NCBI GenBank assembly: GCA_035084275.1 | Contig: CM068748.1 | Coordinates: forward strand, 11,098,001-11,162,000 | Length of the DNA stretch: 64,000 bases | Origin: Hydrolagus colliei | Lineage: Eukaryota | Reading direction: 5' to 3' | Shown: piece by piece, positions 1 to 64,000 of the stretch | Position numbering within the stretch: the first letter of the stretch is position 1 | How the letters are laid out: each line of letters begins with the position of its first letter | Notes under the pieces: generated by a model | Seen by the model: the letters and a program-made list of their open reading frames with translations, nothing else | What the model was told of the DNA's origin: nothing | Databases searched by the model: none | Program-made: the position numbers and the translations under genes

Positions 1-709
1 GCTGATGGCAGTTATGTCATCTATATAGGATTAAAAACCATCAAGCAGCCTGAAGACTGAGGAAAATGCTTTGCTGGATAAAAATCTTCAGAATATCCAG
101 GATGCCAGTGCTGACAGCCTACCAACAGCAGGCTGAACCAAATCACACCGGCAACATTCCAAGGAATTATAATCTCTGTTCAGCAGTTAATCAATAGACC
201 TTACAAAATAGGTAAAATAATTTATGTCTTTACTGGCAACTGGAATGCTAGTATGGACTCAAAAAAGTCCATACAGTGCTTGGTCTTACAAAAAAGCCGA
301 TCTGATCAGAGACAAATATGCATTCCTCCCTTGAGCAACAAAGATGCAGTTACATTTAGCAAAGTTGTAGCTACATTAAGCTGTATTCAATTTAAATAAC
401 TTAAGCTTCAAATATTCTATTATTTATAATTGTTAATATAGTATTGGCATATCTAATGTTAAATATATTGGATATAGATCAAATAGTGATTCTAGGAGGT
501 CAAATTAGCTAAAATGGATCCAAGGGCATTGCATTTTTGGAAAACAAAATTCAAAAAACATACGGTAATCATCCCTGAATCCTTAGAATAGCTTTCAGTC
601 ACTGGCAACTGTTATTGCTATAATGAATGATCTCTCATTTTGTAAACCACATTTTTGGATATTGGTACAGTATTGCTTAATAGTAGCTTTCAGTATGATT
701 CATATCTGG

Positions 710-1131
710 TGTCAGCTTGATTAAATTGGTAGCACTCTTGTATCTGGGTCAGAAAATTGTGGTTTTGAGCCCCACATCAGGACTTTGAACTCACAACGTA
801 AGATGACAGTGCTGGGTGAGTACTGCATTGTTGCAAGTACTATCCTTTAGATTAATAGTTGAAGCGAGGCCATATCTATCTGTTCAGGTGGACATTAAAG
901 ATTTCACTGCACGCTTCAAAAGAGAATGGAATTTCTCCCAGTGTTTCGGCCAACAATTCTCCAGATAGAATTGGTCTTTCACTTCATAGCTGTTTGTGAG
1001 ACATTGTTGTGCACAATTTGGCTGCTGCATTCTCCTACAAAATACAGTAGCTACACTTTTAATCGTTTACACAATAAATCCTATAAAGCACTGTGAGCTA
1101 CTATATAAAATGTAAAGCATATTTATTATTC
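710..1131 (+). mobile_element. Old Deu-domain SINE (SacSINE1/AmnSINE1-like)
   Basis: Degenerate tRNA-like head (ggtagcactcttg...gtcaga), Deu core (tcaggtggacattaaagat; gctgtttgtg...gtgcacaatttggctgc) and L2-like tail. Confidence 0.8.
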
Positions 1132-3520
1132 ATAAAACTAGAGCCTAGGGTTCTACTGTAAATTAGAACAATTCCATTATTAAACATCGAGAACCATTGG
1201 TCTAAAGTTTTGAAAGATTAACAATCTAACATTCCAATTGTTAGTCAGGTAGATTCAAAAAGGGTAAAAATAAAATTTCAAATAAAGACTGCTTACAGTC
1301 AGCATCAATTCCTTCACTATCTGACAACAGTTTTCAATCCGCTACCTTCCTTAACCCCGTGTATTCTAACAAAAGCAATCAGCAACGTACGTACATGGTA
1401 AACAAACCAATTTCTCAAATTTAATTCAGATGTGATTGAACATATGGAGTATGAACCACATACAAAAACTTGAGATGGATTAAATACAGTTTGATTTAAA
1501 GCCTACCTTTGTAGAATTAATGTTCCAAAAATGTAAACGTTTACATGGCATGAAGATTCCTATATACATCCACCTTACAAATGAATTGGTCTTAGAGATT
1601 CTTGTACCATTGATCCATGAGATTGTTATAGCTTGAGTAAGATAAACTCTTACCCTCCTTGATTACTGTTGCATCAAATATTTTCCGCTAATCAAAAAGC
1701 TGGAACCACATGGCCTTCACTGCAATTGGTGGAGTAAGTCAAAGCTCTGAAGATAATTACACAGCAAAAAGTATATCATAAACAAAGTCTGAATTCAATC
1801 AAAGATTTTAAAAATCCTATACTCAAGAACAAAATTCCATAATGTCATTGAGGGTAGACCAAAGGCTTCATCGTATTAGCAAACAGTAATAATTCCAGGA
1901 GTATTCTTCTAAGGATTTTCCAACTTTACGAGAAATGTGACACATCTGCTAAAGGAACAATAATTGTACGTTTAAATAAATACATTTTACAAATAACAGA
2001 TGGCTCAGAGAAACCACAATTTATGGGTGAAAAGTGATCATCATCACCATGAATCTAATCGTTTCTGCTTGGCATTCTATCCTTTTAAAGTGGAAGGTTA
2101 TTAAGATGCTAAAAGCATATCTATTACTGAAAGGAGAAGACCTTCAAAGTCTCTTCCGCTCTGTTCAAAAAGTGAATCATCTGTGAATAGTCCTGGTTGA
2201 AGCAATGCTAAATTTAACTGTCAATAAACTCGTTATGGGAGGAAGAGGTAGAGGTGAAAAGAGCTAGTATTTCACAAACTGAATCCAAGGACATATTGGG
2301 GTCTATATTGCAAAAACTTATGAACCATGAATCCTCCCTATACCCAGATGCAGCTCTCCGGCATGCCACTCGGGTGGTGATCTCAGTTCATTCAGCAGAT
2401 TGTGGCCACAGGGCTGACAGGAGATCCGAGTGAAACCCAAGTGGAATGTCAGCTTTACTACTTGTAGATGATTTTGTGAATCTTCCAAAATATGTTTCTA
2501 TTATCCATTGAAGAACACGTTCTGAAAGATCTGCACTCTTTGGATCAGTGGGAGTGGAATTGTGTAAGCCACTCTAAAAGGAGATAGGTTAACAGGATTT
2601 AAGGAACATTTTAATTTCAGGGAGAGTGTAAACAAAAAATAATGTTGGAAAAGATTGGACAAAGTCTAAATATATCAATCAGGCTTGATAAATATTATGC
2701 ATGCATTTTAGACAAAAAACAACAGAATTTGAATGTAAATACAGTATCAGTATCATTAAAATAAAATGTAAATGAATCACAAAGAGAACAAATTTAAATG
2801 TAAAAAGAGGAAACAGAATTGGGTGAGGGAAAGGTAGAGAACAGTCTTAGCATCAATCTAATTCCCAAAATTTTTAAGAACAGTCATCAATTCCAATCGT
2901 ATACATTTCAGCTTGAATAACATTTTATTTTTGAGCACTTGTTTATCTTAGCATTTATTCAAGAAATTTTTGTCAACTAACTGTTTTATTCCAAAAGTGA
3001 ATATATTATTGTTGTACAAAACTAAGTATACATAATGTGTGCATTAGGTATTTAAAGTTCTGTTTTTGAATGATAGTGCGAGCAATGTTGGGGAGAGTAA
3101 GCCCCCCCCAAATTCTCTACATGTTTCAATATAACATCCCAAGTCACTAAGATAACGTGATTTCAGATACGATGCTGCACTTATAATTTACGATTGTTTT
3201 CTTTCTGTTATATTTTACCCTGAAATATTTGTTTCATTAACGAGTGTGAATATCCCCACAGGAACTGTCTATAAAAGGTCATAAAATTCAATAATGTGAG
3301 GAAATCGTGTTAATGTACCATCGATAATTGTTACTGCAATTAATTGTGTGACTTCAAGTGGAAATGCTAATTTATCTTTACATGTGCATTTGTACATTAC
3401 ATACGTAATGTAAGCAAAATTCATATTCGCCTGCTAATTTCCAGTACTTAATACAGCAATAAAATGGCAAAAGGAATAGGATTTAATTAGACATACAACC
3501 TTCATTTACTGTTGGAAATA

Positions 3521-4243
3521 CAGTAGAAGCCCATTTATCCGGCACTCACGGGACCTGGCCAATGCCGGTTAAAGCACCTGCCGGATATTCGGGCGGCCCC
3601 CGGCCGAAAACCCACTACAAAAAAATTAAAGTTCTTTTAACACACACCATACACACAAGACTAAGTAATGGCAGATAGTGACAGAATGTTGTATTGGTGC
3701 TTGTTGTTGGGGCTGCTCTCTTGCGCTTCTCACCTTTGCTGGTTGGGATTTGTAGTCCAGCGATTCTTTTTGAATGGGGGGGCGCCAGGCGGGTGAAAAA
3801 AACGGCAGCGCGATTTTAAAGTCGCGCGACTTTACTAGCTGCAAGCCAAAGCCCTATACTCTAATATTGGCAAACCGAAATACTGCACCTGCGAGACAAT
3901 GTGGGTTATCGGCTAGAATTATCGGCTCGCCACTAGTATGACTTTAAAGTTTTTTCACCCGCTTGACGTGCTCCATTTTGGGCGGAGTCGCTGGACTGTA
4001 AACCTCAACCGCAGCATCATGGATTCAAGCGCAGCATCTACCAGCGGGAGGGCACGGGAAGTGGTTTTGATGGTAAGTGCCAATGAAGCATTCTGATGTT
4101 ATGTTATTATTTATGCATTTACAAATGTTCCACTGCTATTGTTCCGGATTAGTTCCGGTTCATCGAATTGAGACTTTTTTTTTGGCGTGCCGGTTATACG
4201 GAAGTGCCGGTGCATCGGGTCACGGATAAACGGGCTTCTACTG
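3521..4243. mobile_element. Tigger/pogo-like MITE, copy A
   Basis: TIR CAGTAGAAGCCC(A/G)TTTATCCG at both ends with TA duplication at 3519-3520 and 4244-4245. Inverted homolog of 13809-15248. Confidence 0.92.
3753..3998. mobile_element. Inner TcMar-type MITE embedded in copy A
   Basis: Own TIR (T)AGTCCAGCGATTC ... GAGTCGCTGGACTG|TA. The same insert is present in copy B (14052-14309). Confidence 0.7.
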
Positions 4244-4989
4244 TACAATGTTCAAATTATTATCACCATCAATACAATCCAGATCAATACCAACCCATAT
4301 GATTGAGTGTAAAAGTTATTTGGTGCCAAAAAAAGGACAGATATATCCAAAAGATATATCCAAACAGATATATCCCCCAAAAGTATCCAATGCTAACTAA
4401 AATGGATAATCCTGTTCAAGGCTCATACAAATTAACATTAAATTTAAAATAAAAGTTAGTACTGTAGGATATTTATCGCTGATTGTCTAGTGGTAATATT
4501 ATCTTAAGACTTTCATTCAGACAACCTTGAGTAAAATTAGAATCGGGATATTCGACAAAAGGCAAAGCTCCTGCAGTCTATGAGGTCATCAAATTTGTCC
4601 TTGCAGCACAAGTGCTTTTAGGGATTATGCCCACTTTGATGACCCCAACACTTTCCAGTGGGACAATACATTTTCTCATTCTGAATTAAAACCACACAGA
4701 AAATGTATTGGCATCAGTGAGCAATGGAACTTGAAATTATAATTGCAAACAGCTGTACAAATATCAACAGCACAGAATTATATTATCTATATTTACGAAA
4801 TTTGATCAGCTTTTAAAGAAAGGCAAACTCAACAGAGTAAATAACTCCCTTGCGCAGCTCACAGCACAAAAGTAAGCCTTTAGCTATTCATTCCTTCGTG
4901 TTTACAAAACAAAATTATCTTCCTGCTCAATATATCTTCTTTTCCTGTAAGGGATACATTTTCGAATACTTTAAAATTTAGTTTACACC

Positions 4990-5283
4990 AAACCAATGCC
5001 TCCACTCGGTTGGCGCAGACCTCCTGTTTGTCCCTCGTCTCCTATGCTCCACCATCAGCCTTCAGCCACTAGGTCCTGAGACTCTGGAACTCTCTCCCTC
5101 AAAATCTCAACCTTGCCCCCTCCCTTCCCACTTTCCATCCTCTTTGATCACGCTTACCATCACCTCCCCCTCTCCATCTGGCTCAGTGTCAAGACTCCGT
5201 CAGTCAAGCACTTCAGGACATTACCACACGTGAAGAGTGCTTATAAAAATGCAAGTAATTGTTGAAAATGCAAGTTGTTGTTG
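4990..5283 (+). mobile_element. L2 LINE 3' end fragment
   Basis: gccttcagccactaggtcctgagactctggaactctctccct (L2 ORF2 C-terminus) and tail gtgaagagtgctt...aaatgcaagttgttgttg. Confidence 0.75.
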
Positions 5284-6289
5284 AAAATATGGGTGGATAA
5301 TCACATGCCACTTTTAATCAAAGCCCACCCACAGTTACTTTGGCCCTCAATGTAATCTATACATGCTGTCTTTCACCTTATTCGTCTCATGTTGTACTTT
5401 CCGACTTTCATCTCACTACTAAACAGATTTACCAGTTTCTATTTTTCATTTGGTCCTTTTACATTGCTGCCAAGTCTTCCCACCTGAAAGAACCAAGTAC
5501 CGTACCATGCACTGCCCCCAAAATCTTTATATGGCTAATTGGGTGTGAATGTGATGTGATTTGCCCCTGCTTTGTTTATATATGGTTCAGGAGGTTTGAG
5601 AAGCAATGCTCCAGGAATAATATTAGTATGATTTTTATTCCATGATTCATGAATACAGTAAAGTATAGATAGAGTATACGTAATTGAAATATATTATTTT
5701 CTAACAAATTTGTTATTACATTATAGGTTTCACCACAGAAGTTTATTTTGCATTTTCTTACAAAGCCATAGTACTGTACCTTTAAGAAAAAAAATAGTTT
5801 CTCTCATAAATAAAAAAGCTCCACTCAACTTTGAAAGGCTCAGATACAAACCAATAGTTTAAGCTATTGCAACAGAAAAAGAAAAGCTCATGTCAGGTGT
5901 CTTTCGTTACCACTGATTCGTAACATGAGATAATTTTGCCCCTTGTCATGGATCTCTGCAACTCATGATTGGTATTATGACAGTCGAAGTGCATGACATC
6001 AATCCTGATAGCGTATCTGCAGACAAGTCATATATCATGCAACTGGGATGCAGAACTTAAACACCCATTCTCCATCAACTGAGCTAAGTGAATTGTAAAT
6101 ATAGGGCAATGATAAATCTCTGCTATGCACTTTCCAGCTGAAAAGTAACTTATGAGGAGGGGGTCGTGTATTAGAATGATTTATGGAGCCATCAGTGTGA
6201 AAAACAGAATGAAAATGATACTTACTAAAAGGTCAGAACAAAATATTCAGAACATTGACTAATTCAATAGATTTTCGAGGAAATAATAG

Positions 6290-6525
6290 AATGTATAAAG
6301 GGAATGCAGTGAATGCATTGTAAATAGATCTCCAAATGACTTTTGATAATGTGCCACATAAATTAATGCATATGATATGAAAAGATTGTATGGCAGAATG
6401 GAAAAAGGGATAGCCAAAGGACATGAAGCAGAGAATAATGGTAAAGTGATTACTTTTGCCTAGCAGCATGAATCACTGGTACAGTATATCCCAAGAGCTT
6501 GTGCTGGCTGGGTTCCCTTATTTTA
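6290..6525 (+). mobile_element. Degraded CR1 RT fragment
   Basis: Translates with stops to GNAVNAL*IDLQMTFDNVPH, a decayed copy of GSAVDVVYMDFQKAFDKVPH in the CR1 at 19304-20847. Confidence 0.65.
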
Positions 6526-6527
6526 TT

Positions 6528-6658
6528 CAAAACACAAAATACTACAGATACTGGAAATCTGAAACAAAAACAGAAGTTGCTGGGAAAACTCAGCAGGTCA
6601 GGCAGCAAACCTGCTACCTGACCTGCTGAGTTTTTCCAGCAACTTCTGTTTTTGCTTC
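6528..6658. repeat. Palindromic Penelope-like repeat (43-bp-arm hairpin)
   Basis: Arms 6565-6607 and 6612-6654 with 2 mismatches and a 4-nt loop. The motif tgctgg..aactcagcaggtcaggcagca resembles a common chondrichthyan Penelope-derived palindrome (recalled). Confidence 0.65.
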
Positions 6659-6791
6659 CCTTATTTTATTTATGTGTGCATCTACATATAGATAAATACC
6701 TAGATATAGGATACAGAGCATGGTATCTACAGTCAGTAATAATGCTAAATTAAACTGAGAAGATAAAGATAGGTTTGGGGAGTGTATAGAT

Positions 6792-7135
6792 AACAATCCT
6801 TGCATTCGACATTTCATGTCAGGAGGATGTCCCAAAGCCCTTATGTGAGCAAATACAGCAGTTACGTCCCACAAAACAGCCATGAAGTGAATGACAAATT
6901 TTATCTGGGGATTGTTAGACAAGGATAAACTGCGTTCATTTTTCAAAGAGTGCTGCAGGATGTTTAACATCCACCTAAACAGGCAAGAGGGACCTCGGTT
7001 TGTTTAATCAAAGGACAGCACCTCCAACAATGCAGTGTACCCCCAGCATCGCATTGGAATGTCGTGTTAGATTATGAGTTCAAATTCCTGATGTAGGGTT
7101 TGAACCCACAATCTTCTGACTCAAAGGCGACAGTG
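6792..7135 (-). mobile_element. Old Deu-domain SINE
   Basis: Reverse complement of the 710-1131 family (ttgaacccacaatcttctgactc; tttaacatccacctaaacag; tcccacaaaacagc). Confidence 0.8.
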
Positions 7136-7156
7136 TAGGCGACAGTGTAGGCGACA
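7125..7156. repeat. 12-bp tandem repeat (AGGCGACAGTGT) x2.6
   Basis: aggcgacagtgt aggcgacagtgt aggcgaca at the SINE head. Confidence 0.85.
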
Positions 7157-9055
7157 CACGTCAGCACATTTGAATATTTTATGGATTTGAACTTTGACGT
7201 TTAACATTTTGAGATGTATTGCAAAACAAACAAATTGTAGACATACAACCGTAAACAATATCATCAATTTTTCAAACCATTCTTGATGTTTGCAGAGTTT
7301 GAGGTTTCAAAGTTCAACAAGAATTTGTTTTAACAACAACAACTTCAATTTATATAGCGCCCTCCACTCCGGATGGCATCTCAGAGCACTTAAAAGAAAA
7401 TCTAATTAAAAAAAACTAATAAAAAACTTTTAAGAAAGCCTAACGTGCAATCTGTCAACTGCATTACTGTATTATGTAGTTCAATTAGAAATTACTGTAG
7501 TATCAAACCTTTGCTTTTATCTTAAACATCTCTTTTCATCTATATGTTCAAATAGATAAATATTTTATATAACTTGAATGTAGAAGTTCAAGCACAAGTC
7601 AATTGTTGATCTGGAGGTGTTAGGAGTATGCACTAGATAAAGAAACACTTCAACAGAAGTTTTTTGAACTGCCCTCACTACAGTTGTCTTCATCTCATCC
7701 TGTTATTTTGTTCCTATGCAACCTAGTCCTTACAAAAAAAAATCAAGCTGGTGCTGCAATTCTAATTAAGAAACTTAAATTATTTTTGTACAAAATTTGC
7801 TATTAGTTCGTAGTAGATTTACAAATTAGTGGAAACCTGAAGCTGAAAATCTGAGCAATTGATGTTTAAGCATCAAGATCCTTAAGGATTAAGATAGCTA
7901 TCAGAAGACATCGCTGAATCCTCAATAGCATTTTCCACTGACAAGAAAGAATGCCTAGTTTCTGTTTGTTTCCTGTACTAAAAATGATCTTATAAATATT
8001 TTCCATTGTAAATTGTTACAGCACTCTGTCAATCCTGTGTAACATTTTATACATTAAATGGACTGAAAGATACCTAGAACATGTACATTGAGGTTCACAG
8101 TATTTTTAGCAACATTGGATCTGTTGCTCATCACAGGGGATTTCAATTACAGGTTAACAATTTCCGTGCCTCTGTGCCTCCATTTTAGCACCACATAACT
8201 ATCAAGCATTAGACATAAAGAGGTGCAGATGTATTGCATAGCATTTGAGTTAGGACATATATAACACAATCTTAATTTATCACTATAAAACTATGTTGGA
8301 TATCAAACATAGTGCTGCTTATGTAATACGACTTATTTTAACAACACTCAATATGAAGTGATGCTATTGTTACGAATATGAATAGTCAGCAATTCAGACC
8401 AGCACAACAGTTGGATAATAAAAAAAAATGATCAGTGTCAAGGGGATTTCTTTAAGAGGATTAGCTTGAAAAGAAATTCCAATATGTATTACTTCAAACC
8501 ACTAACATTTGAACTGGTATTGACTGGCATATATTGAAAACAATTTGTTAAAAAAACGGAAGAAGTGACAAACATGATATATTTCACCTACAACAGAAGC
8601 TAGTTGTGAGGCATCTCCTAATAAGATAGGTTTACTTATACATGATTGAATTTTTTCAAGACCAGAAATAACATCTTGCATGTAGGATAACATATCAAAG
8701 ATAAATGATTCCCTTTTAACCTCTTATTATGATCAGATTTCAAATATGCAAACAAAAATAATTCTATACTGTACTAGGACTTCTCTCTATTATACCTCTG
8801 CTTAGAGAACTGTTTCTGTATTCCAATAAAGCTGAGGTCCAATAAACAGATCACTGGTCTGTCGAGTATTTGTTCATTTAATTAATTTAGCAATTCAAAC
8901 TTGAAAACGACAGAAAAACTTTTGCGAAGAATTCTAAAAAGTGCTATAGTATAGAAGTACAATGTGGGAGTGATTTCACTACTTTCATTATTACATTATC
9001 TCATTATATTTATTAAAACCTAGATAGTCATAGGTTTAAATTAAGATTTAAATTA

Positions 9056-9256
9056 CTGTAAAAGATTGTTTATCCGGCACCCGATCAACCGTAACTTCCG
9101 TTTAACTGGCATCGCAAAAAAAAGGTCCGCATTCGATTCACCGGAATTTATCTGGAAAAATGCACTTTTTTTTTTTTTTTTTTTGGCCAAATATCCAGCA
9201 CACGCTTTAATCGGCATTGGCCAGGTCCCAAGTGCCGAGTAAATGGGCTTTTCCCG
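9056..9256. mobile_element. Short internally deleted relative of the copy A/B MITE family
   Basis: TA-flanked with decayed TIRs. Shares tttaatcggcattggccaggtccc..gtgccg with the end of copy B. Confidence 0.8.
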
Positions 9257-10049
9257 TACTGAGATGAAGAATGCTATTCAGTGAATGTAAAGAGAAATTG
9301 TTTTGCTACGCAATAATTATTTGCTTACAGTATACTGAAATTACATGTTGTGTTAAATATAAATAGTGTATTGCATTTAATAGCCTCTTTCACTAAAAAC
9401 AAATGCCTCAACTAAATATATTTGTGCTTTGTATCTTAAGTAGAAAATGCATAACATCCACATGCATCACAAGAATAGTTTGCAATCTATTCAAACAGTG
9501 TTTTGCTGAAATCATAAGCATTGCGGTGGCTTAGAATGCCAAATCAATAAAGGCAAAAAAGGTGTACAAACACAAAAAGGAGAAAATTGATTATTACAGA
9601 ATGTTATTCATCTTCATGTTGCATCATAGTTTGAAGATCATGAATAGCAATATAGATTTTTTTTATAGTCATTGGTCAAAATGGAAACTTCTGGACTGCT
9701 CTGCCAATCAGGAATCCTTCTGGCTAAAAGAAAATCCTCTAGTAATAGAAACATATTTTCACCATTACATTTGTGATCTAGTTTTGAATCATGATTATAA
9801 TAGCTTCCCTTGATAGTTTAGACTGCTGATCAACTGAGTTAGCAAGGCTCGTTAATTCTTTTTGGTATTTTTTCCCAGTGACTCTTTCCTGACTACTGTT
9901 TGTCAATAAAAGTTATGATGCCATCCTGCTAGCTAACACGTCATACAATTCAGTATACAGAACTACGAACTAATACCCATAACCCTTGGCTTTAGCAAAG
10001 AACCAGCCTTTCTTTTCCATCGGTCTCTTATTGCTTTTCTCACAGATGA

Positions 10050-10520
10050 GTTAATCAGCTTAGATCAATAAAGTGTACTTTTGCATTGGAAGGGTTGGGA
10101 TCAAGCCTCACATCAGTATTTGAGTTCCTAATTTGGTCTGATAAACCAGTACTGTGCAGTACTCAGGCAGTGCTGCATTAGCACATATCAATTTTACAGG
10201 TGCAATGTTAATTGAAGGATGAGTTTATTTGATTTGGTGAATAATAATAATCCTTGCTTTTGGTGCAGCACCTTTCATGTTGGAAGGAGTTCAGATTGTG
10301 CTTCACAGGATATACTATAAAGTGTGCATTTTGTCAGCAATTGCAGCAGCCATTTGTGCACTGCAATCCCCCACAAACAGCCATGAAGTGAATGACCAAT
10401 TTTATTTGGGGATTATTGGAGAGGACACCCAGAGATATCCTTTTCGGGTGATAATTATAGGTCTCATAACAAGTTGAAAAGACAAAGGTGTTCTCCCAGT
10501 GTCCTGAACCAATCCTCAAT
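10050..10520. mobile_element. Composite of Deu-SINE pieces (+ copy interrupted by a - copy at about 10240-10470)
   Basis: Head and core on +, then aataataatccttgc...cccacaaacagc on -, then ttctcccagtgtcctgaaccaat resuming on +. Confidence 0.6.
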
Positions 10521-12539
10521 TTAACCTGTTAATCATCGCAGGGTATTTGCAACTCCCACCTTGATAAATAGGAATCTCATATGCCTTCAAACAGACTGTA
10601 ATTACCTGTATGAGGAACAGTATATCAAATGTAAGTATTATTACATTTTATAGTCACCTAATTGTTAGATCAAAAATCTTGCTTTGACATACAACAAACT
10701 TATAGATCTCCCTTTCTTTCCAGACACAAGATGCAAACTGTATGTACTTTTTTCTCTTGTACATCACTATTATATTTACTGGACTTCAAGTCACAAAAAC
10801 ATATTTTTATAGCAAATTAATCAATCTGAGATTGCCATTGATCCAAGTTTGCTGGTTTACTAATGGGAAAAATAGTAGTGGATTGACTCTGCTGCAATAC
10901 TGTATTTATTTTGCCATTGGAGGAATTATTTTAGATATCATATAAAAACTGGGGAAAAAAAGTCACATGAGTGAAAAATTAATTTTATATATAAATATAT
11001 ATATATTTAAATGCTTGCAAATTCTATCGGAGCATTAGAAAGTAAAGCAAAGCATTACGCAGTAGATGGAATCACTACACAAATCTATCTGATCAAAACG
11101 AGCAATTGCCACGAAACAGTCCGAATATTGTTCAGTAAAATCATTAGCACTGCAGAGGTTTTTGTCTGCTATACCACATATTTCATGTCTTCTGAATAAT
11201 GAATCAGTCTTGCAGAGGAACTAAGATCAGTGCAGAAAAAAAGAGGATTAGTTACATGATCTGCATAATATATATTTTGCAACAAGGAGATAGCATCATC
11301 AGCCTTAGAACATCACTGTATATTATTTTAATAACATTTAAATATGACATCTCAGCCAGGACATGGAAATCTAACCTTAATTAACCATTCTACTTTGAAT
11401 TCTGGCAAATATAACAACATTGCAGGCACCATTTTTCTTATTTTCTGTGTGAATGTTATATTAGTTATCCCTGCAAGCTGTTTTTCTAAAGTACTGTACA
11501 TATATTTCTTTCTTTATACTCAGGCAAACTCAGAAGATAAAGTACTGGAATTACAATAACCTTAATGAACTCATTTTGTAAGAGACTTACCTCAGATATA
11601 GACTAAATCAGTGACTAATCATATAGAGAACTATACTTCTTATGTCACTGCATCTTAATTCCATTACTATTACAAGATTACAAAGGTGAGAAATTTGCTT
11701 AAGCAATGAAATGTCTAATTTTTGAAACCAAACATTTGACACATTATAATGAGGTGTTAATCATAGTAAACATTTTATAAAATAGCTGAAATGTGAAATG
11801 AAAAGTTGTGCTCAGGTTCAATGACATTGAAATAGAGATGGTTTTGTAATGTTGCTTCCACGGAGACAATGTCATATCAGTTTGGGAAACTAGGATTGAA
11901 TCACGATCAATAGAAAGAAGAGTAAGATTGTAAATTTGAACAGTCTTCACCGAGTTCCAAGCAAACACAGGTTAGCACTAATTAACACTAAATTGGTATC
12001 TTCATTCAAAGAAGTCAGAAGAATGTCCATTATTGGAAATTTAACTGAGGGAAACTGGATTGAAAGCCAATTCTGAGGCAGTTAAGGAAGTTAAGATGTG
12101 CTTAATGTGGATAGTGGATACGGATAGTCAAACACACATTGATATCCTTCACTCTACCCAATAATGTCTCCCCAAAGTGAAGTAAGTTCTATTTTTGATT
12201 AAAATCCAGCATAATAAATAAATTTTATCAATGCTATTTTACATTTACATTTTATAGCATTATATATGCAGTAAGTGCAATAGATTATGGGAACAGTATG
12301 ACTACTATATCAGGTTGAACTGGAATTCCAGGTAGTTTTTCCTCGTTGCTCAGAGGAGTAACCAATTGTTTCTACAAAATACTACTTTTCCTGGTCCCAG
12401 CTCAAGTGCTTGGGTCCAGGACCACAAATTCTTCAAATTGACAACTTACAACATAAATGACACATAAGAATTTTTGTCTCATTGAAAGTATTGAACTGTT
12501 TGAATTCGTAATTCAATATTGACTATCAATAAAATTGAC

Positions 12540-12716
12540 TAAAATTGGTCACTCGATCCATCACTGTTGTGAAGACACTGCTTTATGCAATTAGCTGCCG
12601 TGTTTCGCCCACAAATGTAGTCAATTCACTTTACAGTATATTCTGTGACGTGCTTTGAGACGTCTTGAAGACTTGACAAGGTCCTATATCAAATGCTAGG
12701 ATAACTATTATTAAGA
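12540..12716 (+). mobile_element. tRNA-derived SINE, 3' half
   Basis: aaaattggtcactcgatcca...gtcaattcactttacagtatattctgtg...tatatcaaatgc, matching other copies. Confidence 0.8.
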
Positions 12717-13808
12717 TCATTATCAGATGCAGAAAATACCAGATTTAACCTGGCTGTCTTTGATAGGGGTGATCTGACAATCTGCTCATCTTGGTGGCCT
12801 GAATACAGCCAACAGTACTCCCACCCACACAACAGATCCTTAAGGAACCATGAAATGAAGTAAGGGCAAGCACTGAAACATAACCTGTCAAAAGTCATCA
12901 GACATTTCAAAGTGAATGCGACAACTGAATTTACATTGCTATTCATATGCCACATGTAAACCCTAGTGCCCAGAGGCTGCATGAGTCTACCAAACAGCTT
13001 AAGTCATCCATCTCTATTATTTTAACTTGCATACATTTTGGTAGTATGGGTTCCAAAACAAAGATCCCAAGAGGCATTTGATATAAGGAAAGATTCTAAA
13101 AACTCTTCTATGGACACTCATGGATAAAATGCATTAAGGCTAATTTATAAATTTAATTATTTACCATCATTCAAAATTTCAACAGTTGTTTGTACTTCCC
13201 ATTAAAAAAAATTGTCTGGCAGCATATTCCTATATCACCATTAAACAGTTCAGTTTATATATAGCAGTGCTACTTCATTGACAATTTGCATACTCTCCAA
13301 TAGTATAAATCTACTATCCTATATTACTTTCTTAGCTTAAGTTATTTTTAGGTATTTTGTTCAGGTAATAAAAAACTATTATATTTTGACAATCACATAT
13401 ACATGAAATGAATACCATTCAAAGCAAGATTTAAAAATTCTAAATGATTTTAGTAATTATCAAAACTTGTGAAAGCTAAAGACAACTGAACAATCAGTTT
13501 TGCGCCATAGGGCAACGTTTGCAAAATTTCAACCAACATTAAAAGGGTTGAAGGGAGTGAGATTCAAGTAGAAGACGATTGTGAATTTCAGCTACCATTT
13601 GTTAGAAAAAAAGATGAACATAATTGAAGGTCTTCAAAATGAAAAGGTACAAATTATATGAAAACTGAACGAGAGAATAACTGTTTCCTAAACCCCAAAC
13701 CCACAAAACAAGAATGGTCAATGTGAGGAACAGACTCTCAACAAAAACTGTTTTTTTTAATGTCAGTTAGCACATGTGTAATGTTCAGTTGTGATCAAAG
13801 GTCTAATA

Positions 13809-15248
13809 CAGTAGAAGCCCGTTTATCCGTGACTCGATGAACTGGCACTTCCATATAACTGGCACGCCAAAAAAAAAGTCCCCATTCGATAAACCGGAAC
13901 TTATCCAGAACAATAGCAGTGGAGCATTTGTAAATGCATAAATAGTAACACAATATTGTATTGGTACTTATTGTTAAAACTACTCTCTTGCACTTCTCAC
14001 CTTTGCTGGTAGATGCTGCGCTTGAAGCCATGATGCTGCAGTTGAGGCTTATAGTTCAGCGATTCTTTATAAAATGGAGCACGCCAAGCGGGTGAAAAAA
14101 ACGGAGCGCGACTTTAAAGCCTTACTAGCGGCAAGCCGATAATGCTAGCCGATAACCCACATTATCGCGCAGGTGCAGTATTTCGGTTTGCCGCTAGTAG
14201 AGTCTAGGGTTATCGGCTTGCCGCTAGTAAAGTCACGCGACTTTAAAATCTCGCTGCCGTTTTTTTCACCCGCACAGCATCCTCCATTTAAAAAAGAATC
14301 GCTGGACTGTAGGGTCTGTCGATATGGAAATTTTCCGATTTAGATATATCGATGGGCTCATATCGAGATATACCGAGATATTGATATTTTCGGGGTTTTC
14401 GTACTGCGCATGCGTGTGCATTGCGCGCGCATTCGGTGGTGCGCGCGCATTTGGGGCCTATCTCCTCAGGAGGTAAATATCTCTCTCTCTCTGTGTGTCT
14501 CTCACACTCACTCTCTCCATCTCTGTGTTTTTCTGTCTGTGTCTCTCTCCTCTCTCACATCCCCCCCATCTCTATCTATCTATCTGTATATTATCACATC
14601 CACCCCGTCTCCTCCTACCCATTTGTCCCCTCCCCACTGTCCCTCTCGCCCCCCACTCCCCCCGCCGCCGTCCCTCTCTCCCCCCCGCCGCCGTCCCTCT
14701 CTCCCCCGCGCCGCCGTCCCTCTCTTCCCTCCCCCCGCCGTCTCTCTCCAACACCCCCCCGCCGTCTCCCTCCCCCCCCTACCCCTTGCATACCTGTATA
14801 TTGTATTCGAGGACTATGAATACAATATGGCGGCTTGCACCTCGGTCTGTGCATTGTGTATAGAGATGACCATTCTGGATCTTGTAGTTCAGTGCGCGCG
14901 CATTCCGATCTTTCGGATATATCGATATTTCGAAAATATCTATATCGGCATATCGATATGAAAATTATATCGGATACAACCGATATAACGATATATCGCA
15001 GGACCCTACTGGACTGTAAACCTTTATCAGTAAAGGTGAGAAGCGCAAGAGAGTAGTTTTAACAATGAGTACCAATACAATATTCTGTTATTATCTGTTA
15101 TTATTTAATCTGGTGTGTATGGTGTGTGTTAAACAAACTTAATTTTTTTTGTGGTGGGTTTTCGGCCGCGGGCCGCCCGAATATCCGGCAGGCGCTTTAA
15201 CCGGCATTGGCCAGATACCGCGAGTGCCGGATAAACGGGTTTTTACTG
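13809..15248. mobile_element. Tigger/pogo-like MITE, copy B, with nested inserts
   Basis: TIRs CAGTAGAAGCCCGTTTATCCG and CAGTAAAAACCCGTTTATCCG with TA on both sides. Internal inverted arms of about 60 bp at about 13951-14010 and 15025-15085. Confidence 0.92.
14310..15008. mobile_element. Non-autonomous hAT (Ac-like) element
   Basis: TIRs TAGGGTCTGTCGATAT and TAGGGTCCTGCGATAT, perfect 8-bp TSD CTGGACTG (14302-14309 and 15009-15016), repeated subterminal CGATAT/ATATCG motifs and a C-rich interior. Confidence 0.92.
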
Positions 15249-16245
15249 TACAATGTTAAAAAGAGTCTTTCTTGACAGATGCTATTGCTCTTATTAATTT
15301 TATAGACCGACATTTTACATGGAGATTAGTTCCAATTATTCAGATATATTCCCATGAGCTAGGTTTTAAAGCGTTAGTATAATCTGCTCAATTGGACCAG
15401 AAGTTTGTCCACGCAGCAGATGAGTGCTTAAGGAATACTAAAGCATTTTCTACATAATTCATATATTGTACTGACAGGAATTGTCAACACTATAATCGTC
15501 AATCTTTTTGTAATAATCCTGGTGTGTCTGAGGCATTATTTCTTGAGCCAATAATAGAAGAGGAGGGTCATTGTTTTGTTCAGCTAAAGGAATCAGTGAT
15601 CCAAACTTTCCTGACAGTTATTAGAAGAGCAACACACGTATCAGAAAATTTACCTCTCAACTGAAAGGAATGTGTAAGGGTAACCATTAATTTATTCAGC
15701 GGAAAATTGCTCCCTCTTTCAAATTAACTGATTAATGCACCGATTTAATGGTTGTTTCCTCGTCAGATCATGATCTCACACAACTAGTTACAATCAAAGA
15801 AGAATGTAGGCACGAGAAAACAAGATTTAATTCAGTCAACTGGCTCCTTCATTTAGGTTCACATTTAAAAATTGGTACAGTAGTGACAAAATGACAAAAA
15901 TGGAGCAAGCGAATTACAGCAACTAACTTCAATATCCTGAAACCGGGAGCCACAGGAAAACAAAGACTTTTTAAAAATTAATGAACAAGTTGAATTCAAT
16001 CCATTAGGCCTATGAAATCCTTATGTACTTAAGTGGAATATATTTCAACCTTGACAAAGAAATCTTTGGAGAATGGAAACCCTTTCAGCCTGTCCTGGGA
16101 GATTCTGGCTAATAAGGCTCATCTAAATCTGAACAATCTTGCATTTCATCCTAAAAAGGGAATCCTCATTAATTAATAAGTTGAAAATTACTGGGATTAG
16201 CGCAGGTACTCTAGCAATAAAACATTGTAAATTTTATAATATTAT

Positions 16246-16597
16246 GAGCTCCTGTAGCTTAGTGGTTCGAGCACTTGCCTTATAACATTGTAAGTTCCTA
16301 TAGCTCAGTGGTTAGAGCACTTGCCTTACGCTTGAGAGCTGTGTTTGAATCTGACCAGATCAGGGCGAAACCTTGGGCGAGTTTCCTTACTCCACATGCC
16401 TAATAATAATCCGTCTAAAAAACACCCACAATAATAAAAATTGGTCATTTTCAATCCTCGATTGTTTGTACGCAATCGGCTGCTGTGTTTCGCCCACAAA
16501 TATACAGTCAATTCACTTTACACTATATTCTGTGAAGTGCTTTGAGACGTCGATAAGATGTGAAAGGCGGTATATCAAATGCAAGGATTGTTATAAT
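16246..16597 (+). mobile_element. tRNA-derived SINE with duplicated head
   Basis: Two tandem cctRtagctYagtggtt.gagcacttgcc heads, body aaaccttgggcgagtttccttactccac, and L2-like tail. Confidence 0.9.
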
Positions 16598-16689
16598 TGT
16601 CCTGGAGTATAAGAATATGCCAATCGTCAATGAAGAAGCACTGCTATATATCACAGCAGACTCGCGAGGTTTATTAGACAATAAACTTA

Positions 16690-16923
16690 TTAGTCAATAA
16701 ACTTGTTCAGTCGATTGTGGATCGCTATCTGGGAGTAATAATCCCTCCCTCAAAAAATAAATAATAATTTGATCAGTGAATTCACGACTGTTTGCACGGA
16801 ATTTCTGTTTGCTGCTGTGTTCCGCCCATAAAACACTTTACAGTACAGTATATACTGTGAAGCGCTTTCGGACGGCTAAACAATATGATAAGGTGCTATA
16901 TCAAATGCAAGGCTTATTATTAT
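16690..16923 (+). mobile_element. tRNA-derived SINE, 5'-truncated (long subfamily)
   Basis: cagtcgattgtggatcgctatctggg..taataatccctc and tail tgctatatcaaatgcaaggcttattat. Confidence 0.75.
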
Positions 16924-17580
16924 TTGTTGCCTAAAAGACAATATGAGTAAGCTACTTTTCAGGTTTGCTCTACAGCATGCCCAAGGGGAAGGCTGGCTCA
17001 TTGTGTATCAGGGAAAAAAATGTTTTGAAACTCATGCACGTTTCATGATAAGGTTGACTCCCATGTGCTTTTTAGCAGTATACAATCTGGCTGAATTGTT
17101 AAAGAGCTATATGCTTCATTGCTACGACAAGAAATTTGCTTGAACATACTGTTCAACAATTATATAACTCATTTTTTTCATTTAAGTATATTAAATCCTC
17201 AATGGAAAAAATAAAACAGAATAAATGTAATTGCATAGTTAGTACAATCTTTCATTTTCTAGAATAACACAGTAATACATCTCAAACTTGACAGCTGGGG
17301 ATGTCAAGTGGATGAATGTAAGCAGTATGTTTAAGGTAATGTGAACTCCTTGATATAAGTAATGCCTTCTAATTTACTGCAAGCTCTTAATCTCTTTTAG
17401 GGCATTCTTCTTCTGATTATTATTATTTGATTCCCAATAACACTATAGTGAGGAGTTGGGCTGCATAAATCGTATTACAATCTTCATCTACACTCATGAA
17501 CACCAATTCTCTGAAGATCAGTAAACTTACAGATGTTCATAGTGAAGTATCTTATTCTTACCACGCAATAAATGTCAATA

Positions 17581-18071
17581 CAGCTACCCCTCCCCAACTG
17601 CGGAGGATATGTTCCTGAAAACCCCCGTGGTTAGTGAAACTGCGGTTGGAAAATACAAGGCCCCATGGGAAACATGGAGATAGGGGGAGTAAGTTGTTTT
17701 TTCTTTTACTAAAAACAAAAAAAACACACAATAACCTAACAAAAACTAAGTGTTCAATAATGTTCAAATAACACAATAAAAAAAATTTAAAAAAAATAAA
17801 TTCATGTTATTTACCTTAATCCTAAGAGAGAAGCAACATTGCGGCTGGTTGATTGCGACATCGCAACTGGGTCCTTGAGCCAAACGCTAGCACAAAGCGA
17901 TATCGTGGCTGGTTGATGCGACTGGATCCTAGCGCCAAATGCTACCGTTAGTATTAAAACCCTTGGATACGCAAAATTCACTGCCGCGGTTGGCAAAGGT
18001 TGTCGCAGAGAGGCAACAGTGGATACATGAAATTCGCAGTAGAAAAACGTGCGGTTGGGGCGGGGTACCTG
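17581..18071. mobile_element. Tigger-like MITE (second family)
   Basis: TIRs CAGCTACCCCTCCCCAACTGCG and CAGGTACCCCGCCCCAACCGCA, TA-flanked. Confidence 0.85.
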
Positions 18072-18824
18072 TATGCTATATAATCGAAACATTACAAAGG
18101 CAATGTAACAGTGATGGATGTAAACTATCAGATTTTTGTTGAGTTGAAAAATGTAACTTGCAGAACCTTACGTGGGATAGTCAGAAGTTTTTCCAGTGGA
18201 TCAATTAAGTTTTTAATTTTAAATCCTTCCATAGCTCCACATCCTATTGGTTGCCACTACATCCTATCCAGTTGGATCACACTCTTCAGCCGTGTGATCC
18301 AACTAATGCTCTCCATTCTTCTCCTCTGATTTACTGGCCCACTATCAGAGATTGAGCTTGAACTATCACATTATGTTCTCTGGAGTTCTCATTTAAAATC
18401 ACTTCTCTTCCTAACTAAGAGACACCTGGTTATAATGTGGTTCACTAGATCCAATATCCCAGCCCCGAGTTGTTAGTAAGGCATAAAGTAAGTCAGTTTC
18501 TGGGTTTACAGGTTGTTACCGATGGTGGGTTGCACCATTAATGCCACTAACTCCACACTGAACGTACACAGAATATTCAACAAGAGAGGTCAGTGACGAC
18601 CTGATGATCTGGATATTGATATTTTTAATGCAGTAAGCCAGCTTGTCAGTGCCAGAGAAGCACTGGGCTTCTGAATAACACGTGACCACAGTAAATTCAA
18701 GCTATATAGAAGCCTATATTGAAGAGTGTTGTAAAAACGTTTCTCTGCATCTTTCTTTTAAAAATCTCATCACGGATTTCCTCTTCCTCTTCATGCATCT
18801 CTAAATTTTTCCTGGATCTCAATA

Positions 18825-19303
18825 TGTCATAATCAGGCTATTTAGTGCTCTGGTTAGATCGCACCTAAAGTACAGCATACAGTGCTGTACATAAGAAACC
18901 AGAATGATCACTAGTGTTGAGGAATGACCTATGAACAACAATTAGACAACAACTTGCATTTATATAGTGCCCTCCACTCCGAGTAGTGTCTCAGAGCACT
19001 TAATAGTGGTAGAGCCTGACTCCGAGCTGGGGAGGGGGGTTGATGAGGGCAGGTAAGCACTGTTGAAGAAGGAAAGCTATTGACTCAAATCTTACCTCAT
19101 AGAAGTACATCAAATTTTAAATGGGATGAAAAAAGTAAACCCAGACCATCACTGTTGAAGATGCAGCAAAAGAATATAATTTTAGAATAGTAAAAGGTAA
19201 TTCCAGACCACATACCAGAAGTTTCTCCTTACTCTATCAGGCTGCTTCATGAATGCGCCCAACATCCTGACCTCAACCTACAGTGGGGAGGGTATTCTGG
19301 AAG
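18825..19303 (+). mobile_element. Old CR1 3' fragment, interrupted by an L2 tail (about 18947-19070, -) and by the young CR1
   Basis: Translates to IIRLFSALVRSHLKYSIQ (compare LYRTLVRPQLEYCVQ). The 3'UTR tattctggaaggat matches the old CR1 tail at about 48437 and appears to resume at about 20848. Confidence 0.6.
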
Positions 19304-20847
19304 GATTCATAGATTCATAGAATTTTACGGCACAAAAGGAGGCCATTCGGCCCATCTAGTCTGTGAATCGCTCTTTGAAAAGAGCGATTCAATCCCACTG
19401 CCCTGCCCGCTCCCCATAGCCTAATAGACCTGTTCTCCCTAAATAAAGATCTAATTCCCTTTTAAAAGTTGTTATCGAATTAGCCTCCACCACCTTTTCA
19501 GGCAATGCATTCCAGATTCGAACAACTCGCTGAGTGAAAAATTTTCTACTCAGCTCCCCTCTACTTCGCCTTGAAACTATTTTAAATCTGTGACCATGAG
19601 TCACAGATTCACCCACGAGTGGAAATAGTTTTTCTCTATTTGCCCTGTCGAAACCCCTCATGATCTTATAAACCTCTATTAGGTCTCCCCTCAATCTTCT
19701 CTGCTCCAGAGAGAATAACCCTAGCCTATCTAGCCTCTCCTCATAGCTGAAGTCCCTCAATCCTGGCACCATCCTAGTAAATCTTCGCTGCACCCATTCC
19801 AATGCCTTCACATCCTTTCTGTAGTGTGGTGACCAGAATTGAACACAGTATTCCAGCTGAGGCCTCACCAAAGTCCTATAGAGGTTAGTCAGCACTTCCT
19901 GACTTTTGTACTCTATACCCCTATTTATAAAGCCTAGTATCCCATATGCCTTCTTAACAGCCTTGTCTACCTGTCCTGCCACCTTCAACGAGTCACTAAC
20001 ACAAATCCCCAGGTCTCTCTGTTCCTTCACACCATTTAAAATTGTACTATCTAGCCTATATTGCCTCCCTTCATTTCTTCTCCCAAAATGCATCACCTCA
20101 CACTTCTCTGCATTAAACTTCATCTGCCATGTGTCTGCCCACTTTACCAATTTGTCTATATCCTCTTGCAGATGGCTACTATCCTCCTCACTATTTACTA
20201 TTCTCCCTAACTTAGTGTCATCTGCAAACTTGGAAACTGTACTCCGTACACCCAAGTCCAGATCATTGATGTAGATTACAAACAGCAATGGTCCCAAAAC
20301 TGATCCCTGTGGCACACCACTGCTCACTTCCCTCCAATCTGAAAAACAGCCGCTCACTACAACTCTCTGCTTTCTGTCTCGCAGCCAGTTGTGGGTCCAC
20401 GCTGCCACTATCCCTTTTACGCCATGGGCCTTTAATTTCATAATAAGTCTCTCATGTGGCACTTTGTCAAATGCCTTTTGAAAGTCCATGTAAACTACAT
20501 CAACTGCGCTACCATTATCCACCCATTCCGTTACCTCATCAAAAAATTCTATCAGATTTGTAAGGCAAGATTTGCCTTTAACAAATCCATGTTGACTGTC
20601 CTTTATTAGCCTATATCTTTCTAAGTGAAGATCTACCTTGTCCCTGATTATGGACTCTAGAAGTTTGCCCACTACCGACGTTAGACTGACTGGTCTGTAG
20701 TTACCAGGCTTGTCCTTCTGCCCCTTTTTATACAAGGGAGTAACATTAGCTATCCTCCAGTCCTCTGGCACAACCCCTGTGTCCAAGGAAGATTGAAAGA
20801 TCGTGGCCAGAGTCCCTGCTATTTGCTCCCGTGCCTCACTTAGTAAG
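19304..20847 (-). mobile_element. Young 5'-truncated CR1 LINE (RT domain to 3' tail)
   Basis: About 485 uninterrupted codons of CR1 ORF2 (PEDWRIANVTPLYKKG, NYRPVSLTS, GVPQGSVLGP, KFADDTKL), stop at 19389, 3'UTR and (ATTCTATG/AATCTATG) octamer tail. Confidence 0.97.
19389..20847 (-). pseudogene. Partial CR1 ORF2 reverse transcriptase (no endonuclease domain, no true start)
   Basis: ORF 19389-20906. Its first ~20 codons are flanking DNA. The RT motifs are intact. Confidence 0.9.
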
Positions 20848-23800
20848 CTCAGATGATGGACGTCTTCGTCCAAACCAATTTTGTGATCATTTTTCACTGC
20901 TCCCACTTTTTATTTAGTGTTTTCATTTGTTCTTTCAATATAATTTACATTTATATAACATTTTATATCGGGAGGATCTGTCATAGCACTTTATGCTGCT
21001 GGTTATCCAAACTGCTTATTATAAGGTGTTGAATCATATCCAGATATTATAATATTCCAGTAGTTTTCTCCTCTAAGTCATTTATAAAAAGTATGACGAC
21101 AACCCAGAACAGACTGGTAAAATATACTATTTATTGGCTTCCTGGAGTTTTTCCTACTTATCATCTTCTGCTTCCAATGCCTCCTTGAAATCAGAGCTAT
21201 ATCAGCTGTATTGCCAAAGCTAAAAAGGTAAGTGCACCATCACTAGAGTGTGCATTGGACTGTTCCTCCCCAAGGAGGACATAACTAATAGCTGGCATTA
21301 TGGGTTAATGGTCAAAATCCTTAACATTTACAATAAATTGTAGGATCTTTGAATAGTTAATGAAACAAATCATTTAAAAGCTCATCTGCCTTCTCTACAA
21401 TTCAGTAATATCGATTAAATATAATCTATCGGATAAACCTCATTACGTATATTCACCTTTGTCCTGCACAAAATTACTGGTACTAATGTAGCTTTTTTTG
21501 TTAAAAGCCCCAAAAAGAGTATTTTATAATCAAGTTGTTCATGTGTGAAAACAAATGCATATTACAGCCATAATCATCCAATGTTATGCATGCCATCCAT
21601 AATTAAACTCTAATTTATACAGTGAAAAATGCTGAAAAAAGTACAATACAATTTACGGTTGAAATGCAACTGATTCACACTATGAACTTTCAGGCAAATT
21701 ATGCTGCTAACACCACCTTGTATTGGATTGGTCTCCCACTACCAGTACCCCTCCAGATTTGCTAATCCTTTTCTTAATGGCAGAAAACCTCTGATTTGCA
21801 TCAATGTGGTACATAAAGCTATTAATTTGTTTACATTATACTGGATCAAAGGATTTGTACAGTGTTCAAATATGGTCCATTAACAATGCTTTTAACAGGC
21901 TATTTTTAACATTATTAATGTACTGGACAAACTCTTGGTCTTTTAACAACATGAAAATGTTTGGTGTTGGTCAGAAGAGCTCTCTGTATGGGATAAACAT
22001 AAGCAAAGACTCTCTTAAAAAAGTTATCCATTAAAACTCACTTTCCTGCCTTTCCCCATAACCCACAACATTTCTATTTTCAACCAGTTGTCTCCACATA
22101 GTTTTTCCAGGCCGTTACAACTAAATGTGACACTGCAAATAATATTTTTATCTTCCTCTCAAAATGGTTTAAATCTAAATATACACCACAGAAATGTTTT
22201 GCTCTGCATTAACCAACTAAAACTTTAAATGTCTCACTTGCACTAACTAGATAGTGCTGTGCCAGTTGTTACAAGATAATGAAAATAAATGACATTCAAT
22301 TTTTTGGTGACTTTTTTGTTATTTTTTTTCTCTCCTGAGATTAATTGCTAAGTGTGTACATTCATGCAAGATGTTCCGGATGGAAGCACCATAACACTGA
22401 AAATCAGAGGAACGAATGTTTAAACAAGATCACTTTTTGCAAACTGGAAAATATATCCTGATCCAAGCGAGATCAAGCTACAATATCTTCCTGCTCAGCC
22501 ATTTCACATTGAAAATTGTCTGCTCCAAATCTCATGCTGAATTAAGCAATTACTTCCCTATCTACCCTTAAGCCCATTCTTGTAGTAATCAACCTCAAAT
22601 ATATCGAATAGCTGCCTTCGATATTGAATTTCACCTTCTTCGTTTTCCGAACTTCCTCATATCACAAAATGTGTTTGTTCAAACAGCTTTGTTATATTAC
22701 AAACAGCTGAACCAAACTGAACATCAAACAAAAACAATAACTTGGATATTCCACGATCTATCACAAAAGTCATATCTGTTTGCTCCAAGATAAGTCTATT
22801 CCTCTATCATCAAAGAAAGGAATGCTTTTTTAAAAAATTTGGATGATGTTTTTCTTATCTTCGTTGAAGCAGCAGGTAACAGAGGTTTATAAAATCCAAA
22901 TAAAAATGTTGAACAGTGTTGTAATTATTTTATGTTCTCCAGCTATTTCCTCCCTAACTTATATGGAACTAGGGTGTTCCATAACATTTTTACAGACTAC
23001 CCAGCCTTAGGTATACTCTTGACAGCGAATTCAAGCAAAACGATTATACAGTAAAAGCAAAATGCAAATTTGTGAACAATGATCCTGTTAGTCACGTTTT
23101 TAAAATCACTGAACATTGCAGGCCCAATTTTTTTTCAATCAAATTTGACTGATTATAACATCCACAGCTCTGGATATATATATTTCTCTCTTTAAGAAAG
23201 CTTAAATAAGAATGGTCACTCACTCCAACTGTGTAGCTTAGTAATAAAAGACAACCTGTCCAAACTATACCAAGTAGACTACATTGTTCTAGCATTGTCT
23301 TTTTGTAAGCTGCATTGTTGAAGCAATTTATAAATGTTTATAAATCTAGCAAGCACACTAAAATTATGAAAATAATATGCAATAAAATAATGTATTTTGG
23401 GACAGGGTGTTAGGTGAAGTGTTCCAGTTTCAATCAGACTTAAATTACCGCCTATTCCTCTGTTTTAATTCAAAAGCAAAGATCAATTTCAGGTTAAAGT
23501 AATGGAATTCTGCATCTGCTTTTAGAACTTTGTGTTTCACTAAAACAGCATATTCTAAGACGTCCTTTATTATTAGGCCCAAATTAGACTAAAATTATAG
23601 TTTTGAATATATTTTATGAATTAAGATTCAAAAGGACTAAACTTCCTTTCGTTGAATGCAGCAATGCTGTGTTCAAAACAGAAATCGGTCTTTTGTGGCT
23701 TAATTTAACTAACCAAGCCCTATTTACAGAATTGTATTTTATTTATATTAGCTTCCTTTATTATCATCTGTATGCCATCTGTAATACGTTGATGATTGAT

Positions 23801-24781
23801 ATAAATGGAGGCATGTGGCGTAAGTAGAATTCTTAATGATACAGGAGTTACATGAAATGACCCAACAGCTCACCAGTTAAATTGATTTGCGGGAATAATG
23901 CTATTCCTTTAATACAGCCACATAAAATGGATCCACGTACAATGAACAGTCTGTAGCTCCCCCTGTTGTTTCTTCCAAAATTTATCACCTTTAACATTAA
24001 AATAAATGTTCTGTACACCATTGGGCTGCTATTTACAGTTCTGATTATTGATTCCAAAGTGTCAATCTTACCTCTCTGCCAATCTGTCACCATCTAAAAA
24101 TAGCAGAAAAAATGTCATAGCCAAGACTGTACTGAACATTCTACTTTTTATTGCTAGTTGCATTTACTGATCAAGCCTTTTATGAAAAAGCAAAATCATC
24201 AACTAATTAATATAGGATGTGTTGAGAGAGAGTGAAAATCAATTAGTTTTGCAGACATATATATATCCTCAAGAAAAAAATCTTGATCAATTCAGGTATG
24301 AAAATTTGCTGTCTCATGGAATTAGTGATAATTGTTCATTTTAGGTTAGTTATAAAATATACAGTTCCATGTTCAGCGTCATTAATGCAGATCCCATTGG
24401 TTTCACTCCTTGGGTCCGAAACACTGACTGTCCAGCGCCTTGGGACATCCTCCCGATGTGAAAGGCGTTGTAGAAATGTAATGTTGTTGTTGTTTATTTC
24501 TCTTCCTCTGCACTAAACATTCTTCATCAACTGTGCTTACCTCGAACAATTAATAATTCTGATTTTGCAAATATAGTATATTTGTTTATGCTCAATTTTC
24601 AGACTCATAACTATGCTATAATAGCTTACCATCAAAATCAACTTGTCTCCACAGACCCCAGTCTGACAGTTCAGCGTCAAAAATGTCATGCCAAATTCCT
24701 TTCTTATCAGCTAGATTTAATTCCAGTCTTCCATTGCTAATCAAACCTTCTTCTTTGGCATTACTAAGCCAAACGTGTAGC

Positions 24782-25260
24782 AGCCTGGCACAGTGGTAGC
24801 ACTCACCACTGAGTCAGAAGTTTAGGGGTTTAAGTCAATGTCAGGACTTGAAGTCACATAGTCCATGATGACACTCCAGTCAGTGTTGGGAGTGTGCCGT
24901 CCCACATGAAGATGGCTATATAAATGCAAGTTGTTCTTGTGTTGCATTGTCATAGGTGCCGTCTTTTAGATGCAACATTAAATTGAGGTCCCATCTGCCT
25001 ATTCAGGTGGTGTTAAAGTTCCTGTGGCACTATGCAAAAAGAGTAGGGAATTTCTCTCTCCCGGTGTCCTGCGCAACAATCCACCACCCAAAAAATGTGG
25101 TCGTACCTTCCATGGCTACTTGTGGAACAAGGCTGCCATGTTTCACCCACAAAATACAGTAATTTACAATCAATACACATTACAATATATCCTCTGAAGT
25201 GCTCTGGGACATCTCAACAATGCGATAAGACATGAAAACAAATACAAGGATTATTATTAC
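24782..25260 (+). mobile_element. Deu-domain SINE with small internal L2-tail insert
   Basis: gcctggcacagtggtagcactcaccactgagtcagaag, attcaggtggtgttaaag, and tail aaatacaaggattattatt. An extra gctatataaatgcaagttgtt at about 24915. Confidence 0.8.
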
Positions 25261-28200
25261 TGTATCATTATTAAAGGAAGGCAACAGCAACAACAAAATT
25301 ACATTTATAGAGTGCATTCCACATTGGGAGTACTTCCCAAGGATCTGAAAGACAATCTTACTTCAACACTGATTTATGAAATGTGGCAGGCTAAAACTTC
25401 CCCCAGTTTATTTACACAATGCTATCAATATATATATACATGGAAGTGATCGGAATTCGGACGAAATAAACTACCATTTATCAGAAAACATTTGTTTTAA
25501 ACAACTATCAGTTGAATGGTATAGACAAAAGTGGGAAAAAAAGTCTCAGAAAGATGAAACAGAACATAAGTGCAAAGTGTATATCCTTACTGAGAAAGGA
25601 AATGGAAACCTGTGATAAAAGGGTGACATTGACACATACTCGTGAAATGGAGGGTGGTGAATTCTGCCAAAGTATAGTATTCACAAAGACAATTGTGGAG
25701 TGCTAAAGGTGCGAAGAGAATTTTCTTTTAAAACAAGCTTCTTATTGATTTTATAAGAAACAACACCTGGGAAAGAAGGCAAGATTTTCTTTTTTTTTTA
25801 AATTAAAGGCAACCAACAGAACAACTGTATTATTAGAAGTAGGCAGAAAAATACTGAATAAACTACATTATTAACCTATGGCAATTGTATTTACTGCACT
25901 GCACAGTTTTGAGATGAAAAGCAATATTCCTGATAATAGTTTTCTTCCAAATAAACTCACAAGTGATTTCAAACTTTAACTTATCTAGACTGGGCAAATT
26001 CTGATAATTATAAATAAAGTACATTAGTTTGCATTTCAAACATGAACTCTATTGGTTGAACACAAAGGATATGGCCAGAAAATCCAACTTCATATTCCTT
26101 CTCAAAAATAAGTTAAGGAGATGTCAAACCAACTTATAATATATAAAAATATAATATATAAAATATACAGTCAATTTTCCTACTTTCCTTCCCCCAATTA
26201 CGACCCCTCCCTCCCTTCTCTGGTCCCTACTTATTTTCCCCCTTTTCTTCCCTCTTGTCTTCTCCCTCGCCCCCCTCTGGTCCCAACCTTGGGACGTTGT
26301 TGTATTCTGTGAAGCGACTTGAGACGTCGATAAGATGTGGAAAGCGCTATATAAATGTAAAGGTTAATTATTATATTATTATAACCTGGACTTTAAGGAT
26401 CCATGACAATATTTAGAAAGCAGGGAGTTCCGGCCAACAATCCTCCAAATATATTTACTTCATGGCTGTTTGTGAACACTGCTGTGACATGTTTATTGCT
26501 GCATTCACCCACAAAACACACAGTCATTTTGTTGCTGTATTTTGTTGTATACCTTATGAAATACTTTGGGTTATGCAAATCCAGCTGTGAACAACAAATG
26601 TTTTTGTTCACAACTGGATTAAGTTTGTTATTATTCTGCAACATATTATTCCATTATAAGCAGCCCTGCAGCACTTGTTGCTAGGTAGGAGCATGTTATC
26701 CGATTGTTAAATGGAAAACCAAATCCTGTCGGCCAATTATCTTTCCTTAAGACTGGCCAAAGAATGCTAAATTGATAAGGAATCATTTACATATTGCTTT
26801 ACACAGCGATTCTTACATTTTTAATTAATCCATCTTCTTGACAGAACATAGCGTGCACATGGAGCGCGAAAAAGAGAATGCATAAAATAAAAAGCCAAAC
26901 CAAAAATGTTTCATCGCACAAGCAGATATGATGCCTAAGTAATAATGTCACCACAAACTATCATGTTGGGGTTTTTTTTGGCTTTGTGAACAACAGCAAA
27001 TGGAACAGAGGTTTTATAATGTTACACATGAAGGCTTTTTAAAGAATGTAAGGAGGTTTTTTCCGTCCTTAGTACAATCCTTCAACCTTGCAACATTTGT
27101 TATCAGTGTGATGGGTACACAATTGTGAGTGATCAACTGGATGGTTCCATCTCCTGTTATTATCTGCCAGATAGAGGGAGATAAATCTATTTGTCTCAGC
27201 ACTGCTTGTTTCATCATTCTGACAGGCTTGTGTGAGCTCATATTCATCAGCTGTTTGAAAACAGCCAGCCCCAAAACAGCAGACAGCACTCTTCCCGACT
27301 AACCCACAGGTTAATTGATCTTTAATCTATATTTAATTACACATTTATAACACAACTCATTATTAAGCATTTAATTTATGTTTTGATATTTGCTATGATC
27401 AACTGATTGATGCAGAAAGATGCCACAGTGGTCTGTTTGTGTGGCTTGCACAATTTTTAGAATAAAAGGCAAACTGAGCAGAAAATATTTCAACAGCTTG
27501 TCTGAGCTCTGTGTTACTTGTTGCATGTCCTCATTCTGCTTCTGAGATTAGGTGCAAACATCTGGGTCTATTGTCATTTAAGCAAAGGGTTGCTTTTTGC
27601 TTTCAAAATCCAAATCGAAATTTGGTCAAATTCTTATGGTGCTATACAACTAAATTAAGTAAAATTGCTGGCCATAAACTTGGTCATTCATCCATGGCTG
27701 CTTCTAGGACATGGCTGTGTGCAAACCGGTTGCTGCAATCGCCTACAAAATACTTGGCAGTAAATCTGAGTGTTTTGAGGCATCCACCCAACATGACAAC
27801 AAGGTTATACAAGGATCAAATACAAGGATTATTATTACTATTATTATTAATATTGTTATTATTAAGGGCACAGGATCCCAGAAGTGCATTCGAGTCTAAC
27901 CTATTGTCATAAGTTCATTCCAGCAATTTAGGAATATATTTAAAAAAACTTGCAAACATCTTCCTTATCTCCTCTCACTTATTTTTTGGGCACTCAATTG
28001 GCACACCAAACTGCATACCACATCCAGTTTCACACATTCACTCAAGTGAAGGTTAATAAAACAGTCAAGATGTTTGTAACTCTACAAGCTACAAAACATT
28101 TTGGTTTCACAGTGCAATTGATAATGGAATTTTATTTTAAATCATAGTCCTTAACAGAAAAACATAATGCAAATGATTGCTGGATGAAGTGCATATTGTG

Positions 28201-28540
28201 TTCAGCAAATCAAAGTTTCCAATAAACTGGTTTTAACAATACTGTGGGAACAGAAAAATGCTGTAAATTACTTTTGATACAACAAGATTGCTCCAAAGTG
28301 GAAGATGAGACAATGTTGTAAGTAATAATTGTGAGAATTATCATCACCAGAAAAGGTTACAGTAGACAGCTAACAAATTTGTGTGACATACAACTTGAAT
28401 ATATTATTAGTAAGTATCTGCATTGAAGCCTTACCTTTAGAAGAAAATATCTTTAAATTGAGTTTAAACTCATCATGGAACAACTATTCTTGTATTTCTC
28501 CTACAACAATATTCTTTCAACAGCAGCAATAAACTCAATA

Positions 28541-29275
28541 CAGGTACCCCCTGATTTACGACAGGGTTGCGTTCCTGAAAAACGTCACATAAATCTAAAT
28601 TTCATAAATCGGAACGGGTTTTCCCATACGTCCCATTATGTAATCCGAGATGCGTTCTTTTGACAAAATTTTCAGACCCAAAACCCACTAAAATAACACT
28701 TTGCAACAAAGAATTTAATGATAATGAGACTTAATCAATTTAATTAATGAATAATTAATTTAATACCACATTGAGCGGGTCCCGCAGCTCTCGATCGCAG
28801 TCGAGCAGGTCCCATACCGCGAACGTATCCAGCGTCTAGGACCCAACGTGAGCACCAAAGCCTTGAGGAATCACCTGATCACCTCATGCAATCAGCAACC
28901 AGCAGCCGCTTGACGTCATATAAATAATGACGTAGCGACATGCTATTGGCCAGTTCAACATGTTTACATGACGTCAAGCGGCTGCTGGCTGAATGAGGTG
29001 ATCAGGTGATCCCCAAGGCCTCGGGGATATACTAGATATAACTTCCGCCTGGGTCACTGTTTGGCACGTTTTTCTCAATATCTACATTAATTTCATGTTG
29101 GAATACAAAATATACTGTGTATTTAGATTTTTTTTCTACCCCCAAAAATTCAAGTATAATTTAAAAATTTCGTTAAAACAAAACAAAATATCGTACATCG
29201 ATAAAAAGGTGTTAAAAAATTACGTTCGTTAAATTGAAATCATGTAAATAGAGACATCGTAAATCGGGGTATCTG
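28541..29275. mobile_element. Tigger-like MITE with central hairpin
   Basis: TIRs CAGGTACCCCCTGATTTACGA and CAGATACCCCGATTTACGA, TA-flanked. Internal inverted repeat at 28861-29018. Confidence 0.88.
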
Positions 29276-30727
29276 TAATTGATTGGGCTGCGTATAGAGT
29301 CAGAAAAATGAACTCTGGAGCATTCAAGTGTCCACCTTAATGTACACACATGGGACATTATCTTTCTGTGATCCTTTTAGTATTAGGCTTTATTTCCAGG
29401 CATTAGAACTCTGTTTCAGTAAAATGTTACAATTATGAAACACTTCTGCTAGTCACCTAACATGTACGTTTTCAAAGATATAAGAATTTTAAAAATTAGC
29501 TGTAAATTATTTAACTGGCCAATAACTAATACAAGTGTCAATTGGATAATGAATGACAAAAAAGAAAAAAATGATTTTTGTATTTCCATCTAAAAGATTA
29601 AAGATCAAAATCTACAATCTTGACTTACTGAAGTTGACATACATCACCAGAATGTATAGTCATCTATCAGCTATGTTTTATTCAGCACAGTAGTAGTTAG
29701 TGCCATACTCAAAACCTGAGATGATCAAAGGTGACTCTTTTTGATTAAATTCTTGGCAGTCTTGTTGAAGCTGCCCATTTGTAATGAGTTACGACATATT
29801 GATAGGTATTATGAAATCTGCTATATAAGTCGCACCTTTGCTCCCAAAAGTCCGGTCTCTAAATATAGCGCAATGATTTTAACACCGGTTCATTTTTGGG
29901 GGTTTTACAAAAATGGTAAGTATAAATTAGGGAGTGACTTTATTGACCAGTAATTCTGATGGAACAAATATATTGATGTGAAATCTTGTACAATATGATT
30001 GTCATGCATAATAATTCACCATTTGGTAATTACCATTTTGGTAGAAAATGCTTCCATGTCCCCTGAAAAAGTAAGGACAAGGATGCCATGAACACTGAGG
30101 TGGAATAATTTGATTCAGAATGGATTCTAACATGAATATTTTTGAAACAACCACACTCTTTAAACAAGAGATTACTCATTATTTTGCAGCAGAGATACTC
30201 CAGATTGGCAGTTAGCTCGCTAAGGTTGTTCTATGTACATGGTGTTTTACCACATACAAATGTCTGCTTTCAGGCAAATCTGATGCTCAATTCGCCTAAT
30301 CTAATCAACTTCAAAAGTGCAAAATAAAAAAAAATCCATAAAAGTGTAGGTGAGTTGTCATAAGACATTAATACCTTTCTGCAAACTTCATAGTGCATCA
30401 ATACCCTTTTGTGAATGTTATCATGCATCAAGGACATCACCCATCAGCAACTAGCTTCAAAACAAATGTCAAAGTACCTCAGTCAAAGAAAGCAACAATG
30501 AGTTCAAGAGTTGAAATTTAATCTCTGGGTGTTTATAAATTCAATCAAATTTTGATGTTATCGTTTAATCAGTCATCCAAACCTCATGATTAGCTGATAG
30601 CCTTGAAATTTACTACATATCTAGTATGCATGAACACTATCACATTTAAATAGGGTATTTGTAAAAATTATGTGATTTTAATTTATTATTTGATATTTAT
30701 TTCACATCATTAAGTACAGTATAACAG

Positions 30728-31329
30728 TAGAGTACAAAAGTCAGGAAGTGCTGACTAACCTCTATAAAACTTTGGTTAGGCCTCAGCTGGAATACTGTGT
30801 TCAATTCTATTCACCACACTACAGAATGGATGTTAAGGCATTGGAAAAGGTGCAAAGAAGGTTTACTAGAATGGTACCAGGATTGAGGGAATTCAGTTAT
30901 GAGGAAAGGCTAGATAGACTAGGTTTATTCTCTTTAGAACAGAGAAGGTTGAGAGGAGACCTAATAGAAGTTTATAAAATCATGAGGAGAATCGACAGGG
31001 TGAATAAGGTAAAACTGTTTCCACTGGTGGATGAATCTGTGACTCGTGGTCACAGATTTAAGATAGTTTCAAAACGAAGCAGAGGAGAAATGTTTTCACT
31101 CAGCAGGTTGTTCAAATCTGGAATCAAATCTTGCTTGAAAAGGTGGTGGAGGCCGATTTGATAACAGCTTTTAAAAGAGAATTAGATCTTTATTTAGGGA
31201 GAACAGGTCTGTTAGGTTATAGGGAGAGAGCTGAGCAGTGGGATTGAGTTGCTCTTTGCAAAGAGCCGGCACAGACTAGATGGGCCGAATGACCTCCTTT
31301 TGTGCTGTAAAATTCTATGATTCTATGAT
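30728..31329 (+). mobile_element. CR1 LINE 3' end, related to the young CR1
   Basis: LYKTLVRPQLEYCVQF...LFSLEQRRLRGDLIEVYK, a deletion/frameshift near 31090, and tail attctatgattctatga. Confidence 0.95.
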
Positions 31330-32964
31330 AACAAATCGAAAATACAAACCAGGTAGAAGTATCAATACAAAGCTTCTCAATTATTGAGATTTCTGCCTCC
31401 ATTCTCTCTCTGGAGCTTTAAAGAGAAACTATGGAGCCTAACTTGACAATGTTCAGGACATCACTACAAGCCACAACAAGATAGACTGGCTAAATGACTT
31501 CAGAACATTTTTTCCCTCAAAGTGTAATTATTGCAATCAAGCCCATCCAATTGTAATTTTGGAAGAAGACAATGATTTTAGGATTTCATAAAGAACCTTT
31601 AGAACTACAGTTGAATTCAATTAGTATGGATAGATTTCCTCTATCTACAGTTAGCAGTTCTTATTTTGTTTGCATGGTAAATGTAATTTTGTTGTTGTTG
31701 TTGTGCTCAGGAACGGTGATTTTCCACAACAGTTTTTGCACAAATAAAGAATAAGCAAATCCCAAATTCAAATGCGTTGGTTCAGGTAATTTCAACACAG
31801 ATGGATAAAAGTGGAAATATATACAGGTAGTCAGAAGAAACTCTCACGTATGCGGTGGCGCTTCCCCAGCCATTTCTAGGATAGTTTCTAAATACCGGCA
31901 AACCAGGGAAGTGCGCGGGCCCAACCGGGCCAGATTATCGATGTTTTACTGGATAGAAATATATCAATGTTCATTTCAAAAAGAGACCAACTATAATACT
32001 GTACTTATACTTATGTTTTATGATTTCTGTCCTATGGGTGTTCTGATAACCTTATGTGGGTGCTCTGACAACCTGTAGAATTCTTGATTTATATTTAAAA
32101 TATCCAATAATTTCACAAGATCTTCAAAGCAGCATAAGGTACACAACAATCAAATGAATGCAGAATGAGAGAAAGCATGCAACTCTCATAAACTACTCAC
32201 AGCCTCCCCTTTCAGCTACGCACTTAAACCTTTGGAGGAAATTTTTGGATAAATATTCCCCAATCCCCAAAGCTAATCAAACAGAAACTCCAGAAACGTC
32301 ATCTATCTCCAGATCTCAATTATTAAAACCTGGCCCATTTCCCTGCACAGACAACATCCTTCCAAGCCCTCTCCTGGTCCCACTATCACAGAAACTATCA
32401 TACCTCTTACAGGATTTGTTCTTCTGTCTGCATCTATCGTGAGTAATAACTGCCTATAATCGACAACTCATCCCATAATGAGTTAAACCAATGTAATTTC
32501 GAGAAAGAAAAAGAAAATCCTTCAAGCAGCAGATAATGAAAATTTGAGTGGATTCCCTCAGGGTCATGGGAAACGTTATTGCTGCAAAACTACAAATATC
32601 CAGATGGGCAGATTTAGGGAAAGCAGCCGAAAACCTTTAAAAGTAGACCAAATCTCTGCTAAAATCAGAAAGATTTTTAGTGCACAGAACACTCCGGATT
32701 GATTAAAGCTGCAGGACTGTGAATGGAACACAGAATAGATGTCAAAAAATTACAGCCTTGCACTACTTCATCTAAACTAAGATTTCAGTGAAATGCTTCC
32801 CATCTTTCACATTAAATCAATATCTTTTCATTTTGGGGGAATACAAGTGAATAGCTGTCTTACATTTTATGCAAATGAACAAATCAATCTAAAAAGCTCA
32901 AAATTAACTTATCACTAAGTAAAAACGATAGGCCTTGTGCTGCTCTGCAAACCTCATAATTATA

Positions 32965-33057
32965 CAGGGTGTTCAAAAAGTTGTGTTAGCATTACAATGT
33001 TTAATATGATATTTTTTCCCAATAATAGGCTAGCCTCAGAATTTTTTAATCACCCTG
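32965..33057. mobile_element. 93-bp Tc1/mariner-type MITE
   Basis: TIRs CAGGGTGTTCAAAAAGTT and CAGGGTGATTAAAAAATT, TA-flanked. Confidence 0.75.
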
Positions 33058-33061
33058 TATG

Positions 33062-33640
33062 TAGGGTCCGTCGATACGATGGGCTCATATCGAGATATAC
33101 CGAAATATCGATATTTTCAGGGTTTCGTACTGCGCATGTGCGCACAGCGCGCGGATTCAGAGTGTGCGCGCATCCCGGGTGCGCACACATTCGGGGCCTA
33201 TCTCCTCAGGAGGTAAATATCTTTCTCTAACTGTGTCTCTCACTCTCTCCATCTTTGTGTTTTTCTGTCTGTGTCTCTGTGACATCCCCCCATCTCTATC
33301 TATCTGTATATTATCACATCCACCCCATCTCTCCCCCCACCCTCCCCCCACCCCCTGCCGTCTCTCTCCCTCCCCCCCCGCCGTCACTCTCCCCCCCCCC
33401 CCCTCCCCCCCTCTCCCCCACCACCCCCCCCCAGCCGTCTCTCTCTCCCTCCCCTTCCCGCCATCTGTCTCTCCCCCCAACCTCCCCCTAGCCGTCTCTC
33501 TCTCCCCCCACAGCCTACTCTCTCCCCTCACCCCCCCCCCCCAGCCGTCTCTCTCCCCCCCCACCCCCCCAGCCGTCTCTCTCCCCCCTACCCACCCCCA
33601 GCCGTCTCTCTCCCCCCCTCACCCCCACCCAGCCTGTCCC
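33062..33640. mobile_element. Left half of the hAT MITE family with expanded C-rich minisatellite
   Basis: Starts TAGGGTCCGTCGATA and aligns to 14310-14610. No right TIR is visible. Confidence 0.88.
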
Positions 33641-33658
33641 TGGGGGGAAAAAAGAATA

Positions 33659-33911
33659 CAGTAAAAGCTTGGTTATCCGGCACCCTCGGGACCTGACCGG
33701 TGCTGTTTTATCAAATATGCCGGATATTCGAGTTATTTTAAAACATACCATATTAATATTAGACTAAATAAGAACAGAATATTTGCACGCATGCGCAAAG
33801 TGAGCATAATCCGATATGAGATCCTTTTGCTGGAATGGTGAATTGTATTGGGAGATACCGGTTGGTAGACCGTGCCGGTTGGTTGGGTGCCGGGTAATCA
33901 AGCTTTTACTG
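33659..33911. mobile_element. Tigger-like MITE, copy D
   Basis: TIR CAGTAAAAGCTTG(G/A)TTA(T/C)CCGGCACCC, TA-flanked. Inverted homolog of 41350-41739. Confidence 0.9.
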
Positions 33912-34461
33912 TAGAATGATCATACCACTTGCGTGACATTTCCACAGGTACACCATTCATACTGTCCATCACAAAGCAATAATTAAATCAGTTTGTTATT
34001 TCATACTGTTAAACCATACTGTTATTTCTTCAACTACAATATAATTCTAAACATCTTCAGTAAAATAGAATTCCAATCAATATCTGTGTCTTTAGGTTTC
34101 ATTGGGGTCTATTCTTCAGCTACAATATATATTTTCAAAATTCTATAGCAGGTTTTGACAATATTATCACATTTTACAAATAATTATTCTGATCCCAGAA
34201 TAGAAATACGTAGTCAAGGTAATTTAACTGCAATTTAACTGGTTTATTGTTTTACATACAGGCTGTTTTCACAACCCAATCAAAAAAGACCCTGAAAATC
34301 AAAAGGATGAAATGAAAATCAATACACTGAGTTTGAACCCATGATTTCTCACTCAATACATTTTCAATACCACCTTGCCATTGTGAAGAGACACTGGAGA
34401 GAGGCCAGTACTTTTCCATAGGAATTTTTGAGAGGAAAAAAAGTCTACCTGGGTTGCTCTA

Positions 34462-34480
34462 GCGCACCACCTAGTGGCTA
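34462..34480 (-). promoter_or_regulatory. Candidate CTCF site
   Basis: Minus strand TAGCCACTAGGTGGTGCGC fits the CTCF core CCASYAGRKGGCRS except for one C->T. Confidence 0.55.
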
Positions 34481-34759
34481 CAGAAACTTAAGGAAATTAA
34501 GGAAATAACAACAACAATAAAATTATATTTGTATAGAGCCTTTCACGTCAGGAGAACGACCCAAAGCGCAGGACAGTTACTAATTCAAACCCGAGCTGAG
34601 GACAGGGTGTGGTGAGGGATGGGGGGGATAAGGAGTTGCCGATAAATAAATAAATGAAACAAATATAAACAAAAGATATTTACTCTGTGCCAAATGCCAG
34701 TTTGCACCATGTCAGTCAACTGTTCATCAAAAGTTCAAAGTCAAAACTCTAAACTGACT

Positions 34760-35295
34760 ATCCTCTCCTTGAGACCCTAATGCATGCATTCATCACATCC
34801 AAGCTAGACTGTGCCAACTCTCTGCTCTATCAGCCATTTACTTCCCTTCACAAGCTGCAAACTATCTACTACTATATAAATATAGATAGTAATATCTAGT
34901 ACTCTGTAGCTCACTTGCTTTCCCCCACCCTCACTCAGCTCTACTGGTTCCTGATCTCCTAAAAGATCAAGCTTAAATCTCTTAAATCTAACCTTTAAAT
35001 CTCTCCATGGCCTTGCTGCAACCTTCTCAAACCTTAACAACCTGGCTGCTCCCTCCATTCAATCTGCTTCACATCTTCTGCCCCACCAACAGCAGTCGGG
35101 CTTTCAATGCATCTTCAACTCATCCCTTCTGTCACTTCCTTCAAAGTCTGCTTCAAGACCTTGCTGTTTGACCACACTTCCCGTCACCAATCCGTTGGTC
35201 CCTACCCCCAGCTTTGGTACACACCCTGGACAGTCCAGCAACATGGGATAGCCCTTGATGTGAAAGGTGCTATATAAATGTAAATTTGTATTGTT
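34760..35295 (+). mobile_element. L2 LINE 3' fragment
   Basis: Translates to ETLMHAFITSKLDCANSLL, with tail gtgaaaggtgctatataaatgtaaatttgtattg. Confidence 0.8.
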
Positions 35296-35801
35296 AAGTG
35301 GAATAATTGGTTTCTGTTGTTTAAAATATATTTGATTCATTTTTAGTGTTTCTATATAAAGATCAATAACTCATAAAAGTAATTACGAAAGAAAAATTGC
35401 AGTCTCCTTTCCAAACAATTTCCAAATGCAGAAACCCAATCCTCTTTTTTGTACCTTCATAATGAGAACACTACCACACTTAGGGTGGACCATCCTCCGT
35501 ACTGACTACGCTCTCCTCATATTAAATGGTGTACAGTATTTATAGGAAAAATATGCTTTCACACATTTATAAAATCGTGCTCATTCTGTTCATACGGCAA
35601 ATGAATTTAATCTAGGTGGTCCAAATTACATCACAAAGACCAGCAAGGCATGGTTTTAAATTTCAACAAGTCTAAGTCTCATCAATGGATCTATCAATGT
35701 ATACTGAGAATGAGAAATTAACTGAGATTGAAACTTTCTATCTCGAGAGTAGAATAATTTTTTCTTCCAAATTACTTTTTACTGTGAGCAGTAAATCATA
35801 C

Positions 35802-35931
35802 CTTTGTAATTCATTGTTTCCATGGTGATAATGTTCCTGCCCACTCCAGCATGGATATCGTTTTCTCCAGAATCCTTGGTTCCTGCTTCCTCTCTCTGAT
35901 CTGTCCAGATGAGTCATACTGTCACAAGCCT
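35802..35931 (-). CDS. CCSER2: CCSER2 next coding exon, 130 bp
   Basis: Minus strand reads ttttcttgcag|AG GCT TGT...CAA AG|gtatga. It joins the phase-1 G of the previous exon to give EACDSMTHLDRSERGSRNQGFWRKRYPCWSGQEHYHHGNNELQ, similar to recalled human CCSER2 ECDNMNRFDR...GFWKR...WSGQEHYH. Missed by the ORF track. The intron between the two exons is 35932-60367. Confidence 0.9.
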
Positions 35932-37477
35932 CTGCAAGAAAAAGCCATTTTAAAATAGGAATAACAAGCTGATCGATAAAAATTACTCATGTATATTATT
36001 TGTTTAGTAAAGCAACGTTATTGTTTTATGTTAGAGGTGGATCACAGGTGCAATCTAATTCTTGTAAGACTATGGTACTGTTTGGTTGGTCAACATCCAA
36101 GGTTTAAGTAATTAATTCAATAACAACAACTTGTATTTATCTAGCGTCCTTCAATATATTAGCTGGTGATTTGCCTGCCCTTTGTTTAATCGCATTCAAA
36201 TCAAGGTAAATATTTTGGTAAAATAGAATATTTGTATACTATGGAATAAACTGTATTTGAAAAATTGTTCAATATATAGCAGCTAATAATTTAAAGCAAT
36301 TCAATCCCAGATCATTTTTATTTAGTTCATAAACTATTTGGGTCATAATCTCAAGAGTTATGATGTTTAATCAAATCACTCAATATTACGCTGCATCACA
36401 CGGCCAACCACACATTGTGAATTAGCAATCAAGCAGTTTGGAATCAAAAAATCTCACAACACTCCAATTAACTAATGAGGTGACCATAATTCACATTATC
36501 CCCAAAAGGATCTTGTGCAACAAAATGGTTATTACCTCAGTCAGGTACAATAATCCAACACATTTGCAATTAAAATAGGTATCACATAGGAATGCTTATG
36601 CGTAAAGATAAATCATTAAATATTAAAACAGTAATAATAATAATAATCCTTGTATTTGACATAGTGCCTTATCAAGTTGTCAAGAATTCTCAAAGCAATT
36701 TAGTTTACTGAATCAAGTACCCAGCAGTAATAGCAGTAATAACATATTAGGTCTTAAAAGCTTGTAGACTGTCAGAGGAACAGAAGACTGGAGGAAGTGA
36801 TGAATTCCACAATTTTCAGTTTTTAAGAAAGAATGTGCCAGGAAAACAATATATTTCAACATAGTATAAAGATACACGGATAACAGGTCAGATACCAAAT
36901 TTGGATCTTTGGAATCTGAGAGAAAGGTTCAGAGCAGTAATGAGTATTCCAATATCAGAAAAACAATGAACAAGATATTTTGATGATGAAAGAACCTGAG
37001 GAATGAGAAAAAGCTGATTTTTGAGACAACAAGCTTCTACTTGATTTCCATTGTCCAGAAATTGTAGAAAGGTAATAGAAGTACCAAGATCACTCCCCTC
37101 CAGAAGGACATAAAAATCATATTTTAGTTAGTCAACAACTACATTGCAAGACAAATGAGATTTTAGCATAGGTAAAATTATTTGAGAAGAAATTAGCTGG
37201 CTATTAACACATACTTGGTGCTATTTAGAAGTACTCTGGCAAGTTGACTGGTCAAAATCTTTGGGGACCTTCAAGGTGATGACAAAAGGTGCTCAAGAGT
37301 AGAGTTACATTAGTGCACACCACAAATAAAATAAGAGTTAGAACTTCAGTAACTAACATATATATATATATTATATTTGATTCATACCACTAAGAATTCA
37401 TCTATGACCAAAGCTGTTGGGTCTAATTTTGTGCATATGATGCTGGGAAGCATGCCAGCTGTACTCAAATTAATTGT

Positions 37478-37771
37478 GGAGTCCTATATAGCTCAGTGAT
37501 CAGAGCACTTGCCTTACAAGCGAGAGTCCTGGGTTCAATTCCAGGCAGGGTGAAACCTTGGGCAAATTTCTTTACTCCGCATGCCTAATAATAATCCCTC
37601 AAAAAAATTGATAAATTGGTCATTTCAATCTACTACTGTTTGTGCGACACTGCTGTGTACAATTGGCTGCGCTTTGCCCACAAATATACAGTCAATTCAC
37701 TTTACAGTATACCTGTATTCTGTAAAGTGCTATATCAAATGCAAGGATTATTATTATTATTATTATTATTA
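37478..37771 (+). mobile_element. tRNA-derived SINE
   Basis: A box tagctcagtg, B box gggttcaattcc, and (TTA)n tail. Confidence 0.92.
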
Positions 37772-37909
37772 TAGAGGTTGCGTTCACAGAGTCACAAAAT
37801 CTCACACTTGAGAATTAAGTCCACTAGCATTAGAGAATTCATCACAGCTACCTTTGGTGAAAAAAAATTAATGTAATGAAATCATAGGTTTACATCAGAA
37901 GAGAAAGTC

Positions 37910-38010
37910 ATAATAATAATAATCCTTGCATTTGATACAGCGCTTTCCACATCTTATCAACATCCCAAAGCGCTTCACAGAATATACTGTAAGGTGAATA
38001 TTTGTGGGCA
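37910..38010 (-). mobile_element. tRNA-derived SINE 3' fragment
   Basis: (taa)n tccttgcatttgatacagcgct...cgcttcacagaatatactgtaa. Confidence 0.85.
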
Positions 38011-39904
38011 AATCATGTGACCTATTAGGTTGTGCTAGTGCTAAACTGGAATTCTAATCCCATTCTCCTACTCTTTTCTCATACCCTTTAATGTCATTTA
38101 TGGTCAAGAATTCATCTAAATCCCTATAAAAAAATGTTATGGACAAAACTTAAAAAATTATGGTAAAATATTCTAACTTCTATCTACCCTCGGTGTGCTG
38201 CATAGAATGCAATGCAACATCACACAACAACAAAATTACATTTATAGAGAGTCTTTCACGTCGGGAGGACGTCCCAAGACACTGGGACACACATTGTGAC
38301 AGATATACAAGTCAAAATAATTGTTAAAGAGTTAATTTAAAGGGTATAAATGTCATTGCAGTGCAAATGCATCAACATTACTTAACCAAGACAATAGCTT
38401 TTTTTTTCCTAATTTCAAAAACAATACTCTACATTGAATGAAACTGTCCACTTTCTCTATATAATGCTATTGAGCTTAAGGACAAGTGGAGAAATGTGGA
38501 CATGAACCTCAGTGACATGGTGTGCTGAAATAACCCATTACAGCAGCAAGTTTTTTCCACAGAACATTGTCAAGTACTATATTTTCCTGTTCTCATCCCT
38601 CTCACACAGAACCTCTCACTAATTGTGTGGATTCTCTTGGTAGCACAAAATGTCGTACTATTTAAAATCAGTCACTGATTTTCAAATGAAATAGTACAGA
38701 ATTCTCATGCCCTGCATTGAAACAAAAGGCCAAATAACACAGCTAAACATGTTTTGTAGTTTTATCTTGATTCTTTGTGAATACCTAACTGTGCTTACAC
38801 ATCATCAATACCATTCAGGCAGTTTTGACCTTTGTTTGTTGCTGCACCACACAGAAATCATCGTACTGTATTAGGTATCTTCCAAAAATGGCAAATTATT
38901 AAATGTCAGAAGGAAAGGCAGACTGCTGACCCTGAACAATACCTGGAAAGATCTGTATTACCAGCTTGGTAAATAAATAGAAAACCAGTCAAAGCAGTCA
39001 AAATCACATAGTTGCAAATCAGCAAAAACAGCTCCATACATTATTCCAAATCTATAAACGTTCTGAAAAAGGAACTTCATATGGAACCATGAGGGTAAAA
39101 TACTCTTAGTTTAGGCCAAGAAACACTCAAAACGATTGAAATCTGTTCAAATTTGAATTACCATTGTGTGTATTGGTTACTTGAGACAGTTCTATACCCT
39201 TAATTTGTATCTCCATGATATGGCTCGCTCCCTGCTCACAGTGTACTGGGTGGTCTCTGTAATCAATTCTCACTAACGTATGCTCTTGCCTATCGCTAAG
39301 TATTTCTTGCTAATTGAAAATTAATCTAGAGCTCCAATGAGACACGGTTAAGAAATCACAGCGGTATTTTTTATTATGGTTCATTCAGAATCGTAAACTC
39401 CTCAGATATAGTTCTCAAGTGATTGACAAATAACAATCACACAACCACGAATTGTACAAATAACTGATTTTAATACAAACTAACACCTTATAAATATGAG
39501 GTTAAAGTATGTGCACTGAACCAACTCTGGATTCAGGGGGTTTGTACCTTTAGCTAGTCAAGACACATAGCTTTCTGATGTTATCAAGAAAAATGGCGTT
39601 CACTCATTATGGGCATTGAGCACCTCCTTGAATTAGAGTACTCAATAATAATTTCACCAATTACTTTACTTTTTTTAATGGTGCAACCACATCCTCCCAT
39701 TAGTTGCCCAATAGGGGACAAGTTCACTTCACTTTATTTACATGTTAGAATGGTAAAATACCCCGCCAGATTGATGCAACCAATACCTTTGGAGACTTGA
39801 TGGCACTATCCACATCACAATCTTATTTAAATACACTCAAAATGTATTTTAAAATGTTTGTAAAAGAGTATTACACAGAAAACGATATGCGCAACACTGG
39901 TTCT

Positions 39905-40480
39905 TTTCTGAACTTTCAGCTTTTGATGCGAAGGCCAGTGGAGTCAGGCGAGGATGTGGGTGATGGGATCACGGAGCCTTGTGTGGGAGAGGACATGGGC
40001 TACACAGTTCTGGATGATCTGTAACCTATGGAGGGAGGAGTTGGGGACACCGACAAGCAGGGAGTTTACATAGTCAAGCTGGATGTTACGAATGCATTTA
40101 TGAGGGTCTCGGCAGCCTGTGGTTTGAGACATTTGTCGCGGAGGTGGGGGAAATCAGAGCAAATCATGGTACACATGTGGGGTAGAAAGGACAGTTGAGG
40201 GTCAAACGACACCACGATTCTGGACAGACTCAATGACGGAGTGTGCATTCTTGGATGGTGAGGCTGTCAGTGCCTGAGGTGTGGAGGAGCTGACTGGAAA
40301 CAATCAGGAGGGCTTCAGTTCTTGTTGATGTTCAGCAGTAGAAGGTTAGTTCTCATCCAGGACCTGATGTCTGACGGACATTTTGCCAGGACAGCAGCAG
40401 ACCTGGAGTCGAGGATGGAGGCAGTGAGATAAAATTGGGTGTCATCCACATACTTGTGGAAGTTGACCCCATATAGTTTA
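39905..40480 (-). mobile_element. L2 LINE RT fragment
   Basis: Frameshifted pieces YGVNFHKYVDDTQFY...DIRSWMRTNLLLLNINK, AAETLINAFVTS and LDYVNSLLVGVP...LQIIQN. Confidence 0.9.
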
Positions 40481-41349
40481 GATCCTAATTTCTCGGATTC
40501 GTTAATCATGTGTAAAAAAAGCACATGCAAGAGGGAAGTACAAGTGTTCTTAATTATGTAATTATCTAATAAGGATAATAAATATATGTGATCCTTTCAC
40601 TGGTCACTGGTAATTCAGGGCAATGTAATTATTTCTGTACTCGTGTTTACACACCGTTATGGTTAACACAACCAACAAATTAAATCTTTTTACTTTGGTC
40701 TTAAAATTTTTAAATATGGAATAAAGGAGGGGAAATTCATTGCAAATAAATAATAAATCAAAGGGCAGTGGAGAAAAGTTGACACATAGAAAAGTAGAAA
40801 AAATAACACAACAAGCCACAACATGAAACAAACCTATCAGTCATGCCACTGAAACTGAATAATTAATTTCAGTAACAGCCCACATTCTATTTCTATACTA
40901 TCCTTTTGAAAACAGATACATATACAATATTTCCATATGGTCTCTCCTTTGCTCATAAATTCTCATACGGGTTTCTCTGAAGAAAATTCACACACAAACA
41001 CATAAAAGCTGAAGTAGAAAAAAATAAATTGAAGATGTGGATACAATGAGGTTCAAGAGAAATTGATGCAGACAAAAACAAAATGAGTTTAAACAGAAAG
41101 ATGCAAAAAATAAATATTATGGAGAGAGGAGGAAAATAAAAATGACTCAAATGCATAAGTAACAATAAACAAACTAAACAGTAAGGAAAAAAGAAAAATG
41201 AACGATAGAAGGGTAATATAGTAAAATAAACACTGTTGAGAGAAATAAACAGAATAACCTTGGTTTGTGTATAAAATCAATCAACCACCAAATGGTTACC
41301 ATTTACATTGCAGATTAAATTCAAATTAAGTGAGCACCTGCACTAATTA

Positions 41350-41739
41350 CAGTAAAAGCTTGGTTATCTGACAACCAACCAACTGGCACGTTCAACCAAC
41401 CGGTATCTCCCAATACAAGCAAAATTTGAGCATACGCGGATTTCCCCGCGCGCATGCGCACTTATTAAACTTATCGAACGCGATTTTACCGAGTGCGCTG
41501 TTTTCCAGGAACGTAACCCCCGTGTTCGGCAAGGATTGACTGTACTATTTATGTATGCTTTATTGGTAAGTATCTATACAATATTCTGTTATTATTTAGT
41601 CTACTATTAATATGGTATGTTTTAAAATAAGTAAATTTTTTGTGTAGGAATTTCAACAACTTGCCACTCGAATATCCGCATATTTGATTAACCGGCACCG
41701 GTCAACTCCCAAGGGTGCCGGATAACAAAGCTTTTACTG
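41350..41739. mobile_element. Tigger-like MITE, copy E
   Basis: TIR CAGTAAAAGCTT(G/T)GTTATC, TA-flanked. Contains the end of another Tigger-like element (ttccaggaacgtaacccccgtg...gactgta) at about 41503-41544. Confidence 0.88.
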
Positions 41740-42864
41740 TACTTAGTGTCTGACTACGACATTCGTCACAAGAAAGTGGTCAAATCCATGCCTTCATTAA
41801 TACAATTTGAAAAGTATTGAAAAATTTATCCAGGATTATGTGACCTAAGACTGATATATTGATTGATACACACATTGTAATTCATAATTCTATGGACCGT
41901 AAACTATATAATGCATTTGGTATCTACACATTACACAGTAAAACATCAAGAATGTATGTTGTCTATTTGGTTTATTCATGATGAGCGTAATAGCAGCAAC
42001 TAAACAGTAACTAAATAATAGTTGGGCCAAAGAAATTTAGAAATAACCAGTTTAATCTATTCTTGTTTTAATGTTAACGGCAAAATCAAACATAACTACA
42101 AACTCTTGTTAGCATATGCCCTGCGAGCAGAAATTTTGATTAGAATTGTTGGAATGAGATTTTGACTGACCATTGTGACTATTCACTTGGGGAACAACGT
42201 GTAATGTAAGGTTTTGTAGGGAATATAAATCTCCATCCCAAGCAGCTTGTGTGAGTAGCACAAATATTACTTTTCTATGAAAATGTAATGAATATCCTAA
42301 GTATGAACTTCTACAGAAAAATAAAATCATAGAAGACTGGGATTGTTTTTTCTCTCTGTTGATTGTACTATATTACATATTCGTATGTAAGAAATGCTGT
42401 ATATAAAATGAATATAGCACATTGATAATTAGCAGCACTCGGTCAAGGCTTGCCTCTTAGATTTCTTTCTTATTTTCAATCAAAATAAGGCTGTAGGCTG
42501 ATTTAAGTCACAATCAACAACAATACCCATTTGAGGTAATAGACAAGCAATCTGGTGTGTTCTTTGTGTTAACCTTTGCCAGATGTAGCAACCAATAGCA
42601 TTATTTGAAGAAAAACATCTGTAAACTCAGAAAAGCAGAAAATATTACAACATGGAAGGAGGCCATTCAGATCATTGAATCTGTGCTACTGTTAGTTTTT
42701 TTTTTAAAAAAATTCTATCCTTTCAGGTCTTTCCCTTTTGTTTACTCCTCGGGTGTTTAACCAGATCCCTTTCAACAATTTTATTTAAGTCTTAAACAGT
42801 TAAATTCCATTATACCTTGCATAATTTCTAACAATTGCATTGATATAGTTGATTTGAGAGTGCT

Positions 42865-43070
42865 GAACAATGGAGGACTTTTATATAAACCAGCAGGCAG
42901 AGGATGTGAGCTTAGGCACAGTCGAAGAAGAAAGTCTTCTTGGGCAATTTGAAGACAGTCCAAAAGGAGGCAAATGGAAGGGATTAAGACACAAAGTTCC
43001 AAATGTACAGGGAATAGTGACTGAAGGTATGGCAACCTTTGGTGGAGTGAAGAAGTTGGGGAGACACACA
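42865..43070 (-). mobile_element. L2 3' fragment
   Basis: aagttccaaatgtacagggaatagtgactgaaggtatggcaacctttggtggag is the reverse complement of the L2 C-terminal segment seen at about 5045-5095. Confidence 0.6.
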
Positions 43071-45699
43071 TTTAGCCTCCTCGACCAAAATCAGTACAAT
43101 TATTTAAATTTGTGGAATTACAATTTGTCCAAAAGCTTGGTGAATACATTCAAACATCAAGACAAAGGTCAGACTCTGCCATTATCAAGAGCTCCGGGAT
43201 GCTAGTCACATGAAAGGCACTATACAAAGGCATATAATTGTTGTTGTCGGCATCGTAACCTATGTATATTTGGATTCTTCAACTTGTGAGTTTCATTACT
43301 CAAATTATTTTCTTTAAATGTATACCTTCGCTTTCTATATTCCATTAATATTAAGCAGCCCTATCAGATTTTTGAACCAACTGAGAAATATCAGTCACAG
43401 AGGGATAACAGAAACTGGTAAATTGAACCTTTTCTATTTTCCCTGGTAACTACAAGAAGTACTTCTATCAGCATTCAATTTGATACACATTACATCAGTA
43501 CATACATCACAAGGGAGGGCCAACTACATCTCAGAACAGCCCTTTAGTAGCCATGGTGTGCATACATCTCTATCTTGGAGGCAGGACTGTGCATCTGTTT
43601 TTGTGATGTAACTTGTATCTTTCAGAAAGAACAGTAAGATTCCACTCACTTATTGTGCTTGAGGCAAAAATCCAGAAGAAAAATTTGCTTATCTATTCAT
43701 GTCGGTCTGAGGCACCAGTACTGAAAATAACACAGATCTTATTAACTATACATTAGCAACACTAGCTTAATTACTTTAGCTTACTCGAATTGTCGCACTG
43801 CGTTATCGATGCAGAGCTGGAACATGTAAAAGTAGCTTGATTTGATAGTACTGAATGCAAGACCACAAGTAAGGAAAGAAAACAAAAGTAAAAAATATAC
43901 CACAAAGCAGTGAAGTATATATTTAGAGTTTGAAACTAAGTTGGGAAATATGAAGGCTGAGAATGCAACATTTTTACTATGGTATAATATTTTTTCAGAA
44001 GTACTGCAGAAAAATTAATGGCATTTATATGCATACAGTCATCACACAAATACATTTAGGAGGTGGTCGGATAACTTGGTACCATACATATTCCAGCACA
44101 GTAAGCACATTTGATGCAATACAAAATAAAAACTGCTGCACGTGTCAACAGAAACAATTTTCTGAAGCAAGTTTGCTAAAGTTTTAGACAACAATCCTTT
44201 TTTAAAAAAAAATCCCCTTTCCCTTCATTAATTCCCAAACACACCATATAAACAGCCGCTTGATATAAAATTCTCATTTGATAGAATACAGATTGTATCT
44301 TCCACAGTTACATATAGAAGCTCACTGAATAGATTGACCACTAAATGAAAAATCTTACAATACAAAAAAAAATACACCCTCATTCAAAGTGATCTGGAAA
44401 GCATAACTGTGTTGCCCATACCAAGGCAGACATATTAGCACCTTCATAAACAATTTGGATGTATCTCAAAAAATCAACTGTAAAGGGAACACGTTCTGCT
44501 GCTGAAACAGTATCACATGGAGGACAATGACAGCTATGAAAAATATGAACATATTTTAAAAGAGAAAACTAACTAAATTGTATTTTGTATATAGGTAAGT
44601 ATGTGGTTCAACTATTAGCAATTAACATTGTCTAATGATCAATCTAAATTCATAAATATTACTATAAATTAAAGGAAAAATGGTATGATAATTGTCTCAA
44701 AACAGGCCAGTTATTACAAAGCAGGAATCATTTAAAATCAGAAGCCTTGAACAACAACTAAACATGCTGGAAGACGTTGGACAAATTGTTAAAAGCCCCA
44801 ATATTCTACCAATCATTAGCCAATAAAAAGTTTTTCTACATTTTGTAAGATGGTAAAATTGTTTTTAAAACTATTTTCAATGGACCCTTTGATTTCTTAA
44901 CTGCTTTGTTAATAGATAGTAGAAAGGAATTGGTACCTTTAAATGCAATGCTTATTAAATTGGATTATTATGCGCCACACATATGCATCTGCACCATATT
45001 CAATCCAATGAAATCTGACATAAGACAATTGTTTTTTTTTACAAATGTTGACTGAATAAAAATGCATTTAAACCTGTGCACAAAACATTGCCCAGATGGT
45101 TATACAACATTAAATATGTACTGCATTTAAATTGAATATTCCAGGGATTTATGAGTAACTACAGAAATGAAACAAACATTTTTATTTACATTCCCAGAAA
45201 CATAGAACCAATGGAATTACCAACCAAATATCTGTACAATTGCTATCCATTGCTGTGAAGTAGAGCTGTGATGACAACAAAAGTAATTTGTTGTGTGCCA
45301 TGGTTCATAGGTGTGAAATTATAGTGCGCTTGTGACTCAAGTTCAGCATAATTTGTTAAGATTCAGTTAGAGTTAAGAATAGCGAGAATGAGACATTAGA
45401 AACAGAGCAGGACTGAAAGTTAGAGAGCTGAAGAAAAAGAATCAGAGAGAGACAGATTTAGAGAGTCACAGACAAAGGGGAAAGAGAGTGGCTAATACAA
45501 TATAGCATGGCTTTCTCTTTCAATCTCTATTTCTATTCTTAATCCTTTTGCATGACCAATAATTGTGTGCATTGTTTCCATATCCACAATGGTCCTGTTC
45601 CCAATTAGTTGCTCTATTGGAGCTTCCTAGATCTGTTCTTCAACATTATTATTTAGTCATCCAGTTGAAGCAACATAGCAAAACAATGGCACACATTAA

Positions 45700-46005
45700 A
45701 CACAAATTTCATGGTAATCAGATACAAACTATTCCTTAATAAAGGAGCACTTGAGAGATAAACTGATACTTGGGTAGTGGAGGTATTAAGGGATTTGGCA
45801 AAAACCCATTTAGATTAAAAGATCAAATAATTAACAACTAACAGATTGGTAGAAAGGGTAGTTGAAGCCACAGCATTAGGGTCATTTAAAATATTGTTTG
45901 ATGCTGTGATGGTAGGTTGGGTATTCAGAAGATCTCATAAACTAATGGGACAAGTTTAATGGGCTGATTGGTCTCCTTGTGTTCCAGTTCCCCTATGTTC
46001 CTATG
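45700..46005 (+). mobile_element. Old CR1 3' end
   Basis: gtagttgaagc...gtcatttaaaat...gatgctgtgatg...atgggctgattggtctcc...ctatgttcctatg. Confidence 0.65.
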
Positions 46006-46212
46006 CCATACAGTAAATTAAGTTGAAGATAAATATAGTGCAGTTTTTTCAAAGGAAATCAGTTTGATGGAAACCATGAATAGAATCTCCCATTATTTTA
46101 AAGGCACCCGACAGTGATTTGAAAGCATTAATCTAATTTTAAAGTTCAGATGATGAGTCTGAATTGCTCCAAGTATCACTTTTCAGGTTTGAGAAGTCAT
46201 AAGGGTATATGT

Positions 46213-46470
46213 GAAGTCCTGTAGCTCAGTGGTTAGAGCACTCACCTCACAAGTAGGCGAAACCTTGGGCAACTTTCCTTACTCCACATACCTGATAATA
46301 AATTCTCCAAAAAAAATTGGTCACTTCAAACCATGACTGTTAGTGGGCCACTATTGTGCACAATTGTTTCACCCATATATACAGTCAATTCATTTTTCTG
46401 TGAAGCACTTTGAGACGTCTAGAAGGCGTGAAAAGCACTACATCAAATCCAAGGATTATTATTATTATTA
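46213..46470 (+). mobile_element. tRNA-derived SINE (B-box region deleted)
   Basis: gtcctgtagctcagtggttagagcact, body and (TTA)n tail. Confidence 0.9.
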
Positions 46471-47382
46471 CATCAATAACTGCTCTGGAATCAATTCTGA
46501 AGTATCAATTACTGGTTTTAGAAAAAATAAAATCCAATTAGGCAACAGACGAAGTTGAATATTGACTAATGTGTGCCTATTTCTTTACAACAGATGAGAT
46601 AGCAATAACCACTTGTTTTGTGGATAAAACATGTATCAACGTGGGCACTGCGATCAATAATTAAATTAGACTGGTGTTCAGCCAGTTGAGTCAATCAAAT
46701 GTTAAAAGCACTCTGAATTATGAGAAGTTTGCAACTAGTCAAAAGAGATTAAATACTACTTAATGAAAATTCTGTCATGTATGAAATGTGCAGGGGTTGC
46801 TGTGCTATAATAAATATTGTTTCACAATAAACACTGAGGAAGGTATGCATGGGAGAAGCTATGCACAACCTTAATCAAATATGAAAGGTGGATAGCTTAA
46901 ATAGGAATAATTTAGTGCTTGTACACTACTGTATAGTGCAACGCATTTACTAAATCAATATCAAAATGTGTTCAAACTTTCCAATTTGTGTAAATATATA
47001 TGAAATAAGCAGGGAATTCAAATGGTATGATCAGCAGCATGTTGAAATCAGTATAAATCTGTAATCTTTTAATTTTACTACTAAAGCAGATTGTATTAAC
47101 CTACCAAAACAAAATAACAGTTGATATTGTTTTAGCTACTGAAGTGGCATCATCAACGTTTGCAATCCCTTCAAAACCTGAAAGCTACATGTTATATATT
47201 TATTAAAATTTATTAAGCGCTATCAAATATAAGGATTATTATCACTATCAATTATATTTTAAAGAAAATTAGCATTTTTATATGAAAAGCAAATTACTTG
47301 TTTTGAATTGGCATCAATTTCTGTTGGGTCAACAGATAGACAAAATGTGTTCAAACTTTTTAATATTTTAAATTATTAAAGA

Positions 47383-47450
47383 GAAGTCCTGCAGCTCAGC
47401 GGTTAGAGCACTCGCCTTGGAAGTGAGAGACCTGGGTTCAATTCCAGGCA
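47383..47450 (+). mobile_element. SINE tRNA-like head only
   Basis: gtcctgcagctcagcggttagagcactcgcc...ctgggttcaattccaggca with no SINE body. Confidence 0.8.
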
Positions 47451-47893
47451 TGAGAATTGTCCTTGCCATTCACAGTTTAGACTTTAACTGTGACACCACC
47501 TGAAACAACATCTTCTGACATTTCACTAGCTCTTTGCCTATTCCATTCCAGCTTAGCTACCAATGCATCCATTACATTCAAAAGGCAATAATGAATCAGT
47601 GGAAGTGCTGGGTGAGCTCATCTCATGCTCAGATGATTCCTGCCACAGCTAAAGCAGATCTTCTTTATCATTACTGCTTGAACAAGTGCAATCCATCAGG
47701 CTGCTCGCCTGCTGAAGGCACATGGAGGAAATGCAGGGCTGCCTCATTGCACTGCAGGATGCAGACTGATGTGCTGTCAACAATAGATCCTTCCTCCTCA
47801 TAGGGGTGGGGTACCAGCAATTTTTTTAGTGTACTATACATCCACTCTTGCCCATTATTGATTGACACAGTCTTTTACTGGCTGCTGTGAAAC

Positions 47894-48210
47894 ATAATAA
47901 GAATAATCCTTGCATTTGGTATAGCACTTTTTACGTCTTCTAGACGTCTCAAAGCGCTTCACAGAATATGCTGCAAAGTGAATTGACTGTATATTTGTGA
48001 GCAAAACACAGCAACCAATTGCGCACAGCAGTGTCCCACAAACAGTTGTGGATTGAGTGACCAAATTATTGTTGTTTTTTTTCAAGGGATTATTATCAGG
48101 CGTGTGGAGTAAGGAAACTTGCCCAAGGTTTTGCCCTGCCTGCAATTGAACCTTGCTTGCAAGTCTCTCACTTGCAAGCAAGTGCTCTAACCACTGAGCT
48201 ACTGGACTCC
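47894..48210 (-). mobile_element. tRNA-derived SINE, full length
   Basis: Reverse complement of head, body and tail. Confidence 0.92.
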
Positions 48211-48289
48211 TAAAACATGTTACAAACCAGATATAAGTTGCCATATTTTACCCCAAAATATCTGAAGATTCATATAGTGAAACACAAAA

Positions 48290-48500
48290 TAAAGAGCAAT
48301 GTTATACAGACATCAGGATGTGTTTCTTTACCCAGTGGGTAATTAACAGGAACAGGCTGTCAGGAAGGTTGGTAGATATCAAAATGCTCAAATCATTTAA
48401 GAAATATTTTGGCGCTACAATGTAAAGTAGAGATGATATTCTGGAAGGATGAGATTAAGTAGGATGAATGGCCCTCAATCTGTATCTATGTTTCATTGTG
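48290..48500 (+). mobile_element. Old CR1 3' end
   Basis: ttctttacccagtgggtaattaac (FFTQWVIN) followed by the 3'UTR. Confidence 0.65.
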
Positions 48501-49029
48501 ATTTATAATATAATGCAAGTCTTTTGCAATCCTTGCTATTTACTTTTGAAGTGAAGCAATGCAAGTTTCATGTATAGCTATGTAATCACTTACGTAGAGG
48601 GATCTCCTGTCTCACTCTTCTTCTGCCCAACACACTCTGTATTATCAACACAATTGTATTATCACAACTCACTGTGATTTGGACCCAATTCCAGTGAGAA
48701 ACAGCAAATTTAGCAAAGAAACAAGATACCAAAGGCGTTCAAATAAAAATTCGAAATAGACACGCTATTTTGTCAGTCAGGTATGTCCATTATGTCTCTT
48801 TTTTCAATATTGCACCAGAAATAGTCAAAGAGTTGATACAGAAGCATATACAAGCCATACAATACCTAAAATTGCTAAACAATATTGTAAATTAATTGAT
48901 ATTTGAACTGTCAAGCCAACTACTTTCATATCCTTCAACAACAAAATTACATTTGTGTAGCACTTTTCACTTCGGGAGGACGTCCCAAGGTGCTGGACAG
49001 TCAGTATTCTGGACCCGAGCTGAGGTATC

Positions 49030-49372
49030 ATAATAATAATAATAATAATAATCCTTGCATTTGATATAGCGCTTTCCACATCTTATCAACGTCCCAAAGC
49101 GTTTCACAGAATATACTGTAAAGTGAATTGACTATATATTCGTGGGCGAATCGCGGCAGCCAATTGCGCACAGCAGTGTCCCACACACAGTTGTGGATTG
49201 AAATGACCAATTTTATTATTGTGTTTTTTTGGAGGGATTGTTATTAGGCGTGTGGAGTAAGGAAACTTGCCCAAGGTTTCGCCCTGACCTGCCTGGATTC
49301 GAACACAGGTCTCCCCAGCTTGGTATCCCCAGCTTGCAAGACAAGTGCTCTAACCACTGAGCCACAGGAGAT
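49030..49372 (-). mobile_element. tRNA-derived SINE, full length
   Basis: (taa)n tail, body and head agtgctctaaccactgagccacaggag. Abuts an L2 tail at about 48938-49025. Confidence 0.92.
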
Positions 49373-50302
49373 CGGGGAGGGTGGAAGACAGTGGGGGAAG
49401 GAGTTTTGATTGAAACATTAAGGATAACTAACAAATTAATCGAAAACACATAAAATGTTTAATTATAAAAAACAAATATTCTAGCATTATTTCAAGATTC
49501 CATTACAGTTTGTACTCACAGAGACCACTCACCATATTACTACTGTACCATGCAATCACTCTAATATTTGTTCTCAGTTTAATTAGTATTGGGTAGTCTG
49601 CAATATAGCACAGGTCAATTATCTCAGGTCCTGTCTATTAAGCAAATAGCACCAAAAAAAAGCTGGTTTCTGGATCATCAGTTTTTTGTGGGTACATACA
49701 CAAAGGAATGGTAAACATATTGGTCTGGTAATAATAACATAGGAAAATTCATCTTCATTCTGTTATAAGATTTTGATGTTAATAAGAAAATAAACAGAAC
49801 ATTCTAAACTAAAATCCTTAATAGATGCGTACCATTTTTTCTTGCTCCATGGAGGATTTGTATGCATTAAATTTGGCTCAATTTTCAGCATTGGATGAAA
49901 ACGTTTCATAAGATATTTCAACTTGCTGCCTGGGGTCTTTCTTAGCCTCCCACTGAGTTTCAAACACTATATGTCCCGAAAAACATTCTGTACATCACTG
50001 AAATGTAATAACATGAATACTGTATTTTGTAAAAATAAAGAACTTCAGCCTGCTTTTTGTTTTGTTCCAAATACTGGTAGGTGTGGGGGGGGGGGGGAGG
50101 TAGAAAGGCCAGTGATTTAAAAATATATATTTTTATAATTGCATTTTATTAGATTTGAGTCCCCATACTTTATTTAGTACTATGGTCTATTTAAATCTCT
50201 GCTGAGGCATAACTAATTTACTATTTGAAATGGAATAAATGGAACTCTCACTGCAAAAGAGTTCATTCTGGGAATTCTGGAAGACCGAATGTCATTATTT
50301 GT

Positions 50303-50831
50303 GGAGTCCTGTAGCTCAGTGGTTAGAGCACTTGCTTTTCAACCGTGAAACCTGGGTTCAATTCCCGGCAGTGCAAAACCTTAGGCAAGTTTCCTTACTC
50401 CACATGCCTGATAACAATCCCTCAAAAAATATGATAAATTGGTCATTTCATTGGCCACCCAGATTCATCAGATTAAACTCAACCATGTAAATCATTAGAG
50501 AAAGTTATATGATATTCAATTCTCAACAGACTGGAGTGTAAAGGTCAAACTCCATGGTTTACTAAAGCAGATATAGTGATAAAGTGTTATTAACCTGATC
50601 TACCCAGTTTCATGTCAGCTAACCTAGCATAAAAATCCCTCGGAAAAAAACAATAATAAAATTAGTAATTTCAATCCACGACTGTTTGTGGGACACTGCT
50701 GTGCTCAATTGGCTGCCACATTTTTTTCCACAATATACAGTCAATTCACTTTACAATATACTCTGTGAAGCACTTTGAGACATTTAGAAGACGTGACAGG
50801 GCGCTGTACCAAATGCAAGGATCATTATTAT
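50303..50831 (+). mobile_element. tRNA-derived SINE in two pieces (50303-50451 and 50633-50831)
   Basis: 5' half and 3' half are separated by about 180 bp of unrelated DNA, and aatccctc...aaatt(g/a)gt(c/a)atttca occurs on both sides. Confidence 0.85.
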
Positions 50832-53399
50832 TGTACTGAAGAATACAGCAAATAATTAATCAATTGTTAATATAAGTGTATTTGTTTTTTCACTGCTTTG
50901 TGATAATTCCTTCATTGTATATTCCAACAGGAGGCCAAATGTTACTTTTTCCAACCATTTCATCCATTTTTCCCTCCCTCAGAAAAGTTTGGCTGAACAT
51001 GTTCAGAGCATTCTGAAGGGAACAAAAATATCACGAATTTTTGACTATGTAAATCTCGATCTCTATTTCTCCCTGCTATTTTCTATTCCTGGTGTCACTC
51101 AATCTTCCAATCTATTGTTTACATTCCATTGTATCTGTCACTCGTCATTTGACTCAGTTTCTCCCCAAATCTGTTGTTCTGTTTATGTCACTCATTCTCC
51201 ATTATTCCCAATTCTATTCACAGAATCTTTTTTCCTTTTTGTTCCTTCTTGAATTAACATATCTCACTACAAATGTTACTAGAATTCTGCCTCATCTTTC
51301 AACATCTGCAATATGAAAAACCAAAACCTATTTTTCAAAGAAAAACCTAACCAATGAAACAAAGTTGCTTGCTGCGGTAACTCGCATTACACAATCACTG
51401 TGCAAACCCAAACTTACAGTAATCATTTCCAAACAAATATTCTTCTACAATATAAAAAAAATCAAAACCTTTGTTCTGCTCCACAGTGATTTGTATTAGT
51501 TTCGGATTCAAAATGTAATGTTCATCCCAGGTGGACAGTTTTCTCTGATTGATCAGAATTCCTGGACTTAGAAGGTACGGGTTTCTTTTGAGCTATTTGT
51601 CAAGTCCAGGACTTAAATGTGAAGTGGATCTATGGTTCAAAAAAAGAAGCAACTGCAAGGAGAGAAGGCTCCATTTATCCAAGAACCTCTTGGTGGAATC
51701 AATTTCACCGAATAACAAATGTAGTTGGAATGAAGAATATCCTTTGGCCCATCTAATCACAACCTTCCAGAACACTCCATTGCAACATCAAGCTGTACTC
51801 TTTTTGAAAAAATAAGGGTTGTCTAAACTCCTCTGCATTTGACCAGTGCAATATGTTTGTGCTTCTCCAGAAAGGGAACCCACAATAATAATAACAACAA
51901 CAACTTGCATTTACACAGGGGGCATCCCACAGAGCTTACAAGACAAAGCAAAACCACGTATGTTGAACCTTCTGATTTGGAGTTCCCGCAAGATACAGGT
52001 CTTCAGATACAAGTATTATTTTTGAATTTGTTCTCCCTGGCTCCATTAATGCAGACAGAATTCTGATTCATAATTTATTATTATAATTTGAATAACATCA
52101 TTTATGGTTTATTAAAGTCATCACTGTACAGGCTGAACATATTTTGTTGAATAATTTTAGATGTATCCTGCAGCTTCATCTATTTCTTAAATGATTAAAA
52201 AGAATGGCAAGCAAGCAGAGTTCAAAAAGATTTAATAATATCTGCATTCTAGTGAAGGGGTGATTTTTTATGTCCTTCTATTAAGAGTGGAAACTTACTT
52301 TCCAGATGATGTTTGCAGACAAAATAAAATTACCACTAGATTTTGGTTCATTGAACAGTCATCATTTTGTTAACACTGCATACATGTGTATTATTTGGTA
52401 AAGAAGAGAGTAGATCATAATGTAATAATAATCCATTATACCGCATTTTGGGGGTCGATGATGCATTGATTGTCCTGGTCCAATTCCGACAGCAGCAAAT
52501 TAACAAGAACTCACTCGTCCACCCACCTCCTACCACTAATCCTTGTAATAACTACCGTTCATATTATGCCCTCTTGAACCATGTGCAATTTTCTTCGAAT
52601 GTGAAATGTTCAATAAATCATGCTACGTATATAGTAGGCTTTACTGCCTTTTGCATACTAATCTGAATTAGGATTGTTTGGCCGTTCTTCCTTAAACTGC
52701 TTTGTAAATACTGCTAGTCTGCACATCAGCACCATATTTGTAATACGATATTATCCATCAGTGCAAAAACAAAGCTGCAAATGGTATTAATAATTCTGTT
52801 TGAACAAAATAGATTTCTGTTATTTCTAAAATTCTGGAAAACTACCAACTCATATCGTCTGGAGTTCCTAATGTTTCTCATTCCAAATTCAGTGTTTCTT
52901 TCTAATGATAGTGTATTTTAAATGTATTTCAAGTTGAAATAGAATTATCTTTTTTTCTGTTAAATATAGTTCCTAAAACATGTCAAATTCAATGTTTTAT
53001 TTGCCTAAATTTACATTTTGCTTGTCCACAGTTCACCATGCCTTAATAATCCAGTTCTTTTTCTGGTTTATTCTAAATTGCTTTGATTCTTCAGAATACT
53101 AATATGTCCATTTTCAATAGTAATGAAATTAGGGTCACAATCAGTACTTTACAAGGAAATGTGAAACTATTAATGTACACTCTCGGTCTTTCTATTAAAA
53201 ATGTTAATTATACTTAATTATTCATCCGGTGTTCTCTTTGTATCTCCCACAATGCAAGAGACTCATTGTTGCCAAGCCTACATATTAAGACTTGGAATGT
53301 TTTGTAAAATTGCACCATATTCTACTTGCCCCATTGGACAAACACAGCAGAGAAATTATTGCTTATTAGCGCTGAGATTTATGCAGTGAATGCAAAAAT

Positions 53400-53720
53400 G
53401 ATGGCCAGTGATCTGATTGCGTCCAATTAATGCTGAGACACAATCAAAAGAACACTCGTGCTGCGCTTTGTCACTTCAAAGCAGCCAAACAAGAGGCTCA
53501 CTAACGTAAAGTTACATAGGACAATTTTAGAACAGATATCAGGAAGTATTTCTTTGCACAAAGGGTAAACAATAACTGGAATGGGTTGTTTGAATTTGTT
53601 GACACTGGATTCATTTAACAAACTGTTTGATGCTTGATTCGAGGGGAGGTGGGGAGGGTGTTTTCTGGAACAATCAAATTAAATGGGCTGAAGAGCCTTA
53701 TCATCCAAAAGTTTATCGAA
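53400..53720 (+). mobile_element. Old CR1 3' end
   Basis: aggaagtatttctttgcacaaagggtaaac (RKYFFAQRVN) and 3'UTR aaatgggctgaagagcc. Confidence 0.6.
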
Positions 53721-53869
53721 TTTTAGGTGATATCTTTTGACTAGAACACAAATATTTTACTTTCTTAGGTGTAATAGGAATAAATTCTAAAGATCCATTT
53801 GCTTATTCCTTGAAGTAATCAATTTTCTGCACTGATATTAACGCAAGGCTTCAATTGATTGTCTCATTT

Positions 53870-54205
53870 TTTTTCTCCTCAAGCTCCATGTTCCCATTCG
53901 TCCCCACCTCTTCTTATGACAATGACTCAAATGGAGATATGGTTGCTTATAGCCATATCCAAAGAACTATTTTAAATAGATCCTTGATGGATCATTATGG
54001 AAGGCAGGTTAATTATAGGTGAAGCAAATCCTGAACACTCCCCCACAAATTCTAGCAAGATCACCTAGTAACAAACAAGAGCAGAACTCTGGTCAATTTG
54101 TTTCCTCTCCCTAGGCTTGTAAAGCTGAAGGATACATATATTCCCAGCACTATCAGCTAATACTATATCAGATAACTCGGCACAACTATGGATGAAACCT
54201 ACTGT
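53870..54205 (-). mobile_element. Ancient SINE remnant (AmnSINE2-like)
   Basis: atcagataactcggcacaactatggatgaaacct and caagagcagaactctggtcaatt resemble the reverse complement of recalled AmnSINE2-type sequence. Heavily decayed. Confidence 0.4.
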
Positions 54206-56427
54206 CTATCTTCCTTTACCATAGTATTGATATAACATACAAGTTGTCAAGGATACTGCCATCTAACATATTTTATTAACATGCGTCAATTTATTTTAAA
54301 AATCTCTCGAATCTCTGCATTCCAAAGGAAATCAAGAACAGGTAGATCCACTGATGCAATGAACTATTTCCTAATAAATATGTTCTAAATGGATCCTTGA
54401 CAGAGTTTCCAAGAGGCAACTAACTGTTCCCCCTTGCACTTAGTCACAGCAGATTTACTCAGGTCTACACAATGGACAGTCAGCAGCCCTCAAAGACTCT
54501 TAATAGACAACTTACATTATTGTCCACCACTAAAGGCACATAATTTATTCTTCATTTAAAATCTCTCTTCATACTGCATACCATACCATGTTGTCAGCAA
54601 GAGCTATTTCCTCATGTTTTGTATGACAGAAATGTTCAGACTGCAGTAATACTGAGCAGGGAGTTAATGAGCCTTTCTGTCAGCCTTTTGCATTCGGCAT
54701 TGTCTGACAGAGTACCTAAATCATCGTGCTGCATGGGACAGTGGAACCTTTGACAGTCAACCATGATTCACTGAGAAGATTTACTATTGTATGCTGCATT
54801 GCAGTACTACCCAGAGAAAAGTCTAATATTTAATAAATTGGGAAAACAGGATTAGAATGGTAATACTTCATATCTTTAACACAAAATATTATTTGTTTTG
54901 AGATGAAATAGAAAAATGAAGCTCTTTTATCATGTGGTCTATTTAATTAGCCACACTGAGTGAGTAAGAGATGAATAAGATTATGATGATGTTTTAAAAG
55001 GTAGAACTGGCTCTAATCCCACTGACAGCAACCATGACAGATAATTCATTCAGCACAGCTGGAAGAGGATTTCTATTTCCATCAAAAGGAATAGTCAAAC
55101 ACAGTAGAAGACTCTGAATACAGGGAATAAACCGCTTTGCAAATAGAGAAACATTAATATATTCTAGTACTTTCACCAGAATGTTGCTCCCGATTTCTCT
55201 TTTCTCTCAAGGTCATGCACCACTTGTGACACAAAGGACTGTTGGCAGCTCTCTACCATTCTATGTAAGTCGACAGGAGATAGCAGCCAAGGGATTACTC
55301 ACACATTCATCTCACCCCCATCTCCCAAATGTGGAAACATGTCTGGCCTCCACTTTTACATTCCAAATTGCGATAACTAAATTGTACAGGACTGTGTCAC
55401 AACTCATCACTCTAAGGAACCCATGCTACCTTTTCTTTCAAATAGTAGCATTTCATAAATAAAAACCCATAAGCATCTGACTGAGAGGCACGAGTGTTCT
55501 TCTGACTGGGCATAAAGAGCTCAACATCTTTAGCTACAGGGCCACTTTAAAAATTAACTACTTTATTTTCTGTCCCAAAGTCTGCAGATACTTTCCTAAC
55601 AAGATCATTGGTCAGAACAGCCAATCCTAATAAGCTTGCATGCTTTCTTATGATGTATTGAAGCATCATTTCAGTAAATTTCAATTTCAAAATGTGTGTG
55701 TAATAAATGAATTATACCTATATCACCTAAATATCCACTGAAGATACAGTATACAGATAGAATTCATAGAGAGAAAAAGATCAAATGTTCATCTACGTTG
55801 CAAAAGGCTTGCCACACTGATGTCTAGATTGCCTATTAGGCTTTTAGCACTGCAAATAAAATGACTTGGTCTTTTTCAATCTTTGCCACTTTGCCCCCGA
55901 TGACTCTGCTGTCATTCCAGGCAACTAAAGTACGTTGTACTTTGTATAAGGCATGCAGTAAAACTCACATAAGTAGTCAGTCAGGACCATAACATTTAAC
56001 ATGACTTATGCAAAGTCTGAGATCTCAGAGATTTTATAACTGGAATCTGCCAATTAAGAGGTATTAATCTTCAATCAATTGAGCTAATTTAGGGTGGGTG
56101 TGAAACTAGAATGCCAAATTTGCTGAAAGCAAAGTGACTTTGCTTCTAGTATTAAAGCAATTAACAAATGGAAGGGTCATTTATACTTTACACTTCATTA
56201 AACTGTATGTTAATGAAAAGGTGTGACGAATAGGAATCATAAAAGATGTTCAAAGATAGCTAAAAAGAGCATTACAGACACATGTGAGGATGCATGTGAG
56301 GAAAATCAGGTTTAAACAATTTGTTATGAGTGGCAAAATAGCTAAATACTTTCTATTTTAAAATTCTAAAAATAGTAATTCACTTAAAAAATTATCTCTC
56401 CAATGCATCTTTTAGTTGATTTTTTTT

Positions 56428-56740
56428 GTCCTATAGCTCAGTGGTTAGAGCAGAACAACAAAACAACAAAACACTCACCTCACAAGCAAGATACCTGGGT
56501 TTGATTCATGGCAGGGCAAAATCTTGGGCAAGTTTCTTTGCTAAACACACCTGATAATAATCCCTCAAAAAAAAGATAAATTGGTCACTTCAATCCACAA
56601 CTGTTTGTGGGACACTGTTGTGCGCAATTATCTGCCATATTTCACCCACAAAACATACAGTCAACTCACATTACACAATATTCTGGGGAGCGCTTTGAGA
56701 TGCCTAGAAGACGTGAAAAGCGCAAATGCAAGGATTATTT
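56428..56740 (+). mobile_element. tRNA-derived SINE with an AACAACAA repeat inserted in the head
   Basis: gtcctatagctcagtggttagagca[gaacaacaaaacaacaaaaca]ctcacctcacaagc, followed by body and tail. Confidence 0.9.
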
Positions 56741-57789
56741 TTTATTTTTCATTTTTTGTCCCAAACTCAAATTTTCTGTTCTAGCATACATAGCTTCCAA
56801 TACTACTTCCTTTAGTATTCAACATCATGTAAATATCATACGAAACCATCTCCGCTGCACTCTCAGATTTAGTCCTAGAACCATTATTTAATTATTTCCT
56901 GCATATCAAATTTTAAGTTATAATTTTAAGTAGCAAATGATATGATCCATTTGTGGTATTACATATTATCAAGATAGAATTAGGATAGTATAAATCGAGT
57001 TTGTTAGCAGTACAAAGTGAAATAAAAATACAAAGACAATGTTGGCAAAGCAGTAGTTTTCTTTTAGCATTTACAGTAATTATTTTATAAATATTTTTAA
57101 TTGAAATGGATTTGGTGAAATATATGCAACGGAAAATAACTAATTTGTTCACTGCTGTCTATAGGGAAAATGTCAAGCAGCATTGTGACAACACCCTGTA
57201 TTTATATAGTGCCCTTTATATTTCTTTAAACTGTCAATAACCATTAACAAAAGACTGATGGAACCCAAATGTCCAATGTTCCACCATGAAAAGTACAATT
57301 CATCAATTCAAAATGTTGCTAAAATAAAAAAGCAGTGCAACCAGTAATGATTTGATCTTAAAAAAAAGTCAAATGTATTCCAGAGGTCAGTCTCACCCAC
57401 GTCATTTGTTTAACAATGGATTCTGGCACATTTTTTTCCAAACCTTTCTCAGCAGTGTATATCACCTGAGCCCAATATGAACATTCATAAATCTTACTGA
57501 ATAAAAAGATTAAAGTTAATCTCATCATTACTGGCAGGAAATTTCTTGTACGGTTATAATTCTTCTCTTTGTGCACGATCCAACTCAATGTTAAAGCCCG
57601 TACAAAAAAATTGACTTCATCGATCTTTGAGACCTTGAATATAAATACAGTCCTGGACTGTTCATTAAGAGTAAAACTCCTTGGAGAGTCTGTTTTAAAT
57701 TACAAGCACAAAAATGTAAAGCTATGAATCAGAAATTGAATTTAATTCACTGTTCAACTGCTAATATACAGTTACTTTTCCTACTATGC

Positions 57790-57909
57790 TTTATCCTGCC
57801 CTGATCCTTCCCACCCTGCTCTTGTCCTACCTGACTGTACAGCGCCTTGAGATGTCCTCTCGACGTGAAAGGCGCTATATAAATGTACGTTTTGTTGTTG
57901 TTGTTGTTA
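57790..57909 (+). mobile_element. L2 3' tail
   Basis: cagcgccttgagatgtcc...gtgaaaggcgctatataaatg...(TTG)n. Confidence 0.8.
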
Positions 57910-58822
57910 TAGTCACTTTTTTTGCACAACCTCATTGAACAAATCAGCAAAATTTCTGAATATATATTTTATATATAATGTGAACAGGAAGCCAAGGCCT
58001 AAAGTGAAACTATAAACAGTGAGCTCAAAATCTATTTTTTAAAAACTTCCAAAAAGTTTTAAAAACTGGAGGCTCATTGCTAAGATCAAGAGCTGGGAAA
58101 ATTAACATTTCCTTTTCCCTCACAAAAGAATAGTTTCCAAATTGTGTTTTTGCAAGCTCGTTAAAGTGAGAAACATTGAGGTTAATACCTGTGGAAAATT
58201 ATTTTAGTTAAATTATTTATGGATCCCAGTCAAACATCCTGGAAATGCATTGCATTGTTTTTTTTAAAAAAGGGACAGAAAGTAACTAGTTACTACAGGT
58301 ATTCCATGCTATCGAATGTTTCCACCCATTTGACACTTTCCATAGCATTTTGTAGCAATCCACTTGTTTCTGTTCCAAATGTCTTGTTATTTAAACACAA
58401 GATTTTACTTAATCTGCCATTTCAAGATTTTACTCAACCTGCCATTTCTTTAACTCTGCCACCATGACATTACTTCCTGCAAGATAAATTCAATCTGTGC
58501 AACTGCAACAATGATGCTTTTTGACATAATTATGAAACTAGCTCTTACTAACAGAAATAATATCACTTGGACATTCTAAACAAGTAATGGAATTTGACAT
58601 AATGGTATTCATGTACTGTGGTCCGCCAATGCTGGAAGGGAGTGGGCAATGGACGCGCAGCAGATCCAAGCCAGCTGAGCGAAGAGGGCGGGTAGTGAGG
58701 TAGTGTATGAGCCGTTTGCAGACGTAGAAAAGTGGCCAGGCTATGATGTAATTTAAAAGTAAGAGTGGTTAGAAAGTGAAGCAGTTAATGAATAATTTTA
58801 GTTTCCAGTGCAACATCAAGCT

Positions 58823-58877
58823 GCATAATAATGTAGCACACAATGCATGGAACGCATTGTGTGCTACATTATTATGC
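58823..58877. repeat. Perfect 24-bp inverted repeat with 7-nt loop
   Basis: gcataataatgtagcacacaatgc-atggaac-gcattgtgtgctacattattatgc. Confidence 0.95.
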
Positions 58878-59810
58878 CATTATAGAGGTCAAACAACTCA
58901 GCACAGTCTGTCTCTCAATCAAACCTTCATTAAAATCTAAACACGAAGCTCAGCTATTTCTACAGGAAACTGAAATGAACAAAAGGTTGGCAAAGAGTCT
59001 CAAATTAAAATATAAAACTTTTAAATGAGATTGCTAATCACAGAGAGTAAATAGACAGGTCCAAAGCTGACCAGAAACACACAGTCCTGCTGTGATGTAT
59101 GTTTATAAAGAATATCATGTTAATGGAAGGAAATATTCAATGACTGAAAAGCTAATGTACTAAAGCCATAAAAGGTGTTTCTAAAGCTTTCAATGAAAAC
59201 GTTATTCAGTGTTTTCCAAAGGAGACTGATTACATGATCAAGTATACAGTAGCAAAATATTATAAGATTGGGAGATAAACTATTAACACATCTATAAAGC
59301 TCTTATGGAATCAGAGCTTATAGGTTTGCCTTAATATAAAATCTCAGCTACGTTCCTATCCTCCCTGCGCCCAATCCCTTTGCTTGGGTCCAAATCCCTT
59401 ACTGTCCAACACCTTGGGTGGTCCCCCCAACGTAAAACGTGTTATACAAAAGTAATTTTATATTGTATTTTATCTCTTTTATTGACCTGATTATATTGAT
59501 ATATAACGGCTCTGTTGTCTCAAAGGACAAAGTAGGTCGTTGTATGCTCATGCAAATCTTTTTCCTCTCAAGCCAATGTTGAGGAGGATAAGTATAAACA
59601 ATTCAAGATAGATACATTTCAATTGATAAAATGGATATGCAGAATAGTTGATCTGCAACTTTGAAAATATATTGCAGTAATCATGAGTTTCAGCTACCCT
59701 GCTAGAGTACTCAGTTTAAACATTATTTCATCTCAATGGAAAACTTTGCACTGCAAAAGATCCAACTACAGAAATACAATCTCCTGAAACATTATACCGT
59801 GGTTCACATT

Positions 59811-59856
59811 TCACACACACACATACACACACACACACACACACAGACACACGCGC
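59811..59856. repeat. (CA)n microsatellite
   Basis: Interrupted CA run ending in gcgcgc. Confidence 0.95.
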
Positions 59857-60367
59857 GCTTGCACGAGAGTTAACGAGAAAGTGCATGACACACTCACAAA
59901 ATCTGCACTGTTTTCATATCCACAATCAGGCAGATCCAATTAATGTGGATAATGGACTATATTGGGAAATTAATTGGCTTTAACTATCTCATTCACTATT
60001 AGATCTGGTATTTCACATCATTCCTACTTTAGGCCTTCTAACATGTTGATAATCTGCCTGCAGCAGCTGCATAGAAAAAGCAAACATCGATGGAACAGAC
60101 TGCATAATTATATTCATGCAAAACTGTGATGCTACATATGATGTAACTTGCGGATTTTGAGGATAATCATTTGTAATTATGAATGTGTGCAAAACATGTT
60201 GTCACACACACCACCATCCCAGGCAGTAATGGAAACAATAAAGATCACGTCATGCATCAAATGCTCAATATTACTCATCAAATAAAGACATATCTTCTGG
60301 CTACGTATACAATTGGAATCCCCAGGAAAAGTGGTACAATCTTTCCAAAGAAGAATGAGAGATTTAC

Positions 60368-60458
60368 CCATTTTGCAAGGAAAATCCTCAGGCAAGTCAA
60401 TATCCAACATGAGGTCATCCTCATCCAGGTCACAGGAGTCAAGGTTGTTCAAAATATC
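60368..60458 (-). CDS. CCSER2: CCSER2 (FAM190B) internal coding exon, 91 bp
   Basis: Minus strand reads ttttcctcttcatgtag|GAT...ATG G|gtaaat and translates to DILNNLDSCDLDEDDLMLDIDLPEDFPCKM, matching the recalled CCSER-family motif DILNNLGSCELDEDDLMLDVDLPED. LD(I/V)DLPED is CCSER2-type rather than CCSER1-type. Starts in phase 0 and ends in phase 1. Confidence 0.93.
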
Positions 60459-60957
60459 CTACATGAAGAGGAAAACAAAGAGACATCCTTAGACGTATGC
60501 ATGAAAAGTCAGCTTACCTCTCAATTAAAAAGAAAATGGAATTGGCGTCTTAAAAAATAGTTCAAATGCCATTTGCACTATTAATTGTAAGTTAATTATT
60601 AGTTGGCTTCAGGAGACATGAGGTCATATGGAAAGGTCAGAAAGTATCACAAATCCAATTTCAACAGTAAAATGTAATTTAAATATTCAAATTGTATCAT
60701 CAATTGTAAGCTGCTTGGGATAAGTAAGCGGAAAGCACAAATTTTCTAGTGATCACATTCTACTTGAACATACTTTCTGGCAGGACAACTGACTATCATG
60801 AACACTGTGAAGCTGTTGATTATGGAACGTCAAACCATGATGACTTGATTTCTGTACTTTATGGGAGAGAGATGAACAAAAATAAATATTTGAAATGGGA
60901 ATAAAAAACATTTGGATAGAATCATTGCCAGTACCTCCATACATACAGATTATATTA

Positions 60958-61308
60958 CCGTAGATCAGTGGTTAGAGCATTCGCCTCGTAAGAGAGAGAC
61001 CTGGGTTCAATTCCTGGCAGGGCAAAATGGTAAGCAAGTTTCCCTACTCCACACCCCTCTGTTTACCTAGCCGTAAGTATGTTGTGAGTCAATTGGCGGA
61101 ACGCTTTTCTGGGGATAATAATCCTTTTTTAAAAAAAGATTTGGTCACGCAATCCATGACTGTTTGTTAAGGCACTACTGTGCAGAATTTGCTGATGCAT
61201 TTCGCCCACCAAATACAGTCAATTCACTTTACAGTATATTCTGTCAAGCACTTTGAGGCATCTAGAAGATGTGAAAAGCGCTCTATCAAATGCAAGGATT
61301 ATTATTAT
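60958..61308 (+). mobile_element. tRNA-derived SINE, long subfamily
   Basis: Head and tail as in the other copies, plus an internal segment of about 60 bp (ctctgtttacctagccgtaag...ctgggg). Confidence 0.9.
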
Positions 61309-62639
61309 AAAGAATGGAAACAAAAACATTTTGATATAAGTATTTGGGGCACTTTTAAATAAAAACTGTCCTAAAAAATTATGAAATGCAACTCATATAA
61401 ATTAATCACCAAAATATAATGAGAGTTGATTTATAAACTGAAACCGTTTCCTTTTTTCCGAGAGTTCTACCACAAGCAAAAAGGAATTTTATTAAGCACG
61501 AGAGAGAAGAAACTAGGAAAATAATTAGTGCAGTATGATCCATTAGTAAAATTGAGGTTGCATTTGCATTTGCACATAATCAAACATGCAAGGATCATTA
61601 TTATGTCATCCAGTGAAAGGGGTGACTGCTGTTAATCAGACGAAAAATGAACTTGAGCAATTGCAAAAATTAATGCTTTATATTTGCAACATTATCAGCC
61701 CCTGTTCCTACAAGATAGTCCCACAAGTACAGTACTTAAAACATTTCTTCTCAACTCTACGTTCATAAATCCAAGACTCAACGCTACATAACATTCTAAA
61801 CTAGCAGCAGCATAAATACTTAAAAGTTTGCTGACATAGACACTCAAGAAAGTTAAAAAAGCAGATTCAGATAAGATAAACTGAACACTACGATTACACT
61901 AGCATAAGAAAATAAATTAGATACCAATTACAATTATAAAAACAAACCTAGCAACACAGTCACTGATCAACTAAATTCAAGGACACCCAAAGTTGTTTAA
62001 TGAAAAAAGTCAATCAATAAAGATGTGTTTGGGAAATGTAAGGAGAGGAATCATCATGGAATAATAAAAATTATAGTTTAGAGCTCAAATACACAATGAG
62101 TATTTTTGCTACATAGCCCATCAAGTGTAAAATTGTGCTAGCTCATTCACGAAATTCTTCAATCCCAATCACCTGTTCTTTCCATGCACCATAAATCAAC
62201 CTTGTTCTGAGGAACAATGCATGGAATGAAAGCCAAAGAAAGAACAACAGAGGGAGCTAACTTTACATCAGATTATTAAGATTACTGCATAATGGTGGAA
62301 AGTACACATCCTCCAGTTGAGATCCCTAGAGACATTTAATTGAGTTTCTGCATAATGCACATTTATTGAGCTCTACATATTATATTTGAAACCTGTACAA
62401 TCACCAAATCTTTTGATTCTCCAATAATGTCTGATCACCAATCTATCACATAAAGGTACATAAATTGTATATAATTGTCCAGCTACTCAATCCATTGATT
62501 TAAGTATCCAAATACAGAATTTCTATTGTGTTTTACCATTTCTTATGTTAATTTTAGTTACCTCAACTAACATTTGAATAATTTTCAGTTCACACAACAG
62601 TGTCCCACAAACAGTCGTGGACTGAGTAACCAGATTTTT

Positions 62640-62770
62640 TTTTGCTTTGTAAGGGATTATATTTACTACATCAACTGCACTACCTTTATCAATCAGTTTT
62701 TGAACATCAGTACAAAAGATGCAATCCTCCAGTCCTTGGGCACTGCTTCCATATCCAAGGAGGATTGAAA
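62640..62770 (-). mobile_element. CR1 RT fragment
   Basis: Translates to LIDKGSAVDVV. Adjacent to a SINE fragment at about 62595-62640. Confidence 0.55.
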
Positions 62771-63581
62771 GATTGTGGCCAAAATATTTTGTTACAACAA
62801 TTTTCATTTACATAGTGCCCTTCATGTGAATAGCAACTCAAGAGTACTTAAAAGGCTAAACCATCCGTACAAATGTCTTTCAGCAAAAACTGATGAACAT
62901 AAAGTAGCATAAACTAAGTGCAACATTTGTGTCAAAACTAGAAAGGCTGCTGACTTCAAACAGTTGAGTAGAAAGTCACCACTGTACCTCTGATGTAATT
63001 TGGTAACACTAGTTTATTTTAAAGTCATTCATTATAAAGGCTTGCTAAATTTTGGGCTATATGCTTTGGATGAGGTGACTAGTATGGTAAATATACTAGA
63101 TTTTATTAGAATGATTAAAACCTGAAACAATTAAGCCGCAGACAATTTCATGCATTGTGGAGTCTGCTTCAGATATTTTTGTTGTAGGCTTATTCTGATG
63201 GGTAACATTTACATATAAAATTAACTCGATTTGAAAACCTGCGGTACTATCTCTACACTTCTGATTAAATAAATAAGATCTGTATTATTCACATTTATCA
63301 GAAATGCATTTACTGAAATTAATTTGAATCTTTAGAAAGAACAAAGAAATTAACTGCTGCCATCTGTTCATATGTCACAGCAGCAATTTTGGGCTCAGTG
63401 CTATTTCACCCATTGGAGCAAACAAACCTTATTATGAACCAACAGCAAATTATTTGTTTTACATAAACCAATATCAATTTAGTTCTCCCCACTCCGCCCC
63501 CACCCCCATTTCAGATAAGCCAGCTCCCTAAGTGATTGTCAGATAACTAGAACCAATACCATGAAAGGCAGTATAAACTAA

Positions 63582-63800
63582 AGCCTGGCTCAGTGGGTAG
63601 CACGTTAATCTCAAAGGCAGAAGGTTGTGAACTCAAGCCTCACGGCTGGATGTTCAACTAAAGTCTAGAATGTCATTCCAATACAGTGCTGTACTGCATT
63701 GTTGGAGCTGCATCCTTTAACTGATATGTAAAACCAAGTCTGTTTGATCCCACAGCACTCCTCTAAAAATGGGAATTGTCCCTAGTGTAAGGCTTACCAA
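63582..63800 (+). mobile_element. Old Deu-domain SINE, 5' part
   Basis: gcctggctcagtgggtagcac...cagaaggttgtgaactcaagcctcac...gtactgcattgttggag. Confidence 0.75.
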
Positions 63801-64000
63801 GCCTTTTTTTCTTTGTGAATCTGATTTACAGGATGTGAAAGAACAAGAATAAACACAATGCACACATTAATAATGGATGCAGTGAGGGCCTGTTACCTTT
63901 GAGCTGGTTGAGACTCACTTTCCCAGTTTGTTGATGCTCTTCCTGCAGATCAACTCCTATTTCCTCCATGGTTTGCCACTTAATTAACTTCATTCTGGCT

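Follow-up and report, generated by a model that had tools for sequence, protein, structure and literature searches.

A-to-G changes resembling ADAR hyper-editing in subfamilies of a pogo/Tigger-type MITE from Hydrolagus colliei

ADAR acting on long duplex RNA converts A to I only, with a reported ceiling of 50–60% and the 5' neighbour preference U>A>C>G (PMC3113232). The changes that we describe here in a MITE share with this hyper-editing of transcripts, as it is presented there, the A-to-I type, the long duplex, the ceiling of 50–60% and the preference for 5' U/A over C/G, but transcript editing is transient and confined to RNA, whereas the changes in the MITE are inherited DNA. In an avian retrovirus, an inverted repeat acquired ~50% A>G changes from ADAR hypermutation (Hajjar and Linial 1995; Felder 1994, as described in the review PMC12925331). 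As in the MITE, about half of the As in the inverted repeat are read as G, in the virus after reverse transcription. The RNA of this virus is its genome and reverse transcription belongs to its normal cycle; the MITE, in contrast, is a class II element without an RNA stage, whose changes have become fixed in germline DNA and are present in hundreds of copies. Strand-biased, clustered hypermutation of genomic copies was also described for the APOBEC editing of vertebrate LTR retrotransposons by Knisbacher and Levanon (PMC4866542), but there the changes are G>A on the retroelement sense strand and were made on the cDNA, unlike the A>G changes in the MITE. DNA transposons, which are defined as moving without an RNA stage, served as the negative control in that genome-wide scan, where 268 of 17,912,167 carried G>A clusters (PMC4866542). 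Since the filter described in that work kept G>A and not A>G, an A>G signal was not looked for. A survey of trace archives reported an A>G excess in traces derived from RNA, not from DNA (PMC2873906). No report of ADAR-edited subfamilies of DNA transposons was found in the literature covered, a coverage that stops short of subscription journals, repeat-database notes and supplements. The parts of the process proposed below are known, and the chain, repeated and then amplified by cut-and-paste, appears to be new.

The window analysed here is a stretch of 64,000 nucleotides of contig CM068748.1 (positions 11,098,001 to 11,162,000). It contains a TA-flanked pogo/Tigger-type MITE at 3519..4245 on the plus strand (copy A), which belongs to the plus-strand-edited lineage G1 and groups with 40 other copies. 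Like pogo/Tigger MITEs in general, the family of copy A has short terminal inverted repeats (TIRs), TA flanks, no intact ORF and ends as in a DDE_1 transposase element; unlike in them, it is changes of the editing type, not ordinary point mutations, that separate its subfamilies. The inverted ends of copy A are 23 bp including the TA, with 96% identity: the left TA and TIR lie at 3519..3541, a terminus shared with the transposase-bearing element L243, and the right TIR and TA at 4223..4245. The unedited MITE folds into a near-perfect stem of ~150 bp with a single bulge. From this fold, the approximate limits of the left stem arm in copy A are 3662..3818 (changed sites at 3670-3788), those of the central loop with a short inner hairpin, which is unchanged, 3819..3940, and those of the right arm, where A>G changes are also found, 3941..4112, all on the plus strand. 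The right arm is an inverted duplicate of the transposase 5' region, and its one-sided bulge (4009..4043, plus strand) contains the old transposase start codon, an ATG at 4019.

Copy B (13807..15250, minus strand) is unedited and aligns with copy A across the entire element. It has A0 letters at the diagnostic sites that separate haplotype A0 from the parent haplotype P, and thus represents the commoner sister haplotype and not the direct parent type. Copy B is interrupted by an unrelated insertion of 699 bp (14310..15008, minus strand), presumably hAT-like, with an 8-bp duplication (CAGTCCAG) read from the sequence. A purine/pyrimidine-skewed element at ~33065-33660 resembles this insertion, with similar frame translations, and seems to adjoin a relative at 33655. 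A more distant relative at 41340..41744 on the minus strand, used as an outgroup, keeps A in the shared portion of the left arm.

The sequence-only reading had noticed an A-to-G skew between copies A and B, and the alignment confirmed it: 38 columns have A in copy B and G in copy A, while 10 are the opposite. Of these 38, our count of the positions places 32 in 3665-3782 and 3980-4100. That these patches are both arms of a fold-back also held, since 45 of the 49 As changed in lineage G1 pair with T in the unedited fold. On the other hand, copy A itself was not the target of hypermutation, as had been proposed. When the 29 best-matching other hits in the genome are reduced to their majority sequence, copy A shows only 2 A>G relative to it among 158 As; its Gs were therefore inherited, and a private hypermutation of this copy is ruled out by the same Gs in those hits.

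Thousands of candidates came from a genome search, and searches with copy B recovered copies that keep A at the changed sites. Between the majorities of the G set and the A set (30 and 43 copies), there are 50 A/G columns in addition to 4 substitutions of other kinds and 2 indels. In the genome, the G form was represented by 588 exact matches to a 17-base marker (298 forward and 290 reverse; control, 0), so that copy A shares its Gs with an edited subfamily that amplified. From these matches and the estimated retention of the marker, ranging from 0.34-0.40 (other 17-mers) to 21/29 (similarity-picked copies), the G-form copies would number roughly 800-1,700 genome-wide. By the terms of the sequence-only reading, a family consensus with G would refute it. 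The consensus of copy A's subfamily does carry G, but the signal stands, since A is found in both the parent type and the autonomous relative. Contigs of short reads from another sample (X5) and from two other organisms (X6 and X12) also held pieces of the G form; for example, X6 covers 3660-3760 with 8 letters different, and X12 covers 3689-3761 with 5 different; an unedited copy would differ at more than 10 sites over such stretches. This read support for the Gs is at the family level, as the contigs of X1 and X5 break inside copy A. The occurrence in independent short-read contigs excludes an assembly artefact, and it suggests that the edited form predates the split of the species holding it.

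When lineage G1 (27 copies including copy A) was compared with the majority of 10 unedited P copies, 49 substitutions were found; 49/49 were A>G and all were in the stem. The parental state is uncertain at one of the 49, and without it 48 of 108 stem As were changed, while none of the 99 As outside the stem was (p=6e-17), in agreement with the proposed restriction of the excess to the paired arms. Counting only As after T or A, the values were 40/72 in the stem and 0/62 outside. Relative to the parent yardstick sequence, copy A alone shows 40 A>G within the stem and a single one elsewhere. The centre had been described as spared together with the outer TIRs, and indeed 0 of 36 As were changed in copy A at 3803-3956; the A7 run assigned to this centre, however, lies in the stem and is changed in the sister lineage G4. 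The 9 As in the bulge at 4009..4043 were unchanged in all four plus-strand lineages, which is weak evidence, because in 7 of the 9 the preceding base is C, which is disfavoured. A total of 107 other inverted repeats of at least 50 bp, a small sample from 769 kb of partly overlapping fetched sequence, showed no comparable skew (best, 15:2; p=0.002, uncorrected).

A search for DDE_1 yielded a 2.4-kb element, L243:520-2948 (DDE_1, 160.6 bits), the ends of which are 84-90% alike to those of the MITE. It is a decayed close relative with the ends and the transposase of an autonomous partner, and at most a candidate for the mobilising copy. The MITE consists of the left end and the right end of an L243-type element plus an inverted duplication of its 5' transposase region. 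MASSAASTSKG is still encoded by the right arm of the parent yardstick. The MITE thus evidently derives from a 2.4-kb DDE_1 transposase element and acquired its stem through the inverted duplication; what had been taken for a separate inner MITE is this duplication. Two further elements, L241 (G000:C22:14016829-14020362) and L242, are of the pogo type; their open frames span 611 and 618 codons, and their ends are related to those of the MITE. Runs of near-identical DDE_1 matches at G000:C38:4.17-4.35 Mb and C3:104.1-104.8 Mb suggest tandem or segmental duplication.

These transposase-type relatives bear on the direction of the change. At the covered sites, A was found at 41 of 47 in L243 (2 G), 28 of 32 in L241, 22 of 24 in L242 and 11 of 11 in L267, and the A form is the perfect inverted repeat. 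Judged from these relatives, A is ancestral at the changed sites, as the sequence-only reading had supposed, and the reverse polarity, with G ancestral, is ruled out.

Sixty more loci were added to the sample (one without a hit), and 101 near-full plus-strand copies were clustered. Four patterns were obtained, G1 (41 copies, 48 sites), G3 (5 copies, 40 sites), G4 (27 copies, 47 sites) and G5 (25 copies, 45 sites), beside 3 singletons. Other copies showed T>C in the stem, i.e., A>G on the opposite strand, with 39 exact matches to their marker. These minus-strand copies formed the patterns C1 (15 copies, 32 sites) and C3 (9 copies, 36 sites), with L154 (40 sites) and L297 (27 sites) as single copies; C1 differed from the yardstick by 32 T>C and 3 other majority differences. 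In all, at least seven heritable patterns can be told apart. Among 263 distinct copies, a sample chosen by similarity or marker and hence not random, 112 were plus-edited, 31 were minus-edited and 0 were both, and none of the 235 well-covered copies had an A>G fraction between 10% and 20%. The minus-strand copies are not inversions or arm swaps of plus copies, as the loop, the bulge and arm-specific letters keep their orientation. A plus pattern and a mirrored minus pattern shared 21-28 sites, as compared with 12-17 expected, about twice chance. The Jaccard index was 0.44-0.57 for plus against mirrored minus, 0.55-0.73 within plus and 0.49-0.57 within minus patterns. Because the opposite strands represent separate events with overlapping mirror sites, the choice of sites is reproducible, as with an enzyme.

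The best tree of the four plus patterns needs at least 79 gains for 63 sites, so that these patterns are not cleanly nested; 28 sites are common to all four and 45 are changed in none, and the patterns could be partly nested or recombined, with some common ancestry. Two independent events, one for each strand, are certain, and seven or more are likely. The events took place in founders of subfamilies, on both strands and several times, and the orientation of the host gene at copy A, from which the sequence-only reading had argued, is therefore irrelevant. Beside these groups, we observed half-edited mosaics with unedited parent-type parts (L135:1316-2059 and L207) and one copy with its own pattern (L182). 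The DNA hairpin is predicted to be less stable after editing, at -126 and -103 kcal/mol for the two strands as compared with about -183 kcal/mol for the unedited form. Deletions of at least 8 bases were present in 13 of 18 unedited copies with the parent marker and in 25 of 58 plus-edited copies, which are not independent of one another.

The fraction of stem As changed was 40-48/108 for the plus patterns and 32-40/~106 for the minus patterns, 30-45% overall. In G1, changes occurred at 21 of 31 As after T, 20 of 41 after A, 4 of 22 after C and 4 of 14 after G. The claim that most changed As follow T or A is thus correct (41/72 after T/A and 8/36 after C/G; p=0.0009), and this preference was seen in four patterns (p=0.0009, 0.0008, 0.004 and 0.024), in tests that share sites and are not independent. 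The claimed avoidance of a 5' G did not reach significance, either in G1 (4/14 after G and 45/94 for the rest; p=0.25) or across the patterns (p=0.09-0.39), and As with a 3' G showed no excess of changes in G1 (8/22). A fold-back molecule would be changed on the same strand in its two arms, and this is the pattern seen. As opposite C in the fold seem favoured: those at yardstick positions 492, 546 and 548 were changed in all four plus lineages and that at 220 in one. However, the G at 173, 546 and 548 may have been retained from A0 instead of edited, which would reduce the mismatch argument to two sites. The extent, the 5' T/A preference and the confinement to the stem fit ADAR acting on folded RNA.

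The edited copies descend from haplotype P, marked by several non-editing changes, and not from the commoner A0: none of the 102 scorable edited copies carries at least 3 of 5 A0 alleles, in contrast to 61 of 79 unedited copies. The marker of unedited P-type copies had 358 exact matches in the genome. P differs from A0 also by four one-strand G>A changes in the stem (yardstick 173, 424, 546 and 548), which create mismatches in the fold. If any transcribed copy could be written back, editing would not be expected in P only, and one or a few source loci, or a short time window, must be assumed.

The edited copies have the properties of ordinary DNA transposon insertions. Both TIRs were present in 100 of 117 edited copies; TA was found on both sides in 67 of the 82 aligned end to end, and in 17 of 21 minus-strand copies, and copies with both ends present are TA-flanked. 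With TIRs and TA flanks at unrelated sites, the edited copies multiplied as DNA transposons. No pair among 463 flanks shared both sides, a comparison of low power with 143 edited copies of an estimated thousand or more, and this shared-flank search found no carrier retroelement or source locus. Thirteen pairs shared a single junction, and those viewed were separate insertions into one common repeat, not a source locus or carrier. Six copies (L078, L130, L159, L205, L206 and L231) lie at almost the same TA, close to the end of one abundant repeat, an apparent hot spot of insertion. At non-CpG sites outside the stem every group is ~4% diverged, so the ages give no order of the groups, and this equality places editing and spread within the same burst. 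The proposed decay from CA through CG to TG was also observed: at the site in question, C>T was present in 13 of the 41 members of the lineage to which copy A belongs and in 0 of 13 unedited parent-type copies. CpGs made by the A>G changes thus later decayed as in DNA.

Taken together, ADAR-edited RNA was probably written back into DNA, either by cDNA or by repair at the donor site; this judgement is drawn from substitution patterns among copies. The sequence-only reading of an ADAR-like signature, with an edited transcript written back and then transposed, remains the best fit, except that the event did not take place at the locus of copy A. More specifically, we consider it more likely than not that the patterns arose by ADAR hyper-editing of transcripts, which were reverse-transcribed and then spread by transposase. 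Transcripts running in either direction through parent-type copies would fold back, and ADAR would deaminate them, leaving its own pattern on each molecule. The reverse transcriptase of a retroelement would copy the edited RNA in the germline, reading I as G, and the transposase would then cut the TIR-bounded element out of this cDNA or of a retrocopy made from it, so that neither a poly(A) tail nor remains of the flanks would be expected in the descendants. We infer the reverse transcription and the RNA stage of the MITE from the copies themselves. As for possible enzymes, the genome has 19 A_deamin matches at five places, a family match that covers ADAR, ADAD or ADAT1. The window holds a 506-codon frame at 19389-20909 on the minus strand (RVT_1, E 4.5e-35), an RT-coding LINE remnant that we take to be CR1-like, with a second piece at 30694-31161. 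A broader interpretation, which we put forward only tentatively, is that this class II transposon repeatedly passed through an RNA stage, with at least seven edited RNAs from both strands founding more than half of the subfamily in one burst, and that the edits are the fossil tag of a routine RNA-to-DNA route.

Edited RNA could also have been written back in place, if the break left by excision was repaired by Pol theta or a LINE RT on the edited transcript of the locus, which would put an edited element back between the old flanks, from where it was then transposed. Such repair would give clean TA flanks and both strands without a retrocopy, several patterns of the same age as the unedited copies (~4%) without private mutations, and the half-edited L135 and L207 with their unedited parent-type parts. 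We regard it as unlikely, since any excising copy should qualify and yet only haplotype P was edited, and half-edited mosaics are also expected from ordinary DNA gap repair between copies; moreover, the vertebrate germline is not known to repair 750 bp on an RNA template through a strong hairpin. Reverse transcription would not be needed at all if ADAR directly deaminated the DNA strand of RNA:DNA hybrids on the element. Full-length ADAR2 is reported to deaminate the DNA strand of long matched hybrids with the usual context preferences, and the same source saw no ADAR deamination of an all-DNA duplex (PMC5389660), so that a DNA hairpin would be a poor substrate. Yet a cognate R-loop would span the loop, the bulge and the ends, where 0 of 99 As were changed, transposase-sense RNA predicts A>G and T>C on opposite arms of a copy, a combination present in 0 of the 263 copies, and dozens of inosines would need to escape repair simultaneously; direct deamination is thus improbable. 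A deaminase of single strands would be expected to hit the loops, the reverse of the pattern seen.

Placement of G opposite T by an error-prone polymerase (Pol eta or iota) during gap repair would produce same-strand A>G changes at WA, and the same-strand changes and the 5' T/A preference resemble the WA signature. It is very improbable, considering that all 49 changes are A>G without A>T, A>C or indel errors and that they are sharply limited to the paired parts of the two arms. The error rate of Pol eta amounts to a few percent per site, and Pol iota copies in a highly distributive manner. The remaining candidates, namely an APOBEC-like G>A change with reversed polarity, sequencing errors and a TpA-directed mutator, we consider extremely improbable as a group. 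DNA editing of vertebrate genomes is known in the form of G>A hypermutation (PMC4866542), but this would have to run from G to A relative to the ancestor, whereas the ancestor has A, as the autonomous relatives and the perfect inverted repeat of the A form indicate. Errors would not recur in 298 forward and 290 reverse matches and in independent short-read contigs, and a TpA mutator does not account for the change of As after A (20/41) or for the restriction to one strand per copy. The DNA-level alternatives raised by the sequence-only reading, a Pol-eta-like mutator or a deaminase on a DNA hairpin or R-loop, accordingly fit worse than edited RNA.

If the write-back of ADAR-edited RNA is true, this family holds a countable and dated record of edited RNA written back into the vertebrate germline, a long-argued question, and it preserves the site-level preferences of ADAR from several single molecules of an ancient animal. 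If the RNA stage was indeed repeated, its route, whether excision from cDNA or RNA-templated repair of the donor, would escape notice in families that form no hairpin. Edited copies in such genomes would mislead subfamily trees, estimates of age and calls of RNA editing. Editing may then create new transposon subfamilies, and not only restrain transposons.
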